NCBI RefSeq assembly: GCF_011745625.1
Contig: NW_027191464.1
Coordinates: 62,001 to 126,000, forward strand
Reading direction: 5' to 3'
Source of the DNA: Cladosporium halotolerans
Lineage: Eukaryota
Length of the DNA stretch: 64,000 nt
Shown here piece after piece: positions 1 through 64,000 of this stretch. How positions within the stretch are numbered: the stretch's first letter is position 1; the number at the start of each line of letters is the position of its first letter. The position numbers and the translations under genes were made by a program. A model generated the notes under the pieces. That model ran no database searches and had not been told where the DNA came from. It worked only from the letters and a program-made list of their open reading frames with translations.

Positions 1-394
1 GAGGCTTTGCGCCAAGCGTTTTCTGCTGGTTCGTGAAGTCTATGGTAGTACATATCTTTTATGCATGTCTCTATCTTACACTTTGTTGTTTGCACATGTC
101 TCCAATGTGCGTGTCGTGGCTAGTGCAGCCGACGAAATCCAGGCGTGATGTCCGTTTTGGACTGGTTTGCCCAGAAGGAGTGGACGAGGTCACAGACTCG
201 TCTCATTGAGTCCAAATTCCTTTCTACTATGACTTGCCATCCTGAGTAGAGTCTTGCGTGCTCTGCTTGTAGGAGCAGACTTGTCCTGGCCTTCCAACTC
301 AATTCGGGCACCCATGAGCGTCATTACCAGGCAAACCCAACCAGATGTCCGCCATATCTCCTCTTGCTTATATCCCCTCAAAAGCCTCGTAGAC

Positions 395-1043
395 TCAAGC
401 CTTCTCCTGCGCAAACGGATCAACCCCCTCTTCAAGCAGCGAAACCTTCTCGCCGCCATCAGGTGTCAGACTCCACTCCGTCGTCTCGAACTGTAACAAG
501 AGATCCAGTCAGCAGAAGCTCATTTTTGAACCCCCAAAACACTCCACCATATTTCTCTTTCCCATAGATACGGGGACTACTCACAAAACCCATCCTCTCC
601 CTCCTCACACACCTCAACCTCATCTCCCCGCGTCCCCTCGTCCCCCTAACGCCAAACCGCACATCAATCTCCCCATGCACCTGGTCGATCTTGCCCCAAA
701 TCCACGGCAGCTGCTGCGCGAAGTAGATCTCGTCGCCCAGCAGCCGCCTCGCCTCGCCGTTCGTCCTCAGGCTGTACAGAGCGCTGCTGACGACGCTCGA
801 GTTGCTCTTCTGGTAGTTGAAGATGGCCAGCGTGCAGGCGGCCATGATGGCCGCGAAGGCCGGGAGGGTGCGCAGCCAGGCGTTGCGGGAGGAGAGGGGG
901 GGCAGGGCGCGGTCGGCGCGCCGCTCCATGAGGGGGCCGGAGTTGGGCTTCGGGGCGGCGATGAGGGTGCGGCGGGCGGGGAGGGAGGTGGTGGTCGGTT
1001 GGCGGAGGGCGGCGTGCGCCCGGGCACGCAGGCGGGGGAGCAT
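395..1043 (-). CDS. COA1: Cytochrome c oxidase assembly factor 1 (Coa1 family), mitochondrial
   Basis: MLPRLRARAHAALRQ presequence-like N-terminus, one TM segment, motifs FNYQKSNSSVVSSALYSLR and WIWGKIDQVHGEIDV. Exons 1043-585 and 490-395; GT-AG intron 584-491 in phase 0, ending FETTEWSL...EKA*. Confidence 0.85.
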
Positions 1044-2082
1044 TGTGCTTTGGTGTGGGTTGGTGGGGTTGGCGTTGGGGCGTAGACGTGGTTGTTTTTT
1101 TTTGATGCTGGTGGAGGATGTGTATACGTCAAAGTCGAGATGGGTGCTGGCCCGATTAGGAAGGAAGCGCTGGAAGCCGCGGGCTATGGGAAGATCACGT
1201 GATTTCGTGGAATTTGAGGACGACGCCGTCACCGATTGATGTGGACGTACATATGAGATGAAAGGTGTCTTGAAGAACATAATCAAGTATCGTGTATCGT
1301 ATGTATTAAGAGGCTACTATATTCGATGATTGATCCCTCCAAAATCCAATCACCTGGTCAGATGAATCGCTAAATGTATCGTCTCGTCGTAATAATCGGA
1401 ATAACCGCGAGAAGTACACGACAATCTTACGCACTGCCGCGTGCTTACACGTGATCAAGTGCGAATGCCATTGACTTCCCAATATACATCGAGGCTGTGA
1501 TAACTCCCCGAGCCACCGCAGCCGTCAGCCGTGCATGCAGCGAAACGCCGAGGGTCTTGGGAAGTCGTTAGCGGCTTTAGCTGCATACTCCAACACTGCA
1601 GTAGCCGCGAACAGTTGCCTTCAGGTCGCATAGAGTAGTGCAACGGCGCTGGTTCGAAATAGGTGACCCTGAATAATGCAGGGTTGTTGATTTCGAAACT
1701 GCAGAATCTCTGGAGTGCCGAGACGCTGAGTCATGTTGTTCGGGTATTGCAGGCAACTGCCGAGTAAGATGGCTGTGTCCGTCGAGGCTGGAAGTCCGTC
1801 GTCGGGCCTTTGATATAGAAGTGCCGAGTGATCGGTGTTTAGTCAGACCGATCATCGGGGGCGCAAATAGTCCAAGTTGACGATGCCTTGTCGACGATGG
1901 CTGGTCATCGCAGATGGAAAATAAGGCATCCTCGCTAATGGTTGCTGGCAATGTGCGGATGGTGATGATGTGCGGTGGCGTGTACAACCTCCGCCAGGTG
2001 CCAGCAATGCAGCTCGTGTTTTGGTGAAACGACACCAACGTGCCGCAACGTAACGTGAAAACCAGGAACACTCTTCCTCAAA

Positions 2083-2598
2083 TCAAGGAATCAGCGCCCT
2101 AGCCCTCTCCATCGCCTCGTCATCGATAGTGAAACTCTCGAGCATCTTCAGCTTCTTCTGGTACTCGGCGGCCTTCTTGCGCGCAAGCTCCTCGGCCGTG
2201 TGCTCCTCGTCGACGTCGTCGCTCGGGAAGACGGCGAAGTTGCGCCAGTCCCTGCAGCCCTTCTCCGCCTTCATTTCCTTGACGATGCTGGCGTAGAGGC
2301 GCGGATGGCTCATGCGAAGGCAGCGCTGCGGGCTGCGGGTGTCTGGCGGCACGGGCATCATCAGGGCCTCGATCTTGTCGTCGGATTCGCGGCGGCAGGG
2401 CGGGAGGAGGGCGATGCTCTCGTTGGAGGAGGCGCGGGAAGGCGTGCTGTTGGTGGTGCTGTTGCTGTCTTGGCGGCGGAAGTTGAAGCTGGAGAACTTT
2501 GGTCGCGAGTTGTGTGTAAGGGAAGTTGGCCGGACAGGACGTGGCGCCTGCTCAACTGGTGTTGCGCCTTTGGAGGGGCGGAAGCAGCTGAACGGCAT
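2083..2598 (-). CDS. Hypothetical protein (Ser-rich N-half, charged C-half)
   Basis: Intronless ORF from ATG 2598 (MPFSCFRPS) with good ACC context and biased codon usage; no family recognised. Confidence 0.6.
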   Translation of the reverse strand: MPFSCFRPSKGATPVEQAPRPVRPTSLTHNSRPKFSSFNFRRQDSNSTTNSTPSRASSNESIALLPPCRRESDDKIEALMMPVPPDTRSPQRCLRMSHPRLYASIVKEMKAEKGCRDWRNFAVFPSDDVDEEHTAEELARKKAAEYQKKLKMLESFTIDDEAMERARALIP

Positions 2599-4607
2599 GG
2601 TGGTGAATCGTTGTAGTGTATGGCTGTATGGAAGAGGTGTGGATCGGCGGTGGTAAGGCAGTGGCGGTATTACAGTAATTAAATCGACGCTGATCAATGC
2701 TCGCTTGAAAGATGGACGGAGTCGGTTGCGCGGGTACAGTAATCAAGCCCGGTATCGCTGCTCAGCCTGGTGCCGGGGTGTTCGGCAGTGGTGTGCTGAT
2801 CGCGGTCGTATCTGCAGAGGGAGCGCGGCTACGACGAGCGGACGGGCGAAGCGTGCGCAGCCTCAGCTTGGAATAGAAAGGTGTTGGTGGTGGGTGCGGA
2901 CATGGCTATGGCGAGGGGGAGCGCATGGGAGCAGCGGTGCAGGCGGGGCGCGGGTGTTATAGTGAAGGAGGTGTGGGCAGCATGGCAGGGTGCGCGGGTG
3001 GACGAGGAAAGGCAATTCAAGGCCGTGGTGGGCAGCGAGTGGGATGGGTGAATACCTGGGCTGCGGTACCTCCGGGTCGGTGCACGGGCAAGCACGGCGA
3101 GTGGGCGGGCGACGGACAAGCATTTTGGGGCAGGCCGGGAGCGACGGCACCCTGCGCCCTGACGACTGGCGGCGGCCAGCGCGGCCAGCCGACACCGCAG
3201 TAGCGTCAGCGCACGCAGGCCCGCCGTGTCTTTGATTTGCCGCGCCCTCCTTGCGCGCCCACTCGAGCCACTCTACCTCCGCCGGCCGCTATCTGATCAT
3301 GCAGCCGGTTGGGCCTGCTGATCGATGCGTCCGCGAGAGTGGCAGAAAGCCTGATCGCGCCGCCTGTGGCCCCGACCCTGCTCATCAGCGTGACAATCGA
3401 CCACAATTGTGTTGTATGGTATGCCAGCACGGATTGTCACCGCCCAGCGACCCCGTCATCGGCATCGGCGCCCCGTCATCAACGATCGCTCATCGCTCGG
3501 TCCACGGCATGTCTGGCCCCGCGCAACCGTTCTGCAGGCGCGTTGCTGGCCACGCGCTGGCCGTGTGTGCCGGCGTGCCGTGCGCTGCTCTTCAGCTCGG
3601 AGCTCCGCCATCGTCGTCGCTCGCAATTTACCCGAGCACGCCGAGCCAGCGTGTCTGAGCTGCGGTGCGGTACGCCACTGCGCGTAGGGTAGCTCTCGAC
3701 CTCGACCTCGACCTGCTACACAGCTACTTCTAGACGACCACCCGCAGCCTCGCTTGGCCGACGCTGGTGGCGCGCATGCTAAGAGCACCGTTCGTGCACC
3801 TCGCACACCCCGCTAAAGCAGCAGCGGCAGACAGGCCGCAGCGATGCGACGCGCCCATGCAGCCTCTCGCACGCTGGCCCGCCTGCATCCTCCCCATGGG
3901 CAGACCCCACGTTTGGCGTCTCATCGCCCTTGGCCCTCGCCTGCTGCGACGGCCTGCCGGCAAAAGGTAAGAGCGCACGCGGACTTCCTCCGTCGCAGGA
4001 AGCGCGCGCGTCATCTTCTTCCCACCTATAACAGCCGGCAGGCCGGGGCCTGTCAGCCTACAGCGCAACGCCCCCGGGAACCTTACAGTCGCATCGTATT
4101 CCCGCTCGTTACACTGGGAGTTGCCGTGCAGGAGGGTTCGTAGCTTCTTCCATGCAGCGCAACCTTGCGACGAGGGGTTGCGACTGCCCGTATGGAACAC
4201 TCGTTTATTCGCCGGCGCTTCCTCATCGCGAGACCCTGCCGGGAGCGGTCGGGAGCATTGAGGGGCATGCCACGATGTTGAATGATGATCGTGGTGATCG
4301 CTGTTGCGCTGTCAACGTGTGGTGAGACGTCACGTGTCGCCGGGTGACAGGAGGCCACGACATCTCTCATTCTTGCTACGCTGCCACGCTGTTCTGCCAG
4401 ACCGTGATGAACGCGTGTATCGTATGATCGGCGATGGAGGATAAGGCATGCACCGGGTCACGATCCATCGGCTGCCGAGGCAGCTCGAGAATAATATGCT
4501 GTAGCCACGAGCCAGCTGACCGACCAGGAACATGCAAGACAATAGCCGGCGATAATGCAGTCGTCGAGCTCATAGCATTCATTGGTATCTGATCATGCAC
4601 ACGCAAT

Positions 4608-5740
4608 CTACCGACTGCCCTTCTTCCGGAACGTGAAACTGCGCATCTCGGTCAGCCAGGCCAGGCACACACAAGAATCCACAAACCAATCGTCTCTCAG
4701 GATCCCAACCAAACCACCCAGCCCATCAAACACCAGAATCAAAACAACAACGAGGAAAAGGAAAACCAAAACTCACAAATTGACGTTCTGCCCATAATAC
4801 TCCCCCTCGAACGGATCATCCCCCACCCTCTCCACCTCAAACACCTTCCGCGCAGCCTTCAAAAAATGCATGTCGGCCTTCCGCCTCTTCACAAAGCAAA
4901 ACCAGCACACTGTCCGCTCGCCAATCAGCTCCTCCAGCGTCCGCATCAGCAGCGGGAATGCGGGTTCGAAGTAGATGCAGTCGGCCGCGAGGATAATTTC
5001 CGGCTGCGCCGGGAGGCCCGCGGGCGTCGGCTCGCCCCAGTTGTAGATGCTGGGCGTGACGGTGCTGGTGAGGTCGTTGAGGGCGGTGTTGCGCTGCATG
5101 AGGGGGAGCATGGGAGCTTGGTCGGTTAGGTGGAGGGGCGTGCTGAGGGGGATGGATTTGGCGAGGGCGAGGCTGTGGGGTGGTTAGCTGGGTCGCTTTG
5201 CGGTTTAGGATGGAGTGGGATGGGGATTGATGTAGGTCTCTCTCGGACGATCATGCGTGCCGTGGTGCGTTGTGGAAATGTTGTGGCGACTGGGCGCACC
5301 GCATCGCACGAGAGTCGGGATACATAGGAGGCGTAGAGGAGCGAGGAGAATGCGATCGATCAAACATACCCGACCAGCCCACCTCCAGCGCCTAATTCAA
5401 CACTACAAACAAACCAAGTCAACAATCAACCCTCCCTTCCAAAAGAATCTCACAAGCCAAGCCAATCAATCACATACATGCTCTCCGCACTCCTAATCTC
5501 CTCCCTCTTCGTCTTAAGCAGGTACTTGGCCAACCGCATGCCGGCGGGCCACAGCATGCCGCCGCAGCCCGCGGCGAGGTCCTCGTGCAGCAGCAGCGGC
5601 GGGTCGAGCAGGCCGTCGAAGGTCAACGACTGCGTGTTGGCCTTGAGGTACTGGGGCGCTTGGACCAGCTCTTCGCTGAAGCCGAAGGGGTCGTTTTCTG
5701 GCGAGGGAGAGCGAGGGGGGGTTGTGGCGGAGGGTGACAT
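4608..5740 (-). CDS. EFM6: Protein-lysine N-methyltransferase, METTL21/Efm6-like (Methyltransf_16)
   Basis: Motifs LHEDLAAGCGGMLWPAG, LELGAGGGLVG (small exon about 5370-5402) and ILAADCIYFEPAFPLL...RRKAD. Four exons; the last exon 4638-4608 is inferred from a branch site and CAG acceptor. Confidence 0.8.
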
Positions 5741-6819
5741 TTTTTTTTTATTTGTATTAGCGCTTCTGATTAGGTGGGATGAAACGAACGAAGGAACGAC
5801 AGAGAGCGAGTGGTGGTATTTCTTTTGGTTGTTTCGTGTTTCTGGTTATTTCGCCTCCAACCCTACGTTTCCAGCCCCAGCAGGACTTTCGCCCACGCAC
5901 GACGTTTCGTCGTCCGTTATCTTTTTGGCGGGCGCCAGTGGGGCTAGACCTTCCCACAGCCGTGCGATCATTGGGTTTTGGGCGTCCCGCTGCGCGCGCC
6001 GGCGCGAGAAAGCTTGTCCGCGAGGCTTGTCCAAGGGTCGTGAGCTAGTGGGCATTATCACCGCGAGTTATAGCGTGGCTTGAGCGAGGTACACCTCTGT
6101 ACATCCTGCAAGTCCACTTGTGAGTACGCATCGCGTGTCCATGTTTCACCGCCAAGGGCTGGCGATGAGCTTGTTTCGGACGAGAATCCTTCCGCACACG
6201 CGGTCGATGCGCGACTGAGGGCTTTGCGGTCGGTCGGCCACGTATTGCAGGCATCAGGCTTGCAGCTGCTGCGATGCGCCGCGTTCAGACCGGTGTCGAA
6301 TGGTGATGATGGTACCCAACTGGTGGGAGCTCTGTCGTCCTCGCCAGCAAGCTGGACGGGCATGCTACCTCAAGCGTACGACTGCGAGTCCCTGCAGCTC
6401 AAATAATGCAGCGCGCGAATCACAGTTGTCTCCGTCACGCGAGTTGTTTCAATTGCAAAATACCGCTCTTGAGGCCGCGTGATGCGCCAGCGCATGCGAG
6501 CTATGGAGGGCTCACACCGCTTGGAGTGACCTCATGCAACCTCGCTTGATCGCGAAGATGCCTGAGTCTTGCTGTCTTGGGAATGTCTGAATCGTACGTC
6601 ATGTGCAAGCAAAGTCTTGAGCAGAGAGGGCGAAGTCGTTCGCCGGTAAGGCGCCTGGTCCTAAGGCCGACGTACAAATTTTCGTGGAGCTCCATGGCCG
6701 CATCGAGGCTTGACCGCAGCTTTCGAGTTCCAAGAGGAGCATCATCCATGCTTTTGACTATTGTCTTTACTTTGTCTAAAACTTCCACGCCGTCGTCGTG
6801 GTTACACTCATGCCCTCAC

Positions 6820-7642
6820 TCAAGCAGCGCCCGCCCCCTTCCTGAAACTAACCTTCTCCACCCCCACGCTCTCATTCCCCTCCGCATCCTTCTTCAACTG
6901 ATACACGTACAACACCAGCACATCGCCCTGCACATCCATGAGCACGAAGCTCGGGGTATTCGCGTCCTCCTCCTCGCTGGCGCCCAGCGTCTCGTCCATC
7001 CAGCTGTCGGCGCCCGTCGCGCTGCCCGGGTTGACGAAGAACTTGCCCTCCATCTCGTAGGCCTCGAACTTGCACGTGCCGCCCCAGCACAGCACGTCCA
7101 CGTCCATCTGCCGCGCCGCGATCAGCAGTGCGTCCGGGTCGCCCGGCGGCACGATGCTGTCGCCGTGCGTGAAGCCGATGCGCAGGCTGCCGTGCGTGAC
7201 GACTTTGGAGAGGGCGGTCGGGATCGGGAAGCTGGGCTCGCCGCTGCTGCCGCCGCTGGGTGGTTGTTGCTGGCCGTAGGGCGCGGCGGGCGGCGCGGCG
7301 CTGCTGAGCGGGATGTCGAAGTCGCCTTTGACGAGTTGGAGGTCGGGCGCGATGCCGCGCAGGAAGGAGTAGACGGAGGGCGAGGTCAGGTTGCCGAGGC
7401 AGAGGATCTGGCCGATTTTGCCGGGTGTGAGGAGCTTCTTGAACTGTTGATGAGAAATGTTAGTTGCTCGCTCGCGATCGGGGATCAATTGGGTCGTATA
7501 GGTTGTCGTACTTTTGCGGGAATGTCCTAGCCCAGCCGTCAGCCTGGCGGGTTCATGGTTGCGGCGGGTTGGGCATGGAGCTCACGATTGCGCGGTCTGG
7601 GATGAAGAGGTCGCCGAGGACCAAGACGAGTCTTGACGCCAT
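6820..7642 (-). CDS. VPS29: Retromer subunit Vps29
   Basis: MASRLVLVLGDLFIPDRAI, 15-nt micro-exon DIPAK (7526-7512), then FKKLLTPGKIGQILCLGNL...FFVNPGSATGA...PSFVLMDVQG. Confidence 0.95.
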
Positions 7643-8616
7643 GCTGGTGTGTGGTCTAGTTGCCTGGAATTGACTGCGATACTCTCCTGTCGCAACTTCC
7701 TAAACGGGAATTGAGTGAGGTTGAACGTTTACCAGCAGCCTGCTGCTGAGCTAGCATGTCCAGGCCGTGATCTGGGCGAGCTGCGGTTTGGTGGAGCAGC
7801 TGTGGAGAGGATACGCGGAAGGTGACCCGAGGCCGCTCGGCAAGCGCCAACGCCGTTGTCGGCTGGGACGTGGCGGGTCGACTCCAACGGCGGAAGTGCC
7901 CTCTCGACGGTATCGGCTATTGCGGTCGATGATGGCCATGGGGATGCGTCCCGGTTGTGAGTCGTCACCCCATCCGGTGGTAGGCGGACAAGACTCAGGT
8001 GGACCCTTCTCGGATGGAGGTGTCATGGAGCCGGGAAACACCAGACGACATCAATTGATTGAAAATTGATTAATCGATCAATCAACCTTTGCCTCTCGCA
8101 ATTGCCGACCTCGCTGGCCCGAGCCCCCTGCTTTTTGAACGGCAGTCCAGGTCATCACTCTGCTAGTTCCCGTTTCATCAACACGCCGTCGAGTCGACAG
8201 CCCGCTTCCATCAGATCCCATCGATCCCATCAAATTCCACCGTTTCCTCCCATCAGTCCGGCTTCTGCAAGGTACACGCTCACGCGCGCCAAACAAGCTC
8301 CCGATTACACACCCAGATTGTCGTCATCCTGGCTTCCACACTGCCCCGCTTTCGCTCCCTCGTCCGCTGTAGCCGATCTCTCTCGGCTGCCGTCAAGCTG
8401 GCTCCACGGGAACGCCTGAGTCTCATCTCGAGACATTTCAATACCAATGCTCACGTTCCGCTGAACACACCTTTCTCCATCGAGCGCAACAGCAGTCCCG
8501 GCGACGACATTGAGCATTCTTCCCTACCTAAAGCACAGAGTCGCCAATTCGGTACCCAAACAACCCCACCAAAGAAAGAAGAGCCCGCCCAAGAAGAGAA
8601 GAAAGAGCCAGTCAAG

Positions 8617-9768
8617 ATGTCTAGCCAGCCCCCTCACCCTACTGTGCTCATCCCGGGCCCGATCGAGTACGACGATGAGGTTCTCAAGGCCATGAGCCAC
8701 TACAGCGAGCCGCACACCGCCGTGCCCTTCGTCAAGGTCTTCGGCGAGACCCTCACCATGCTCCGCCAGCTCTTCCAGACCACCAACCCCAACAGCCAGC
8801 CTTTCGTTATCAACGGTTCTGGAACTCTTGGATGGGACCAGGTCGCTGCCAACCTGGCTGAGAGGGGCGATGACGTCCTCGTTCTTCACACGGGCTACTT
8901 CGCCGACAGCTTCGCAGACTGCTTCGAGACTTATGGCGTCAAGGCAACTCAGCTGAAGGCCCCCATTGGCGACCGTCCTCAATTGGACGAGGTTGAGAAG
9001 GCTCTCAAGGAGAAGGAATACAAGATCCTGACCGTCACGCACACCGACACCAGCACTGGCGTGCTGTCCGAGATCAAGGCCCTCAGCGAGCTCGTGCACC
9101 GCGTGTCGCCCAACACACTCGTGGTCGTCGACGGCGTCTGCTCCGTTGCCTGCGAGGAGATCCGCTTCGACGACTGGGGCATCGACGTCGTCCTCACCGC
9201 GACCCAGAAGGCCATCGGCGTGCCCGCCGGCCTCAGCATCCTGATGGCCAGCGAGCGCGCCATCGAGCGCTTCCGCGCGCGCTCCACGCCGCCGCCCAGC
9301 TACTACGGCAGCTGGAAGAACTGGCTGCCCGTCATGCAGAACTACGAGGCCAAGAAGCCGTCCTACTTCGCCACGCCGTCGCCCCAGCTCATCCACGCCC
9401 TGCACACGTCGCTCACGCAGATCCTCAGCCGGCCGTTGGAGGAGCGCTTCAGGCTGCACAAGGAGGCTAGCCAGAAGGTGAAGAAGGCCGTTGCTGAGCT
9501 CGGCCTCAAGCAGCTGCCCACAAAGCCCGAGAACGAGGCTAACGGCATGACCGCTATCTACTTGCCCGAGGGTCTGACGCCGCCCGAGATCCTGCCCAAG
9601 CTGATCGCAAAGGGCATCATCTTCGCCGGTGGTCTTCACAAGGAGATCGCTACCAAGTACATCCGTTTCGGCCACATGGGCGTCTCCGTCACCGACCCCA
9701 AGAGGGATGACCTGGACAAGGCCATCAAGGCTCTCAAGGAGGGTCTGGCTGAGGTCTCGCAGAAGTAG
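8617..9768 (+). CDS. AGX1: Alanine:glyoxylate aminotransferase (class V PLP); probable non-AUG N-terminal extension from 8341/8398 (see findings)
   Basis: LIPGPIE, GSGTLGWD, VVVDGVCSV, TATQKAIGVPAGL (PLP Lys), YFATP, IRFGHMG; intronless with strong codon bias. Confidence 0.92.
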   Translation: MSSQPPHPTVLIPGPIEYDDEVLKAMSHYSEPHTAVPFVKVFGETLTMLRQLFQTTNPNSQPFVINGSGTLGWDQVAANLAERGDDVLVLHTGYFADSFADCFETYGVKATQLKAPIGDRPQLDEVEKALKEKEYKILTVTHTDTSTGVLSEIKALSELVHRVSPNTLVVVDGVCSVACEEIRFDDWGIDVVLTATQKAIGVPAGLSILMASERAIERFRARSTPPPSYYGSWKNWLPVMQNYEAKKPSYFATPSPQLIHALHTSLTQILSRPLEERFRLHKEASQKVKKAVAELGLKQLPTKPENEANGMTAIYLPEGLTPPEILPKLIAKGIIFAGGLHKEIATKYIRFGHMGVSVTDPKRDDLDKAIKALKEGLAEVSQK

Positions 9769-10018
9769 AAGAAAAGTTAGCTTGTCTGGCTGAGGAACAT
9801 AGGAATGCATATATGATACAGAAATCCACGACTCAATGCACACAAGTTCGTTCTCATACTGTCTCTCATATCTCATTGTCTGCATATCTCCAAACGACTA
9901 ATCGAACACCCAACTCCACAAAAATCCCCAAACTCCAAAGACCTGGTATCCGTTGTCCAACCAATACCTCCCAAACTCCAGACCCTTTCTCAAATCTCCC
10001 CTCGCCCAATCTCACCCC

Positions 10019-10676
10019 TCACTCCCCCACCAACTCCAAAAACTCCACCCTCCCCCCCTTATCAACCTTCGCCCACACCGCAAACGGCACCTGCACGCGC
10101 CTCCCCAGCTCCCCGCTCTCCCACTTCGCCCTCCCAAACACCGCGACATCCTCGCTTCCTCCTCCCGCTCCAAACGCAGTTTCGACGTCGAACTCCAGCC
10201 CCGTGCGGTGCCGCCGCATGTCCGCGAGCGTCTGCGCGATGGCTTCGGGGCCGGTGTGCGCGATGCTGCTGTGTCGCCGGTGGCGGCGGGCTGAGTCGGG
10301 GAGGTTCCTGGGAGTGAGGGTTAGTAGGAGAGAGATTGGGTGGAGCAGGGGGGGAGACGAACCAGTGCGGGCAGAGGAAGGTTGCGTCGGAGGTTGTGAG
10401 GGGGGCGACGGAGGAGGCGGTGGGGTTTGGGTGGGTTAGGAGGGCGAGGACGGGGGTTGAGGGGTTTTGCTTGGTTGTCGAAGGTGCTGAGGTCGGTTGG
10501 CTGGTGGGTTGCGATGGGAGTTGGGAGGGAATGTCGGCGTGTGTGGAGGGCTTGGTTGGTGAGAGCGCAGGCGAGCCGGGTGCGGAGGCGGCGAGGAGCT
10601 CGTCGTCGAGTTTGGTCAGAGTTGATCTGAGGCTGCCTGCGGGCAGAGATGGGGCGATGACTGCTGTTTCGGCCAT
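10019..10676 (-). CDS. Hypothetical protein: low-complexity N-terminus plus possible SnoaL/NTF2-like C-terminal domain
   Basis: ORF 10676-> joins ORF ->10019 through an intron at about 10361-10308 (GTTCGT...CTAAC...CAG). C-terminal pattern ETAFG..EDVAVFGRAKW...VPFAVWAKV..GRVEFL resembles NTF2-like beta strands. Confidence 0.55.
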
Positions 10677-11703
10677 GGTGGGGTGCGTGGTCGGATGGAG
10701 TGAGGTTGTTGGACTGTGGGTAGGTTGAGAGCTTGATTATTGAATTGAAGTCGGCGAATGAGATGGATCGTTCGTGATTGGTTTGGCAATCTTGAGTTGT
10801 TTCAATGCGGGCTTGAAGAATGTAAGAAAATCAGAAACAAATCTCTCCAAGTAGCTCAATGAAGCTAGGTAAGGGTAGACCTGAGAAAACCCAAGCTCCT
10901 CATATTATACATCACGGAACGCCACGGTTGGTCATCAATGCGCAGCAATAGGTACTAAGTGCCGCCGAGACCTCATCCTCCGCCCTTGAAAACGCGCATC
11001 ATGACAAGAACTCTATCAGAGAACAAGACGCGGACAAGGCGCGGCCGCGTCGCGCGGTCCCCTCGCGACTCAAGATGCTAAGCATTTCTTATCTTCAGAA
11101 GCGTCTTCGCGAAAGATGGACGAGTCATCCAAGACCCTTTGCGCGGCAGCGAAGTCGAGGGCGCGAGTCTGGGCTCGTGGAATGCGGCGGCCACGCGCAT
11201 GAGTGCAGATGTCATGGCGGGAGGATGGTCCGTTGTACGCGTGAGCTCGACATGGCATGCGCTATGCCCGACGAATGAGGTGCTTCTAGGCGCTTGGCAT
11301 AGCGGGGTCTCTCTCCCTGGGCGATGAGGTCTCTGGTGCTCTTGGGTTCTCTTGGGGTCCATTCTTGTTGCGGCTTTCCTATTTGGCTCTTTCGGTCGAT
11401 TGGCGATACCCACGATCTAAGATCCGTTTGCTTGCCGCTTGTTCCTACCCCTGGTTGTACGCGAATTCGGACCCGACGTTGCTCGCAGTCACGTGCGATA
11501 GCCCGCGACAAGATCAGTCTCTTGCGCGGAAGACATTAACAGCCATCAGGAGCTCGAATAGACAGAAGAACGTACATCGGTGAACAGACTTTAGAAAGCA
11601 TTCACATGGTGACTGTCACGAAGGACCTACGAATGCCGTTATCGTCCAAGTCTACAACAGACGTGCAAGTCGGCACGTGACATTGAAACATCCTGTTTAA
11701 TCC

Positions 11704-11808
11704 GGTGAGATGGCCGAGCGGTCTAAGGCGCTAGCTTAAGGTGATACCTCCTGGTATTCCTACAATCGCTAGTCCGAAAGGGCGTGGGTTCGAATCCCAC
11801 TCTCATCA
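11704..11808 (+). tRNA. tRNA-Leu(AAG) with 25-nt intron (11742-11766)
   Basis: Acceptor GGTGAGA/TCTCATC, D-arm GCCGAGCGGTCTAAGGC, anticodon stem CTAGC/GCTAG with loop TT-AAG-G|intron|C, long variable arm, T-arm GTGGG-TTCGAAT-CCCAC, downstream T-runs. Confidence 0.95.
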
Positions 11809-12135
11809 ACATCTTATTTTGTCTTTTTTTGTCAAGCATGAGCTCGGCAGCGTCTGGACTCAACGAACAAAAAGAGACGACACTATCCTTTTGATTGTAT
11901 AGCCTACAGGGTACGGATGAAGCGTATAGCTCATGACTAGACTGACAACATCATTTGCGTGTCTCAACTCAGCAGCAATCCTTTCGATATCAAGGCCTTT
12001 CTTTTAACCAGAGGTTCAGGATAAACATCTGCCGATTCACGTTCTCTGCCAAAACTCCAACAGTACGCAAATTCAAAAGTTATACAATTGATGAACCACA
12101 ACTTACCACCAAAATCAAAAACCACAAAGATGCTA

Positions 12136-12972
12136 CTACAGCTTCTTAACCAATCTCCCAACTACGTGAGGCAACGATTCGAAATATCCCTCCCGGCTGT
12201 CGTAATCGATCTCAACAGACTCCCATTCTCCAGCGTTCTTGATGACATCCCCGGTATTCCTCAGCAAATGGCAATTGTCGAGCAACACGCCCCAAGGCAC
12301 GTTATTGACAGCTTCACCCTGACAGTCAGCAACAATCCAACCGCCCCAAACCAGCCGACAACACTCACCCTGCCACGCCCTCACCGCCCCATGCCTCGAA
12401 GCAACATGTTCATAAACCAACCACTGGCCCCCGGGCTTCAAACTCTCATACAAAGCCCTCACCACCCCCTCCGCCCCCGCCCCAACACTACACAGCACAT
12501 GCACCGTGACAACCGTGTCCACGCTCCCCCTCTGCACCCCCACGCTCTCCAGCTCCTGCGCAAACGCCTGCACAGGCTCATACACGCCGGCCAGCCCCGC
12601 GCGCCGCGCCGCCTCACGCAACTGCGCGTGGAAGCGCGCGTTCGGCTCCACGCCGATGATTTTGGTGATCTTGTCGCGCGCGCGCGCGAGCTCGGGCATC
12701 CAGACGCCGCTCGCGGGGCCGATGTCGAGGACGACGCCGTGCGAGCGCGCGAGCAGGGGCGCGACGCGGGGCGCGAAGAGCGGTTTGCTCGCGCGGCCGA
12801 ACCAGAACCAGAAGTGCTGGAACCAGGCGTGTTTGAGGGCGGGCCAGGAGGGGGTGGAGGGCTTGGGCTGCGTGAGGAAGGTGTAGGGGAGCGTGAAGAG
12901 GGTGAAAGGGAGGGTGAGGAGTGAGGTGAGGAGGACGAGGGGTGGGAGCAGGAGGTCGAGGGGACCGAGCAT
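12136..12972 (-). CDS. SAM-dependent methyltransferase, METTL7/Methyltransf_11-like, hydrophobic N-terminus
   Basis: GVVLDIGPASG motif I, IIGVEPN, DTVVTVHVLCSV, LKPGGQWLVYEHV; probable short intron starting GTGAGT at 12368. Confidence 0.85.
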   Translation of the reverse strand: MLGPLDLLLPPLVLLTSLLTLPFTLFTLPYTFLTQPKPSTPSWPALKHAWFQHFWFWFGRASKPLFAPRVAPLLARSHGVVLDIGPASGVWMPELARARDKITKIIGVEPNARFHAQLREAARRAGLAGVYEPVQAFAQELESVGVQRGSVDTVVTVHVLCSVGAGAEGVVRALYESLKPGGQWLVYEHVASRHGAVRAWQGECCRLVWGGWIVADCQGEAVNNVPWGVLLDNCHLLRNTGDVIKNAGEWESVEIDYDSREGYFESLPHVVGRLVKKL

Positions 12973-14935
12973 GGTGGGTTTGAATTATATGGTGGAGGGA
13001 ACTTTTGGGGATTTCGAGATATGAGCGGGCATGAAGTTGAAGGAGAAGGTGGCTCGGGTTTGGAAGGGCTGGTATGCGGGCTGATGATAATGAGGTCGTC
13101 GTGGTAGCTGTGGTTCCATGGTCAGGCCACTGCTCTGTTGCCCTGCGCTTGTTGGTCCAGAGCAAGCCATGGGAAGCTTGATGGGTCTTAAATCGAGATC
13201 TCTCGTTGCTGAAGTGTGGCTTTGCTCATTGAGATACTACTCCCTCGTCTCATCATTGAGCGTGTCAGGACACTAACCATAATGACAAGCAGTCTGAGCG
13301 CACGAGCACGTGACCACGACTGTCATTCAACAGCAAAATCACCTGACCGCTCCCCTCTTCACAAGCACGAGCGACAACGCCTCACCAAACGTCCAAACAA
13401 TCGTACCATCCTCAGACCTGACGATTAGGAGGCGTGATTAAAGCTCGCACGCCGCTGGGGCCAGCAGCCGGAGCGTTGATCTGATCTGCGCGGAAAGCGC
13501 GTCTTGGCTTCTCCGTCCGCGCGGAAAGTGAGATCCCGCTTTTGTTGATTGACGACACGGCGCTTATCATTGATGTGTCTCGATTCCCCAACGTCTGCGA
13601 CCGTAGGGGAGCCGGATCACGTGCGCGGTTGCTGTTGTTGGATGGGAGGTCCTGGTGTTGGGGAGAGGATGGAGATGTACATGTAGTGACGTGGCGGTAT
13701 GGGATGCGATCAATGGTGATGGTGCTTCGATGGAGCTGCACGCGGCCGACGGAACTATTGTACGGTCTTAATAGGAGCATTTGTATTATTGTTCAGCCAT
13801 GGTTACGCGACAGGAGCCATGTTGTAAAGTGCAAGCCTTCATCGACGCGATCTCTTCAACATGACACTGGCGGTGTCTGACGTGATGCAGCTTGCTTCAC
13901 GAGGGCATGGAATCTTGCAGCTTGCGCGACGCTTATCGCATGAGTTAAGACATGGAGGCAGGGTGACGTACGGCATCTTGATACCAGCCTGAGGCTCAAC
14001 GATAAGGATAGAGTGCAGACGCGACGATGATGTTGTTGCAAGATAGGACGGCAACGGACGTTGACAAGTTGAGGCTGTCGCTGACGTTGCCATGCTCCAG
14101 ATATAGCCATACCGACTGCGGCTGGGTCTGCGAGGCTGCGTGTTCCGGAGGAGAACCGCAGCGCGCGATGAGTTGACCGCGCGCCGTGCATCGCGGCTCA
14201 CACGGGTTCCTGGCTGAAGGAAAGGCAGAGGCGTGGGGAAAGACATGGGATGAATGGCAGGGTGAGACAGGTGACTTTGCGACGCCCTCGCCGGCGGACG
14301 GGCTATTGCAGGCGATTGATATCAACGGAGCAGCGGATCTGCATGCCAGCGTATCAAGCAGCGCAGACCGACAGCTTGGTTCGCGTGCTGCGGGCGGGGA
14401 GCAAGGCAGGCGAGTTTGAGTGCGAGGGTGCAGTCAACGGACGCTCGCACCTCAGGCGGGCTGCAGATGCGGTGCGGCGTGCCAGCTGGAACCGCCGGGC
14501 GGCTTCTCGACTCCGGCGCGGAGACCCAATGGCCGTGTGGCACTAGCGCCATGGGGGGCCAGGGAGCCAGGTTGGGTGTGGTGGGTGTGTTGGGTGGTGA
14601 CAACGCCCCCAGCGCGCGGTGCGACTCTCACACCAGGCGCACGTCGGTGCACCGCAGCCCTCCACGCCTGCTGATGCGATCGTGCGGTGAGCACCGCCGG
14701 AATGCGTAAGCCACTGCCCTACCTTAAGTACCACTCTCGCACCCCTCCCTCCACCGCCCGCGCTTCCTTCCGCCCTTTCCAGTCTCGTGCCACCCTTAAA
14801 GCTATCACCTGAAGAGCTCTGCATTGAGCTTGTTGTGAACTCAAATCGCGCTATCTATATCTCCTTCAACCACACCTGCTTCGTGCCATACCATTTCGAC
14901 CATCAACACACCTCAACACACCTCAAACCACCGCC

Positions 14936-15792
14936 ATGGCAGCTCCCAGATCCGTCCAGTTCATTGCCCTGCGCAACCTCTCCCGCGGCAGCCATGCCCA
15001 GGTTCGCAACCTCCACATGACCGGCCCTGCGACCTACGCTTCGCCTGTCCTCTCCAAGGAGCGTCCGGGCCTCAACCTTCCTCGTGACATTGCCGGTCTT
15101 CGCAACGAGTGCAAGAAGAGGAAGATCGACTTCAGCGGCAACAAGCAGGAGGTACGTTGAACCACCCTACATCTAATCAAGATATATCACTAACTCTCAT
15201 CCAGCTCATCTCCCGCCTCTCCGCCGATGAAATCACTCGCTCCCGCGCCTTCAGCACCGCCGTCGAGCAATCCAAACGCCCCACCACCGAGCAGAAGAAC
15301 GCCGAATCATCCGCCCCGGTCCGCCACTTCAACACCTCCCGCGCCCTCAAGACCGTCAACGACTCCTCCACCATCGATTTCGCCTACCTCCCGGATTTCG
15401 ACCCGGACAACTCCGAGGCCAGCAGCTCCCTCATGATGCGCGTGCCCATCCTTCCAGACAACAGCTCCACGTCGTACATCGCGCCGGAAGCTGAAGTCGT
15501 ACGTTGCCACCCTCACTGCAACCCCAACCCCTCGTGCACATTTACTGACTCCCCACCCCAGACCGTCATGAAACCCGAAATCGCCGCCGCCTCCCCGGAC
15601 TCCGTCATCCTGCCCATGGCCGACTCTCACGACGGGCACGCCAACGGCATCGACTTCCCCGCCATGACCAACTTCATGACCGCCAGCGTCGCTGCTGTGG
15701 CGAAACCGGTCGAGAAGCAGGCTGGCATGTTCAAGGAAGTCTGGAACAGCATGCTGGACGACATTGTTGGCAAGAAGCCTTCGCCTGCTTGA
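14936..15792 (+). CDS. Mitochondrial SAP-domain protein (Aim34-like)
   Basis: Presequence-like N-terminus, SAP-like LRNECKKRKIDFSGNKQELISRL, RHFNTSRALKTVNDSSTIDFAYLP. Exons 14936-15151, 15205-15498, 15562-15792 with canonical splice sites. Confidence 0.75.
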
Positions 15793-16006
15793 GCGGATGG
15801 CATTAACGTGGGAAGGGAATGATGTTGCATGGTGTGGTGATGAAGCGAAAGCGAAACGAAGCATATAGACTGTAATTCAGCGAGCGACGGCCGCTTTTCT
15901 TTAGAGGACGAATGCATTTGCTCGGAGAGACGAGCCTTCAGTTTCCCGTACAAGATTCGATCCAGTCTCAATAATGTCAATCACGCTGATGTTTCTCGTT
16001 CCCTAC

Positions 16007-17740
16007 CTAGTAAGTATACCTAAAGTCCCTGTTCTCTCTATCAGTGACATCAGCAGAATCCAGCTCCGCCAAAACCGCCCCATCAACGACCGGCTTTCCA
16101 TACACACGGTCCCGCCGCCCGTTCTCATACACGCAATACGCGTAGTGCAGCGCCCCCGACGCCGCCATGATCGCGAACGCGCAGATCATCGCGCCGATTC
16201 CGAGCGGGTAGTGCGGCGCCTGGGAGCGCAGGAAGAACTGCGGGCCGATGATGTTCCCGATCGCTGGACGGTATCTCGTGTCAGTCTATCAACTCGTCCG
16301 TAGTGGATTGGGAGACGCACCGTAGACGACCGCAATCGACACGCCCATGAAGCTCTTTTTCGTCCCGCCCGCCATGTTCGACGAGCACAGGCTCAGCATG
16401 AAAATCCACGGCACGTTGTAGAAGCCCATGATGTAGACGCCCGCGAGCGACGCCGCGCGCTGGCTCTCGACGTCCAGAGCGTGCACCATGATCGCGCCCG
16501 CCATGCCGACCAGCGCCGAGAGCACCCAGAAGACGCAGCGCACGTTGGGCACCTTGAGCGAGATGGCGGACAGCAGGGCGGCGGCGAGCATGGCGACGGC
16601 GGCTTGGGGCGTCGCCATGAGGACGGTTTTGGTGCGGCTGAAGCCGTAGCCGGAGATGATGAGGGGGTTGAAGTTGGTTATGCCCGCGTTGGCGATGGCG
16701 TAGCCCAGCGCGTTGGCCCAGATCAGGTAGGCGTTGGGGTCGCGGAGGGTTTCGTGGATTTGGGCGATTTTGAAGGTCTGGGAGGGGGGGAAGGTGTTAG
16801 TTAGTTGACTGGGGAGTGGGGGGCTTGGTTGGGATGGACTTTTTGGGTTTCGACGCCGGTTTGGTTGGATGCTAGGCGGATCACGGCGAGGTGCTTCTCG
16901 CGTTTGCTGAAGAACCAGGCTTTGGATGGCGAGTCGGGCAGGCCGAAGAAGACCAGGATGCCGGTGAGGATTGTGACCGCTCCGTAGATGAGGAAGATGT
17001 ACTAAGCGATCGTCAATCAGAAATCACTTAAGATGGCCTTTGGCAAGGAGGAATCACCTTCCATGTCGATAGTGAACCACCAATCTTCCCAATCGCGTAG
17101 GACAAGATTCCACCAAACACACCAGCAAACGTGTTATACCAAAAAGCCGTCCTCAGCGGCTGTTCCTCTCGTCGATACCACGCCGAGTTGACCAAGATCA
17201 TGCAGGGCAAAACGGCGGCCTCAAAGACACCCAAGAAGAATCTCACAGTAGCCAGGCCAGCAAAGTTGTGGCAGACGGCCATGAGGCACAGCGCCACGCC
17301 CCATAGAGACAGGCAGACGCCGATGTACTTCCCGACCGGCACTTTGGTCATCAGCCAGATGTTCGGGAACTCCATGGCCAGGTAGCCGAAGTAGAAGATG
17401 CTGCCCAGCCAGCTGTAGTCTTGCCCTTTCAGGTTGGTGTCTTCTTGGATACCGAAGACTGCGGCGTAGCCTAGGGCGTTCTATTGGGACGGTTAGCAAT
17501 GATTGTGATGAGTCTTCTGCTCTTTTTGAGTTGACGTACCTTGTCCAGAAATGCCAGTGTCATTGCCAGAACGATCAGAGGCATGACGACGAGGTCAGTC
17601 TTGAGAAGAATCCGCTTGGCTTCCGCCTTCGTGATTTCATGCGTTACCCCAAGCACATCAGACTCCTCAACGGCGCTTGACGTGACCTGTTCGACATCCT
17701 TTGCAATTGTTGCATCGTCAAGACTCTTTTCTGAAGGCAT
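16007..17740 (-). CDS. MFS transporter, Dal5/allantoate (anion:cation symporter) family
   Basis: KTDLVVMP...LAFLDK, YSWLGSIFYFGYL, VRFFLGVFEA, WYRREEQPLR, NMAGGTKK, GNIIGPQFF, C-terminal DVTDRENRDFRY; about 5 exons. Confidence 0.92.
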
Positions 17741-17950
17741 GTTGAGCGGTGGAAAAGGGCAGCGGTCGAAGGGGTTGCAGGCTCAAGTTCTCGAGGCCCA
17801 GTATTCGATATGGAGGGCTGAACATTCCGAGGTATGTCATGTTCCCGGCCTCCTGTATATATGTAGAGCCATTGGTCTGCGACTGTTGCGTCTTGGGTCC
17901 TATCGCGCGTAGCACGCAATTGATAGGTGTTCGGTCTCCGGCGAGCAATC

Positions 17951-17965
17951 TTCGGTGGAGACCGA
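17951..17965. promoter_or_regulatory. Zn2Cys6 site TTCGG-N6-CCGA (Ppr1/UaY-type) upstream of the permease
   Basis: TTCGGTGGAGACCGA about 210 bp upstream of the permease ATG; 13 of 15 bases match the site at 19582-19596. Confidence 0.6.
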
Positions 17966-18243
17966 CGCTAGCGACCTCCCGCAACCTTGCCTCGTGGCTC
18001 TTCGGGATACTTGGTCGATAGGGAGCTCGTTGCTCGAGATGAGTAAAGATTGCGAGAGAATGCTGGAATGAAGCGAGTGGTCTAACGATGGGCAACTCGA
18101 TAGCTTATCATGTACAGGGTGTTAGCCTTTCAATCGCTCACTTTGTCCCAAATCACACGAATTTCGACGGCTGGAGTTCGCGCTTGTACATAGTAATTCT
18201 TTTTTTACATCAAAGAAAGTTGGTTCATGAATGATCAATTATA

Positions 18244-19403
18244 TCAAGAGTGCAACTGAAGATGAGCCAAGTTACGAGGCGCCTCCACCTCAGCCAGAAT
18301 CTCCTCGCGCGATCTCTCCACGTCCTTCCGAACAAAGTCAGTATAGATCTCTCGGATCTTCGCAGTGATGGCGCCACATTGTCCATCGCCAATCGCACGT
18401 CCGTCAACTTCCACCACATGAATCTGGGATGGAAATGTGCCGGTACAGAACGCCTCATCGGCACCGTAGACTTCCGTCAGGCTAAAGTCAAGCTCACGGA
18501 CGGGGATGCCGTACGACCGGCACGCGTCGATGGTCTTTTGCCGCGTGATGCCTTGCATCTGGTTGTCCTTCGTAGGAGCCCAGACCTCATCTCCACGCAC
18601 GATGAAGAAGTTGACCGAGTTGCATGTCTTGACGAAACCTCTCTGGTCCAGCATCAGCGCCTCGTCGACCTGCATGACGTTTGCGCTGATGCAAGCCTGC
18701 ACGTCCGTGGCCTTGGAGATGTGGTTCCACTGCTCGTCTTTGACGTCTGGCGAACCGCGACGGACCCAGGTCGTCGCGAGACGGAGGCCTCGTGTCTTGA
18801 CCGAGGGGTTGACGGCTTTGATCTCCGGGATGATCACGATCAGTGGCAGGCCCACGTTGACGTTGGGGTTCTGGTAGGGCGTTGATTTGAGCCCTCGGCT
18901 GACGACCAGGCGGATGTGGACGTGTGGCTCGTCGTTCATGTCGTTGACGTCGAGTGTCTGGTGGATGAGGCCCAGAAGTCCGCCTTTCGTGATGCCAAGA
19001 TCCATGAACATTGCCTTCGCTGCTTGGAATAGACGGTTGATGTGCTCTCGGGCGAACTGCACGCGCCCTTTGTTTGCTCTGATACCTTCCTTGAGGTTGG
19101 TCAGTAAACTGAGTTGGAATTGATGCGAGTGCTAATTGATACTGCTTACCCAGAGGCCGTCTCCAATAAGGAAGTTGGAGTCGAAGACAGAGACGACGGC
19201 TTGTGCTCGAGGCACCAAGTTGAAACAGCCCGTCACACCGTCGCGCATGCCAATCTAGATCCATCACATCAGTAAGTGATACTCAATGTCTGTTCACGAG
19301 GACTTACGACGATAGAGTCATTCTTGACGTTCGGAATGACATCGTGTGTCGAGCTCTTGCTAGGCTCATGGCTCTGTTTTTCGGGGACAGATGACTTTGT
19401 CAT
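18244..19403 (-). CDS. Fold-type IV PLP enzyme (BCAT/D-amino-acid aminotransferase-like), atypical active-site residues, about 348 aa
   Basis: Exons 19403-19308, 19254-19150, 19089-18244 (all phase 0). Motifs AVVSVFDSNFLIGDGLWEGIR, EHINRLF, IRLVVSRG, DEALMLD, MQGITR, ADEAFCTGT, VDGRAIGDG. Confidence 0.88.
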
Positions 19404-19581
19404 GTTGGATCAGGCCGGAGTAAGTCGCACAGCAGTGGCGTTACAGAAGACCGAAGCGCGATAAGAAACATCTTGATGCGGAATGCCTATATACATATTT
19501 CCACCATTCGCGATGGAGCAGAAACGAGTCGCCCCGAATGGCCGCCAGGGATGGGGCCCCAACTTCCAGTGTGGAGCCAAA

Positions 19582-19596
19582 TTCGGTCGCGACCGA
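19582..19596. promoter_or_regulatory. Palindromic Zn2Cys6 site TTCGG-N6-CCGA in the divergent enzyme/TF promoter
   Basis: TCGGTCGCGACCGA (19583-19596) is a perfect 14-bp palindrome lying between ATG 19403(-) and ATG 19741(+). Confidence 0.6.
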
Positions 19597-19740
19597 GGAA
19601 AGCTCGGTGGCCAGCGAGCACACCATCTTATCATTCCAACAATCATCAACCTACTGTGCCACCGGCAAGCCGGACTTCGCGGCATATCAGACGCTTGACT
19701 AGCTGCCAAATCGTATGCACCATCTGCTATCTTCATCGCC

Positions 19741-21994
19741 ATGGAATCGGCAATCGCCTCGGTACCATCCGTGGTGAAAGCGTGCGGTAGATGTCAGGCG
19801 CGGAAAGTCAAGGTAGGTTCGCAACAAGGCGTGAACACAACATGAGCTAGGCATCGAGACGAGTTTACCAGCGGCTGATAATACTGTGTCGTCGCTAGTG
19901 CGACCTGACATTACCTCGATGTACTCCATGCGTCAAGCACAATGAGGCCTGCAACATCTCAGATCGCGTGGCGTATTCTTACACCGTCGTCGCGAGGCTC
20001 GAGGCCGAGGTGAAAGACTTGCGTGCTCAACTAGATAATGCAACAATAAGCAACAATGTCACTCTGCAGAACCAGGATCATCTCGTAAGACCGCCGATTT
20101 TCTGCAAACATTCCATGCTGACCATAGTGCGCTTGCTGTACAAGGCCCAGGCAAGTGACATTCAAGCCGAAGAAATAGGGGTTCTGGCCATTGGAGGACG
20201 CGGCCAGCAGGCTGACGGGACTTATGGTATTGCTCGTCGATCGCTGTGTTCAGTTTCACGTTTGCTGACAGGAATTTACCGGCAGTGGGGAGTGCTGCGG
20301 GATCAAGCTTCACACGAATGTTCTTGAGACAGCTCGCGTTTGATGGTGAATGGCTGTCAGAACCCTCAAATGATTGCCTGGAACCTTGCCCAACCAAAAG
20401 TCTAGCCTCACTTCCGCCTTATGCCACAGCTCTTTATCTGTTACGGCAGTACATAGCCAAGACGCATGTGTGGTGGCCCTTACTCCATCTACCTACGCTA
20501 CGGCAGGATTTGAAGGATGTTTATCAGAATCCAAGAAAATGCACCGACGCCCAGAAGTTCACCGTTTTCGCAATTCTCGCACTTTCCAGTGCTGAATCAC
20601 AAGGCGAGTCAGTTTACGGGCAGCTCCTGGATCTCAACGAGCCGTCAGCCTACTTCCGGACGAGTCTGCGATATATGGATTCGCTTTATGACCATCCAAA
20701 GCATGTGTTTCGAGTGCAAGCGCTGCTTCTCCTTGAAATCTGGATGCTGGACTCTAAGGACAGCGGAGATTGCAACGACCTTTGGCATCTGTCGCGCTAC
20801 GCCATGTCAGCTGCCATCCAAGCCGGGCTACATCGCCACAACGCCAGCTGGAAGTTCTCCACCGAAGATTTGGAAATCAGAAATAGGACCTGGTGGTGCA
20901 CTTATAACCTCGAAAGGTAAGCACGACGATTCTGGCAGATCATCCGGGCCTTATTGACTGAAGCGATCGCCCACAGGCAAGTCGCAGTGTTGACTGGAAG
21001 GGTCTTGTCTGTCAGAGATCACGCAGTACATGCTGAACTACCAAGAAAACTCGCTCTTGATAATTTAGACTCTCAAGAGGCCAAAGCTGCAACGTCGTAC
21101 TTCAATCACGACGTCACTCCGTTCCGACTCATGACCAGACTGCGTCAGATCTCCGGACGAATCCTCGAGTCGGTCTATGTAGCACGCAGGGCAGACGGCA
21201 CCACTTATGACACATCATTCCAGCAAATCTGCACAATGTCAGATGAAATCCGGACTCTGCTCATGGCCTGGAAGATCGACTTCCGTGAAGCGCGCCTCGG
21301 ACAGTGTAAGGAATCTTCCGTCCTGAACATGGAGTACTGCAACCTACAGCTCCTGCTCAATCGACCAAATCCTACATTTCTGCTTCCAACGCAAGCCATG
21401 CTGGATGTCTGTTCCGAAAACGTGTCGGAAGCCATACGCGAATGGTCGAATGTCTCCTCACATTTTGGGATTGGTGCCATCTGCCGAGGCTATCGGCAAT
21501 ACCACAGTCTTCTTTTAGTCGGTCTTGCTGGGCTTTATCACGACTGGTATGTTGAGTACTAAGCCCTGACCCCCAATTTCGACTGCTAACCCTTCAGGCA
21601 CGCGCAAACGATCGGCGGGGACGCGGGCAATGGAGCTCCGTCAATGCTCTGTCGCCATCAATCAGACACTCAGACCTGCCTGGATCTGCTCCGGGAAGCC
21701 GCACGTCAAATGGAAATCCCTGGGATTGCAAGATACGCCACACTCTTCGCGGCTATTCGAGCAAGGGTCTATGCGACTAGACCAGATGCAAACGACCAAG
21801 TAACAGCGATGGATGTGGCGTCAACTTACGGCGAGTACTCGGGGATGGGCAATGGAAATCTCGGCGGGCTGCCGCAACATCAGGATCTAGAGGCGTATCG
21901 CGACCATCTGTCCAGCTTTTTCGACTACGACGTCCTTGCTAAAGACGAGGTCCTCTCCGCATGGTATGATGCCATCATGAGAGACCTCGATTGA
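19741..21994 (+). CDS. Zn2Cys6 transcription factor with fungal-specific TF domain (Ppr1/UaY-like)
   Basis: ACGRCQARKVK|CDLTLPRCTPCVKHNEAC split by an intron, coiled-coil VARLEAEV, AEEIGVLAIGG...GSAAGSSF, AGLHR...RNRTWWCTYNLERQVAVLTGR; multi-exon. Confidence 0.9.
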
Positions 21995-22972
21995 AAATGG
22001 ACGCGGAGCTGCGGTTCCCTTCGAGTCATGGTGCCCTCCTTTGCTCCATGAGGTAATTCTGACAGTAATCGTCTGTCTGCGCCATCACTTTGGGGTATCT
22101 TACTGTTCAGCATTCTAGGCCGAGTGCCCGCTGGATCTATTGCTGGTGCTGGTTCGCTGTGCTATTGCAGGCATGCGCATTGACTGAAGCCGCTTTTTAA
22201 GGCTTTACGGCAGTTGTAATCGAGGGAAAACCAGCAAATGTTCAACACTTACCACTACAAAGTAAGCAGAGCGTATCGTATATCCTCTCTGGTGCCTGCT
22301 ACACTTCTTGAATCGCGGCATGGTGTGTCCTCCAATCGCGGTGAAAAGCAGACGAGGAATGCCTATGATTACCTTTTCACATCGCGACTCGTTTGCAGCA
22401 CAAATTCTGGGTGAACCGACGACTGTCCTCACTCGGCGAACCTCTTTCGAAAGGAGGAGACATGTCAAGGCAGCAGCAAAGTCAAGTTCGGTAGATCACG
22501 ATGGCCAGGTTTTTTTCAGTTCCAATCCGCATTCGCTGAACGACTTTGTTCGTAGGTCAGCATGAAGGGTGTCCCTGCTGGCACGAAGCATGTGTTTCAC
22601 GATCCCATCTGCCCAGGCGTCTTTCTTAGCCATCAATTTACGACCTCGTCCGACAACTAAGGGCAGCACTCCTTCAGAGGAGGGCTGAGCCACCACCGCA
22701 GCAGGGCTGAGCTTCGCGTGCAAGCGAAGTGGCCGCGCGCCGATCCCTTCCGGAAAGGGTTCGATGCGCCGCTCTGTGGCTTTTGTGACGACCACCATGT
22801 CGTTCAGCTCAGATGATGTAGTGGAGCCGAACAAATTGTAGACATGATGATATTGTATAAGTATTGACTGAAGAATGTTCCCCGTTGATGACTTCCAGCG
22901 CAGCTCCAACACACTAACCTTTCGAGCATCGATTTACCCATCCATCCAGCAGCATTCGCGTTCGTCTTGACT

Positions 22973-23806
22973 ATGGACTTCAAATCTCCAGCCATCACTT
23001 CCACCCTGGCCTACGGGTCAGAGAAAGATACCAGCAACGGCGACACAAGCACACTTTTGGCCCAGATTCCGAGCTCAATCTCGATCTCCTACCAAAGCTC
23101 CTGGTCCAAGCTACTCTGCTCCAGCGTGAAAGGACTCAAACTCACGCCCGGCCCTACGAGCATCAACCAGACTCCGTTCAAGGTCTCTCTACCAGGCGGG
23201 TTCAGCGGTAGCATCGTCCTCGACCACGCGCAGCACTCGACGACGCCGCTGGCAAGGGCAATCCCCGGAGACCGCCGGAGCTACGAGTTGCTGTTGCCCG
23301 GCACCACCGCCGCTGAGAGCCTGCGGCGTCGGCCTCGAAAGTGCGTTTGGTGGTTCGCGGCTCCTACTGCTCGCAATGGAGAGCTAGAGGTCTTCGAATG
23401 GCGGCGCTCGCATGGGAACGAGGTGAAGCAGCTCGGCGGGTCACGCTGGGGTTGGAAGCTCGTTCGCGTAGGACGGGCCGCTCGAGACGAACTGCCCCAG
23501 GGCAAAGAGTCTCTTGATGCAAGCGAACTTTCAGACGACGGCAGTCTCGCGGAGTACGAGAAAGGCCGGGCAGAGGCATCTACGACCGACGGCAAAGAAG
23601 TAGTGGCTGTGTGGGCGAGGACCGGCCTCTGGACGAGTCTTCACGATGTGGGAGAGTTTCAGCTTTTGGGCAGTGGAGCGAGCGGTGAGCTGGGAGATCG
23701 CTGGGCTGTGATGGCGCTCATGAGCATTTTGTGCATTTGGCAGAAAGCCATGAGAGACCAGTCTGCGGCGGCCGCGTCTAGCTCGACAACAGTGGTTGTT
23801 TCGTAG
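22973..23806 (+). CDS. Conserved fungal hypothetical protein
   Basis: Intronless 277-codon ORF with FEWRRSHGNEV...GWKLVR and EVVAVWA...GEFQLLGSGASGELGDRW, a pattern familiar from uncharacterised ascomycete proteins. Confidence 0.7.
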   Translation: MDFKSPAITSTLAYGSEKDTSNGDTSTLLAQIPSSISISYQSSWSKLLCSSVKGLKLTPGPTSINQTPFKVSLPGGFSGSIVLDHAQHSTTPLARAIPGDRRSYELLLPGTTAAESLRRRPRKCVWWFAAPTARNGELEVFEWRRSHGNEVKQLGGSRWGWKLVRVGRAARDELPQGKESLDASELSDDGSLAEYEKGRAEASTTDGKEVVAVWARTGLWTSLHDVGEFQLLGSGASGELGDRWAVMALMSILCIWQKAMRDQSAAAASSSTTVVVS

Positions 23807-26800
23807 AGTCTTGGATATGCGTTCTGAGGCGTGATTTTATGGGTTTGCATGGGTAGAGGCGCTGTGTTGTGTTTCTGCTTGATTAGCGAAATAGATGGCA
23901 TTATTCTGGTGACCAATAAATGGCATGTCACTTCCCAAGCGCAAAATGACTCTCAGGTAATATACGGCCCTCCATGTTACGAAGAGCATTAATTCGCGCA
24001 AGCTTACGAGGCAGCGAGGTAATTTTGTAATATTATCAACTGACTGATTAGACGTGGTTGAGACCCGAGTCTTGTTGCTCTGCGCCGAATTGTTGCGAAA
24101 AGAATGCTATTCCGGATGCCATACTTGATTTCACCACTGGGGACATGCGTCCGCCGCTCACACTCGAACTCAGCGAACGAGTCCTTACAGAGCAACTACT
24201 GGAGGGTTCCCCCCAAGCCCAGGCACCTCTGAGCACTGGTACATGCCAGCATATGGAGAATTCCAACCTGGACTTTGCTTAATTTTCAAGAGTCAGCCGT
24301 CCTGGAATGAAAAAGCTTGGCGTCTTCTGGTGAGGAATTCCGCGACAAGCTCTCATGCTCCAGACGAAAGACTCCGCGACGGCATGAAAACGTTGTAATG
24401 TCCATTCGAACGATGGATTGTATGCCATAAGCGAACCCGACAATCCACTTCCACGACCCGACTAAAGGCCATGTGCAAAGATTGTCTAGATTATAAAAGG
24501 CGGTATATTGCTCTGGGTCACTCGGGAATGTGTCATGATCAACGGTGTAATGATCGTACAAGGGTATTTTGGGACCCGTGGTATCATGAAGAAAGGAAAG
24601 CAGAGAGATCGCGCCGCGCAGAAGAGTTTTGAAGGAGGCCCTGCCGCGGGACGGCGCGGTGGGCTTGGCAAGATGCTAGCTTCAGATCATCCCGACACGT
24701 CTGCTTTCATCAACGCCAGGACGAGATTCCTTGACCTGTCGTCCCTTTCATCATCTATTATCGAAAGAGTGAAGCTAAAGCTCTTAGACTTCCAATGTGT
24801 TTTTGTTGAAGCTGATGACTATTCGAAACCTGCCCGATGACCATGATACGAAGCATTCCGGCATCAAATGACACGACCTTGACGCGACGAGAGTCAGAGA
24901 ATGACTTCATTACCTCTACGACGGAGTGTCGGGTCATGGATTAGACGATAATAGATGCTTCCCTTTCTCCAGCCCCGTCGTAGCCTCCAGAGGAAGCTTG
25001 AGCGTATTCGTGCAACAATTCCTAGGGCGTGAGCGCAAGCCGATGCGTCTGAGAGATATCAACGGCGCGATCACTCTTGTAAATCTCAATCCAAGACAGC
25101 GTCTCACTGAGTTAGGTGTTTGCGACGTAGTGTCCGGCGTTTTCTGGGAAGATCGCGGTATCCCAAGCGAGGAAGTTGAACGTGCGGGCAGCAGCCCGTC
25201 TGAGCAATCAGCGTGAGAAGTTCAAGTGCTGCGTCGAATTTACCAATAGATACCTACGTTACCTACGACAGCCGTTGCCTTGGCTTCACCGGAGAGGAGT
25301 TACAACCACTCTTCGGCGTGTCTTAGGCCAGTTACTTCCGGTCCTGATCTCGCCCTGAGCTACGTGCTTACATTTGGGTGCCCGTGAAGAGCTCTCAGCG
25401 CTCGCGGCTTCAACGCAACAATGAATGCGGGAAATGGTAGTTGCCATAGGGAAGTTGCGTAGATCCACGACCTTGACCGTGCCACCGCCGCCGAACGTGG
25501 CTTCTGGCTCGACTTCGCTCGCTTTGGAGAATCAGTCGATGGTGTAAGCATCGGACCAATGGACGGAGATGAGAGCCTTGGGAGAGATGTTGTTCTGCAT
25601 TAGTCCGATGCCGACATCGAAAGCCAAGCACAACACAAGCCTCCAGCTTCAAGTGTTCTCTCGAGCACCAGACGCTCTTCCATCGCCACATGTAGTTTGC
25701 AAAAGCCAAACTTTGATGAAGTTGCTTCGAAAGTCGATGCAGATCAGGTGTGGTCTTGGTACAAGTTCCGGTCTCTGGTCATCAAAGATGAATGGCGCAC
25801 CCAGAACGCATTTGAAGCGGACAAGCACCTTGACAAGCACGGGAGAAAGCTTGTGCTGAATGACAAATCAGCCTTCGAAGCATCACACGCAACAATCTTC
25901 GACATTCCCAATGACTGGGAGCTCACGCTTTTCCATCACTCTCCATGAGCTGAATGCAACTGCCGTGAGTACCTGCATTGATTCGGACCTGCCATCTCGT
26001 GGATCTACGCTCAAAGAATAAGATGGACTTGACATGCAATATCATCTCTTCAGAGCAACGATCGACCTGCAAACGAGACCTCGCTCCACATGAACTCGAG
26101 TAGGCCTCGAAAACGTTGATCTAACGAAAGAGAATATTGTGCACATCACACCCGGATTGGTTCCTGTCGAGATACCCTACTCGAAAGAAGATTCTCTTCG
26201 TTCTTGGACTGCATTGTTAATCCATAATGCGCGAGTCAGACTACGCTGAGATTACTGGACACCAATGAGTCGCAGACATCCTTGATATGGTACTCAACTC
26301 AGGCGATGAGGCTCGTTTGGACCTACGTCTTCTCCCACATCTGGTCTTGATATCAATGCCTTTCCCTTCTCGTCCCGACGTTGAGCCATATTTGCACGTG
26401 GCTCCTCCGCGAACCGGTTTCGCTACGTCAATTACAAGAAAACGCCGTACTAGTTGGAGCTTCCGGCCTTCGCTCCCGACTTTCTGCTCCGCAAACCCCA
26501 CTTTGTTCAGTCGCCGATCCGGCTCCACTTGGAGAGCCCTTGGCGAGAGCTCAAATGCCGACCTTGGCAATACGAAGGCCTACAACATCTTGACATCTCA
26601 GATAGGGCTGGTAGATCAGATCATATGGTACTGTTGAGCCGCGAGTGCCTGTAGTTGCAAGACCGCGGATTTCAACAGCCGATTAGCGGCCCTCCGCAGA
26701 ACTCCAGATTCCAGAACGTCTTCTCCAGGCTGCAACACATGGAGAGTGCAGAATTCCGACTTTTGTGGGTCGAACGTGGGCCCCGGACGACTCTGACCCT

Positions 26801-27031
26801 CTGTGATCGGCAGTCTCGAGGTAGCAACGATAATTCACAGCAGTCTGGGAGAAGGCACGGCCCTGAAAATCTCCAAAAGTGTCTCTGAACGGTGCTGCAT
26901 GATGCAATGGCAAAAGATCGGATAAACCCATCTACCAAGCTGGACTGCTCGCCGTGTGTATAAAGAGTCCACAACTGCCGATCAAGCAATGCCTCCTGCT
27001 TGCTAAATATCTTGTCAATCTTGACTTCAGT

Positions 27032-28331
27032 ATGTATAAGCAGCTCTTTGCGGCGCTAAGCCTTCCAGCCTTGGTCCTCTCGGCACCGGGTCACAGCCCT
27101 CCCAGCTACGACTCTGACGGTTGCACCAAGACCTGCATCGTCGACTCAAGCGCCAACGACACTTCCTATGCAATTGAAGATGCCTTTCATGAGTGTGGTC
27201 ATGAAACCGGCGAGAACAGGGGCAAGGTCATCTTCAAGAAAGACGAGACTTACAACGTCCGCCGTGTCATGAACACGACTGGCTTGACCAACGTTGACGT
27301 CGATATTCACGGCACTCTTCTTTGGGACACCAACATTGATTACTGGCTCAACCACTCCCTGCCCATCGGCTTCCAGAACCAATCCACTGCTTGGATCTTT
27401 GGTGGCGAGAACGTTCACTGGAACGGTTTCGGCTATGGCACTCTTGACGGCAACGGTCAGGTGTGGTACGACTTCATCAATGGCACAAACAACTACCCGG
27501 GCCGCCCGCACCAGATCTCCTTTGAAGGCATGAAGGACAGTATCATCGAGAAAACACGCTTCGTCCAGTCTCAGATGTGGACCATGACAGTGATCCATTC
27601 CGAAAATGTTCTGTTGGAAGACATGTATGTCAACAGCACCGACTCGAAGCAGGAAGTTGGCTTTCTCTTCTCTCAACACGGATGGCGCGGACGTGATCTA
27701 CTCCAACAACATCACCTTCAGGAACTGGGTTGTGGATTGTGGTGATGACAACATCTCCACCAAGGCGAACGCTACGAACATCCTCATCGAGAACCAAGAC
27801 TGGTACACCGGTCTTGGCTTCGCCATGGGCAGTATTGGTCAGTACGAGGGCGAGTTTGAGTACGTCGAGAACGTCACCGTCCGTAACGTCACTGTCCACG
27901 ACCGCATGAGATATGCCGCCTACTTCAAGACTTGGACTGGTGTCAGCCGCGGCTATCCCCCGAACGGCGGTGGCGGCGGCCTCGGCTACGCTGCCAACAT
28001 CACCATGTCGGACTTCAAGCTGGACAACACTTCTGGCATCTTCGCCATCACCCAGTGCACCAGCTACAACAGCGCCACTGGCGAGTGCAACACTAGCGAG
28101 TTCAACATCCACGACATCACCCTCGAGAACTGGTCCGGTACCTCTACCAGCAACGTCCTTGCTGAGCTGCAGTGCAGTGGTGCCAGCCCGTGCTATGGCA
28201 TCAAGTACGATAACGTGTCCGTTGAGATTCCGAGCAACAACACGATGGCTAGCCACTACCTCTGTGGAAATGTCACCAACCCTATTGGGTTTGAGTGCAC
28301 TGATGGGCTTTGGGAGGAGAACAACAGGTGA
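27032..28331 (+). pseudogene. Secreted GH28 (RgxB/exo-rhamnogalacturonase-like) interrupted by a frameshift at about 27661 (pseudogene or sequence error)
   Basis: Signal peptide MYKQLFAALSLPALVLSAP; GTLDGNGQVWY and GRP in one frame; NTDG, DD, KTW..YPPNGGGGGLG in the next frame. Confidence 0.75.
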
Positions 28332-28896
28332 AATAGTCAGATATGTAGTTCTAGAATTTGATGAAGGTGAGATGCCTTGAGCTCAAGCATCTTCACTATT
28401 GACGACAAGTGATCATTCCATCGACTTATCTATAATCTTCCGCAAGCACAGTCCCGATCGTTGTTCACCTCGATGGGGTTTGATACGTCGACCGACCTCG
28501 ATTTGAGAGCCTGAGTGTACGCAGTCTTGATGTCTCCACGGCAACATGGCCTTACCATACATCTATCGTGCATTCGAGTGTATCATCGCCGGAGCTTCCT
28601 GAAAACCTTGTCAGGCAAGAACTTGGGTTACTTGGTGGATGATCAGTACTCTGATCCCCACAACACTACTTGGAGAAGGCACCCGACTCAGATTAAAGGC
28701 TGTAGAACAACCCTCGATGTAGCTTACAATTAAGTTGTGAAGTCGTTTCGTTATCGTGCCATACGTAAAGCCCTTCAGATACGCCAGTTTGGCATCAATA
28801 CCGTTGCGACAACGCATTCGGATGAAGTGTGGCACGCGGGCCGATTAATTGTCCCTAGACGAAAAAAGAAAAGGACAGAAAACACAATGACAAAAA

Positions 28897-29015
28897 ACAT
28901 ACAACAGGCGGGATTCCCAGATGGTCACCCACTCTAGTACTAGTCGCCCGGTTCAGTGCTTATGTATGGCAGAGCGGACGGGATGCCCAGTTTTCACTGA
29001 CCTGTGGTCGTATGC
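28897..29015 (-). rRNA. Dispersed 5S rRNA gene
   Basis: Reverse complement reads GCATACGACCACAGG...CCCGTCCGCTCTGCC...AGTACTAGAGTGGGTGACCATCTGGGAATCC...TGTTGTATGT (119 nt), followed by a T-run Pol III terminator; TCATAT at about -25. Confidence 0.95.
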
Positions 29016-29241
29016 ATCTGCTGGAGGTATGCAACAAAATATGAAGTAAATATCGCAGCCCATACTGCTGCTATTGCAAATTTCAGGTGGGTAACTAAGT
29101 CTCTAAGTTACTAGGTAGGTCGTAGACCCTCAGTGTTGAGGGCACCTGACCTACTTCGAGCAAAGGGTCAATTGGCTCAACAGCTTCCTGAGCTACGTTT
29201 TAACGATGTTTGCTGTGTCCGCTCTGGTGTTTGATCACTGC

Positions 29242-30949
29242 TCAAGCAACCTCCACGCGGGAGACGTGTGCGTCCTTCGGCTTATCCCGATCATCTTCAT
29301 AATCACCATCCTCGACCACCTTTGAGGCGTAGTCAACTTCAGGCCTCACGAATCCAAAAAGTTGATCCATCTGGTCCATACGCACGCCCTTGGTCTCGTG
29401 GATGAAGAACCAAGCATAGATCGAAGCGAGGATGAGCATGCTGGCGAAGAAGATGTACACGCCGTATCCCATACCTAAATGTGTGTCAGCAAGGTCACCA
29501 TCACTTCAGAAATCGTTTGGAACGTACCCGAGAACATTGAAGGCAACGCCTTGGTCACAACAAAAGTCCAGAGCCAGACGCTCATACCAGCCCAAGGCCC
29601 GGAGATGCTGCGGAGAGTGCTGGGGAAGATCTCAGCCGAGATGATCCAGGGCAATCCATTGGCGCCGAAAGACCAGGCTGCACCGAAGACCATGATCGCT
29701 GCTGTGGCTGCACGGCCGCCTGCAATAGTACTCGCGCTCTGGGGCTCTCCCACTTGAGGACTGCCGACCGCAATGTAGCCTGCCAGGTAGTACTGACAGA
29801 CAGCGCAAGTCAGTGAAGAGACAATCCAGGGCATCTTACGGCCAAAAGTGTCAATAAAGAAGGTGAAGAAGATGACCGAGCCGCCGGCTTTGATGATACC
29901 ATAGATACCAGTCCAGAACGTAACATCGTCAAGTCCAATTGATCTGAAGATGGTCGGCGAGTAATAATTGATTGCCGCTGCGCCACTCCAGCCTTGCCAC
30001 ATGAACATAACGAACACAAGAAGGAAGCGGTTGCGCATGCCCTTCATGCAAGACTCGCGCAGTGCACCTTTGATGAACGACCCGAAAGAAGGGCGCGCAC
30101 CACCAGTCACAGCCCGCTCACCGTCGATCTGAGATTGTATGTAGGCGACGTCTTGCGCAATGTAGGTATGATCCGCTGGAAGATTTCTGTAATAGCTGAG
30201 GACGTTGTAGGCATGGTCCTCCCGTCCGCGTTTCAACAGCCACGTCGGTGACTCGCGAAGGAAGGGTATGCCAAGAGCGAGGAGACCGGCTGGGATGAGC
30301 TGCACGCCCATGGGGATGCGCCAAGCTACTGATTTACTGGCGTCAATGTTGTGCACGATACCATAGTTGATCCAGAAGCCGATAACCGCGCCAATCTGGT
30401 AGGACGATTCAAAGAAGCCGGTGCATCGTCCGCGGATAGCTGGAGGAGAGATCTCCGCAATGTATATGGGGCAAACGGCTGCAATCCCGCCCACACCAAG
30501 CCCAGTAAGAAGTCGACCAGAGTACATCAGTCCGAGTTGGTCGGTAGCTACCGTGCAAAGGACAGCGCCAATGGCAAATATGGCGTCTGAGATGATGACC
30601 GTCCATTTCCGTCCAAGCTGCTCAAGAGAGGCAAACATGAAAAGTGCACCGAAGAATCCTCCAGCAGAATCTGGTGGGAAGTGAGTTTACTGAGACGCTG
30701 CTAATGAAGGTCAGACTCACAAATGCTGGTGAGGTTGCTGTTGACGGCATCTTGCTCGGATGAACTCATCACGTCCAGCCCGAAGTCACGTTTGAAAGAA
30801 GCCTGCGTGATAGTGGTCCCAATGAAGGCGCTGTCGTAGCCGTATGCCATCACACCCATCGAAATGATGAGTGCAGAGGCATACACCTTCCAGTTGTATA
30901 CCTCTGGCGGTGTTGGCCGGTCTTCTGGCGCACGCGCAAAACCCGTCAT
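29242..30949 (-). CDS. MFS sugar-porter family transporter, quinate-permease-like
   Basis: EDRPTPPEVYNWKVY, YGYDSAFIGTTI, GRLLTGLGVG, PIYIAEISPPAIRGR, ESPTWL, AINYYSP, PWIISAEIFP, HETKG; 3 exons. Confidence 0.92.
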
Positions 30950-31646
30950 GATGTGAGAGGTTCCGAGGACCCGAACGATACAGTATAGGCAAAGAGACGA
31001 AAACGATCAGGTCTAGACGTACACTTCAGCAGCAGATAACTCGAGCTGGTCGTCGGGCTCTGCCTGGAAGACGCCGTGATCGGCCATTGGCGCTAACAGA
31101 CACGCGATAACCCATGGGGCACCGCGGGAATGACTTCAACCTTAGCATCTAGGCTTGAGGACGGACATTGACCGAGGATGTTACACAGCGTCGCAACATC
31201 GCTGCAAAGATGCACCGCCCAGTACCTACTCGAACCAGGCGCATGACTCGAGCTTCATGGGGCTCCGGACTTGGCGGGGTCGATCTCCAGACGGAGCGCA
31301 TGGCTAAACCGCGGCCGCATACAGATCCAATTGCCGATGCATTGCAGCTTCGTGATTTCGGCGACCTACGGAGATTCCTGAGAGGCCGGCCCTCCCGATA
31401 GTCCTGTTTGACGGTTCATGTCGCGATGTCGGAGACGTCGTTGAACATTTCTTGGTGGAGTATGCAGGCATACCCACAAGCAACGAGGCCGGCAGATACC
31501 ACCCGGACCTAAAGACTCACATGTAATGCTCTATTCTGCTCATTTCTAACCTGGGATTGCTCTCACAGTCAACTCACCTTGAACCGACAGGCACATCGAC
31601 GTCTCATTCGACCACTGCGCAGAAGTCTTGCCTGAACCTCGAAAAC

Positions 31647-32702
31647 ATGCCGTCGAACGAGTCTGGCATTACCACCGGCGCTGCAGCATCCGCCATGCCA
31701 TCACTTCAGGGCATTCACGTTCCCTCTTTGACTTTCTTCAGCGAATCACCTAAGCAAGAGATCGACTGGCCGACGCAAACCAAACACTTACAGTTCCTCA
31801 TTTCCTCTGGCATCCATGGCGTAGTCCTCGCAGGCACGAACGGCGAGGCCATCACACTTAGTCGATCCGAGAAAGCAGATCTGGTTCGCGCCACGAGAAA
31901 AACAGCAAACGATCTGGGCAAGAATAGCTTCCCCATTAGCCTGGGCACCAGTGGAACGAGCACCCGAGACGTGATTGACGACTGCGTTACCGCGAAGGAG
32001 GCAGGGGCCGACTTTGCGCTCGTCCTCGTACCCAGCTTTTTCCACTTTGCCATGACCAAGGATGCCATCTGCGACTTCTTCGAGGAGGTTGCTGACGCCA
32101 GCCCGGTGCCTGTTGTAATCTACAACTTCCCTGGCGTGGCTGCGGGATTGAATGTTGATTCGACAATGCTTGACCGCTTGGCAAAGCACGAGAACATCGT
32201 CGGTGTCAAGGTAGGTCAATCTGGAGAAGACCAGCATCCGCTAAACGAGAAGCTGACAAGATCGATCTAGCTCACCTGCGGTGGCATTGCGAAAGTCACT
32301 CGCCTTTCAGCGACTTACCCGACATCCAAATTCTGCGCTCTTGCTGGGCAAAGCGACTGGCTCATTCCAGCGCTCTCGGTCGGCGGGACAGGTTGCATTA
32401 CAGGAGTTGGAAATCTCTACCCTCGCTCATGTGTAGAGGTCTACAATCTGTATCTTGCAGGGAAGCTGGAGGCCGCGCAAAAGCTGCAGTACACGTTGGC
32501 GATATCGGAACTAGGATTCGGTGATGGCGGTATCAACGGGACGAAGTGGGTCGTCGGAGAGCTCCTGAACTATCCTCAGGGATCAAGAGACTGCCGGAGG
32601 CCATACCCGAAGTTTGCCAGCAAAGACAAGCAAGACTGGATCTTGCAGCAGGTAAGGGCGCTTGAGGCGGATGAAGCAAGGCTGCTCAAGCTCTCTAAAT
32701 AG
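31647..32702 (+). CDS. DHDPS/NAL-family class I aldolase (HOGA/2-keto-3-deoxy sugar-acid aldolase-like)
   Basis: GIHVPSLTFF, GTNGEA, YNFPGVAAG, NIVGVK|LTCGGIAKV (Schiff-base Lys); intron 32211-32270. Confidence 0.9.
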
Positions 32703-32886
32703 TTCCAGACAACGAAATGCCACTTGACATCGTAAGCACGCTTCTCAGATCAACCGGTCCCGGAATGACCATGGCAAGACGCCAAAAGGCGCTATTGAGG
32801 ACTGCCAGAGCTCCAGTATCAGTAGACGATGTGCGGTATTGTCCACTGGGTATCAACACCGTGTCATCTTGATCCAGACTTTGCAT

Positions 32887-33369
32887 CTATGCCTCCTTCT
32901 TCTTGATCCATACCTCCTCTCCATTGTCTCCTTCTCTTATCTCTACCTGGTACACCTGCAGCTTATACGAGCCGCGATCGCACAGTCCCGTATTCACGTC
33001 AAAAGCCCATCCGTGTCCGGGGCAAGTAATCCCCGCACTGAAGATAATGCCAAAGTCCTCGATGTCGTACAGACTACCTCGCGACAGAGGATGCGTGCGG
33101 TGCGGGCAGCTGTGGTTGATAGCGTGCAATTTGTCGCGGTAGCGGAAGACGAGAACCTGTGGCTCGAAGCCAATGGACTCTTGGGCTTCTGAGGGTGTGA
33201 GCTCGCGCGCGTCTGGTTGTGAGTCGGAGAGCTGCAGGATCTTGCACGGCGGAGGCCCGTCTGCAGGATTGGCGCTTTTGGCGATCTTCGTTTTGCGGGA
33301 GTCTTCGGGCTCGATGTTGGGGAAGGAGGCCGCCAGGCCCGCGAATGTCCAGGTGTCTACGGGCGACAT
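32887..33369 (-). CDS. Stand-alone Rieske [2Fe-2S] ferredoxin-like protein
   Basis: CPH...CPGH Rieske ligand motifs (HSCPHRTHPL; ITCPGHGWAFDVNTG). Confidence 0.85.
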   Translation of the reverse strand: MSPVDTWTFAGLAASFPNIEPEDSRKTKIAKSANPADGPPPCKILQLSDSQPDARELTPSEAQESIGFEPQVLVFRYRDKLHAINHSCPHRTHPLSRGSLYDIEDFGIIFSAGITCPGHGWAFDVNTGLCDRGSYKLQVYQVEIREGDNGEEVWIKKKEA

Positions 33370-33718
33370 GGTTGTTTGCAAACTTCCACTGCGCTATGTG
33401 GATTGCCCTCTTCTCCTTTTTTTCTCGAAAGTAATGTCGCGGAGGGCTTTACGCTGGCACCATCATGCGAGTAAGATGCTAGAGCTCGAAGGCATGTCCA
33501 CGTAGTTATCTTGAATTTCACTTCGCCGACAAATGCACCATTTGGCGTCGAGAGTCAGAAGCCAGCGTGGTGGGGCTTGCGGAACAAGTTGCCGCGAAGG
33601 AGCGACTATCGACGCTCGCTACAGCAGAATGCATAACTGAGTCACTCTCAAAAATGATACTCGTGTAATACCTGATAGATTTGGCGCAAAATCAAACTCC
33701 ATTTACATTACCAGAGCC

Positions 33719-34240
33719 ATGTCTTTCTCGTTTTACGACGCGACCATCATCGCCGCAAAGCATAATCTCGACGGGCTAAGCCACATTCTCGATGTCGCCG
33801 AACAACAGCCCAACGCGTCTACATTGCCATCTGCACGGCTTTACGAGGACATGAGACCACTGAGCTCGCAAATCCACCTAGCCGCACAAGCCATCGAAAG
33901 GATGCTGGCTCGATTCAGCGGCGAAGAGCATGTTCCAATCGAGGACAAGATACAAACTTTCGAAGACATGCGGCAGCGTATTCGGAGTGCCTATGAAGCA
34001 TTGGATCGGACTGATAGGGACACAATTAACAGGATCGGTGACGAGACTGCACCGACGGTTCTCACGCCAGAGATGACTGTCAACATGACTGGCGCCGCCT
34101 TTGCCTTGGGTGCTTCGATGCCCAACATCTTCTTCCATCTGACGATTGCGTATGCTATTCTGCGCTCGCAGGGTGTTCCTTTGGGCAAATGGGACTATAT
34201 CCAGCCGTTTATGAATTACCAGCTTGCGAAAGCCGCATAG
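33719..34240 (+). CDS. DUF1993 (DinB-like) protein
   Basis: SFYDATI, ARLYEDMRPLSSQI, PNIFFHLTIAYAILRSQGVPLGKWDY signature. Confidence 0.88.
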   Translation: MSFSFYDATIIAAKHNLDGLSHILDVAEQQPNASTLPSARLYEDMRPLSSQIHLAAQAIERMLARFSGEEHVPIEDKIQTFEDMRQRIRSAYEALDRTDRDTINRIGDETAPTVLTPEMTVNMTGAAFALGASMPNIFFHLTIAYAILRSQGVPLGKWDYIQPFMNYQLAKAA

Positions 34241-34353
34241 CCCGTGCTGGAAGAGGATACCGAGACGGAGATCTTGACTGCAGAAGCAAGACTGTATTTC
34301 TGTCCGGTTGGTTGGATCTCAAAATAGATTGAACTGCAGCAAGATCGAAGTAG

Positions 34354-34977
34354 TTATGCGCCTTTGAGCTCATATCTCGCTTTTTGCAATTCTCCTAGAT
34401 CCACAGGCGCAAGCTGCTGTCTAACGAATAGAGTGAGGCCGAATACAACTACAATAAGATGTCAGCTTTATGTAGTGTGAAGAAGTGTGAAAGAAGACCT
34501 ACGAGCTGGTAAAAATGTCCAGACCGCATCTTCCCCTCTGCCCTGCATCCATGCTCTCCCGGCAAAAATAGTCAGGATCCCAGCGATGCTGGCCCCGACC
34601 ATGACCACAATCTGCTCTCGCTGTCTCGCTGAATCTTTCGATTCATTTTGAAGACTAAAGGAAAGCAAGCCTTGCCGCTCCGATGTCAGGATCGGATGAA
34701 AATAAAGCAAGTATGCTGCGATGGCAGGCACGATAATGCTCGACACGGCAACAAGAGCTGAAGCAGCATCTCCTGAGGTGAAGAGAGAAGGCACAAAAGC
34801 GATCGAGACCACAGTCGGAAGAGCTAAGAAAAGGCGTTGATAGAGTTTGTTCGTAGCCTCGTCCTCAGCTTTCAGGCTGGAGAGGAGCTCTTCCTGATGT
34901 TCTTCGTCAAGATCTGGTGGATCGTCGGTGTCTGAAGGGTATTTGAATGTGCGACGTAGACGGGCTGTATCCATCAT
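34354..34977 (-). CDS. Conserved fungal membrane protein (about 4 TM)
   Basis: RLRRTFKYP...DEEHQEEL N-terminus and hydrophobic helices; intron 34502-34449 gives the C-terminus VDLGELQKARYELKGA*. Confidence 0.75.
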
Positions 34978-35278
34978 GGCTCTCCCTGTCGCGTCTTAAG
35001 CTTCAGTATCCATGCGTATTTGATCGTTGGGAGCGAGTCGATGCGTTGTTGTTCACATTATTGTAGGTTGTCGCCTGGCGCTAAGCGAGCGACAGAAGTC
35101 GTGGCCAAGGCCAACGGTTTTGCACTCCCTCGACTCAGCGCGACAGGCGCGCACCGTGACCGCGAGCCAACGCCACTTCGGAAAGCATCAAAATCACCAT
35201 CGAATCCATCTTCGAACTTTCTCAAGGATCTTGGAAGCGCCGACCCGCGCAATTTTTTCTTGACCCGAGCTTTTGGGA

Positions 35279-36466
35279 ATGGCTGCGACTGAGAGGCGCA
35301 CGTCAGCGCCTGCGCGATCTTTCAAGCGCGCCCGCGTCTCCCGTCCGCCTGCTCACTGGGAACAAACTTCGATTGGTGACCGGCCAGATGTACCTTTGCT
35401 CAAACACTGGCAAAAGGCTGCCGCACAAACGCCTTCATTTGCGAAATACAAAGTGGAGCCTGAAGTGCCCGAATTCAGTGATGAGCAGTACGAAGAACAT
35501 CTGAAGGACCCAAACTGGACTCTTGAGGAGACGCGCTATCTCATCGAAACCTACAAGGGGTGTAACGGAAAATGGACCGTCATCATCGACCGTTACGAGA
35601 AGCCCGAAAGGACCATGGAAGACCTCAAGGCGCGGTTTTATGCCATCTCCGCTGTGATGCTGCAACTAGAAACACCAATCCAATCTATGACAGCGCCACA
35701 GTACAAAATGTACGAAACTCTCAAGGACTTCAACCCCAAGCAGGAAATGTCACGAAAGCGCCTTGCCGAAGGTCATCTCCACCGGAAGAAGGACGAAGTG
35801 GATGAGGAGGCGGTTCTCCTAGCCGAACTGCAGCGTATCATGGCCAACCAGGAATCGCTCGATAGCCTTCGCGAAGATCTTCGCAAGCGGCTCGACTATC
35901 CCAAGGCCAATACCAACAGCTACCAGTACTCCACATCACAAGCACTGCATGCACTGTGGCAACAACTGGTCAACGCGGACCGTCTGCGTAAGAATCAGCG
36001 TCTCCGACCCGTTGGCCCCGGCCAGTCCGCCACTTCTATCGAAGGCTCCACCTCTGGCCAGACTCCCGCTTCAGCTCGACCACGCGAATCAAACGCTGGC
36101 ACAACGCAGCACGAACCTTCACCTGCAAGCAATACTAAACTCACCGAGAAGGACAAGCGCCGTTTCGGTATTACAGAAGTCGGGCCTGGCGAGAAGTTAC
36201 CCAGTGGCGTCTCTTTCGCGTCCGACAAGCTTTCGAAGCCGCGTATCGCGAAGAGCACCGTGCAGACAGAGAAGATTGCAGCTGTTCTGTCGCACATTGG
36301 TGTACCAGACCTCATTCCGCTACCTACGCCCCCGGTCATCGAGGCCTTCGAATCGCTCATGGGCAAGTTGCATACGCTGCTTGACATGCGCAAAGTAGCA
36401 GAGAAGGAAGAGCAGGAGCTACGGGTTAGAGAGGCCGAGGCTGGTGCACAGGTCAAGGAAGAGTAA
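35279..36466 (+). CDS. SWC4: SWR1/NuA4 subunit Swc4 (DMAP1-like, SANT domain)
   Basis: LKHW...FAKY, WTLEETRYL...KWTVIIDRY...RTMEDLKARFY SANT domain, EEAVLLAELQRI, SGVSFASDK. Confidence 0.85.
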   Translation: MAATERRTSAPARSFKRARVSRPPAHWEQTSIGDRPDVPLLKHWQKAAAQTPSFAKYKVEPEVPEFSDEQYEEHLKDPNWTLEETRYLIETYKGCNGKWTVIIDRYEKPERTMEDLKARFYAISAVMLQLETPIQSMTAPQYKMYETLKDFNPKQEMSRKRLAEGHLHRKKDEVDEEAVLLAELQRIMANQESLDSLREDLRKRLDYPKANTNSYQYSTSQALHALWQQLVNADRLRKNQRLRPVGPGQSATSIEGSTSGQTPASARPRESNAGTTQHEPSPASNTKLTEKDKRRFGITEVGPGEKLPSGVSFASDKLSKPRIAKSTVQTEKIAAVLSHIGVPDLIPLPTPPVIEAFESLMGKLHTLLDMRKVAEKEEQELRVREAEAGAQVKEE

Positions 36467-36777
36467 ACGGTTCTTTACTGTTTTGTCTGGGCTTTAGCGC
36501 GGCGTTATTGGATGTGCTCCCTCTCCCGTGGGTGACCAGCTCGAATCACACTTGTATATATTATCATTCATGAGTACCCAGTATTCTCGTACAACATTCC
36601 TGAGTCAAATTTTAAGGAAACCTTTTGGAGGTTTAGTCTGCTCTCGGAAGCAGTACTATATAATCCTGCCATGCTTTGGAAAATGGTATCTATCTCTAAT
36701 AACACATGCGCTCAACGCTCATAACAGCCGTAAATGCTCTGCCAGGCTATCCAACTCATCCTCTCAAGCCTCACAAC

Positions 36778-37472
36778 TTAGATCCTCCTCACCTCCTTGC
36801 CCCTCTCCCTCATTCTCTCCTCCTCAGCTTCCACCATATCCATCCACTGGTCCTTGTCCGTCAACCTCCTGACCTCCTTCGTAACCGAGCCATCCTTTGC
36901 CTTCTTCATATCCACACCCTCCAGCGCCAGACTCGCAATGACAACCGCCATTGTCAAGCCCTGAGCGTACACACGCGCCTGCACCAGCTTCTGCGGTGTG
37001 GTCATCGGACTCCTCGACACCATCGCGAACGCAGCGCCCATACTAGCCACCCACGAGCCGAAAACAATGCTATACCGGTTTTGGTGCGCCCAGATCATAG
37101 CCTTCTCAGTGCCCGTACGCTCAGCATCGAGCTTGTCGATCAGTGACTGGCGCTCGTCGTGGTAGTGGCGGTCCGGGTGCTGGGCGGCTTCGTAGGCGCG
37201 GCCGGAGCGGTCGGCAGCGATGATGGCGGCGAAGGTGCCGGTGGATGCGGCGAGGAAGACTTTGAAGGGGAGCGTGAGGCCGCGGATCAGAGGGTAGCGT
37301 CTTGCGGCGCCGTAAACGCCGGCTGTGCCTGCTGCGAGGCCGACGATGCCGCCTATTGTGCCGCCTTTGACTGTTGCACTGGTCAGGGTTAGTGGGATTC
37401 GGGTTTGTGTAGAGTGTTGCTTGAGTCGTACTTGTAGAACTTGGCTTCGTCTTCGGGCGTGAGAAGCTTCAT
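36778..37472 (-). CDS. RCF2: HIG1-domain respiratory supercomplex factor Rcf2
   Basis: MKLLTPEDE..FY, GLTLPFKVFL, AADRSGRAYE, NRYSIVFGSWVASM, QKLVQARVYAQGLT, DQWMDMV; one intron near the 5' end. Confidence 0.88.
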
Positions 37473-38441
37473 GGCGAAGTGTATGTGCTTTGTTTTGGAA
37501 CCAGAGTATTCGTATAGGTCTAACGTGCTTTTGGTAACAGATCAGAGTGCTCGCGTGAGTGGTATGTCAAGGACAAAGGAAGTGGATCAGGTTGATTGAG
37601 CAGTGTGCAAGGGTATTATGAGTAGAAGAAATGGAAAGGCAGAATACTTCTGGAAGTGTTGTAGTGCGTATATACTTAGACGACCCCGGGCACGGAGCAA
37701 TGGCGGTCCCAGCGGAAGACAGCCATCTGTCGCAAGGCGAACAGATCCAGGATCGCTTCGCCGTTACGAAGTTCGCTCAAGTCCGATCCCAGCGGAAGTC
37801 AGCCATCCGAAAATCAGCCGTTTGAAAAACGGTTCCGATTGGCCAAGCGGTGATTGAAAAGCGGAGACCGACAGATCTGGTATTCGCGGGCGAGATTCAG
37901 ACGACGACATCGTCCGCGATGAAACCTTCGTTGTCAGCGACGCCACGTCAATGCTGCTGCGCGGCGATTATCGAACATCGCTGACATGCAGTGCAAAGAG
38001 GCGTCGCGAGTAGCTGCTGCCGTTACACTCAACCTCTACTCCCATTTGCTGACGAAGATGTACAAGCAATGACACGAGTGCTCTCTGCAGTTGTCAGCAT
38101 GTCTTTGCCGCCATCTACCCATTTCACGCGCATGAGAAACAGAAAGTGCAGGCCGAGCTGTAGGGCTGGTTGGTCGTTGCCGCAGATGGGCCAGGGTGAT
38201 ACCAAGAGACCCCTGCACTCGTGAGGGGAATGTTAACGTGAACTGCAGAAGTGGTTTGATCACGGCGTTTGGACACAACCAGCAACTCGGATGATCGGTC
38301 TAACACGCACGAAGACACGGCATAAATACCAGCTCCTGGAGGCCAGGAACAGTGTTCTTCTTCACCATCCAACAACGCCAAACTCATTCTCAATCAGATC
38401 TTATTTCGCAATTCAGTTGAATCGCAACATTTCCATTCACA

Positions 38442-39515
38442 ATGGCCCCAACTATCCGCAAATACAAGGCCGCAGCCGTCAACGCCGAGCCTGGCTGGCT
38501 TGATCTCGAGCTTTCTGTCGAAAAGACGATCCATTGGATCAATGAGGCTGGCAAGAATGGCTGCAAGCTCGTTGCTTTCCCCGAACTCTGGATCCCCGGC
38601 TACCCGTACTGGATGTGGCGTGTCAACTACCAGGAGAGTCTTCCTTTGTTGAAGAAATACCGCGAGAACAGCCTTCCCTCCGACTCACCTCAAATGCACC
38701 GCATTCGTGCTGCGGCCAGGGAGATCTCCATTTTTGTTTCTCTTGGCTACTCTGAGGTTGATCTCAACAGCCTGTACACCACTCAGGTCATGATCGACCC
38801 GACCGGCAACATCATTAACCATCGTCGCAAGATCCGAGCCACTCACGTCGAGCGTCTTGTCTTCGGCGACGGTACCGGTGACACCACCAGCATGGTGATG
38901 GACACGGAGATCGGCCGCATCGGTCACTTGAACTGCTGGGAGAACATGAACCCTTTCCTGAAATCCTACGCCGTTTCTCTCGGTGAGCAGGTCCACATTG
39001 CTGCCTGGCCGCTGTACCCGCACGCTTCCACGCTCAAGTATCCTGACCCCTACACCAACATCAGCGACGCAAACTCAGACATTGTGACTCCGGCCTACGC
39101 CATCGAGACCGGCTCTTTCACACTCGCGCCTTTCCAGATGATCTCCGCGGCCGGCGTGGCTCTCCAGACTCCTCCGGGCAAGACTCCAGAAGACAACGAG
39201 ATCTACAACGGCAACACTCGCATCTACGGCCCGGATGGTCAGAGCCTGATCGAGAAGCCGACCGAAGACTTCGAAGGCCTGGTGTATGTGGACATCGACC
39301 TTGATGAGACTCACCTCAGCAAGGCCCTCAACGATTTCGGCGGACACTACATGCGTCCTGACTTGCTTCGCCTCGTGGTTGACACTGACCGCAAGAGTGC
39401 GGTTAGCAAGGTCAATGGCTCTGGCTCACATGAGGTCCAGAGGACGATCGATCGCGTTGGCCTCAGTAAGCCGTTTAGCGAGCTTGACTTTGGCAAGGAT
39501 AGCGAGCAGCAGTAG
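38442..39515 (+). CDS. Cyanide hydratase (nitrilase superfamily)
   Basis: [55 protein letters not shown] (E-K-C triad, with CWEN typical of cyanide hydratases), GHYMRPDL; intronless. Confidence 0.92.
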
Positions 39516-39960
39516 ATTTGGAGCGGGCACACATCATAACCGGCTCATAATTAGCGAACAATTCCACTCTTTTGTATATTTTCAGCAATTTTTTATCTTT
39601 ATAGTGACCGGTTCAGTGCTCCATTGATTACGACGAGTGGGTGTTGCATCTTGCATGGACGTTGAGAGCAGAATACCTAAGTTTCCTCTTACGCATCGGG
39701 TTTCGATCTGCAACAAGGACTTCGGTGTAAGTGATGCGCAAATCCTGGCGAACTAAGTACTTGAGCACCTATCGAGAGACCATCGTTTCGTCGGTCGGGT
39801 GCCGTCCGTTCCCGCGCGTCCACGTCCACGGTCGACGCCCAGCAGGGTTTGCACGTTCCTCCCGACCCACAGCCTCATCATCTTCGTTTAAATACCTACT
39901 GCTTCCTTGGCCTATGGCTCTCTGTATACAAAAATACCGAAACAGTTTAGCGCAACCAGA

Positions 39961-42512
39961 ATGCCAACGATGTCGACAGAAGGCAAGATTACCAAGAGCG
40001 CCCTTACGCGCCCGGTAAAACTCGCCTGCACCGTCTGGTATGCCTTCGATGCATAAGGCGAGCCACGCATAAAGCTGATAGATGCCCAGTCGAAATCTGC
40101 GAGCCAAGTGCGATGGCGAGAAGCCGTGTAGTAGGGTAGGTCTCTGTTGCTCATCATCCTTTTTTTCTAAAAAAAAAAATCTCAAAGATGGCTTGCAGTG
40201 TGTCGAGAGAAACTGCGAGTGCACCTATGTCAAGAGCCGCCGTGGAGGCGCCCGGTATCGATCACGACCAGCGAACACTCAGAACGTAGTCGTTCTTCCT
40301 TGTAACTCGAGCGAGCAGAGTACAACACCTGATCTCGATGCAGAATGGGAACGTGGGACCGCCGAACGCTGCCGTCAGCATGAATGTACGCTGACACAGA
40401 CCAGTGAATATCTCGTCTATGGCATCACCAGGCTCTGGACTGTTGCATCTAGATGAGCCTACTTCTTCGTTTGGGTCAGGATGCTGTGCGCTGCCCATAC
40501 AGCCTCCCGATCTGCCTCGGACGAACGCCCCACTTCGATCACAACCTATGCCACAGGTAGAACCGCCGAGCCTGGACTTTGGAAGATTGAATGAACCTTT
40601 GCATACCTACAACTCAGACGAATCACTGTGAGCGGAAGGATTGATTCCCATCTTTGGTGAAATGAGCTTGCTGACTGGGTTTCAAGACTTGATGCCTATT
40701 ACCGTTTGATTCACATTTATCTGCCCATCTTACCGCCACCACCACAAGCATCGCCCGGATCTGATTCTACACCACCTCCAACTACCGACTCACCAACATC
40801 TAGTGCACCAAGTCCAGGATCAGAGTCACCCCTTCGGCTCGCCATCAAAGCAATCCTCATGCTCGTGCCACATCCTTCTGTGTCCAACCCTTCACGGCCA
40901 TCATACGTCGTCCTACGGCGGAGGGCGGCTGATCAGCTGGTGCACCAATGCCTTCAAATGATCGAAGACGAGAGTGACATGCCGGAAGATCTCCCGCTCT
41001 CCACAGCCTTAGCACATACCTCCACACGATCGCAGCGAAGAAGTCTACATTCTGACGTACCCATGGAACTGGAGGCCGTCCTCGCACTATGCTTATTGGC
41101 TATCTACGAATACGCACAGCGCGGTAACATTCGCAAGATGCGAGATCGCGCAGGCCAAGCGCTCGTGTATGCTATGGACATGTCTTTGCATTGTATGAGC
41201 AGAAGTGAGACGTTGCATGCGGAGGCGAAGAAGCGAGCCTGGTGGATGACTGTGAGCATTTTCCCTAGCGCCAGAGCTCCTCAATGCGGACGACATGTCC
41301 ATACTGATGACGTCCCACTAGTACATCTGCTCTTGTCAAGCATCAATCGCTAGTTGCACGGTAAGTTGGCACTGCTTATATAGACCCGTCTGACATCGCG
41401 GCCGCAGTCACTGATTGAGACAGCCTCCTACTCTCTTACCAGACGATCCAAGATTTACAACCGAGATGCCACGAATGGGCAAGTCTGATGCAAGTGACAC
41501 TGTTCGTTGCGCATCACTTAATGATTGCTAACCGCAACAAAGGTATGGAAGCTATTCATCGAGTCCCAGCAAGCTATCCTGTCCGCAACCCAATTCGTCA
41601 TCGAAATGAACCACTTTGTCCAAGACCCCGAAAAATCCGAGATGCCCGTCCAAAAAATGCAAGACCTCCACACTCTCATCGACAACCTCATCGTCGCCGC
41701 CGACCAAAACCCAGTGGACACCGCCCCAACCCCCATAGACCCTGAAGCAACCGCCGCCCGCGCCCTCCACTGCATGTCCGTCGTCAAACTCAACAGGTCC
41801 GTCCTCCAACCTTCCCCACCCCCAACTGCTTCCCCCCAGCTAAGCCCACAAACCCACAAACAGCGCCCGCATCAAACTCCACCGCTACAGCGCCTTCTCC
41901 GACCTCCCCGTCTTCACTAAACGCTACTGCGACCTCAAACCCGCCCCGACCGCCTACTCGACCGCCTTCGTCTCCGACCTCGTGCAATGGCTAACGACCA
42001 GCTGCGCGAGCTCCTCACCCCCCTCCCCCACCCTCGCCCCTCAAACAACCAACACCCAAACCCTCCCCTTCACCCGCCATTCCTCGACTAACCTCTGCCT
42101 GGCCTCCGCGCTGACCATCGCGCGCGCCTTCGAATCCCTCCCCTACCCCACCCCGTCTCCCTCCCTGCCCTCCTCCTCCACCCCACCACGCACCCTCCCC
42201 TCAACAGCCTGCTGCGCCATGCAAGCTTCTTACGCGCTGCTCATGGCCTGCAACGCCGCCTGGGGAATGCAGTCGAGCGGCGACGGGGCGCGGGGGAGAG
42301 AATTGCTGCGAGCGTGTGAAGGGGGGTTGTACAGTTTGCTGGGGACGCTGGCGGACTACGCGAGGGCTGCGGAGGCCGTGGGGGGGATGAGAGGTACGTT
42401 TCCTTCGATCTTTTCCTTTGGGGGTTTTGGGGATAGATGCTGACTGGCGAGGACAGATCAAGTGCGCGAGGCCATCGAGGGGTTTGCGGAGTTGTTCGCG
42501 GGGAATGTGTGA
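39961..42512 (+). CDS. Zn2Cys6 transcription factor
   Basis: VKLACTV|CRNLRAKCDGEKPCSR|CVERNCECTYVKSRRGG, AIYEYAQRGNI, KKRAWWMT, SARIKLHRYSAFSDLPVF, PPRTLPSTACCAMQ; many introns, internal boundaries approximate. Confidence 0.85.
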
Positions 42513-42800
42513 CGTTTCTTTTCTGGAGCGGAGGGAGAGGAGGGAGAGGCGCGTGGACGGATTTCGGCGGAGGTTTCTGCATTGTATCGTTTGGTAGACC
42601 GGATTGGAAGCGAGTCTCTATCCCCCATTTCATCTCATCCCATCATCCCATCCCATCATCCCATCCCAGACTCCATCCAGACTTTTATTATCACTCTCCG
42701 CCAGCTCCGCAGCCGGGTATAGGTATCTATCCACAAACCCCTTCCCAAATGCATTCCCCCCTGTACCCTTAATCAATCCACGAAGCAATCAATCAATCAA

Positions 42801-45800
42801 TCAATCAATAGCCTCCTTAAACCGCATCACCGCATTGCCCGCCACCAACCCATCGACGCCCTTCTGCAGTCCCAACACGCCACCCTTCTCCATCCCAACA
42901 TCATACGACGAGTCCGAGATAAGCACCAACCCCGCCTCCTTGATCGAGTCGATGAGCGCAGGGACCAATTCCAGCAGGCGCGAGGTGCAGATGAGGCCCA
43001 TGAAATTGTTCGACTGGGCGATGCGCACGGCTTCTTTGATGGACATGTCGGTGCGGCCGCAGGAGGCGATCATGGCTGGGTCGGTGGCGGCGCTGGGGTC
43101 GGTGGAGGGGGGAGCGACGCCGAGTTCGTTGCAGAGGAGGACGGGGTCTGGGAAGGTCGTTAGTCAGCATGGCACTATAGGGGTGGTGGTGAATGGATTT
43201 GGGGAAGATTTACAATTCGGTTGCTTCCAGTTCAACGCCGCGCAAACGTCCGCATTATAGCTCGAGAACACAAAATTCCTCAGCGGGTTGTCCTTCGACT
43301 CGCGCAGGCGCCTCGCGTGGTCAAAAACGGCCAGGAGCACCGCGTCCGCCACAAAATTGATATTCTGCGTCGGGCCGAGCTGCAATTTCTCCTCCATGTG
43401 GCGCGTGGGGTAGCAGACGTGGAGCTCGAGGCTGAGATCCGCGGGTAGCATGGCGAGGGCGTCCTCGAGCGAGGCGTAGGAGCGCGCGATCTGGCGCTGG
43501 GCGGCGGGGAGGTCCTCGGGGTCGATGCCGGCGTCGACGAGGGATTCGAAGGCGCCGTTGCGGTGGGCGCCGGAGGAGAACTCTTCGTAGGTCAGGCGGC
43601 CGATGAGGTCGTTTCGGCTGGAGGGGAGAGCCCATTCGGGGAAGAGCACGGGCACGCCGTCTTTGGTGACTTGGACGAATAGGCGGAGGAAGTCGCCGCT
43701 CAAGCTGCTCCCGGTGATCAGATTGCTCGGGTGGTTTTCGTACTGGCTCGTCGCCTTCCAGTATGTGGCAAAGTGCGTGATCTCAAGCGGGATGCCCTTG
43801 AACGGCGTGATGACCTGATACCGGAAATTGATGCGGCCAATGGCACGCAGACGCGGGTCGAAAAGCTCCAGATGCCATCTACCAGAACTGCTCGATTTGC
43901 CCGTGAAGACGCGACTTGAAGCCGCTGAACGTGCAATGACTTTGCTGCCGAAGGTGGGGAAGATATCAAAATCGATGCTGAATGCTTCCAAGTTCTCGAT
44001 CTGGAAACTGATGTTCTTGAAGTCGTCCTGCACTGGTAAAGGTACGTTGCGAGGAATGAGGTCGGAGGATTTGGAGGAGATGGTGAGACGAGCGGCCGGG
44101 TATTTGCTTTCACCGTAGAATTCGATGGCATCGCAGCCAAGGTCGTCGAAAGACAAGAGAATAAACGTCTTCGTCGTATCGAGGAAGTTGTGGCCGTAAC
44201 GACGCAGCGGAATGATCGGCGGCGGAAGAATGAGGTCAGGGATATTCTCCGAATCCAACGATGACATGATCGGCAACTCCCCCGTCCGAGCCGGCTGGCC
44301 GATCGTGTCAACGCTGAACTCCATAGACTGCTGCTTGCGCTGGTTGGCAGTCTGGCCCGCTTGAGCCAGTAGCTGCATGCAATCCAGATGCCCCTCCCAA
44401 GCAGCGTAGTACATAGCCGACAAACCCTTCTCATCGCAGACGGTGGCGTCGACTTGGAATTCAAGAAGCTGCTGTAGGCAGTGCAAGTGGCCTTCGCTAG
44501 CAGCATGGAAAATTGGCGTCCATTGGTACAGCTTGTCGGCTTGATCCATGTCCACGCCGTAATCTTTCAGCAAGCGCAGGATCTGCTCATTTCGGCCGAA
44601 TCGCGCAACGATGTGCTGAGGATACAGGCCTTCGGCATCAGGCAGCATTTGCGGCTTGTACTGCAAGATCTGCTCAACAATGGCCACAGAGCCGTACTGA
44701 CACGCCAAATTCAGCGGGATGTGATCGTTGGTCCCCGAAGGATTCACAGCGGCGCCGAATTTGAGCATCTCCTGCACACTGGCGGCCTTCGAATGCACGA
44801 TGCCATGGATCAGTCCAGTAAAGTTATCCAGGTCTTTGGCATCTACTGTGTCCGGTGCGGCTGCCACGAGCACCTGCATCATCTCGGCCTGCCCGTTCAT
44901 AGACGCATAGTGCAGCGGTATTCTCCCGTAGACGTCCGGTGCGCGAATGCTTGCGCCGGCTGCTAATGCGGCATCGAGAACTTCTTTCTTGCCCGTCACG
45001 GCAGCCTCATGGATGCAATTTCGCTCGTTGATCGAATCCGCATAGTTGAAATCGATCAAGCCAGTGTCGTAAAGAATCTGCTGCGTTGAGGGCGAAGCCT
45101 TGTTGACGGTATTGAGGAAGACGCGGCTGATTCGTTCCCTGGCCTCTTCATGGGTGACTGTTCGTGCTGCCCACTCCTTCACGAGACCTGTGTTTCCGGC
45201 ATTGATGGCTGTTAGAATTTGCACTTCCAGCTCCAAGTCGTCTTGACCGGCTTGAGGCGCGTTGTTTTCCAGTTCGACGGCGGGCGTGTAGGCGATCTTC
45301 TCGCCCTCCGCCCAAGCCTGCAGCTCCAGCAAGCCCGTCGTCGCTTGATCTGAAAGGTCGCTGATCACATCGCGGTTGAAACAAGGTTGGACCTCGACCG
45401 CACGGGATAGATAAATCTCCTTCTCTCGCGACTATCATTCCGGTCAGCACTGAACCCATAAGCGTCGTCTCATCTATACCCAAACATACCTTCGACGTTT
45501 TATCCCACTATTCGAACGTTAGCTATCTTCCTTCCAACACGAAGGATGCAAAACTCCAAACCTTTTTCAAAATCTTCGAAAAAGCCGTCTGGTTGACTTC
45601 AACGAATTGCTGCAACTTGTCGAGGTCATTGCTGAACAACCGAAACCCCTCGTCCAGCGTAACATAGCTCGAGGACAGCTTCGAAGCCGGGGTGGCGCGG
45701 TGCTGCAGCGAGCGGCGCTTGTCGAGCAGGGTGCGCAGGCGGAGTTTGAGCTTCACGAGAGAGAAGAGAGAGCGTCAGAGTCGTGGCCTTGAGAATCAAA

Positions 45801-46261
45801 CGGACTCGCCTCGAGGGAAAGGTTTTCAGATCGGAATCAGATGGGCAAGACGCACTTCGGCTTCCTTCTGCAGGTAGAACGTGTTGACCTTCTCGAGCTC
45901 GCGCTCCAGGCGGAAAAAGAAGGTGGCCTTGTTGGCTTGCAGCGAGGCCTGCGAGTCTTGGAGCGTCACGCCGTTGGTGGCCGGTTGCTGCGCGGCGAGG
46001 ATGGGCGTGGCGCTCAGTTTCTTGATGAGCTGTGGTTGGGTGGGCGGTCAGCGGCAGCCCTCTTTTCCGCTTTGAATATCAGCTCAGGGCGCACCTTCTT
46101 GAGCGCCTTGTAATCCACAAAGCTGGCCGCGTACTCGGGAATGTCGAGCTGGCGCTTCTGTATGTGCTTGCCGAACTTCCTGCAACGGGCGTTGGCGGAT
46201 CAGCATGTTGCCAGCGACGGATGCGGGTATGGTAGGATCAGAGCCACCCGGGAACGTACAT
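42801..46261 (-). CDS. PHO81: SPX-ankyrin-GDPD CDK inhibitor Pho81/NUC-2
   Basis: MKFGKHIQKR SPX start, FFFRLERELEKVNTFY, NQTAFSKILKKWDK, ankyrin repeats (GRIPLHYA, WTPIFHAASEG), PPPIIPLRRYGHNFLD, GDPD-like C-terminus with LNWKQPN. Confidence 0.95.
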
Positions 46262-46572
46262 TTCGGGCAATAATCAATGGGTCGCACGTCTCACGGAAAG
46301 AAAAAATCCAGTGCTACCGAACGATGCGGGATATCGGGTTGCGGGTGTTGATGATTCGGCTGGCAGCAGGCGTCGGGGGCGGCTTCGGCATAGCTGGGCG
46401 CAGGCGGTCTACGCGACGGGGCCGTCGCAGTCCATAGCGGTAAGGAGGAAGGGAAAAGGTATGGGCGGAAAGCCAAAAAGATGCACAGTCACCGCACGGT
46501 GGAGGAAGAGCAGTTGGCGACGAGGAGAGGCGGGCGGCGTCACAGGCGCGGCCGTCAACAGGACCAGGCCAG

Positions 46573-46844
46573 CACGTGCGGCGCGGGTTTTGGGGGTCTC
46601 GGGCTATCGATAGCGGCGGGGCAGGGCATGTGAGACAGACATCAGCACGGCGGGCGCAGGGCAGGCGTGGAGTCAGGGCGAGGCGCGGCGGGTGGTGGGC
46701 GGTGGTGCTGTGTGCTTCCCTTAGCGGCCGGCGCCCTGCTGTCCTCAACGCTTGCGCGCTGGGTGAAGACACCGTGAAGATACCGCTGTGAGCGCCGCCG
46801 GGCGAGGATGTGTCGGCGAATCGCGAGGCCCAGCGAGCCACGTG
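46573..46844. promoter_or_regulatory. Two CACGTG E-boxes (Pho4/NUC-1-type) upstream of PHO81
   Basis: GCACGTGC at 46572-46579 and CCACGTGC at 46838-46845, about 310 and 580 bp upstream of the start. Confidence 0.55.
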
Positions 46845-47219
46845 CAATGGCCAGCTTTGAGCCGCGGGCCTTGATCCGGCGGGCGGGTGGAGGGAGCAGT
46901 GTGGAGTGGCGTGGGCAATTGTTCGGCCCAAGCCTGATCGCCCAGGAACCATGACATGTGTTGCCCTACGCGCGGGTGGATGAGGAAATGATTCGAACGT
47001 CATCAATTGGCGTCCGTGTTCTGTATGTACATCCAAAGACATCCCGCCTCGTTGCTAGGAATTCTCACAAAAACTAAACTAATAAATCGCCGCAACACTC
47101 TGCGTTGGGTATCATTGCACATCTCATTTCGTCCCGGCCATGCCAACCCGAATCCAAAGCTCCAACAATGTCTAATAAACGCCCGTATCTTTCACATCTC
47201 TCAAAGTGGGACTCACATC

Positions 47220-48734
47220 CTACATGAGCCCTCCCATAACCAGCTTGCCGAGCCCGGCGACCTCGCTCTTGACGCCATTGCGGGTGTTCTCCTCGAATTC
47301 ACGCATCACATTCGCGACCAAGATCTTTCGCACGCTCTTGTCCGCTTTCGCAAACGTGTCGCCGACAGACGCCGTACACTGGTCCGGCGAAGTGATCAAG
47401 TTGAGCAGATTGCTATAGGTCTCGATCATCGTATCACAAAGCGTCGCAAAAGTCGTGCCAAAGTCGGGATCAAAAGGAAGAGAAGGCGTGAGCAAGTGCT
47501 GGAAATCATGGCCCGAAGAATTGACAGGCGAGGTGACCTCCTGCGGGCTGCCCAGGCCACTCGTTGGGAAGCCATACGAGCTGGTATGCTGAGGGTCAAT
47601 GGCGATACTGTCTGTGGCAGCGCTCGATCGGCGGCCCTTGCCCGAGCCCTTGCCCAAGCCCATACCAGCCTTGAACATCTGGCCCATTCGACCTCGGCCC
47701 AGGCTGTTGCCCGCGCTGTCTGTTCCGCTGAGGTTCTGGTAGGTTTCGAACTCTTGCAGGAGCGCAAGCAGCGCCTTGAGGTATTCCATCGGCGAGCCGG
47801 AGTTGAGCTCCAACATTGCAGGAAGACTGTAACCCAGGAGAAAGTAGCTGGTGGAGCGCCGCCCAAGCTTCGCGGGATGCATTGAGGGCAGCGCTGACAC
47901 CGAGCCGGGAGCGAAGTGCAGTGTCGTGAGGTAGTAGACATCCCCTTCGTGTACCTTCTTCAGATAGTCTATCGTGGCCATCCTCTTCTGCGTCGTCTCT
48001 AGTATGCTCTGGTACACCGCGCTCGGGTTTTGACCGCCAGGCCCCATCGACTGCAGCGTTGGCGCCGGAGCCAACGGCGCGCCATTGCTACCTGACATGC
48101 CCTGGCTGCTCACGCTCGGCCGGTCGGAAGGGTGCCTGCTGAGGCTCGTCGGCGCTCTAGACAGCATTGGGAAAGAGTTCTTCGAGGTGAGGTCGTGGCG
48201 GGAGAGGGACGGGATGGGCGGGGCGTCGCTGAACGTCGGGCTCAGGAGGGTCAGGTTCTCGGCGGACTTCGCCTGCTTGTGAGGGAAGGCGGAGATGGAT
48301 AGCTTCTTGCGCGCGCGGTGCGGTGTGTGATGCGCGCCCTCATCGGGCGGCGAGGGCAGGGCGGAGAGTTGGGACGACTGGCGCGACCTGTGGCCGTAGG
48401 GCGATGCGCTGGAATGCGAGCGGTGGGAGCGGAGTGAGACAGATCGTCGCAGGCCTTGCACGCTGGAGGCGCCCAGCGAGAGGATGCTGCTGTCCTTCTT
48501 GTGCGAGTGTTTGCTCTTGCTGCCGGGCTCGGGGAATATTCCGTAGCCGGCGGGGGTGGCAGAGGCGGTTGGAGAGACGTCTTCGCCCTCCTCAGGCACG
48601 AAGGACGGCAGGCTGGTGGTCGCAGGCAGGCCGGCACCAGCGCTCGAGGGCGGCGGCGAGGTGACGTTGACGTGAAGGCCGGCGTTGTCTTGGGTCTGCC
48701 TCCTGAAGCGGCCGAAGACGCTGGTGTTTGGCAT
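47220..48734 (-). CDS. Conserved fungal hypothetical protein (Ser-rich N-terminus, helical C-domain)
   Basis: Intronless ORF of about 504 codons; KRMATIDYLKKVHEG.VYY, YFLLGYSLP, LLTPSLPFDPDF..TFATLCD. Confidence 0.8.
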   Translation of the reverse strand: MPNTSVFGRFRRQTQDNAGLHVNVTSPPPSSAGAGLPATTSLPSFVPEEGEDVSPTASATPAGYGIFPEPGSKSKHSHKKDSSILSLGASSVQGLRRSVSLRSHRSHSSASPYGHRSRQSSQLSALPSPPDEGAHHTPHRARKKLSISAFPHKQAKSAENLTLLSPTFSDAPPIPSLSRHDLTSKNSFPMLSRAPTSLSRHPSDRPSVSSQGMSGSNGAPLAPAPTLQSMGPGGQNPSAVYQSILETTQKRMATIDYLKKVHEGDVYYLTTLHFAPGSVSALPSMHPAKLGRRSTSYFLLGYSLPAMLELNSGSPMEYLKALLALLQEFETYQNLSGTDSAGNSLGRGRMGQMFKAGMGLGKGSGKGRRSSAATDSIAIDPQHTSSYGFPTSGLGSPQEVTSPVNSSGHDFQHLLTPSLPFDPDFGTTFATLCDTMIETYSNLLNLITSPDQCTASVGDTFAKADKSVRKILVANVMREFEENTRNGVKSEVAGLGKLVMGGLM

Positions 48735-49712
48735 TGGAATCCGCCGCCCGGGGCCGCCGCGCTCCACTCCACGCGCGGCAGACTTCTAGAAGGAGACGGT
48801 GGCGTGAGTGGCTCCGGTTTGAGTGTGGCCCCTCGCAGGTGCAGGCGCAGGCGCAGGCGCAGGAGCGACCGGGCTGCAGGGTGTGGCCGAGTATGCAAGG
48901 ATGGCAGGGCCCAGGAGGGAGGTCCGCAGGGCGCTGGAGGCAGAGGGCAACGGACTTGAAACATCGCCAACCCCTGTCATTCAGGGATCCGAAAGGCGGA
49001 GGATCTTGGCTTGGCAGGAACCGTTGCACCACATCTCGAACTCTATCCGCCGACCTCCGTTTCGTCTTGACATGGCATGCATAACATACGATGTACACTG
49101 TTTGTATTCATTTCTCTCGTAATGCTGCTGCGAAGGCCTTCAATGCCATCCTTCGGTTGTACCGTGTATCCATGTCTGCACTCAGAGAAGCCTTCAAACA
49201 CAAGAAACCCGACAACATGAACAGGGAAAACCATAGACCGATCCAAAAACCATGCAACAAAAGGAAAAGCTCTCACTCATCCGAGAGTGATGAAACAGCA
49301 AACATGAGCCGACTCAGTCTCCAGACAAAGTAAACCCATAAAAAAGAACAAGAACAAGAAAACCCATAGAACAACCCATGAATCATCCAAAAGAAAGAAA
49401 ATCCCGCCTTCATCCGCCAGCAATCAGAGTGCTGAGATCGCAGAGCTGATCCGAATAGCTGCCTGCGCGCCTTTATGTGAAAATGAAGCTTGCGCCGCGC
49501 GGCTGCTGTGAGTTGCTGATATCCAAGCCAGTGAGCGAACAGTCGTGTGGCGCCTTTCAAACAGACGCCTACTTTGCTCAGTGGTGGAGTGCAGTGTGTT
49601 CCATCGCCATCGCCGTACCGTCGTATTCGACACCGGCAAGATTTGAGGAACCCTCTTCTCATCCACCTTCTTCCGCCCCCGACAGAGTCAACCTTCGACC
49701 GCCCTTCGAAGC

Positions 49713-52606
49713 TTACTCCACAGACCTCTCGCTCGGCAACTGCATCCGCCTGCTCCTGCCTCCCTGATTCTCCGGCGGGCTCCTGTCGCGCCTAGACTCG
49801 GGCATCTTTCCCGCCGCCCGAGACTCGCCCTGATATCCATTGTTATCGTTGGAGTACCCGCCGCCGCGGCCGCGGCCTCCGCGATTCCAACCCCCACGGC
49901 CGCCGTAGCCGTAGCCGTTGCCGTTGCCGTGCTGCTGGGGCCGGTACTGGTCGCGATACTGCTGACGAGGCCCGGTCGGCGGATCCCTCCGCTCCTCATC
50001 GAAGCGGGTATGCCTGCGGTCTTCCTGGCGAGGCCTGTCGTCGCGCTGCGGGCCGGGGTAGCGGCGGTCGTGAACAGCGGGTGGAGGGCGGTCGAAGCGC
50101 GAGCTGCGGTCGCGCTGGGGTTCGTTGTTGGCGCGGCGAGCGGCGTTGGCGGCGCGCTCGGCGGCGTAGGGGTCTGTGGTTGGATAGTTGCTGGGAGCCT
50201 TCTGCTCCCTTGCGCTGGTGGTGCGGGCGGGGGCGTGCTGTGCGTCGGAGTCCGAGTCCTCGCGCTCGCTGTCGACGTAGGACTCGAGGTCCGATGTGTC
50301 TGCTGCGGCTGGGACCGGGACTCTGTGATCGCCGACTCGAGTTGTGAGGGCGCCGGATGGCGGTGCCGCTGGGTTTCTAGGAGCGTTGAGTTGGGCTCTT
50401 GCGGCGCGTGGGACGTCGAATGGGTGACGTTCGGGTTCAGGCGAGTCGTGGCGCTCGTCCGCGGCAGTTGGGACTGGAGCTCTTGTAGCATCGATTGCAG
50501 CTCTAGTAGCACGAGGAACGTCGAATGGATGACGCTGGGGTTGAGGTACATTATTGCGCCTGTCTGTGGTGGCTGAAACTGGGGCTCTGGAAGTGTCCAG
50601 TTGTGTTCTGGGGGTGGCAGACGAGGCTGCCACTGGAGCTCTTGGAGCGTCGGTCAGTGCTCTCGGAGCGCGTGGAGCGTCGTCGAATTGATGACGCTGC
50701 GGTTGAGGCGCGCTGTTGCGCTCGTTCTGATACTGGGGCTGGTGCCGGACCTGGTCGTTCCTCTGATGCCGATCCACGAAGTCTACAGCGTTCGGGCCGC
50801 TGTCCTGTGCATCCGGTACTTGGTCGTCAAGACCATCGTCGTGGTTGCTTGGAGCAGCGGCTGGAGCGACTCGATGCATGGCTTCACCTTCCGGAACGCC
50901 CTTCAAGACCCTCGGCAGCCAGCGAGCGAAGGTGTCCTCGGGGTCGTTGTTAGTGGCGAAAGCGTACGCGGAGATCTTGAAGTCCTTGAAGACGGCGAGT
51001 CTCTGGACAGCTTCTTCCCAGAGGCCAGGGAACTTCCTCTTGTGGTATTCCGGGAACGGCACGCGCTGGGACCAATCGTTCGGCTTGCCGCACACGGCGT
51101 GGATGTTGTTGCGGAATTGGTGCATGGTGCGATCGCTCGGGTGCATGCTGAAGATGCGCGCTCTACTGGCGGCTTCGATCAGAAGGTCTGGATGTTTCGC
51201 CAGACCACACATGATGCCGTACTCCTTGTTGTGTTCGCCAGTGGGTTCCGTCTGGGATCGCGGATCGCGGTATGGAAGAAGAAGCTCGGTGGTAAGAAAT
51301 CTGAAGTTCTCCGGGGTGCTCTCGCAGATGACTGTGACGGGCTTCTCGTCGAGGAATCTGGGTGTAACCACCAGGATAGAGTGGTTGATCCCGACAGCAA
51401 GCATTTCCCTTTCGATGTCGCGCGGCAACAAGCTCGCTTCGGACATCCTCATGGCGTTGTCGATCACTTGCAACTTGTCGTTGCCGAGCACGCATCCGCT
51501 GATGAGTTCCAGACTCGCCGGGTAGTCAATGCCCAGGAAGTCGGCTCCGCTGGACTCCGATCTGGTGTAATCGGTTATGTCTGGGTTTCTGGAAGCGCTC
51601 TTGCGATCAATATCCATGGAATTGGGATCTTCTGAGCTCGAGGTGCCAGTCTGGTTGTTCAATCTCGCCTTGAGCTCTTCGCACTCGACTTTGAGCTCTT
51701 CGTGAGCGGCATGCAGGTTATTCCCTTGCTCTTGCATATTGTTCTTTTCGTTCACGACTTGTTTGTAAGTATTCAAGCAGTCCTCCAGCTCGCGCTGGAG
51801 GAAATCGATGCGAGCCGTCGTCTCCTGAGCTGTCTGCTCAGACTGCTTTTTGCAGCCTTCCAGCTCCTGGACTCTCTGCTCGAGTGCGGACGCCTTGTCC
51901 TTGGCAGTGACTGTGGCAGCTTCAGCTGCCTTCAGATCGGCCGCCAGCTTGCTGTTGACCTCTCTGGCCTCATCGATGAACTTTTTATGCTCGTTCTTGA
52001 GCGCAGCATGTTTAGGCTCGAGGTCGCCGAGCGTGGCCTGCGCCTTCTTGAGCTGCGCCTCAAGATCGCGGATCTTCGCTTTGCTGGCAGCATCAGCCTC
52101 GCCTTTGGCGCGGAGGGCGGCATCGCTGGTACGCTCCTCCTGTTTGAGCTGCGCCTCGAGCTCAGTCGCGTTCTGCTCTGACGCGGCGAGTTTGGCGCTC
52201 AACTCGCGTATCTTGAGCGCCGATTGATTCTGGCCGACCTTCAAAGCGTCCCTGTCTTTGCTGAGCATGGTAGCTTCTTCGCGCTTCTTGGTCAACGCCG
52301 AGCGCGTCTTCGCGTACGTCTCTTGCGCTTCCTGGTTGAGGCGCTGTGAGGAGTTAGTGAAGGCTACAGACGAGTCGATGGCTATGTCCCAAGGACTCGA
52401 CTTACTGGCTGCCTCTTCAGCTTCTCGACGTCTTCTTGGAGGTTTGCTATCTTCTTGTGGTGCTCTAGAAGTAGCTCGCGGTACCGTTGCGGCGATTCGC
52501 CCTGCATGACTTCCTCGTCGCTCGCGTGACGCTTGGTATCAGGGCGGGTCTCTGGCTCCTCATCTTCGTGAGGTGAGCCGCGCTTTCTGGACAACAGCGG
52601 TGGCAT
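49713..52606 (-). CDS. Hypothetical protein of about 943 aa: coiled coil, central globular region, repeats, R/D/G-rich tail
   Basis: Exon 52606-52406 plus intron 52405-52344 (GTAAGT...CTAAC...CAG) joins in frame to the long ORF ending at 49713. Confidence 0.75.
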
Positions 52607-53054
52607 GTTGGCGGTGCTTGTGATAATGATCTTGGTGCTGCAATGCGGTGTATGGTGTCGATAGTGTCTCAGGATACAAAGAGGTAGGTGTTTGCTTGTA
52701 ATCGTGAGTTAGTGATCGATCTGGGAGTGGTTGCGGTGGTGTCAAAACCTGCTGCCTCTTCGCCTTTCACAAAAGCATTGATCACCCGGCGCACAGACTC
52801 CGCTTAGCGCGCGCTGCACCGCCATTGTCAGTGAAGTGAGGTTAGGTGCTCTGACATGTGATTAGATGAGTGCCTCAGGCATCAGCTTTGGCTCCCCGCT
52901 GGCTGCGCTTTCGCCAGCGCGGGCATTCACTCGACATTTCCAAAGTAGACGTCACTCTCGACCTACGACTTTCACTGCACCACCTCGCCTTTCTGAACAA
53001 TTGCGCTTCTTTTTGACGGACTCGAGTATTTCACAACCTCACACACAGCCCAAT

Positions 53055-53852
53055 ATGGATATTCGATTGCTGCACCCGTCGGACATCCCGCACGTCCAGA
53101 CGACCAACATCACCAACCTGCCCGAAAACTACTTCTGCAAGTACTACATGTACCACCAGCTCAGCTGGCCACAATTGAGCTACGTCGCCGTCGATGTGCG
53201 TTCGACCCTCCGGAAACAGCCCCCTCCAAACGACAAATCACTAACCATCGCGCGAACACAGGTCTCCCGCCCCAAAAAGACACCCTACGACGCCCCGAAG
53301 ATCGTCGGCTACGTGCTCGCGAAGATGGAGGAAGACCCGCAAGACGGCATCCCGCACGGACACATCACCTCGCTCAGCGTGATGCGCACACACCGTCGCC
53401 TGGGGCTGGCGGAGAAGCTGATGCGCCAGAGCCGTACGTCCCGTTCCACCACCTGCGCACGAAGCACCACAACAGCTAGCTAACGGCGATTCGCATCGAC
53501 AGAAAAAGCAATGTACGAGACCTACGGCGGCAAATACGTCTCGCTGCACGTGCGCGAGAGCAACGTCGCGGCCCTGCGCCTGTACAAGAACACACTTGGT
53601 TTCAAGGTCATTGGCACGGAGGCGAAGTACTACGCTGATGGCGAGGATGCGTACAGCATGCGCATGGACTTGGATTACTTGAAAGATGAGGCGGATATGT
53701 CGGACGACGAGGAGACAGTAGGTAAGGATGAGGGCGATGCGGTTGGCAGCGCGGGTAAAGAGGGCGATGGGGAGAAGTTGAGGAAGGTCAAGGTTGGCAG
53801 GCAGCTGGGTGTCGGAGAGTTGGTGGAGAAGAATGAGAGCTCGGCGGCGTAA
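53055..53852 (+). CDS. ARD1: NatA catalytic subunit Ard1/Naa10
   Basis: [73 protein letters not shown]; two introns. Confidence 0.95.
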
Positions 53853-54496
53853 GGATACGAGACGATTAATGGAAATGGATGAATGGTCGAACGATACAAG
53901 ACTCTGCGTGGGAGGTGCGGGCACGCTGGTTGCGTACTGCTGTGCCAAGCTCTGCGCGACATTGCTTGACTTTTGGGACTGCATGAGGCTTACAGTTCAG
54001 GACAATCGGAAGCGTTCAAGCGAATACTGAATAGATGTGAGCGACATTACGTTTGCAGCCGTGCACAAATCTGTATCAGCAGTCTCTACGCTCAAGTCCG
54101 AGCGCGGTGGCGGCTTCACTTTCACCGCGCTTGCCAGGCGGCTGGAGTCGAGAAATTCACTCATGCATGCCACAACAGCATACCAACTCTCATACAACCG
54201 TTTTTCACCCAATTAGACGGTCTATATTCCCTGCCGATATTTTGGTGGGGCGCCGCGGAGGGGATTGCGAGGGTCTCTCGTCCAGCGGGGTCACTCTGAC
54301 ATCACGATGGATGATGGTCGTGACGATGCATATATGTATCATGAAGAGCGACAAACGTACAGTCTCAGCTCTTCGATCTTTAGAATCCCACAACTGTCTC
54401 TGCTTCCTCATTCGAAATTACAACTCAGACACCTTATTGATATCCATCTAATAACGAAATAACACATCGACCTAATCATTATAACCCGAAATCAAA

Positions 54497-55522
54497 ATGC
54501 CCGAGCCCAAGTCGCCGTTCGACATCGGTAAACAAAACCCCTCAATCACCGAAAGGAATGAACCAGCTAACACCTCCCTCTCAGGCTGGCAGCCTCCCGC
54601 GCCGCAAAACCAACAACCGCCCGGCCTAGAGCACAAAATGGACCCTCTCCCCGTCGTCGACCAAGTCCCTACCTTCGACGGCGGCATGCAAACCTACAAG
54701 CCCGCGGGCAAGCTGACCGGCCGCAAAGCGCTCATCACGGGCGGCGACTCGGGCATCGGGCGCGCGACGGCTGTACTGTACGCCATGGAGGGCGCAGAGG
54801 TGATGATCACGTACCTGCCGGGCGAGGAAAAGGACGCCGAAGCAACGCGGAAGATGGTCGAAGAGCGCGGGGGCAAGATTCATGTCTGGGAGGCGGACCT
54901 GAGGACGAAGGAGAAGTGCAAGGAGACGGTGGATCAGGCGCTGAAGAACATGGGCAAGATTAACATCTTGGTCAACAACCATGCGTTCCAGTACATGCGC
55001 GAGACGATTCTGGATATTCCTGAGGACCAGTGGCTGAAGACGTTCGACACGAACATTCACCGTAAGTGGCGCCGCCTTGTCCCCGTGTGGGATGCAAAGA
55101 ACAAATTCAGACTGACAAACCCACCCGCAGCCTTCTTCTACCTCTCCAAATACACCCTCCCGCACATGACCAAAGGAGATACGATCATCAACGACGCAAG
55201 CGTGAACGCGTACATCGGCCGCCCGGACCTGCTCGACTACACGTCCACCAAGGGCGCCATCGTCTCCTTCACCTATGGCCTCAGCAACCAGTGGGTGTCC
55301 AAGGGCATCCGCGTCAACGCCGTCGCGCCGGGCCCCGTCTGGACGCCGCTGGTCGTCGCCACCATGACGGAGGACTCGCAAAAGAGCTTCAGCGGGCCGA
55401 TTGGCCGCGGTGCGCAGCCGAGTGAGATCGCGACGGTGTTTGTGTTCCTGGCCAGCACGGATAGCAGTCAGATTAGCGGGCAGGTGATTCATGCGAATGG
55501 CGGGGTGGTTGTTGCTGGGTAG
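54497..55522 (+). CDS. Short-chain dehydrogenase/reductase (YghA/glucose-1-dehydrogenase-like)
   Basis: ALITGGDSGIGRA, ILVNN, LLDYTSTKGA (YxxxK), IRVNAVAPGPVWTP; introns 54528-54584 and 55062-55130. Confidence 0.92.
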   Translation: MPEPKSPFDIGKQNPSITERNEPANTSLSGWQPPAPQNQQPPGLEHKMDPLPVVDQVPTFDGGMQTYKPAGKLTGRKALITGGDSGIGRATAVLYAMEGAEVMITYLPGEEKDAEATRKMVEERGGKIHVWEADLRTKEKCKETVDQALKNMGKINILVNNHAFQYMRETILDIPEDQWLKTFDTNIHRKWRRLVPVWDAKNKFRLTNPPAAFFYLSKYTLPHMTKGDTIINDASVNAYIGRPDLLDYTSTKGAIVSFTYGLSNQWVSKGIRVNAVAPGPVWTPLVVATMTEDSQKSFSGPIGRGAQPSEIATVFVFLASTDSSQISGQVIHANGGVVVAG

Positions 55523-55722
55523 ATGTAAGCTGCATTTTCCACCGCTCGGACGAGGTTGTCCGATTTCGAATGGACAGTTAGCGAAACGATCAGAAATGAA
55601 CCATGAATTGGACGGAACAAAGACAGGTCTGGTGCTCATTTATACCATATAGCCATCGTGATGCCCTTGCACAATGCCATCGTGTTGGCCGTCCCACAAA
55701 AACTCAATGCTTTTCCATCCCT

Positions 55723-56514
55723 CTAAGTGAGCTTCTGTTTGATAAAGAACGCCCTCAGATAGCTCAGCTGCCACGCGCACGTAATACCCAACACAGCCAA
55801 CTGCAGCAGCGTCCACCTGACGACGCGCGAATTGACGCTCTCGCTGATATCCCTGAACTCGGCCTCGCGCTCGCGCTGGAAGACCTGCTCGCGCTTGACG
55901 TCGTGCAGGCGCGCGTTCAGGTCGCGCACCTTCTTGACCACATCCTCGATCTTGTCCTTGTCCGAGCTCTCGATCTTGGACGTGTCGCCGATGGCCATGT
56001 CGAGCTCGAACTTGATGCCGCCGACCTGCGAGCCGGAGAAGAGGAAGCCGGAGGTCGCGGGGACGTTGGTGGGGGTGAAGCAGAGGCGGTGGTCGCCGGC
56101 GTCGGCGGCGGTGAAGATGAATTTACCGGAGGCGGAGGAGCGCTGGGAGACGACGCGGTGGTCGTTGTCGAAGGTTTCGTCGACGGTTATGAAAACGCCC
56201 TGGTCGGGGGTTAGATGTGGTCGGTGATGCGGTAGTGCTGCGGGAGATGGAGGGGGGAGCTACCATTTCAGGGTTGGGAACGTAGCTTTTCGCCTGGTCG
56301 TTCCATTGTGTTGCCTTGAAGTGACCTGGGAGCTCTTATCAGGGAATTGTCCGTCTAATGCGATTGGAGACAGGAATTCATGCATACCAACGACCAGCGT
56401 GTCCTTAGGAAGCTCCTCGAAGAAGCACTTCTGGGAAGGCCCGTCAATGTAGAAGTAGAGGGCTTGTGCCTGGCTGGCGAGCAGTGCCAGACCGGCTACT
56501 AATGAGGGCCACAT
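55723..56514 (-). CDS. p24/emp24 family cargo receptor, alpha subfamily (Erp1-like)
   Basis: Signal peptide, LYFYIDG..KCFFEELPKDTLVVG, GOLD domain, REREAEFRD, TM helix, FFIKQKLT tail; two introns. Confidence 0.92.
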
Positions 56515-59500
56515 TGCGTCTTTGTGTGCGCTGTGAAAGATGTCGCGACAGCTGTGCTGGGTGTCCCGCCTGCTTTTCTCCTGACGTTCAAGGTGCCGCG
56601 TTTGGGGAGACTTGACTCGTGTTCGTTTTGGCGGAGACAGGGCGGCGCGCCAAGACTAGCGTCGATCTAACAACGGTCCTCACTTCACTTCTGGAAAGAC
56701 AAGACGGCTTCTCGTGCATCATGTGCAGAATTTGACCAGCTGATATATGACTCCGTCAATTTTGTCAAGTAAAGAGTAACCTTCACCTCTGGAGATGTAA
56801 GTGAAATTTGGGCCTCTAGAACGCTGAATAAACCAGGCATCATTTCCTCTACTTTTCCAGACCAGAAGCGCAAGGAAAGCCGTTTTGTAGTCTTCGACGG
56901 TCGAGTTCACTCTATTACAACCCATTCTGTAGCCATGATGATAACCAGTACATCGGGTCCTTCACACTCCCGATCCAATGCGCCTTCAATGGCAACTCAA
57001 GCAACCACAAGCTCACCTCACTTCAGTTCGTCCACATGTAGATCAATCACAAAATGTTCTAGCAATCAAGCTGAATAATCCTCGCAACACAAGCCTCATA
57101 CTTCCTGAACAGGCTGTCACGAGCCTCGCCATGGAGCGAACAATGCACTCCTACAAGCAACTCAAAAGACAGACCCTACACCGTCAAAGCCTCGCCATCC
57201 ACTCACAGAGTAGCTAAACAGCCAAATTTAGAGGCGCGGCGACCTTCCGATCGTATTCAGCCTGAATCGACCAAAGAGTAATCCTCACCCTCAAGACCTC
57301 GTTTGTACGAAATTCGAGCCATGTCCCGCCAAAGGCAAATCGAGAAATACGCGATACTTTGCTGTCGCATCCCAACAATTGTGCAGCCGGTCCGCTGATC
57401 GAACCGTAGCAATCGATTTCCGGACGAATACCGACCCGACACAGGGACCAGAAGGGCGTCCAGACCCCAAGCTCACTGCCATACGTGAACCAGTGCGACG
57501 AACGAAGGCCCTCGAACAAACCCGACCCGTGGTCTCGACATCCCAACATGAAAATCGAACGCACAATGACACGCTCTTGCATCCCCGCCGCCCCGCCGAG
57601 GAGAAAGCAAGCAGGTCGTACATCTTATCTCACATCGACCGATCCGCCATGAATCTACCAGCCGGCACTCTCCCCCGCCCTCGCCCATGGAAAGCCCACT
57701 GCAACTGCAACGCAACAGCAACAAAGCCCCCGTACACCTCACCTCACCTTACATAACCTAACCTTATCAACTCTGCTCACAGGGCGACGCAGGCAAGCGC
57801 CAGGATAGCCCTTGCTCCGCTCACAAGGCAGGCACCAGCAGCCCAGCAGCCGGCAGGAAGCCCGCCCGTCCGCCGTCCGGACCTTACCTTACCTTCGGCA
57901 CCAGGACGACACGCGGCGTGCCTGACAGGCAGACGCGCAGGCACAGTCAGACAAGCACAAGCATAACGGAGCGCCGACTAAGGAGTCTAGAAGGGCGGCA
58001 CCTGTCTCTGCTGCCGCGAGGGACGTGCGAGAGGCGGCCTCGTGGCAGCCAAAGCCGAAGCCGCAACGCGACGATGAGGAGATGGGACGATATCCGTGTG
58101 GCGATTTTTTCGAATTGGCTGAGGAGGACCTCAGGCCACTGTGCGGAGGTAGTGATAATGGTGTCTCTCACTGATGACCGACGGGAGCGAGCAGCGGGCA
58201 CGGGCGGGCGAGTGGCGCCTTGCGTGCATGTCAGGCAGGCGTCGCGGCCTCAGGCGCGCGAAGCAGACTGCCTGACCGGGTGCCATATCATGCACAATGG
58301 ACGGTGCTACGGACGACCAGACAGGCGGGGGCAGGCATGCAAAAATGCCTTCGAGGGATGACTTACCGCGAACCTCAACATACAAACCACACTACAGTTG
58401 AGCCCCCGCCCTCCCCAGCACAGCCAAACCCTCCTCGCACGTCCGCGAATCGCGCTTCCTGCCGAACCTACAGACTTTGATCGCCACAAGCCCAGAGCGG
58501 TAGCGAGCTGTGGCTTGAAAGGCAACGCAGAGCACACCGACCGAGACCGCGGAGCGACGCGACGGACGGGCGGTCCCCCGACGCACCAGGCCGGTCGGCC
58601 AGCGGGTTCGGCCTTGGGCATCCCTCTTCCTCTCAACGGGTTCGGGCCTCAGGGGCCCACGTCTGTCGGCTCGTTCCACGATCCACGTTGCACGGCCCCC
58701 GGGGGAGGGCAGTGGAGATGCGGGGTGATGTACAGTACTACTATACGTACAGCACGTTCTGCGCTGTGACGAGGCGAGAGGCGGGGAGCAGGAGCAGGAG
58801 CAGGAGTACAGTACTTGTGCGGCGCCTGTAGAGTACTGTACGTACAGTGCCAGGGCAGGGTGGGGAGCGGGTATTGGCTGCTTGTTGCGGACTCGGCTCT
58901 GCTGAGCTGGACTGAGAGCCTAGAATTGGGCGGGGCGGCGGGGGAGCGCGCCTTTCCCCGTTGCGAGAGTGGTCGTCTTGGAAGTTCAGGTTGGGGGCAT
59001 GGGGAGATGAAACATGGCGGAGAGCGGAGGGCGGAAAGGGAAGTCAAATCGCAGCGCACGTTCGTTTGGGGTCGGGAATGCGAGTGCTGAGGGACTGTAG
59101 CACGAAGAGGGGCAGGCTGCTGAAGGCAAGCAAGCAAGCAAGTAAGCAAGCAATCTTCAATCGCCGCCTTCACGATAGGACTAGCAGTCCGGCACGCATT
59201 GATCTGCGCCGCGCCGAGCGGAGGAACGCGCGCGAGCGAGCGTTCGTGCAGTTTGCAGAAGCAGGCCCTGCGAGCGTGCGTGCGCAGCGCAGTAGTAGCG
59301 TCGTTTCGCACGCGCAGAGCGCCGCGCATCACCTGCATGGAAGACGAGCGATAAGGGCGGAAGAGCAGGATCGCGTGTGCGAGCCAACGTGGGGAGTCGG
59401 CGCCAGGCACGTTCACCGTCCAGTAGACAGTACCGCGTGCCGGCGTGGGAAGCGAGAAGCGAACCACGGCGCAGGCTGGGCTTAGCGACGTGGGGTGAGC

Positions 59501-61646
59501 ATGCGCGATGGCCTCTTTGACGAGAGGACAGACAGAGAAGAGAGGCTCAGGGAGAAAGACAGTGCGCTCGCTCAGCGACGGGTGAGCCGTCGGACCCTTG
59601 CCCGCCCCAAGGCTCTGCCTTCTCCAAGCCAACCCCAGAAACGCGGCGAATGGGCAGTTGGGGTTCGTCTGGGCTGGGCTGGCTGGGCGAGGCTGTGGTG
59701 TATTTCGAGGTACGTACCGTTGGATGGGCGCACGGATTACGCAATGCTGTTGGGGGTCCCTGTTCGCATGGACAAGGTTTGCCAGGCTTGTAGGCCTGGA
59801 TGGCCCATCCGGGGTTCGCGATTGGCGAGTGTGGGGATTGCGTGTTGGATTGAGCGGAGCTGGACCGTCAACTCTCACAATTTTTTTTTTGTATCGGACG
59901 CTCCTGGCGCAGGGCACGTCTCAGGTTGCGAGCGATGCTGACGAGCGCGGGCATGAAGCCTGCGTGCCTCGCCGTCCCGGACGCTGATTTGGCCGGTGGG
60001 CGTGGCGAAACGTGCAGTAGTAGCATGTAGCAGCGCATTGGCAGGCACGTACATCGTGTACACAGTATGGTACTGTATGTACCTACGTACGCCTGTCCGT
60101 GCGACGGACAAAGAGGGGAATGAAGGCATCCTCGCAGGACGTGGCGACCGTGCGCGAGTGCGTGCTTTGTCTGCTGGACGACGGCGGGCGAGGGGTCCTT
60201 GGTCCATGGCGAGGTGTGCTCACTCGATCGGGCGACGAGCGCAACCCGCGCGTCCTAGACCATCGAGACAGAGAGTCAGCTGTCCGGGCCAGCTGAGGGC
60301 GCACAGGCGCACGGAGTATGGCGTAGTTTTGCGAGCAGAAAGTAGTGCACACACCACCGTGGTCGGGCTAGTCAGCAATAATGACGATCTAGCACTGTGC
60401 TATTTGCCCCGTGCGCGCCGTCCTCCACACGCCGCAACGCCGTGCACTCGCCGAACGAGCCTTGAGAGGCACTAGGAGGTCGCACTCGACTCGGTGCGCC
60501 GGACGAGTTGGAGGAGGCCCCGGGCGAAGAGTGGATGCGGCCGCTTCGCACAGCAGCACTTGGGGACGTGGAAGTCCGACGGCAGGCAGGCAGGCAGGCA
60601 GGCAGGCCGCAGCCAGGCGTCGGGCGGCTAGGTGAAAATGTCACGGGCGGCGCCGTCGCGTATTGTTGCAGTCAGCAGGCGTGGGCTCGGCCAGGCCGGC
60701 GAGACAGAAGTTCCGCTCAGGCTCAGCGCTGCAGGCGGGCCCCAGCGAAGGGAGCCGCAGAGTCTGCGCAGGAGAGAATCATACCGCGCCAACGAGCGGG
60801 CGGACGCGGGTGTGGCAGAGACAGGCGGGTCGAGGCAGCAGCAGCAATGGCATGGCATGGCATGTTTCGTCGCGAGATGGGCGCGGGTGGGTCGGGCGCT
60901 GGGGTCCCGCCGACAGCAGGGCCGGGCAGCAAAACGTGGTGCTGGCGCAGGCCGCGCAGTGGAGGGCTCCGGGAAGCGCTGGGGCGCGCAGGGCCCTGAG
61001 GGCTGGCGGGCGGCGACTTGCGAGGGCCCCATCGGTCCCATCAGCCCCATGCTGAGCCATCCCACGCCCGTAGCGCGCGCCCGGGTCTGCCGCCCACTGC
61101 AGGTTTCGTGATGGCGCATGATCGCCCGCCAGCGCCCGCTCACACGCGCCCAGGCCGCGCCCTCATTGGTCCAGGCACGCATGCACGCCCCTCCTCTTGT
61201 CGCAGCAGCAGACGCCTGCACGCCCGCCCACCCTCCAGCAGCCGGCCACATACATATACGCAATCGCCCGTCCGCAACACTCCATCGCCTCCTCTCATGT
61301 TCACCTTCACCAGTTCCACTCTCGACAGCAATTGCACCTTGGGCCCTCGTCCGCACACCATCCGCCACGCGTGTGACAGCTCCTTGTCCGACACCCCTCT
61401 GGCGCCATCCGATACCGCTTAGCACGCAATCCAATCCGTGCGCCCTATGAATCATCACGGTGCCTGACCATATCCGCCATCGTCCACACAGTCATCTTCG
61501 ACCTCGAACTTTCCAGCATACAAATTGACATCGTCACGCCGTTTTTTGGAATCCATTCCATTTAATCCCCCAAACACCAAGACCCTGATCAGCATCAACA
61601 AGCTGGTCCCCTACTCCAATTACCAAGTCCCCATCAGACCAACACA

Positions 61647-61681
61647 TCACCACCACCACCACCACCACCACAACAACAACC
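61647..61681 (+). repeat. (CAC)n(AAC)n microsatellite abutting the ECL1-like start codon
   Basis: Run of about 7 CAC followed by 3 AAC immediately before CATGG. Confidence 0.8.
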
Positions 61682-62086
61682 ATGGACTGCTTCCAGGACT
61701 TCTGCCTTGCCTGCGACAAGCAGTGCGAAGGCTCCTACTGCTCACAATCCTGCCGTCTGGCAGACCTCGAGAAGGCTCCCACTTCTGCCTCCACTCCCAC
61801 TACTCCCCGCTCTGAGCACGGCTGGGATTCGGCCCACCCTGGATACGTCCTCACTCCTGCCTACAACTTCACCGAGAGGGACGACAAGAGACTTTCGACA
61901 TCATCGTCGTCGTCTTCTGCCGCACGAGCACTGACTCCCTCATCGTCGCGAACCTCGCTGTCGTCCACCTCGAGCTCATCCGTCCCCAGTGCCGGTCTCA
62001 GCAAACAGGCTCGTGCTGCTCTTCAGGACTACTTTAGCTCCTTCGATCAGACTCGCGCTGCCAAGCGTCGCTCCAGCCTTCGATGA
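61682..62086 (+). CDS. Ecl1-family (life-span regulatory) small Zn-binding protein
   Basis: FCLACDKQ...YCSQSCRLAD Cys motif, Ser-rich tract LTPSSSRTSLSS, C-terminal LQDYFSSFDQTR. Confidence 0.8.
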   Translation: MDCFQDFCLACDKQCEGSYCSQSCRLADLEKAPTSASTPTTPRSEHGWDSAHPGYVLTPAYNFTERDDKRLSTSSSSSSAARALTPSSSRTSLSSTSSSSVPSAGLSKQARAALQDYFSSFDQTRAAKRRSSLR

Positions 62087-64000
62087 ATGACCATCTCGTC
62101 GACATGTCTTGACGCCACTTGACTGAACGACCACCCACGCCACATTTCAATTCTCACCCAACAATTTCAAACCAAATCAAATATACAACAAACCATTAAC
62201 AGCCCCAGTCCGACAGCATGGGAGCTGTACAACCTCCCCTCATCTACGCTATGGATTTTGTCACCACGATCTTATGATCGCTGCATTAGCGCCACGCACA
62301 TCATGTACTAAAAGTCTCTTTGGTTTCACGATCGACTTCTTTCTCGGGGCCGACCCCAACCAGCTAGGCTGAGGCATTTTCCGCCTCAGCAAGCACACGG
62401 AACGGCGTTTTGTTTTCTCTCTCTGAAGGAGCACTGGCAACGGACGGCGTTGAAATTTTCTCGCAGTCTTTGCTGCGCTTCATGTGGATGTTTTCAACCT
62501 TTACGGGTTCGCGCGCTACTGCATACGGACGGAGGATACCCTGATTTATGCATCATGTTCATGTACCACGGGAGGAGGAATGGGAGGAGGGGAGAAGGGA
62601 AAAAGCAAAGGGAGGCTTTCTTGCGCAATTTCGCCAAAAAGTCCTGCTTTCGCCACCGAGCGAACAGCACCGCACGTCAGCTGCCTGTCTTGCTCCGTAT
62701 AGGGGCAAGAGGCTATAGAGTTAGTCTAGCTAGCGCTGCACCACTCGAATCACAATACCGAGCACCTTGATGCGCACACAACTTCCTCTCCATCGTCATC
62801 ATCTTCATCATACTTGTCTCGTGCCACTCTCCATCCAAGTAAGCCAAACATCACGGTGCTTCCACTAGAATCATTACCATCAGAATACGTTCCCCACTCC
62901 GTGTCACCCGCCTGTACTCCACCCCGTCCTTTGTGTCATCGACTCCAGCCTCCAGCCCGTCCCCGAGCCGCCAACAAACCCACTATTGTAGTCCACAGCC
63001 ATCAGACTACTGTACAGCGGCCTCCAGTCTCCACCCCGCGCTAAGCCAATCCGTCCCACATCCCCTCCTCCTCGGCCTCCGCTTGCCGACTATAGTCCTC
63101 TTCCCCCCCAACGTAGCCCTATCCAACCCCACAAACGCCACTCCACTCCACTACCAAGCGCAGCGCCGCATCCCACACCCCTCGTCACGCGTGAAGCGCC
63201 AGCCGCTCGCTAGCCTCCAGCCTCCTCCTCCTTCGTGCTCGCGGACCGAACACAACCTCCCACGCATCATCGCGCTTTAGCGCGCGGAGGTGCGCGCTTG
63301 GCGGGCGCTGGGACTGCATGCGCCTGCGTCTGGATGGGAGGATGCAGAGTACGCCATGGGGGGGCTGGCGCGTCACCCTGCGTGCGTGCGTGCGTGGGCT
63401 GGAGAAGAAGGGAAGGGAAGGGAAGGGGACCGAGCAGAGAACGGAGGAGGGGTCCTTCGTCCCTGCTTGATGAGAGAGAGGGACGGGAGACACGAGGGAT
63501 GAGCGTGCGCGTGGTTGTGCTGTGCTGTGCAGATCGCGATGGGCGGCGGGCGCTTCGTCACGGTCTGCGGGGCGAGGACTATCTGCCTGTCTGCCTGTCT
63601 GTCTGTCTATCTCTGACCCTGGGGTGTGCTATCTACATCGCGTCTACTACTGCGGCATGTATGGTTAGGTGATATGCTACTGCAGCGACTCTCGGCACGC
63701 CGCACCCGCGCCCTTTGCCATATCTCCCGCGCGCCTTATCGTCGGCACGAGCACACTCCCGTACATATAGCGCCTCCATACAGTACCACTACTGCAAAAT
63801 CCCCTGCACTACCCCACACAAGAGGCGTTTAATCTGCAGATTAGTTAGATTGCGACACCCTCCCTCTGCTGCGCACCTGCGCGGCGTGTGGCTGGCTGGC
63901 GCTCGCTCGCTCGCTACTCGCAGGATTCCCACCTGCACACTTACAGCTACGGCGCGGTCCTTCCTGTGCCGTGACGAAAGGCTCGGTCTTGGAGAAAGAC

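Follow-up and report, generated by a model that had tools for sequence, protein, structure and literature searches.

How many forms of alanine:glyoxylate aminotransferase (AGT) does a mould make from one gene, and to which compartments are they sent? In mammals, AGT is dually targeted through alternative AUGs or transcription start sites (TSSs). The question arises for Cladosporium halotolerans from a locus at which the AGT reading frame stays open far upstream of its first AUG. An initial annotation proposed that leaky scanning from two upstream CUG codons and the AUG yields mitochondrial, peroxisomal and cytosolic isoforms. We examined this proposal in the window, the whole stretch of 64,000 nucleotides analysed here, to which all coordinates refer (Table 1). 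Conservation strongly supports the three-isoform model once its upper start is moved to another codon: at a probability of about 0.7, a leaky-scanning cascade would send the product of CUG 8329 to mitochondria, that of CUG 8398 to peroxisomes and that of AUG 8617 to the cytosol.

Table 1. Features of the AGT locus of C. halotolerans, in window coordinates
Feature	Position	Strand	Basis
Transcribed 5' leader above the first conserved CUG; 5' end is a lower bound	8188..8328	+	contigs
13-nt conserved leader motif	8265..8277	+	5/5 Cladosporium-like loci, L008, L010, L067
Start 1: strong-context CUG of a predicted mitochondrial precursor (479 aa)	8329..8331	+	conservation
Amphipathic 23-residue segment resembling a presequence (5 Arg/Lys, no Asp/Glu)	8329..8397	+	composition
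CUG, not conserved, probably no start	8341..8343	+	GCC in L002, L005, L007, L014; C at +4
Start 2: strong-context CUG of a predicted peroxisomal isoform with PTS2 (456 aa)	8398..8400	+	conservation
PTS2 nonapeptide RLSLISRHF	8413..8439	+	pattern conserved; dN/dS about 0.1
Out-of-frame 5-codon uORF, weak context (ATG 8447, C at -3)	8447..8464	+	sequence
LNTPFSIER block after the PTS2	8461..8487	+	alignment consensus
R-x-F-G-T motif, similar to mitochondrial processing sites	8542..8556	+	linker enrichment
Catalytic core (alanine:glyoxylate aminotransferase, 383 aa), opened by start 3, an AUG with A at -3	8617..9768	+	Pfam Aminotran_5 match, named homologues

The AGT gene and its open upstream frame

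The AGT gene of C. halotolerans (8617-9768) is intronless and single copy, with one match in the 27.9-Mb assembly. Its core matches Aminotran_5 (PF00266, E 2.5e-22), and homologues of the product carry the name alanine-glyoxylate transaminase at 69-88% identity; the closest named relatives are Cladosporium AGTs, with 87-88% identity across the extended protein. From these matches the product is predicted to be active as alanine:glyoxylate aminotransferase, a class V PLP enzyme. The protein ends in SQK and has no canonical PTS1, and none of 325 homologues carries a canonical PTS1 at the C-terminus. A KGL end, present in 62 of the first 207 homologues (Eurotiales among P0122-P0200), is a possible non-canonical PTS1, additional to PTS2.

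Upstream of the core, the AGT frame follows a TAG at 8164-8166 and is stop-free over 8167-9768. It contains no in-frame ATG from 8167 until 8617, as the initial annotation had stated, and no ATG occurs in any of the three frames in 8028-8446. The nonapeptide RLSLISRHF at 8413-8439, the SQK end and the contexts of CTG 8341 (TCCACA-CTG-C, C at +4), CTG 8398 (GTCAAG-CTG-G) and ATG 8617 (GTCAAG-ATG-T) were likewise found as described. Two elements had been overlooked: CTG 8329, in the AGT frame and in a better context (GTCATC-CTG-GC, A at -3 and G at +4), and the out-of-frame ATG 8447. Weak uORFs like that at 8447-8464 are also found in L005, L008 and L009 and are absent from most loci.

Open frames and short motifs may arise by chance. 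In a test with 5000 shuffles, 150 stop-free codons appeared in 0.6% of base shuffles, and codon shuffles of the 150-codon frame produced the loose PTS2 pattern in 7% and the strict pattern in 0.3%. Because shuffled sequences yield an open frame and a PTS2 at those rates, the C. halotolerans sequence is no more than suggestive by itself, and conservation carries the case.

Conservation of the extension

Three protein searches, biased toward matches that share the extension, gave the 325 homologues. Eleven lacked the anchor and 114 begin at the core Met. Of the rest, 191 extend at least 40 residues beyond the core on its N-terminal side, 164 of them with the PTS2 pattern, and 9 are intermediate. 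We take the genera of the extended homologues to represent five ascomycete classes, the Dothideomycetes, Eurotiomycetes, Lecanoromycetes, Leotiomycetes and Sordariomycetes. At the position of CTG 8398, database models vary: some have Met, others Leu or Val, and among the Aspergillus and Penicillium models several are marked 'partial' and have no Met. The expectation that standard annotation would miss the extended isoforms was thus right in part. It fails where the PTS2 start is an ATG, as in many Sordariomycetes and Pleosporales, for which the PTS2-bearing long form is already in databases; elsewhere it stands, and an AUG-only gene model would miss the CUG-started isoforms.

At the DNA level, we compared C. 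halotolerans with the best 80 of 470 confirmed metagenome stretches (81 records). Removal of 5 records without the anchor and 12 duplicates left 64 unique anchored loci, and 55 of these, C. halotolerans included, have an in-frame PTS2. The other nine comprise four truncated loci, one with the motif just below the distance cut-off, and five untruncated loci with an open extension and no PTS2 (L022, L031, L034, L038 and L040). In L031, L034 and L038 the downstream block is kept and the PTS2 has apparently decayed or lies out of frame. Excluding 5 of the 55 PTS2 loci that were short of upstream DNA and merging 5 near-duplicates gave 45 non-redundant loci. The LNTPFSIER block is missing in many Sordariomycete homologues.

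Purifying selection acts on the extension (dN/dS about 0.2). Measured against four Cladosporium-like loci, dN/dS was 0.17-0.23 for the extension as a whole, fell to about 0.1 around the PTS2 and was 0.05-0.08 for the core. In the alignment of five Cladosporium-like loci, conservation sets in at CTG 8329, and indels beyond it are multiples of three except for single-column shifts. Both the extension and its PTS2 are therefore conserved, as the three-isoform model had predicted.

Start-codon patterns

The upper start had been placed at CTG 8341. This codon is GCC in all four Cladosporium relatives and was rejected as probably not an initiation codon; the same four retain CTG 8329 with its context, and the codon with its flanks is unchanged in all five Cladosporium-like loci.

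We derived the pattern purine-NN-CTG-GC from the C. halotolerans sequence and counted it across the 45 loci (from the best 80 of 470). It occurs in frame above the PTS2, within 45 codons, 46 times in 2025 codons. It is absent from the 2025 codons of either other frame and from the 2116 linker codons; the core, with 4335 codons, has it 3 times. An unfiltered count run alongside gave a purine at -3 and a G at +4 for 47 of 78 in-frame CTGs above the PTS2 vs 20 of 141 downstream. Codon choice follows the same line: of the 60 leucines that precede alanine above the PTS2, 48 are encoded by CTG, compared with 30 of 158 other leucines there and 3 of 22 in Leu-Ala pairs of the core. The 45 loci share kinship, so p-values overstate independence.

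Nearest to the PTS2, the 45 loci (again from the best 80 of 470) have CTG as the start in 26 cases, ATG in 15, GTG in 1 and ACG in 1, with none in 2. An upper start lies 12-35 codons higher in 31 loci (CTG 21, ATG 7, TTG 2, GTG 1). Under the strict rule no upper start was found in the other 14 of 45, and the mitochondrial tier is therefore less general. L019, L020, L025, L028 and L042 keep the PTS2 CUG and have no clear upper start; several of them retain a Y-P-A motif that elsewhere lies within the presequence-like segment.

Where upstream starts are ATGs, their context is often poor: a pyrimidine stands at -3 in 21 of 33 upstream in-frame ATGs, compared with a purine at the core ATG in 45 of 45 loci. 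The two kinds of codon are exchanged even within Cladosporium, with AAG-CTG-GCT in C. halotolerans, L002 and L005 vs CCC/CGA-ATG-GCT in L007 and L014, whose ATG stands at the same offset as CTG 8398 and has a C at -3 in the alignment. These patterns suggest that selection holds both upper starts weak, either as a CUG in optimal context or as an AUG in poor context. At C. halotolerans AGT, a conserved near-cognate codon in optimal context, the absence of an upstream in-frame AUG and coding selection downstream are all present.

The predicted peroxisomal and mitochondrial forms

The PTS2 lies 5 codons from CTG 8398. RLSLISRHF has the form R-L-x5-H-L/F and matches the PTS2 consensus given in PMC3338719, which allows F, and falls outside the stricter consensus of PMC7214817, which ends in L/A. 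In most relatives the PTS2 has an HL ending. The genome encodes Pex7 (L082 vs 3w15_A, E 3e-89). Conservation across loci and the Cladosporium alignment strongly support the original assignment of the PTS2 form to CTG 8398, and a CUG-started, PTS2-bearing AGT is highly likely.

An Arg-rich, acid-free N-terminus and a processing-like motif are features of mitochondrial presequences. Between start 1 and start 2, the 31 two-start loci have 15.6% Arg and 5 Asp/Glu in 621 residues, compared with 30 in 637 residues upstream of this segment and 195 in 1480 in the linker. The R-x-F-G-T motif at 8542-8556 resembles, as we judge it, the sites cleaved by MPP. The pattern R-x-F/L-S/G-T, chosen post hoc, occurs in frame in 18 of 45 linkers and in 1 of 90 other frames, with 0.5 expected by shuffle. 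Four Trichoderma AGT models (P0292, P0294, P0307 and P0316) lack a PTS2 and have a presequence-like extension that begins with ATG. This suggests that the peroxisomal tier was lost there and that the presequence and PTS2 modules are separable.

On composition, amphipathicity and the post hoc motif, a mitochondrial form started at CUG 8329 is probable. The best-surviving alternative, which we consider unlikely, recognises two destinations only, peroxisome and cytosol, with CUG 8329 giving a longer PTS2 form or tuning the flux of ribosomes to the lower starts. The 14 loci in which start 1 was not found would fit this alternative, as would the higher dN/dS between the two starts (0.3-0.6 among Cladosporium pairs) and the position of the PTS2, still no more than about 30 residues from the start of the long form. 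It does not account for a segment rich in Arg and almost devoid of acidic residues in 31 loci, for the enrichment of the processing-like motif or for the four Trichoderma proteins with a presequence-like extension but without a PTS2. The long 479-aa form would also contain the PTS2 together with an acidic linker, features that might divert or hinder it.

The transcript

Three studies supplied contigs that span the leader ungapped: X1 at 8246-9842, X2 at 8188-8797 and X4 at 8235-8688. The runs were guessed to be RNA, none being recorded as such; X1, X4 and X12 contain RNA because spliced contigs of the neighbouring gene occur in each, and X2 has no splice joint. The upstream CUG codons sit on mature mRNA, as seen in ungapped contigs from 3 studies, two of which (X1 and X4) also hold the spliced neighbour. 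That neighbour, upstream of AGT and divergently transcribed, has a metallophosphoesterase fold (Pfam Metallophos_2) and is presumably VPS29-like. Contigs of X1, X4 and X12 include a 14-nt micro-exon in it, at about 7512-7525 on the minus strand.

The model proposed initially depends on transcription starting above 8440 and on the extension not being joined to an upstream AUG exon. The contigs begin at 8188-8246, continue unspliced through ATG 8617 and contain no such exon across the leader. The only joint in the leader contigs is a 65-nt skip (8527-8593) in X4, which we read as the divergent linker of a relative; with this one exception the contigs are unspliced across the leader, and a leader intron or upstream AUG exon is very unlikely. 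No contig covers 7763-8187, a gap that does not by itself mark a TSS. The motif at 8265-8277 resembles a splice donor (GT at 8272), yet contigs read straight through it. One carrier of the motif, L010, has no AG acceptor ahead of its PTS2 start.

Out-of-frame ATGs are scarce in the extension. Across the 45 loci, 1 was observed above the PTS2 vs 8-11 expected from composition-matched controls, and 8 vs about 23 expected between the PTS2 and the core; counts this low occurred in 0 of 300 shuffles. The context is weak in 8 of these 9 ATGs. The raw rates, 9 in 11,613 nt vs 128 in 13,005 in the core, exaggerate the deficit, which is about 3-fold to 10-fold against matched controls. Such scarcity would be expected if ribosomes had to scan through all of the extension on their way to the core AUG.

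The same three proteins might instead be selected by alternative transcription starts, which we rate as less probable still than two destinations. There is fungal precedent in Aspergillus nidulans idpA, whose isoforms are chosen in this way (PMC3798809). Shorter mRNAs are compatible with the contigs because contigs cannot define start sites, and the conserved motif at 8265-8277 also counts for this alternative. Separate transcripts, however, would need neither weak upper starts nor avoidance of out-of-frame ATGs, and both have been kept. The two mechanisms are reported to be combined in some Cryptococcus synthetases (PMC7049704) and, by analogy, leaky scanning and alternative transcription starts may act jointly on AGT.

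Least probable by a wide margin, and largely refuted, is an extension that is spliced from an upstream AUG exon or untranslated: long ATG-started N-termini in some database models (e.g. P0001, P0005 and P0017) and the donor-like GT at 8272 speak for it, but the leader contigs are unspliced, 8028-8446 has no ATG in any frame, the invented N-termini of the database models are by inspection mutually unlike above the CUG, and both the synonymous constraint on the CTG and the purifying selection would be left unaccounted for.

Proposed mechanism and its implications

From the observed sequence, transcription, selection and context pattern we infer CUG initiation, the destinations and the isoform ratios of a leaky-scanning cascade. 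A single intronless mRNA would present three in-frame starts of increasing strength, among which scanning ribosomes would choose. A minority would initiate at CUG 8329 and make the 479-aa precursor, whose first 23 residues would serve as a mitochondrial presequence and which would probably be trimmed near the R-x-F-G-T motif. Initiation at CUG 8398 would give the 456-aa form, with an N-terminal PTS2 for import into peroxisomes by Pex7. The remaining ribosomes would reach AUG 8617 and produce the 383-aa untargeted enzyme.

We lean, somewhat less firmly, toward extending this arrangement to filamentous ascomycetes in general, with a single AGT gene, a three-step start-codon cascade and three compartments, and with a PTS2 where animal AGT uses a PTS1. 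If this is true, a single shift in start-codon stringency would change how glyoxylate/glycine metabolism is divided among the three compartments, because both upper steps are weak by interchangeable means (a strong-context CUG or a weak-context AUG). The fungal PTS2 and the animal PTS1 would then be separate solutions to one targeting problem. AGT would also be a clean and widely conserved case of one mRNA serving three compartments, in which natural CUG/AUG swaps show the tuning of initiation strength. The expected site of AGT action in moulds would change, and tagging designed on an AUG-only model would be suggested to miss isoforms. The AGT leader would offer a compact reporter for effects of start-codon stringency on organelle proteomes.

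Comparison with known systems

Each element of the mechanism has precedent in other genes, and for the arrangement in fungal AGT we found no report. The literature covered, with subscription journals largely outside it, gave no account of a fungal AGT form that has a PTS2 or starts at a non-AUG codon; ribosome-profiling supplements could list one. AGT had no match in one supplement of PMC7049704, and 'AGT' does not occur in the main text of the review PMC9549241.

The closest parallel for the PTS2 tier is Ustilago maydis Pgd1, in which a conserved cryptic PTS2 in the annotated 5' UTR is translated from a near-cognate start (AGG-AUU), as shown experimentally, with about 2% initiation (PMC7214817). 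As in AGT, the PTS2 is reached from a near-cognate codon, and the AUG form of Pgd1 is cytosolic. Pgd1 differs in being another enzyme from another phylum, with two forms and, as described in that source, no mitochondrial tier, whereas the AGT case is a prediction from sequence comparison. Conserved near-cognate starts are also described for Pezizomycotina cpc-1 (PMC5487733).

For the mitochondrial tier, dual-localised fungal aminoacyl-tRNA synthetases provide the model, with leaky scanning controlled by Kozak context (PMC7049704). They share with AGT a weak upper start, a mitochondrial presequence and a strong AUG, as well as repeated swaps between weak AUGs and near-cognate codons. They have two starts for two compartments, whereas AGT would have three, the middle one serving a PTS2 tier. 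Stacking of an organelle presequence ahead of a PTS2, with two in-frame starts, is known from watermelon Hsp70 (Wimmer 1997, via the review PMC3798809). There too the start codon selects between the stacked presequence and the PTS2, but the system is that of a plant, the organelle is a plastid instead of a mitochondrion, and the review's account describes no third, cytosolic start.

Within the enzyme itself, AGT1 of Magnaporthe oryzae has been modelled as 386 aa with a C-terminal QKA as its PTS1, and the available text of PMC3338719, the one localisation study of a fungal AGT that we found, does not mention an N-terminal extension. Because that source credits QKA in the orthologue, the PTS2 is possibly not the sole peroxisomal route in the family. 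The AGT model of Pyricularia pennisetigena (P0236) has an N-terminal PTS2-like nonapeptide, as against the QKA credited in M. oryzae. Mammalian AGT1/AGXT belongs to the same enzyme family as fungal AGT and varies in its distribution between mitochondria and peroxisomes (PMC2120593), but its peroxisomal signal is a C-terminal PTS1.

Follow-up and report, generated by a model that had tools for sequence, protein, structure and literature searches.

Three neighboring genes of Cladosporium halotolerans, encoding a permease, an aminotransferase-like fold-IV protein, and a Zn2Cys6 transcription factor, raise the question of whether they work as one switchable unit and, if so, on what compound. They lie at positions 16007–21994 of the window, the whole 64,000-nucleotide stretch of contig NW_027191464.1 that was analysed. 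The trio could show what an uncharacterised enzyme family does. Our literature search found no paper describing such a cluster, in agreement with the original prediction, whose author knew of no described pathway of this composition.

Gene Structures and Transcripts

16007–17740, minus strand: permease gene, five exons (16007–16263, 16321–16777, 16840–17001, 17058–17480, 17540–17740), 499 aa; MFS, anion:cation-symporter type
18244–19403, minus strand: enzyme gene, fold-IV aminotransferase-like without the lysine, three exons (18244–19089, 19150–19254, 19308–19403), 348 aa
19741–21994, plus strand: Zn2Cys6 factor gene, six exons (19741–19812, 19899–20084, 20145–20226, 20286–20916, 20977–21546, 21598–21994), 645 aa

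The predicted adjacency of the three genes was borne out. A frame check found no internal stops in the permease, enzyme, or factor reading frames, and all 11 introns are spliced, with GT..AG borders, in transcript contigs from runs X1 and X3 of one study and run X6 of another. The four permease introns are joined in one spliced X3 contig, both enzyme introns are joined in X1 and X3 contigs, and a single spliced 2578-nt X6 contig crosses all five factor introns. The permease transcript extends to at least 17877 (X3 contig), the enzyme contig extends to 19501, and the factor contig begins at 19649. Enzyme and factor do share a divergent promoter, and the intergenic region measures 337 bp, as had been predicted.

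Linkage in Other Fungi

The trio is co-conserved across fungi, both in metagenome contigs and in named genomes, with a flexible gene order. In six of nine distinct metagenome loci with a readable flank, the enzyme gene has one or more of its partners next to it. The factor is divergent from the enzyme in L001/L002, with no permease within 2.65 kb downstream; the order is permease(−), enzyme(+), factor(−) in L009/L010 and enzyme, then permease in L013/L014; and the permease is divergent from the enzyme, with the factor not nearby, in the metagenome contigs L005 and L006. L008 has an unrelated MFS gene upstream and neither partner, and L015 and L017 have neither partner in about 1.8 kb downstream. 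Among named genomes, Phialemonium thermophilum VTK73DRAFT_803/804/805 are factor, enzyme, and permease, and linked pairs occur in N. clavispora (g9046 and g9048), C. novae-zelandiae (000525 and 000526), E. cladophorae (001448 and 001449), and I. robusta (16687 and 16688); in C. spinosum, factor and enzyme are merged in one gene model. Enzyme and permease homologues sit on contigs of equal size in about 23 species, and A. californicus has its best factor homologue on a contig separate from these two. The factor is far less conserved than the enzyme, with a best named match of 57% identity. The factor-like neighbor in L009 is just 35–36% identical, and its orthology is therefore uncertain. Because the trio is linked across distant fungi and has a conserved site in common, it probably constitutes one switchable unit.

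Promoter Sites and the Transcription Factor

17951–17965, no strand: site 1, TTCGGTGGAGACCGA, TCGG-N6-CCGA, 210 bp upstream of the permease ATG
19582–19596, no strand: site 2, TTCGGTCGCGACCGA, in the divergent promoter, 178 bp to the enzyme ATG and 144 bp to the factor ATG
19604–19617, no strand: one-mismatch copy of site 2, TCGGTGGCCAGCGA
17900, 17921, 18016, 18098, 18105, no strand: HGATAR in the permease promoter (cluster 17900–18110)
19459, 19628, 19727, no strand: HGATAR in the divergent promoter (span 19459–19732)

Both predicted 15-mers are present where they had been placed, site 1 being 278 bp beyond the enzyme stop. Counts in the window itself are unremarkable for TCGG-N6-CCGA (3 versus 1.35 expected; 13 of 100 shuffles reach 3), and the common 15-mer pattern, with 2 matches versus 0.02 expected, was picked after the sites were seen. 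The weight for the site comes instead from orthologous promoters, where the original prediction stood to fall if the motif were absent. The inverted CGG-N6-CCG was found in all seven enzyme or permease promoters examined, with 12 sites in 3126 bp of promoter versus 20 in 111,699 bp of other sequence (expectation for the promoters, 0.56; Poisson 1e-12, on a background of mostly coding DNA). The L001 and L008 promoters are not independent because a conserved promoter block is common to both. Spacer specificity is strict: inverted CGG/CCG with spacers of 0–5 or 7–12 gives 0–1 site each in the promoters, and everted and direct CGG arrangements give no more than 4. L005 and L009 have no CGG-N6-CCG outside the promoter in their 13.8 and 20.8 kb, respectively; the motif is absent from the L013/L014 enzyme-to-permease spacer. 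Self-regulation through a common promoter, also predicted, fits the window and L001/L002 but not L009/L010, where the factor is downstream and its flank lacks a site.

The factor matches Pfam Fungal_trans (1.1e-16) and has a zinc-cluster pattern, C-X2-C-X6-C-X6-C-X2-C-X6-C, at residues 15–42; its orthologues carry PF00172 and PF04082. Ppr1 and UaY recognise inverted CGG triplets with six bases between them. The description of the factor as Ppr1/UaY-like thus holds for site geometry but not for any special kinship to Ppr1, as the DNA-binding domain of an orthologue matches Gal4 slightly better (3.7e-5) than Ppr1 (1pyi, 3e-4). We infer that this neighboring factor is the binder of the CGG-N6-CCG site.

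The four HGATAR sites of the original prediction all exist, two of them (17921 and 19727) exactly as given and two (18105 and 19628) displaced by one base, and four more lie at 17900, 18016, 18098, and 19459. Window-wide, HGATAR occurs at chance frequency (100 versus 101 expected), whereas the two window promoters hold 8 in 841 bp versus about 1.3 expected. Across the promoter set there are 21 in 3102 bp, or 6.8 per kb versus 2.06 per kb elsewhere, a roughly 3-fold excess (P 4e-6) that may arise partly from promoter composition. Motifs for sulfur regulators, CreA, CCAAT, and CpcA show no enrichment in the seven promoters, with zero occurrences for CYS3/MetR and Cbf1.

Permease and Enzyme

Two permease exons match Pfam MFS_1 (1.4e-18 and 2e-8). 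When the orthologue P0121 was compared with the PDB, all nine matches were VGLUT2, DgoT, or sialin, organic-anion carriers of the ACS/SLC17 type, at distant E values of 4e-7 to 7e-5, and source annotations call some homologues "allantoate permease" or "transporter C417.10-like." These resemblances support an organic-anion carrier for the predicted Dal5-type permease, which would work as an importer.

18724–18726, minus strand: codon of Asn189, in the catalytic (Schiff-base) lysine column
18625–18627, minus strand: codon of Thr222, in the cofactor-glutamate column (the glutamate holds the cofactor ring nitrogen)

The enzyme matches Pfam Aminotran_4 (4e-31), and its best solved relative is PDB 7z79 (E 1.2e-51 over residues 1–254 of exon 3). 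Active-site columns were assigned by alignment to the canonical BCATs 5mqz and 5e25, plus family alignments. Asparagine in the lysine column and threonine in the glutamate column are found in 9/9 fungal and 14/14 bacterial rows; the phosphate-cup motifs HIR, GITR, and CTGT are retained. Identity is 66–83% from Sordariomycetes through to a basidiomycete yeast, and the fungal proteins form a separate clade in the tree (100/100). All 17 NCBIfam matches, including every curated BCAT, D-AAT, and ADCL model, fall under their cut-offs (at best 181.9 versus 363; ilvE_I, 149.9 versus 245.55; D-amino-acid transaminase, 89.3 versus 277.45). Of the predicted "atypical fold-IV PLP enzyme," the atypical fold-IV part stands, but "PLP enzyme" is doubtful, given the replacement of both lysine and glutamate and the sub-cut-off scores. 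Judged by its sequence, the enzyme is no ordinary fold-IV PLP enzyme or transaminase; most likely it is a catalyst whose ligand is either anionic or a free cofactor–substrate adduct. The PDB title of 7z79 gives no function; 9j32, a point variant of it with lysine in the asparagine column, is likewise titled "Aminotransferase, class 4."

Relatives of the enzyme are connected with sulfotransferases. A Sulfotransfer_5 gene adjoins the relative in 60 of 64 bacterial-like loci (directly downstream in 57), and 13 of 14 longer homologues are fused forms with both Sulfotransfer_5 and Aminotran_4; the fungal clade sits inside the fused Asn-type clade (99/98). In the plant-like fusions examined, histidine rather than asparagine occupies the lysine column and the glutamate is retained. 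One paper reports a plant protein with a D-AAT_like domain together with a Sulfotransfer_5 domain (PMC13725701). This connection is evidence on the enzyme's relatives only: the window and all fungal loci examined are without a Sulfotransfer_5 gene, the fungal enzymes lack the domain, and none of the 64 bacterial loci has a homologue of the fungal permease.

Interpretation

Our preferred reading, to which we assign a probability of roughly 0.55, is that the three genes form a pathway-specific, inducible unit in filamentous fungi, in which the Zn2Cys6 factor and an AreA-type GATA factor switch on an importer and the fold-IV protein. The 645-residue factor would, as a dimer, recognise inverted CGG triplets with an N6 spacer (consensus about CTCGGT-N4-ACCGAG), which lie upstream at 140–320 bp for the enzyme gene and at about 210 bp for the permease gene. 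Together with the GATA factor, it would turn on a proton/organic-anion importer of the ACS type and, to act on the compound so imported, a cytosolic fold-IV protein. The three genes would rise and fall together, and the compound would be a nitrogen source. Our preferred guess, which is speculative, is that the permease brings in from outside an anionic (possibly sulfated) amino compound like the one that the sulfotransferase makes in the organisms of the relatives. New here are the lysine-less active site, the sulfotransferase link of the relatives, and the nesting of the fungal clade among fused forms.

The same regulon could serve sulfur rather than nitrogen, importing and processing a sulfate ester, a sulfonate, or a derivative of a sulfur amino acid; the enzyme would then carry out the same reaction as its relatives next to a sulfotransferase. 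The near-universal Sulfotransfer_5 link or fusion points this way, as do scattered thiol/sulfur genes near some bacterial pairs (PMSR, thioredoxin-like DUF255, gamma-glutamyltranspeptidase, and a Cys/Met PLP enzyme), and several yeast Dal5-family carriers (Yct1, Soa1, and Seo1) move sulfur compounds. However, the promoters are enriched in GATA sites and devoid of CYS3/MetR and Cbf1 motifs, the fungal cluster is without a sulfotransferase, sulfatase, or dioxygenase gene, and conservation of bacterial neighbors does not extend beyond the sulfotransferase, which makes sulfur nutrition unlikely. Alternatively, the unit may make, repair, or export a metabolite, the permease being an exporter or the enzyme acting in damage control. 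The direction of transport is unreadable from sequence, and a bacterial two-gene module without conserved catabolic neighbors is usual for housekeeping or repair, but the permease's solved relatives carry anions, and one of them, DgoT, works as an importer. A dedicated factor with GATA enrichment is moreover how nutrient catabolism is usually organised in fungi, as in the hxn nicotinate cluster (PMC5746545), and we regard this alternative as quite improbable.

It is distinctly improbable that the enzyme is a ligand-sensing pseudoenzyme that controls the factor in the manner of Gal3/Gal4, without catalysis. Loss of both key catalytic residues, very high sequence conservation, and a transcription factor that often adjoins the enzyme would suit a sensor, but the bacterial relatives are coupled to a sulfotransferase in 60 of 64 loci and have no such regulator, which points to catalysis or substrate handling, and in L005 and L006 the enzyme lies beside the permease alone. 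An ordinary branched-chain or D-amino-acid transaminase in an amino acid–catabolizing cluster would account for the Aminotran_4 match and for homologues named "branched-chain amino acid aminotransferase" by their sources; the substitutions in 23/23 rows, the sub-cut-off scores, and the separate clade render it very improbable. That adjacency and the common 15-mer are chance, with independently regulated genes, draws on the window counts of TCGG-N6-CCGA and the varying gene arrangement; we disfavor it as extremely improbable, since the genes are found linked in one fungal class after another and the site, with its strict N6 spacer, is in every promoter of the set.

Relation to Known Systems

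With UaY and Ppr1 the proposed inducible unit shares a Zn2Cys6 factor and inverted CGG triplets at N6, here often the full TCGG-N6-CCGA, and UaY too co-operates with GATA-factor nitrogen control; binding by UaY was reportedly studied by Suarez et al. in 1995. Unlike those systems, the factor shows no special sequence kinship to them, is presumably shorter at 645 residues than either, has different target genes, and is only predicted to bind its site. The permease has the MFS_1 domain of the Dal5/ACS/SLC17 family, to which all solved relatives of P0121 belong, but it matches these distantly, and any closer likeness to yeast Dal5 itself is putative. 7z79, which we take to be an aminotransferase-like protein of Variovorax paradoxus, likewise has asparagine in the catalytic-lysine column and Ser/Thr-Cys in the glutamate column; it is bacterial, however, with arginine at Asn+4, a position held by a conserved lysine in the fungal and in most bacterial members. 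The Sulfotransfer_5/Aminotran_4 module, as a bacterial pair and a eukaryotic fusion (including the plant "BCAT-like" form), falls in the Asn-type clade of the fungal enzyme, whereas a permease and a factor, not a sulfotransferase, accompany the fungal enzymes. The hxn nicotinate cluster of Aspergillus nidulans has a Cys2His2 regulator, a known substrate, and unrelated enzymes, where the trio has one enzyme. Yet its transporter and enzyme genes are co-induced and AreA-dependent under a factor of their own (PMC5746545), the same kind of architecture of transporter, enzyme, and pathway-specific factor that we propose for the trio.

Gene structures and transcription

Gene models for the trio were derived from frame translations and then compared with assembled contigs of public sequencing runs, giving the following features.

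16007–17740, minus strand: permease gene, five exons, 499 aa, MFS_1 (Pfam)
18244–19403, minus strand: enzyme gene, three exons, 348 aa, Aminotran_4 (Pfam)
19741–21994, plus strand: factor gene, six exons, 645 aa, Fungal_trans (Pfam)

The three reading frames contain no internal stops, and all 11 predicted introns are bridged at GT..AG borders by contigs of runs X1 and X3, which belong to one study, and X6, which belongs to another. These runs are not on record as RNA; the skipping of eleven GT..AG segments of 51–86 bases is the pattern of spliced transcripts. A contig of run X2 retains the enzyme introns, as expected of DNA. The contig-supported models leave 337 bp between the divergent enzyme and factor genes, the same length as in the original prediction. 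The window comes from a filamentous ascomycete; Nectriaceae, Emericellopsis, Stachybotrys, and Verticillium contain the best named homologues.

A joint within the permease gene (16260–17383), also seen in contigs of X1 and X3, leaves out 1122 bases between non-canonical TC..GG ends; long loose ends occur at 16238 and 17411. The joint is probably the product of a paralogous or chimeric contig and not a splice form.

Linkage of the trio across fungi

Scanning metagenome contigs with enzyme exon 3 yielded 80 loci, 16 of them fungal-like (68–91% identity) and 64 bacterial-like (40–53%), in which partners were sought by tblastn with the factor and permease exons of the window. At L001/L002, the enzyme and factor genes are divergent as in the window, with no permease in 2.65 kb downstream, and at L013/L014 the enzyme gene is followed by the permease gene on the same strand, also as in the window. 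The permease gene is divergent from the enzyme gene at L005 and L006, on contigs without the factor. A 1.15-Mb contig (L009/L010, 68% identity) keeps the whole trio in another order, permease (−), enzyme (+), factor (−); its factor is only 35–36% identical, which makes the orthology uncertain. Neither partner was detected at L008 or, within about 1.8 kb downstream, at L015 and L017. An MFS gene upstream of the enzyme gene at L008 was rejected as the permease, being unrelated to the fungal one. Altogether, nine distinct loci have a flank that can be read, and in six of them at least one partner adjoins the enzyme gene.

Named genomes give the same picture. Consecutive locus tags in Phialemonium thermophilum correspond to factor (803), enzyme (804), and permease (805), and in Neopestalotiopsis clavispora, Cirrosporium novae-zelandiae, Emericellopsis cladophorae, and Ilyonectria robusta the locus tags are neighbors or differ by one step. 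A single gene model of Colletotrichum spinosum merges a factor fragment with the enzyme. In about 23 species, spread over Sordariomycetes, Eurotiomycetes, and Xylonomycetes, enzyme and permease homologues are listed on contigs of equal length, several of only 45–290 kb. There are counter-examples: the factor homologue of Aspergillus californicus lies on another contig, and the enzyme and permease tags of Talaromyces verruculosus are 27 apart. Pfam scans of the window and the fungal-like loci revealed no other conserved neighbor. Linkage of the trio is conserved across lineages, with flexible order and with exceptions.

A spacer-specific putative operator in orthologous promoters

The two similar 15-mers reported earlier were found at 17951–17965 in the permease promoter (site 1) and at 19582–19596 in the enzyme–factor promoter (site 2). 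TCGG-N6-CCGA occurs three times in the window against 1.35 expected, a count equalled in 13 of 100 shuffles, and the shared 15-mer pattern, defined post hoc, occurs twice against 0.02 expected. On their own, the two 15-mers prove little. An extended consensus finds only these sites in the intergenic DNA of the window plus a one-mismatch copy, TCGGTGGCCAGCGA at 19604–19617, 8 bp past site 2. The core GCTCGGTGG is also present at L001, L008, and L009.

It is in the orthologous promoters that the motif gains weight. The inverted repeat CGG-N6-CCG is present at least once in all seven readable enzyme or permease promoters: one copy in each of the two window promoters and at L001, L008, and L009, three at L005, and four at L006. 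At L005 and L009, the promoter copies are the only ones in 13.8 and 20.8 kb, respectively. In total, 12 copies fall in 3126 bp of promoter and 20 in the other 111,699 bp (0.56 expected, Poisson 1e-12), where the background is mostly coding DNA and the L001 and L008 promoters, sharing a conserved block, do not count as independent. A spacer control, which is independent of the choice of background, gave the same answer: in the same promoters, spacers of 0–5 and 7–12 bp occur zero times or once each versus 12 times for a spacer of 6 bp, and everted or direct CGG arrangements occur at most four times. The consensus approximates CTCGGT-N4-ACCGAG, with a variant CGGAC-NN-GTCCG at L006, and the sites lie 140–320 bp upstream of the enzyme ATG. 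No CGG-N6-CCG was found in the enzyme-to-permease spacer of L013/L014. The conservation of this element is the strongest result of the analysis.

The four predicted HGATAR sites are all present, together with four more in the two window promoters. Across the window as a whole, HGATAR is at chance level (100 vs 101 expected), but within the 841 bp of the two promoters there are 8 sites where about 1.3 would be expected. Over the seven promoters the density is 6.8 per kb (21 in 3102 bp) compared with 2.06 per kb elsewhere (P 4e-6). Searches of the seven promoters with consensus motifs detected no enrichment of CreA or CCAAT sites.

A third TCGG-N6-CCGA, at 29277, was rejected as a regulon site, since it departs from the extended consensus and is located on the 3′ side of a sugar-transporter gene. 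The surrounding region (26903–32267) contains a two-exon GH28 glycoside hydrolase gene, the sugar transporter (29478–30686, minus strand), and a DHDPS-family aldolase-like gene (31527–32267), and looks like a pectin/galacturonate utilization neighborhood. At L005, GH28 and alginate-lyase-like genes lie beside the permease–enzyme pair. The window also encodes a class V aminotransferase-like protein (8167–9765; Aminotran_5, 2.5e-22) and a carbon–nitrogen hydrolase (38421–39512; 9.9e-39), and the extended-consensus search of the window found no operator-like site near either.

The permease and the factor

The permease has an MFS_1 domain and its nearest solved relatives are in the ACS/SLC17 group. 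For the full-length orthologue P0121, all nine PDB matches are VGLUT2, DgoT, or sialin, all of them organic-anion carriers, which share TC family 2.A.1.14 with Dal5. A minority of permease homologues bear the source-given name "allantoate permease." These similarities make the designation Dal5-type plausible. In a 528-aa model from Fusarium falciforme (P0176), a close permease paralogue (74% identity over exon 2) is fused with a proline-racemase domain (PF05544), which suggests that another member of the subfamily neighbors an amino-acid racemase or epimerase gene.

The factor carries a complete six-cysteine cluster, CGRCQARKVKCDLTLPRCTPCVKHNEAC, at residues 15–42 and a PF04082 domain (1.1e-16), and its orthologues combine PF00172 with PF04082, placing it among Zn2Cys6 (Gal4-type) regulators. 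The special kinship to Ppr1/UaY that had been proposed is not supported: in a comparison made with Ppr1, the DNA-binding domain of the orthologue P0242 scores no worse against Gal4 (3.7e-5) than against Ppr1 (1pyi, 3e-4). The likeness is limited to the geometry of the site, inverted CGG triplets with a 6-bp spacer, to which the factor is a putative binder.

An altered fold-type IV active site

The window enzyme matches Aminotran_4 (PF01063) at E 4e-31 (cut-off 28.5 bits) and, at E ≤ 1e-5, 61 PDB sequences, every one of which is a class IV protein; by these sequence matches to solved structures it belongs to the fold-type IV superfamily. Among solved structures, the closest is 7z79 (E 1.2e-51), which bears the title "Aminotransferase, class 4." The next, 9j32, has Lys in place of the Asn of 7z79 at one aligned column, that of the Schiff-base lysine. 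In the window protein this position is Asn189 (the Lys of IKSLNYL in the canonical archaeal BCATs 5mqz and 5e25), and Thr222 (KTCNS) occupies the column of the glutamate that holds the pyridine nitrogen of the cofactor in canonical enzymes. Both replacements occur in 23 of 23 aligned rows, 9 fungal and 14 bacterial. These rows keep the motifs of the phosphate cup, and they have a lysine at the fourth residue past the Asn. The Asn and a T/S-C-N-S motif define a 7z79-like, lysine-less clade with full support (23 rows, 100/100). The earlier description as an atypical fold-IV PLP enzyme stands as regards the fold, but the substitutions at 189 and 222 speak against an ordinary PLP enzyme.

With both the Schiff-base lysine and the glutamate replaced, assignment as a canonical fold-IV transaminase or lyase (BCAT, D-AAT, R-amine TA, ADCL) was rejected. 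All 17 matches to curated NCBIfam BCAT, D-AAT, and ADCL equivalogs fall under the cut-off, the best being NF006185 (181.9 vs 363); scores are somewhat depressed because the query covered exon 3 alone (281 of 348 aa), and full-length bacterial relatives also remain under the cut-off (232–242 vs 363). An ESM Atlas search returned only generic Aminotran_4 clusters. Conservation in the family is striking, with 66–83% identity from Sordariomycetes to a basidiomycete yeast. The Verticillium longisporum orthologue (P0006) has -SKL at its C terminus, the classical signal for targeting to peroxisomes, which is absent from the window protein and the other inspected orthologues.

A sulfotransferase partner in relatives

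The enzyme gene of the bacterial-like loci has a Sulfotransfer_5 (PF19798) gene on its 3′ side, which often overlaps the enzyme stop. This partner was detected by tblastn in 60 of 64 loci, immediately downstream of the enzyme gene in 57. Of the four remaining loci, three offer less than 140 bp of room, so that only L078 truly does without it. L078 (10001–10756) has a 10-kb flank free of Sulfotransfer_5, with serine/threonine kinase genes all round. Among longer homologues from an exhaustive search of cluster representatives, 13 of 14 tested have Sulfotransfer_5 followed by Aminotran_4. NCBIfam holds no model for the sulfotransferase partner. MFS genes near the bacterial pairs were rejected as permease counterparts, being unrelated to the fungal permease, of which no homologue was found in the 64 bacterial loci.

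Three active-site types emerge from the alignment: Asn/Thr-Cys in the fungal and bacterial proteins and in the closest of the fused forms; His/Glu in other fused and some stand-alone forms; and the canonical Lys/Glu. The His type, in which the glutamate is kept and Sulfotransfer_5 is often fused, constitutes a second lysine-less subfamily (P0308, P0324, P0339, P0340, P0356, P0393; stand-alone P0291, P0296, P0314, P0316, P0346). Replacement of Lys by His is also known from PMP-dependent sugar dehydratases, which have a different fold.

In a 38-row tree, the fungal clade (100/100) lies within the Asn-type fused forms (13 rows, 99/98), sister to bacterial Asn-type proteins. This placement makes it probable that the fungal genes arose from a fused ancestor through loss of its sulfotransferase portion. 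Neither the window nor the 16 fungal-like loci have a Sulfotransfer_5 match at E ≤ 0.01, only chance-level ones (E 0.05–0.9), and Pfam scans of the same sequences found none; the bacterial-like L016 gave clear matches. A plant protein with Sulfotransfer_5 and Aminotran_4-type domains is described in PMC13725701.

Discussion

The genes, sites, and intergenic length of the original prediction are confirmed, and its interpretation, a self-regulated nitrogen-catabolic unit, only in part. We envisage that a dimer of the factor would bind the inverted CGG-N6-CCG sites and, when nitrogen is limiting and a GATA factor assists, switch on importer and enzyme once an inducer is present. The importer would take up an organic anion, which the lysine-less protein may bind and then convert; the phosphate cup, which is retained, might accommodate the anionic group, or binding might involve an adduct formed with free cofactor. 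A speculative extension is that the permease supplies ready-made the kind of compound that relatives make by way of the sulfotransferase.

In the broadest form of this reading, the lysine-less protein catalyzes an undescribed non-transamination reaction on an anionic, possibly sulfated amino compound. The pathway would be widespread, with the sulfotransferase adjacent in bacteria, fused in plants and other eukaryotes, and dropped by Dikarya, where the enzyme would be wired to an importer and a dedicated inducible regulator. We hold this tentatively, at a probability of roughly 30%.

Several other explanations deserve consideration. Adjacency of the three genes might be due to chance, and their arrangement does vary between species; recurrence of the linkage in distinct lineages and the shared promoter element make chance an improbable cause. 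That the enzyme is an ordinary transaminase would agree with its Pfam family and with the source-given name "branched-chain amino acid aminotransferase" of homologues, and is hard to reconcile with the replacement of both catalytic residues throughout the clade. The same replacements would suit a ligand-sensing pseudoenzyme, also an unlikely reading; the coupling of bacterial relatives to a sulfotransferase points to catalysis or handling of a substrate.

The role of the trio could also differ. The sulfotransferase of relatives invites a sulfur role instead of a nitrogen one; CYS3/MetR consensus motifs, like those of Cbf1 and CpcA, are absent from the seven promoters, and the enrichment of GATA sites favors nitrogen. 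Biosynthesis, repair, or export is a further, unlikely alternative, for which the lack of conserved catabolic neighbors around the bacterial gene pair could speak; the organic-anion carriers nearest to the permease and the GATA sites are more consistent with uptake and use. On balance, we prefer an uptake-and-conversion regulon.

The trio centers on a protein family with a solved structure (7z79) and a sulfotransferase that is adjacent in bacteria or fused in other eukaryotes, yet for which we found no described function. A literature search, with most subscription journals outside its scope, found no description of this cluster or of the function of the enzyme family, nothing relevant on lysine-less fold-IV proteins or a publication for 7z79, and no paper combining "allantoate permease" with "aminotransferase class IV" or naming the Arabidopsis identifiers At5g27410 or At3g05190. 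A dedicated regulator with a sharply defined, conserved operator turns the question of function into a practical screen, in which compounds are sought for promoter induction or for permease-dependent growth. Because a promoter-inducing compound is a candidate substrate, the fungal regulon would, if the reading is right, be the first genetic handle on the substrate of the whole family. The answer would bear on unannotated plant "BCAT-like" proteins and would add one more nutrient-utilization pathway, probably nitrogen-controlled, in many plant-associated and soil fungi. The value of the trio is that it provides a route, inducible and amenable to genetics, into a widespread protein family.

In architecture, a close analogue of the trio is the hxn nicotinate cluster (PMC5746545). 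Small fungal clusters in which permease and enzyme genes come with a regulator of their own are a known kind, and it is the content of this one that is new.

Follow-up and report, generated by a model that had tools for sequence, protein, structure and literature searches.

The locus described here raises the question of what a PLP-type protein of fold IV is still able to do once the lysine that should hold its cofactor has been replaced. The gene comes from Cladosporium halotolerans, and all positions refer to the window, that is, the whole stretch of 64,000 nucleotides that was analysed. Our analysis favors, with a probability of roughly 0.55, a functional lysine-less fold-IV protein of the N-type (defined below), which is not a conventional transaminase and is the lone enzyme of a small gene cluster.

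The gene lies on the minus strand (19403-18244), consists of three exons and encodes a spliced product of 348 amino acids (Table 1), the N-terminus of which is a 67-residue extension. Both introns are absent from contigs of two runs of one study (X2 and X3), as exact skips of 60 and 53 bases whose ends read CT..AC on the plus strand, while contigs of X1 and X5 retain both. The spliced contigs suggest that the gene is expressed, on the presumption that the X2 and X3 runs are RNA (no run carrying the gene is recorded as RNA). The position of intron 1 is common to a distant fungal locus with 68% identity (L089), and that of intron 2 to the loci L081-L083 and L085-L088 with 70-88% identity; intron 2 is missing at its position in L089, L090 and L096, and no match to exon 2 was found in L084 in this comparison of fungal loci.

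Table 1. Features of the fold-IV gene and of its two neighbors (window positions).
Feature	Position	Strand	Remarks
MFS transporter gene	16010..17722	-	~490 aa, several introns, approximate ends; PF07690; mapped with orthologues P0419 and P0420
Exon 3 (P0001)	18244..19089	-	281 codons + TGA stop; bulk of the PF01063 domain
Thr222-Cys223-Asn224 codons	18619..18627	-	stand where canonical enzymes have Glu-Gly-Ser
Thr222 codon	18625-18627	-	aligned with E of 'vsEGSGdNiF'
Lys193 codon	18712-18714	-	column of the BCAT 'N-Y' Tyr; Arg in the N/R/S subclade
Asn189 codon	18724-18726	-	Schiff-base Lys column; equals N174 of 7z79
Lys184 (K184) codon	18739-18741	-	five residues ahead of Asn189; invariant only within the fungal clade
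His125-Ile-Arg127	18910..18918	-	Tyr-Ile-Arg in BCAT; Arg kept
Arg86 codon, EHxxRL motif	19033..19035	-	phosphate-binding Arg column; kept
Intron 2	19090..19149	-	60 nt, GTAAGC..CAAG, phase 0, GDGLW/EGIRA boundary
Exon 2	19150..19254	-	35 codons, IGMRDG...GDGLW
Intron 1	19255..19307	-	53 nt, GTAAGT..CTAG
Exon 1	19308..19403	-	ATG 19403-19401; 32 codons; junction backed by contigs skipping 19255-19307
Zn2Cys6 / Fungal_trans transcription factor gene	19741..21994	+	divergent; first intron 19813-19898; approximate 3' end; PF04082, E 1.1e-16

The affiliation of the protein to fold IV is clear. The product of exon 3 matches the Pfam family PF01063 (E 5.5e-31, 108.6 bits against a cut-off of 28.5), and its residues 1-254 find the nearest solved structure in 7z79 from Variovorax paradoxus (E 1.2e-51). 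The AF2 model of an 83% identical orthologue (P0005, pLDDT 91.7) is best matched by 7z79 and 9j32 (target TM 0.93-0.94, rmsd 1.4-1.9 A), and at least the 250 top PDB matches of this model are fold-IV enzymes. All 17 matching NCBIfam models of BCAT, DAAT and ADCL stay under their curated cut-offs, the best being PRK08320 with 181.9 against 363, where the scores are somewhat lowered because the exon-3 product, 281 of the 348 residues, served as the query. The fungal (R)-selective amine transaminases are distant matches only (E 1e-8 to 1e-14), and the canonical Lys and Glu of these fold-IV enzymes are missing here. The first-pass annotation had described a fold-IV protein without either residue, had judged an ordinary BCAT or DAAT unlikely and had pointed to a poorly characterised, mainly bacterial 'NSHSKLN-type' subfamily with the same changes; the Pfam match, the cut-offs, the alignment with 7z79, the bacterial loci and the tree bear this out. 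Named orthologues, which come from Sordariomycetes, Dothideomycetes, Eurotiomycetes, Xylona and a basidiomycete yeast, are 66-83% identical and metagenome sequences up to 97%, so purifying selection on the protein is very strong and extends over several classes of fungi.

The active site has been changed jointly at three places. In the HMMER alignments the N of QWNHISK pairs with the K of 'niKslNYl' in 5mqz, the BCAT of Archaeoglobus fulgidus, and with the N of 'rlNshsrln' in 7z79. In comparison with BCAT and DAAT, the Schiff-base Lys has become Asn189, the following Tyr has become Lys193, and Glu-Gly-Ser has become Thr222-Cys-Asn. The Asn at the usual Lys position, the Lys four residues on, with the very codon that had been given for it, and the exchange of Glu for Thr had all been read correctly in the first-pass annotation. 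We call N-type those proteins that have Asn at the Lys column, Ser at +3, Lys or Arg at +4, and Thr or Ser followed by Cys-Asn at the Glu motif; N189, S192, K193 and T222-C223-N224 place the fungal protein among them. Counted over the Lys, Tyr and Glu columns, 204 rows read N/K/T, 56 read N/R/S, 15 read K/Y/E as in canonical enzymes and about 22 read H/x/E. Lys occupies the Lys193 column in every one of the N/K/T rows, whereas the N/R/S sister subclade, to which 7z79 belongs, has Arg there together with Ser for Thr at the Glu column. The Cys-Asn after that column is nearly invariant; the K184 column holds Q, L or F in the rest of the clade. The Asn, the Ser at +3, the Lys at +4, the Thr and the next Asn are present in 121/121 sequences of the fungal list (unfiltered alignment), and the N-type pattern, Asn included, is present in 79/79 bacterial loci. 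A pattern fixed to this extent is the result of neither chance nor decay.

The rest of the pocket has been preserved. The columns of the phosphate cup, namely Arg86, Gly-Ile-Thr249-Arg250 and Thr283-Gly-Thr285, are retained, and the GIT-R and T-G-T motifs are likewise found in 121/121 fungal sequences; we take these residues to be phosphate-binding from the structures of BCAT and DAAT, the equivalence here being one of alignment columns. Arg127, presumably the residue that binds the substrate carboxylate by analogy to BCAT, is retained as well. The fungal protein shares with canonical BCATs (5mqz: E 6.9e-39, 34% identity when aligned by structure) the fold, the domain order, EHxxRL, G-I-T-R, T-G-T and the Arg of Y-I-R, and differs from them by the three changes above and by His for the Tyr of Y-I-R. 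The canonical Glu pairs with the pyridine nitrogen of PLP and favors transamination. Binding of PLP or PMP by the fungal protein is a prediction that we infer from the retained columns.

The closest system with a solved structure is 7z79 (2022), which has the fold and the clade of the fungal protein and shares with it the Asn at the Schiff-base column, the Ser at +3 and the lost Glu, followed in 7z79 by Cys-Asn-Ser; it is of the N/R/S type, with Arg at +4 and Ser at the Glu column, while the fungal protein is N/K/T. The entry 9j32 (2025), titled 'mutant N174K', differs from it in one residue, the Asn. We know of no function for 7z79, and no relevant paper on 7z79, 9j32 or lysine-less fold-IV proteins was found in the open-access literature; the accessible part of PMC9309667 has nothing on lysine-less members of the class.

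The family to which the fungal protein belongs is tied to a sulfotransferase. All seven long relatives tested carry PF19798 (Sulfotransfer_5) besides PF01063, and among the long eukaryotic relatives of the N-type the fusion is found in 5/5, one of them (P0134) from the early-diverging fungus Gonapodya. The N-type fusions (P0122, P0124, P0126, P0130 and P0134) are the nearest relatives outside Dikarya (46-53% identity) and have the same N/K/T residues, whereas the Dikarya protein lacks the sulfotransferase domain and has a short N-terminal extension only. The gene neighborhoods of the bacterial homologues proved informative too: a PF19798 gene adjoins the fold-IV gene in 38 of 79 loci, 35 times with a shared strand, and this adjacency applies to 28/35 loci of the N/K/T type and to 9/43 of the N/R/S type. 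Of the N/R/S loci, 21/43 stand behind an amino-acid-type ABC importer without an adjacent sulfotransferase, and a further 13/43 have neither neighbor. A third conserved neighbor was not seen in the 38 sulfotransferase-linked loci. A table row in PMC11625862 names PF19798; searches of the open-access literature for sulfotransferase together with 'aminotransferase class IV' gave nothing relevant and found no mention of the loci At5g27410 or At3g05190.

The tree, rooted on canonical BCATs and built after removal of 18 rows from the 67-row set for a careful search, arranges these forms in a consistent way. The fungal protein falls inside the N-type clade (100/99), which is separate from the four BCAT outgroup rows and from the H-type clade (99/97, or 100/99 in the group table). 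The H-type fusions (P0163, P0179, P0195), for which 'plant BCAL1/2-like' is a tentative label, carry a His in the Lys column but retain the Glu, where the fungal protein has Asn and Thr; the Ilyonectria orthologue P0013 is named 'Branched-chain-amino-acid aminotransferase-like protein 2' by NCBI. The eight Dikarya rows form one clade (100/100), nested in the eukaryotic clade of sulfotransferase-fused forms (100/100), with 95/89 and 97/90 at the next two forks. Within Dikarya the basidiomycete yeast branches first, then Xylona, then Penicillium, as in the species tree, and the innermost five rows mix three classes at supports of 32-42. Nesting among the fusions means that Dikarya lost the sulfotransferase domain: judged from this topology, the fungal protein is a descendant of a eukaryotic fusion with a PAPS-type Sulfotransfer_5 domain. 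Nesting and domain loss together point to vertical descent of the fungal gene and not to a recent transfer. Placement within the bacterial N/K/T diversity (94/86) holds for the entire eukaryotic clade and for no smaller group inside it, so that clade may go back to an ancient bacterial source.

Having lost its fused partner, the fungal gene is found in other company. An MFS transporter gene and the gene of a Zn2Cys6 regulator stand on either side of it (Table 1), and one or both flank the fold-IV gene in 8/17 fungal metagenome loci, in three arrangements. As L081/L082, L089/L090 and L093/L094 are near-duplicate pairs, these eight loci amount to about five independent contexts. The orthologue of the regulator adjoins the fold-IV gene in L081/L082 and L089/L090, and in the gene model P0024 it is fused in; the order and orientation of the three genes vary between loci. 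In Phialemonium (804/805) and Cirrosporium (525/526) the locus tags of the MFS and fold-IV genes follow directly on one another, and many species have both genes on one contig; in Talaromyces verruculosus their tags are 27 apart. There was no MFS match within 2.6 kb downstream in L081, and neither neighbor was present in L088 (6 kb). By gene content, the transporter-enzyme-regulator neighborhood is conserved between distant fungi despite rearrangement, though it is not universal. The sources name the transporter 'MFS' or 'allantoate permease' only, an automatic label that names no substrate; it may be an importer of sulfonates or sulfate esters, related to yeast Soa1. The sulfur-regulator motif ATGRYRYCAT, of the CYS3/MetR type, is absent from both promoters and does not occur near the three genes; its two matches in the window, against 0.89 expected, are both elsewhere.

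Taken together, the fungal protein would act on its own, as the sole enzyme of a small transporter-enzyme-regulator cluster. Its substrate would be an imported anionic alpha-carboxylate, an amino-acid-like compound, and the phosphate-bearing cofactor, PLP or PMP, would be held without a covalent link. With its neutral Thr next to the pyridine nitrogen, the site would have a layout typical of PLP enzymes of elimination and replacement, not of transaminases, and Lys193 and His125 are candidates for acid/base or anion-binding residues. Precedents exist for parts of this. The PMP-dependent sugar dehydratases ColD and E1 (fold type I) carry a His where the Schiff-base Lys would be and are still catalytic; they are lysine-less examples nearest in spirit to the H-type clade, and their fold type and substrates differ. 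The structural matches include the DAAT mutants 1g2w (E177S) and 5daa (E177K), in which the Glu at the pyridine nitrogen is replaced by Ser or Lys. Mutants of DAAT Glu177 reportedly have an altered reaction specificity, but they are engineered single mutants that retain the Schiff-base Lys, unlike the fungal protein. A single-enzyme 'cluster', on the other hand, may reflect shared regulation for another reason.

One could argue that a protein in which the Schiff-base Lys, the Glu of the pyridine nitrogen and the Tyr column are all substituted is no enzyme at all. It would then be a ligand-binding or regulatory protein that has kept fold and pocket, for example a sensor or an accessory subunit. 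The tie to a sulfotransferase in bacteria and early eukaryotes fits this, since the sulfotransferase is possibly the only catalyst there, and so does the name 'aminotransferase-like protein', not enzyme, given to 7z79 by its depositors. However, the substituted residues are invariant and co-vary between the N/K/T and N/R/S types, with the next Cys-Asn nearly invariant, which gives the site the look of a re-tooled and not of an abandoned one. Additionally, Dikarya lack the fused partner and yet keep the protein, at 66-97% identity, beside a transporter and a regulator, a place that in fungal clusters is usually occupied by an enzyme. We therefore consider a pseudoenzyme unlikely.

It could also be that the protein is still one half of a module of sulfotransferase and lysine-less fold-IV domain, and that its Sulfotransfer_5 partner is encoded elsewhere in the fungal genome. 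The pairing is indeed the strongest context signal of the N/K/T type, with 28 of the 35 bacterial loci and all five N-type fusions, and the linked bacterial loci offer no other conserved gene. However, the fungal gene has neither a PF19798 fusion nor a PF19798 gene alongside: tblastn with five eukaryotic PF19798 domains found no such sequence in the 64-kb window (best E 0.07). No Dikarya name appears among the best 120 of 3205 short relatives of the sulfotransferase part of P0126; the names among these, and those in an Atlas look-up for Sulfotransfer_5, are all bacterial, which is weak evidence since most rows are unnamed. As the fungal gene has also gained different, conserved neighbors, a distant partner seems rather doubtful to us.

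A more specific and decidedly speculative proposal sees in the N-type proteins PLP lyases without the lysine, which would expel an activated leaving group, notably a sulfate ester, from an amino-acid-like substrate. The attached sulfotransferase of bacteria, algae and early fungi would add the sulfate from PAPS, and its elimination would fall to the fold-IV part, much as activation by a sulfotransferase precedes elimination in polyketide olefin synthases. Dikarya would have dropped the sulfotransferase; with an anion-type MFS importer and a dedicated regulator, they would use the enzyme to import and cleave amino acids that plants or soil supply already sulfated or otherwise beta-substituted. 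The loss of the lysine would shield the enzyme from the aminoacrylate product, and a neutral Thr or Ser next to the pyridine nitrogen would bias the cofactor towards elimination.

The first-pass annotation had spoken of a displaced catalytic Lys. On such a reading Lys193 would be the cofactor lysine, either of a genuine PLP transaminase or of some other enzyme that works through a Schiff base. That a Lys is found at +4 was correct; the 204 N/K/T rows have it without exception, and the phosphate-cup columns are retained. Its column is that of a BCAT Tyr which touches O3' of the cofactor; Lys193 should accordingly be near C4'. The catalytic role is what has become doubtful: the same column holds Arg, which is unable to form a Schiff base, in the 56 N/R/S rows including 7z79, so a role in charge or binding fits better. 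With the Glu that favors transamination also lost, and all transaminase models below their cut-offs, such an enzyme is highly unlikely.

Finally, the first-pass annotation had raised the possibility that the gene was acquired horizontally and gained two introns afterwards. A recent transfer of this kind, from bacteria into an ascomycete, finds some sympathy in a mostly bacterial family (at least 584 members confirmed among 601 candidate stretches from bacterial genomes) and in the position of the eukaryotic clade within it, but can hardly be upheld against a single Dikarya clade among eukaryotic fusions, its earliest branch a basidiomycete yeast, and against introns common to distant loci.

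The lysine-less fold-IV proteins are a large orphan family with a solved structure available: genes for them are carried by more than 580 genomes of bacterial species, and the sulfotransferase-fused form by algal, plant-like and early fungal lineages. New here are the adjacency of N/K/T genes and Sulfotransfer_5, the eukaryotic fusions, the loss of the domain in Dikarya and the clustering of the fungal gene with MFS and Zn2Cys6 genes. The finding also corrects the annotation of fungal genes, as the labels 'branched-chain amino acid aminotransferase' and 'D-alanine aminotransferase' which they carry in many genomes are very likely wrong. The fungal branch is the first context seen by us in which the protein stands alone with a transporter of its own and a pathway-specific regulator. 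Being stand-alone, strongly conserved and clustered in this way, it brings the question within reach of experiments in moulds with workable genetics, and the substrate of the fungal cluster, once found, should reveal the chemistry of the whole family.

On the evidence of alignment and phylogeny, the fold-IV protein of Cladosporium halotolerans has lost the canonical catalytic set, has kept the phosphate and carboxylate columns, and belongs to a lysine-less clade with Asn in place of the Schiff-base Lys (N-type; ultrafast bootstrap/SH-aLRT 100/99). Every search was made with the exon-3 product of the gene (P0001, 281 aa) or with stored orthologues. This product matches PF01063 in Pfam (E 5.5e-31); the 17 NCBIfam models for BCAT, DAAT and ADC-lyase that it also matches all score it under their curated cut-off. 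In HMMER alignments to solved structures, the Asn of QWNHISK stands where Archaeoglobus BCAT (5mqz) has its Schiff-base Lys, the Lys at +4 where BCATs have the 'N-Y' tyrosine, and the Thr of VKTCNSVNFF where they have the E-G-S Glu. The top match among solved structures is 7z79 (E 1.2e-51), a Variovorax paradoxus 'aminotransferase-like protein' which has Asn in the Schiff-base column too, and it is in this column that 9j32, titled 'mutant N174K', departs from it; the title implies that the depositors and our alignment put the missing lysine at the same place. The alignment with 5mqz and 7z79 confirms the first-pass annotation that the canonical Lys and Glu are missing, Asn189 and Thr222 standing in their columns. 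The AlphaFold2 model of a full-length orthologue (P0005, 83% identical to the fold-IV protein) is confident (pLDDT 91.7, pTM 0.88) and is closest to 7z79 and 9j32 (target TM 0.93-0.94), then to archaeal BCATs and DAATs.

Features of the window, and of one bacterial locus (L026), with their positions
Feature	Position	Strand	Remark
Class-V aminotransferase gene	8167-9768	+	alanine-glyoxylate type by appearance
SAM-dependent methyltransferase gene	12136-12984	-	
MFS transporter gene	about 16010-17722	-	directly downstream of fold-IV gene
Fold-IV gene, 3 exons	19403-19308, 19254-19150, 19089-18244	-	348 residues
Asn189 codon	18724-18726	-	Schiff-base Lys column
Lys193 codon	18712-18714	-	'N-Y' Tyr column
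Thr222 codon	18625-18627	-	E-G-S Glu column
Upstream part of spliced contig, run X2	19404-19501		
Zn2Cys6/Fungal_trans regulator gene	19741 to about 21994		divergent from fold-IV gene
GH28 polygalacturonase gene	26903-28331		
Sugar-type MFS transporter gene	29475-30686		
DHDPS-family gene	31527-32270		
MmgE/PrpD-family gene	L026:4218-5672		
Old-Yellow-Enzyme-type gene	L026:10228-11316		

Conservation was read from an alignment made without a motif filter (120 best relatives, 149 further representatives, P0122-P0270, and 79 bacterial ORFs). At the Lys/Tyr/Glu columns 204 rows carry N/K/T, the fungal protein among them, 56 carry N/R/S (including 7z79), 15 the canonical K/Y/E of BCAT and about 22 the H/x/E of an 'H-type' sister clade. 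The Asn, the Ser at +3, the Lys at +4, the Thr, the next Asn, G-I-T-R and T-G-T are found in 121/121 sequences of the fungal list. Retained too are the columns that align with the EHxxRL Arg, which binds phosphate in BCAT and DAAT, and with the Arg in Y-I-R; the Tyr of Y-I-R is His in both lysine-less clades. Among the bacterial loci (L001-L080), the residues at +4 and at the Glu column co-vary within the N-type clade, Lys with Thr and Arg with Ser. Judged from these columns, the changes are fixed in the family with no sign of decay, and the residues around the pyridine ring appear re-tooled in concert, with the phosphate and carboxylate sites intact. Loss of the canonical set could also leave a non-catalytic binding protein; beside such concerted change we regard this as rather unlikely.

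The 'H-type' sister clade (P0146, P0151, P0163, P0165, P0173, P0179, P0195; support 99/97, or 100/99 in the group table) has His at the Schiff-base column, retains the Glu (SETNATNIF), carries a Lys two residues upstream (DSKIHH; Arg in P0146) and also contains fusions to Sulfotransfer_5 (PF19798). Its His-for-Lys swap parallels the PMP-dependent sugar dehydratases, where His substitutes for the Schiff-base Lys.

The full-library search returned 9007 relatives at E <= 0.001 and 76 at E <= 1e-30. Orthologues with names (66-83% identity) come from many Pezizomycotina and one basidiomycete yeast, and unnamed metagenome sequences reach 97% identity. Several of the nearest relatives are 430-760 aa long; PF19798 precedes PF01063 in all seven long relatives tested, and the early-diverging fungus Gonapodya has one N-type fusion. 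In the careful tree (49 rows, left after removal of 18 from a 67-row quick tree, with which it agrees) all eukaryotic N-type rows form one group (100/100), as do the eight Dikarya rows (100/100), which lie inside the fusions, a nesting supported by 95/89 and 97/90 at the two following forks, with the basidiomycete yeast branching first among the Dikarya. The position of intron 1 recurs in one locus at 68% identity and that of intron 2 in loci at 70-88%. The nesting, the yeast branch and the common intron positions argue for vertical descent of the fungal gene from a eukaryotic fusion, followed by loss of the sulfotransferase domain; the horizontal origin with later intron gain that the first-pass annotation held possible is thus unsupported as a recent event. 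Since the eukaryotic clade as a whole falls within bacterial diversity (94/86), an ancient bacterial source is possible.

Among the matches listed in a scan across genomes of bacterial species, 584 of 601 candidate stretches were confirmed; 80 loci were retained, in 79 of which the fold-IV gene was found again when ORFs were clustered. A PF19798 gene adjoins it in 38 loci, on the same strand in 35, where stop and start often overlap; other loci have a polar-amino-acid-type ABC importer upstream (binding protein, two permeases, ATPase). Neighbours differ by type: the sulfotransferase is adjacent in 28 of 35 N/K/T loci (one of them with the ABC ATPase as well; 7 have neither), and the ABC ATPase in 21 of 43 N/R/S loci (sulfotransferase in 9, neither in 13). 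The single N/R/T locus has the sulfotransferase and no ABC ATPase. A third conserved gene was sought among the 38 sulfotransferase-linked loci and none was found. The ABC-linked locus of Pectobacterium polonicum (L026) has an oppositely oriented MmgE/PrpD-family gene within the transporter operon, an Old-Yellow-Enzyme-type flavoprotein downstream and a two-component system upstream, neighbours which may hint at the substrate class. Bacterial pairing and ancestral fusion might suggest that the fungal protein still works with an unlinked sulfotransferase; the window holds no PF19798-like sequence, and we consider this quite improbable.

Both introns of the fungal gene are short with canonical ends, and intron 2 must be spliced because it contains an in-frame stop. 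In contigs from two runs of one study both predicted introns (60 and 53 bases) are missing to the base, and contigs of two other runs retain them; the RNA label of the runs is a guess, but there is clearly a spliced form in a close relative. The spliced X2 contig implies a 5' untranslated region of at least about 98 nt and extends to a point no more than about 240 nt from the start codon of the regulator gene.

Across 17 metagenome loci from fungi, the regulator adjoins the fold-IV gene in L081/L082, the MFS gene does so in L085, L086 and L093/L094, and both flank it in L089/L090; gene order and orientation vary among these loci. The remaining nine are mostly fragments of 1-2.6 kb, and L088 (6 kb) has neither gene beside the fold-IV gene. 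In L087, L088, L092 and L097 the exon-3 product is matched by tblastn in two overlapping pieces, split near residues 71-75 or 153-158, which suggests that these metagenome contigs contain a frameshift, one more short intron or a misassembly. In many named species the fold-IV protein and an MFS protein share contigs, with consecutive locus tags in Phialemonium and Cirrosporium and tags 27 apart in Talaromyces verruculosus. A deposited 373-aa model from Colletotrichum spinosum (P0024; PF01063 + PF04082) joins a Fungal_trans regulator piece to the fold-IV protein; it is probably a mis-merged gene model, which makes the two genes neighbours there too. Retention of these neighbours despite rearrangement marks transporter, single enzyme and regulator as a putative functional cluster.

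Elsewhere in the window, GH28, sugar-type MFS and DHDPS-family genes lie close together and resemble a group for pectin/D-galacturonate utilisation, whose aldolase is of the DHDPS family. We saw no link of the class-V aminotransferase and methyltransferase genes to the fold-IV gene.

On the reading we favor, the fold-IV protein is an enzyme in its own right and no transaminase; it would act on an anionic amino-acid-like compound imported by the MFS transporter and would probably hold PLP or PMP without a covalent bond. Among fold-type II enzymes, elimination and replacement catalysts have a neutral hydroxyl residue facing the pyridine nitrogen, and such a role would fit here. A transaminase using the 'displaced catalytic Lys' of the first-pass annotation is very unlikely: Lys193 is indeed present four residues after the Asn, at the very codon given there, but a Schiff-base role is doubtful because the N/R/S subclade has Arg at the same column.

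Both the family and the absence of its lysine have been known since a 2022 structure, and our search of an open-access library found no paper on the family's function, the sulfotransferase link or the fungal branch. Here we have shown the origin in a sulfotransferase fusion, the conserved three-gene fungal neighbourhood and the spliced transcript form. Fungal genetics could reveal the function of the whole lysine-less family.
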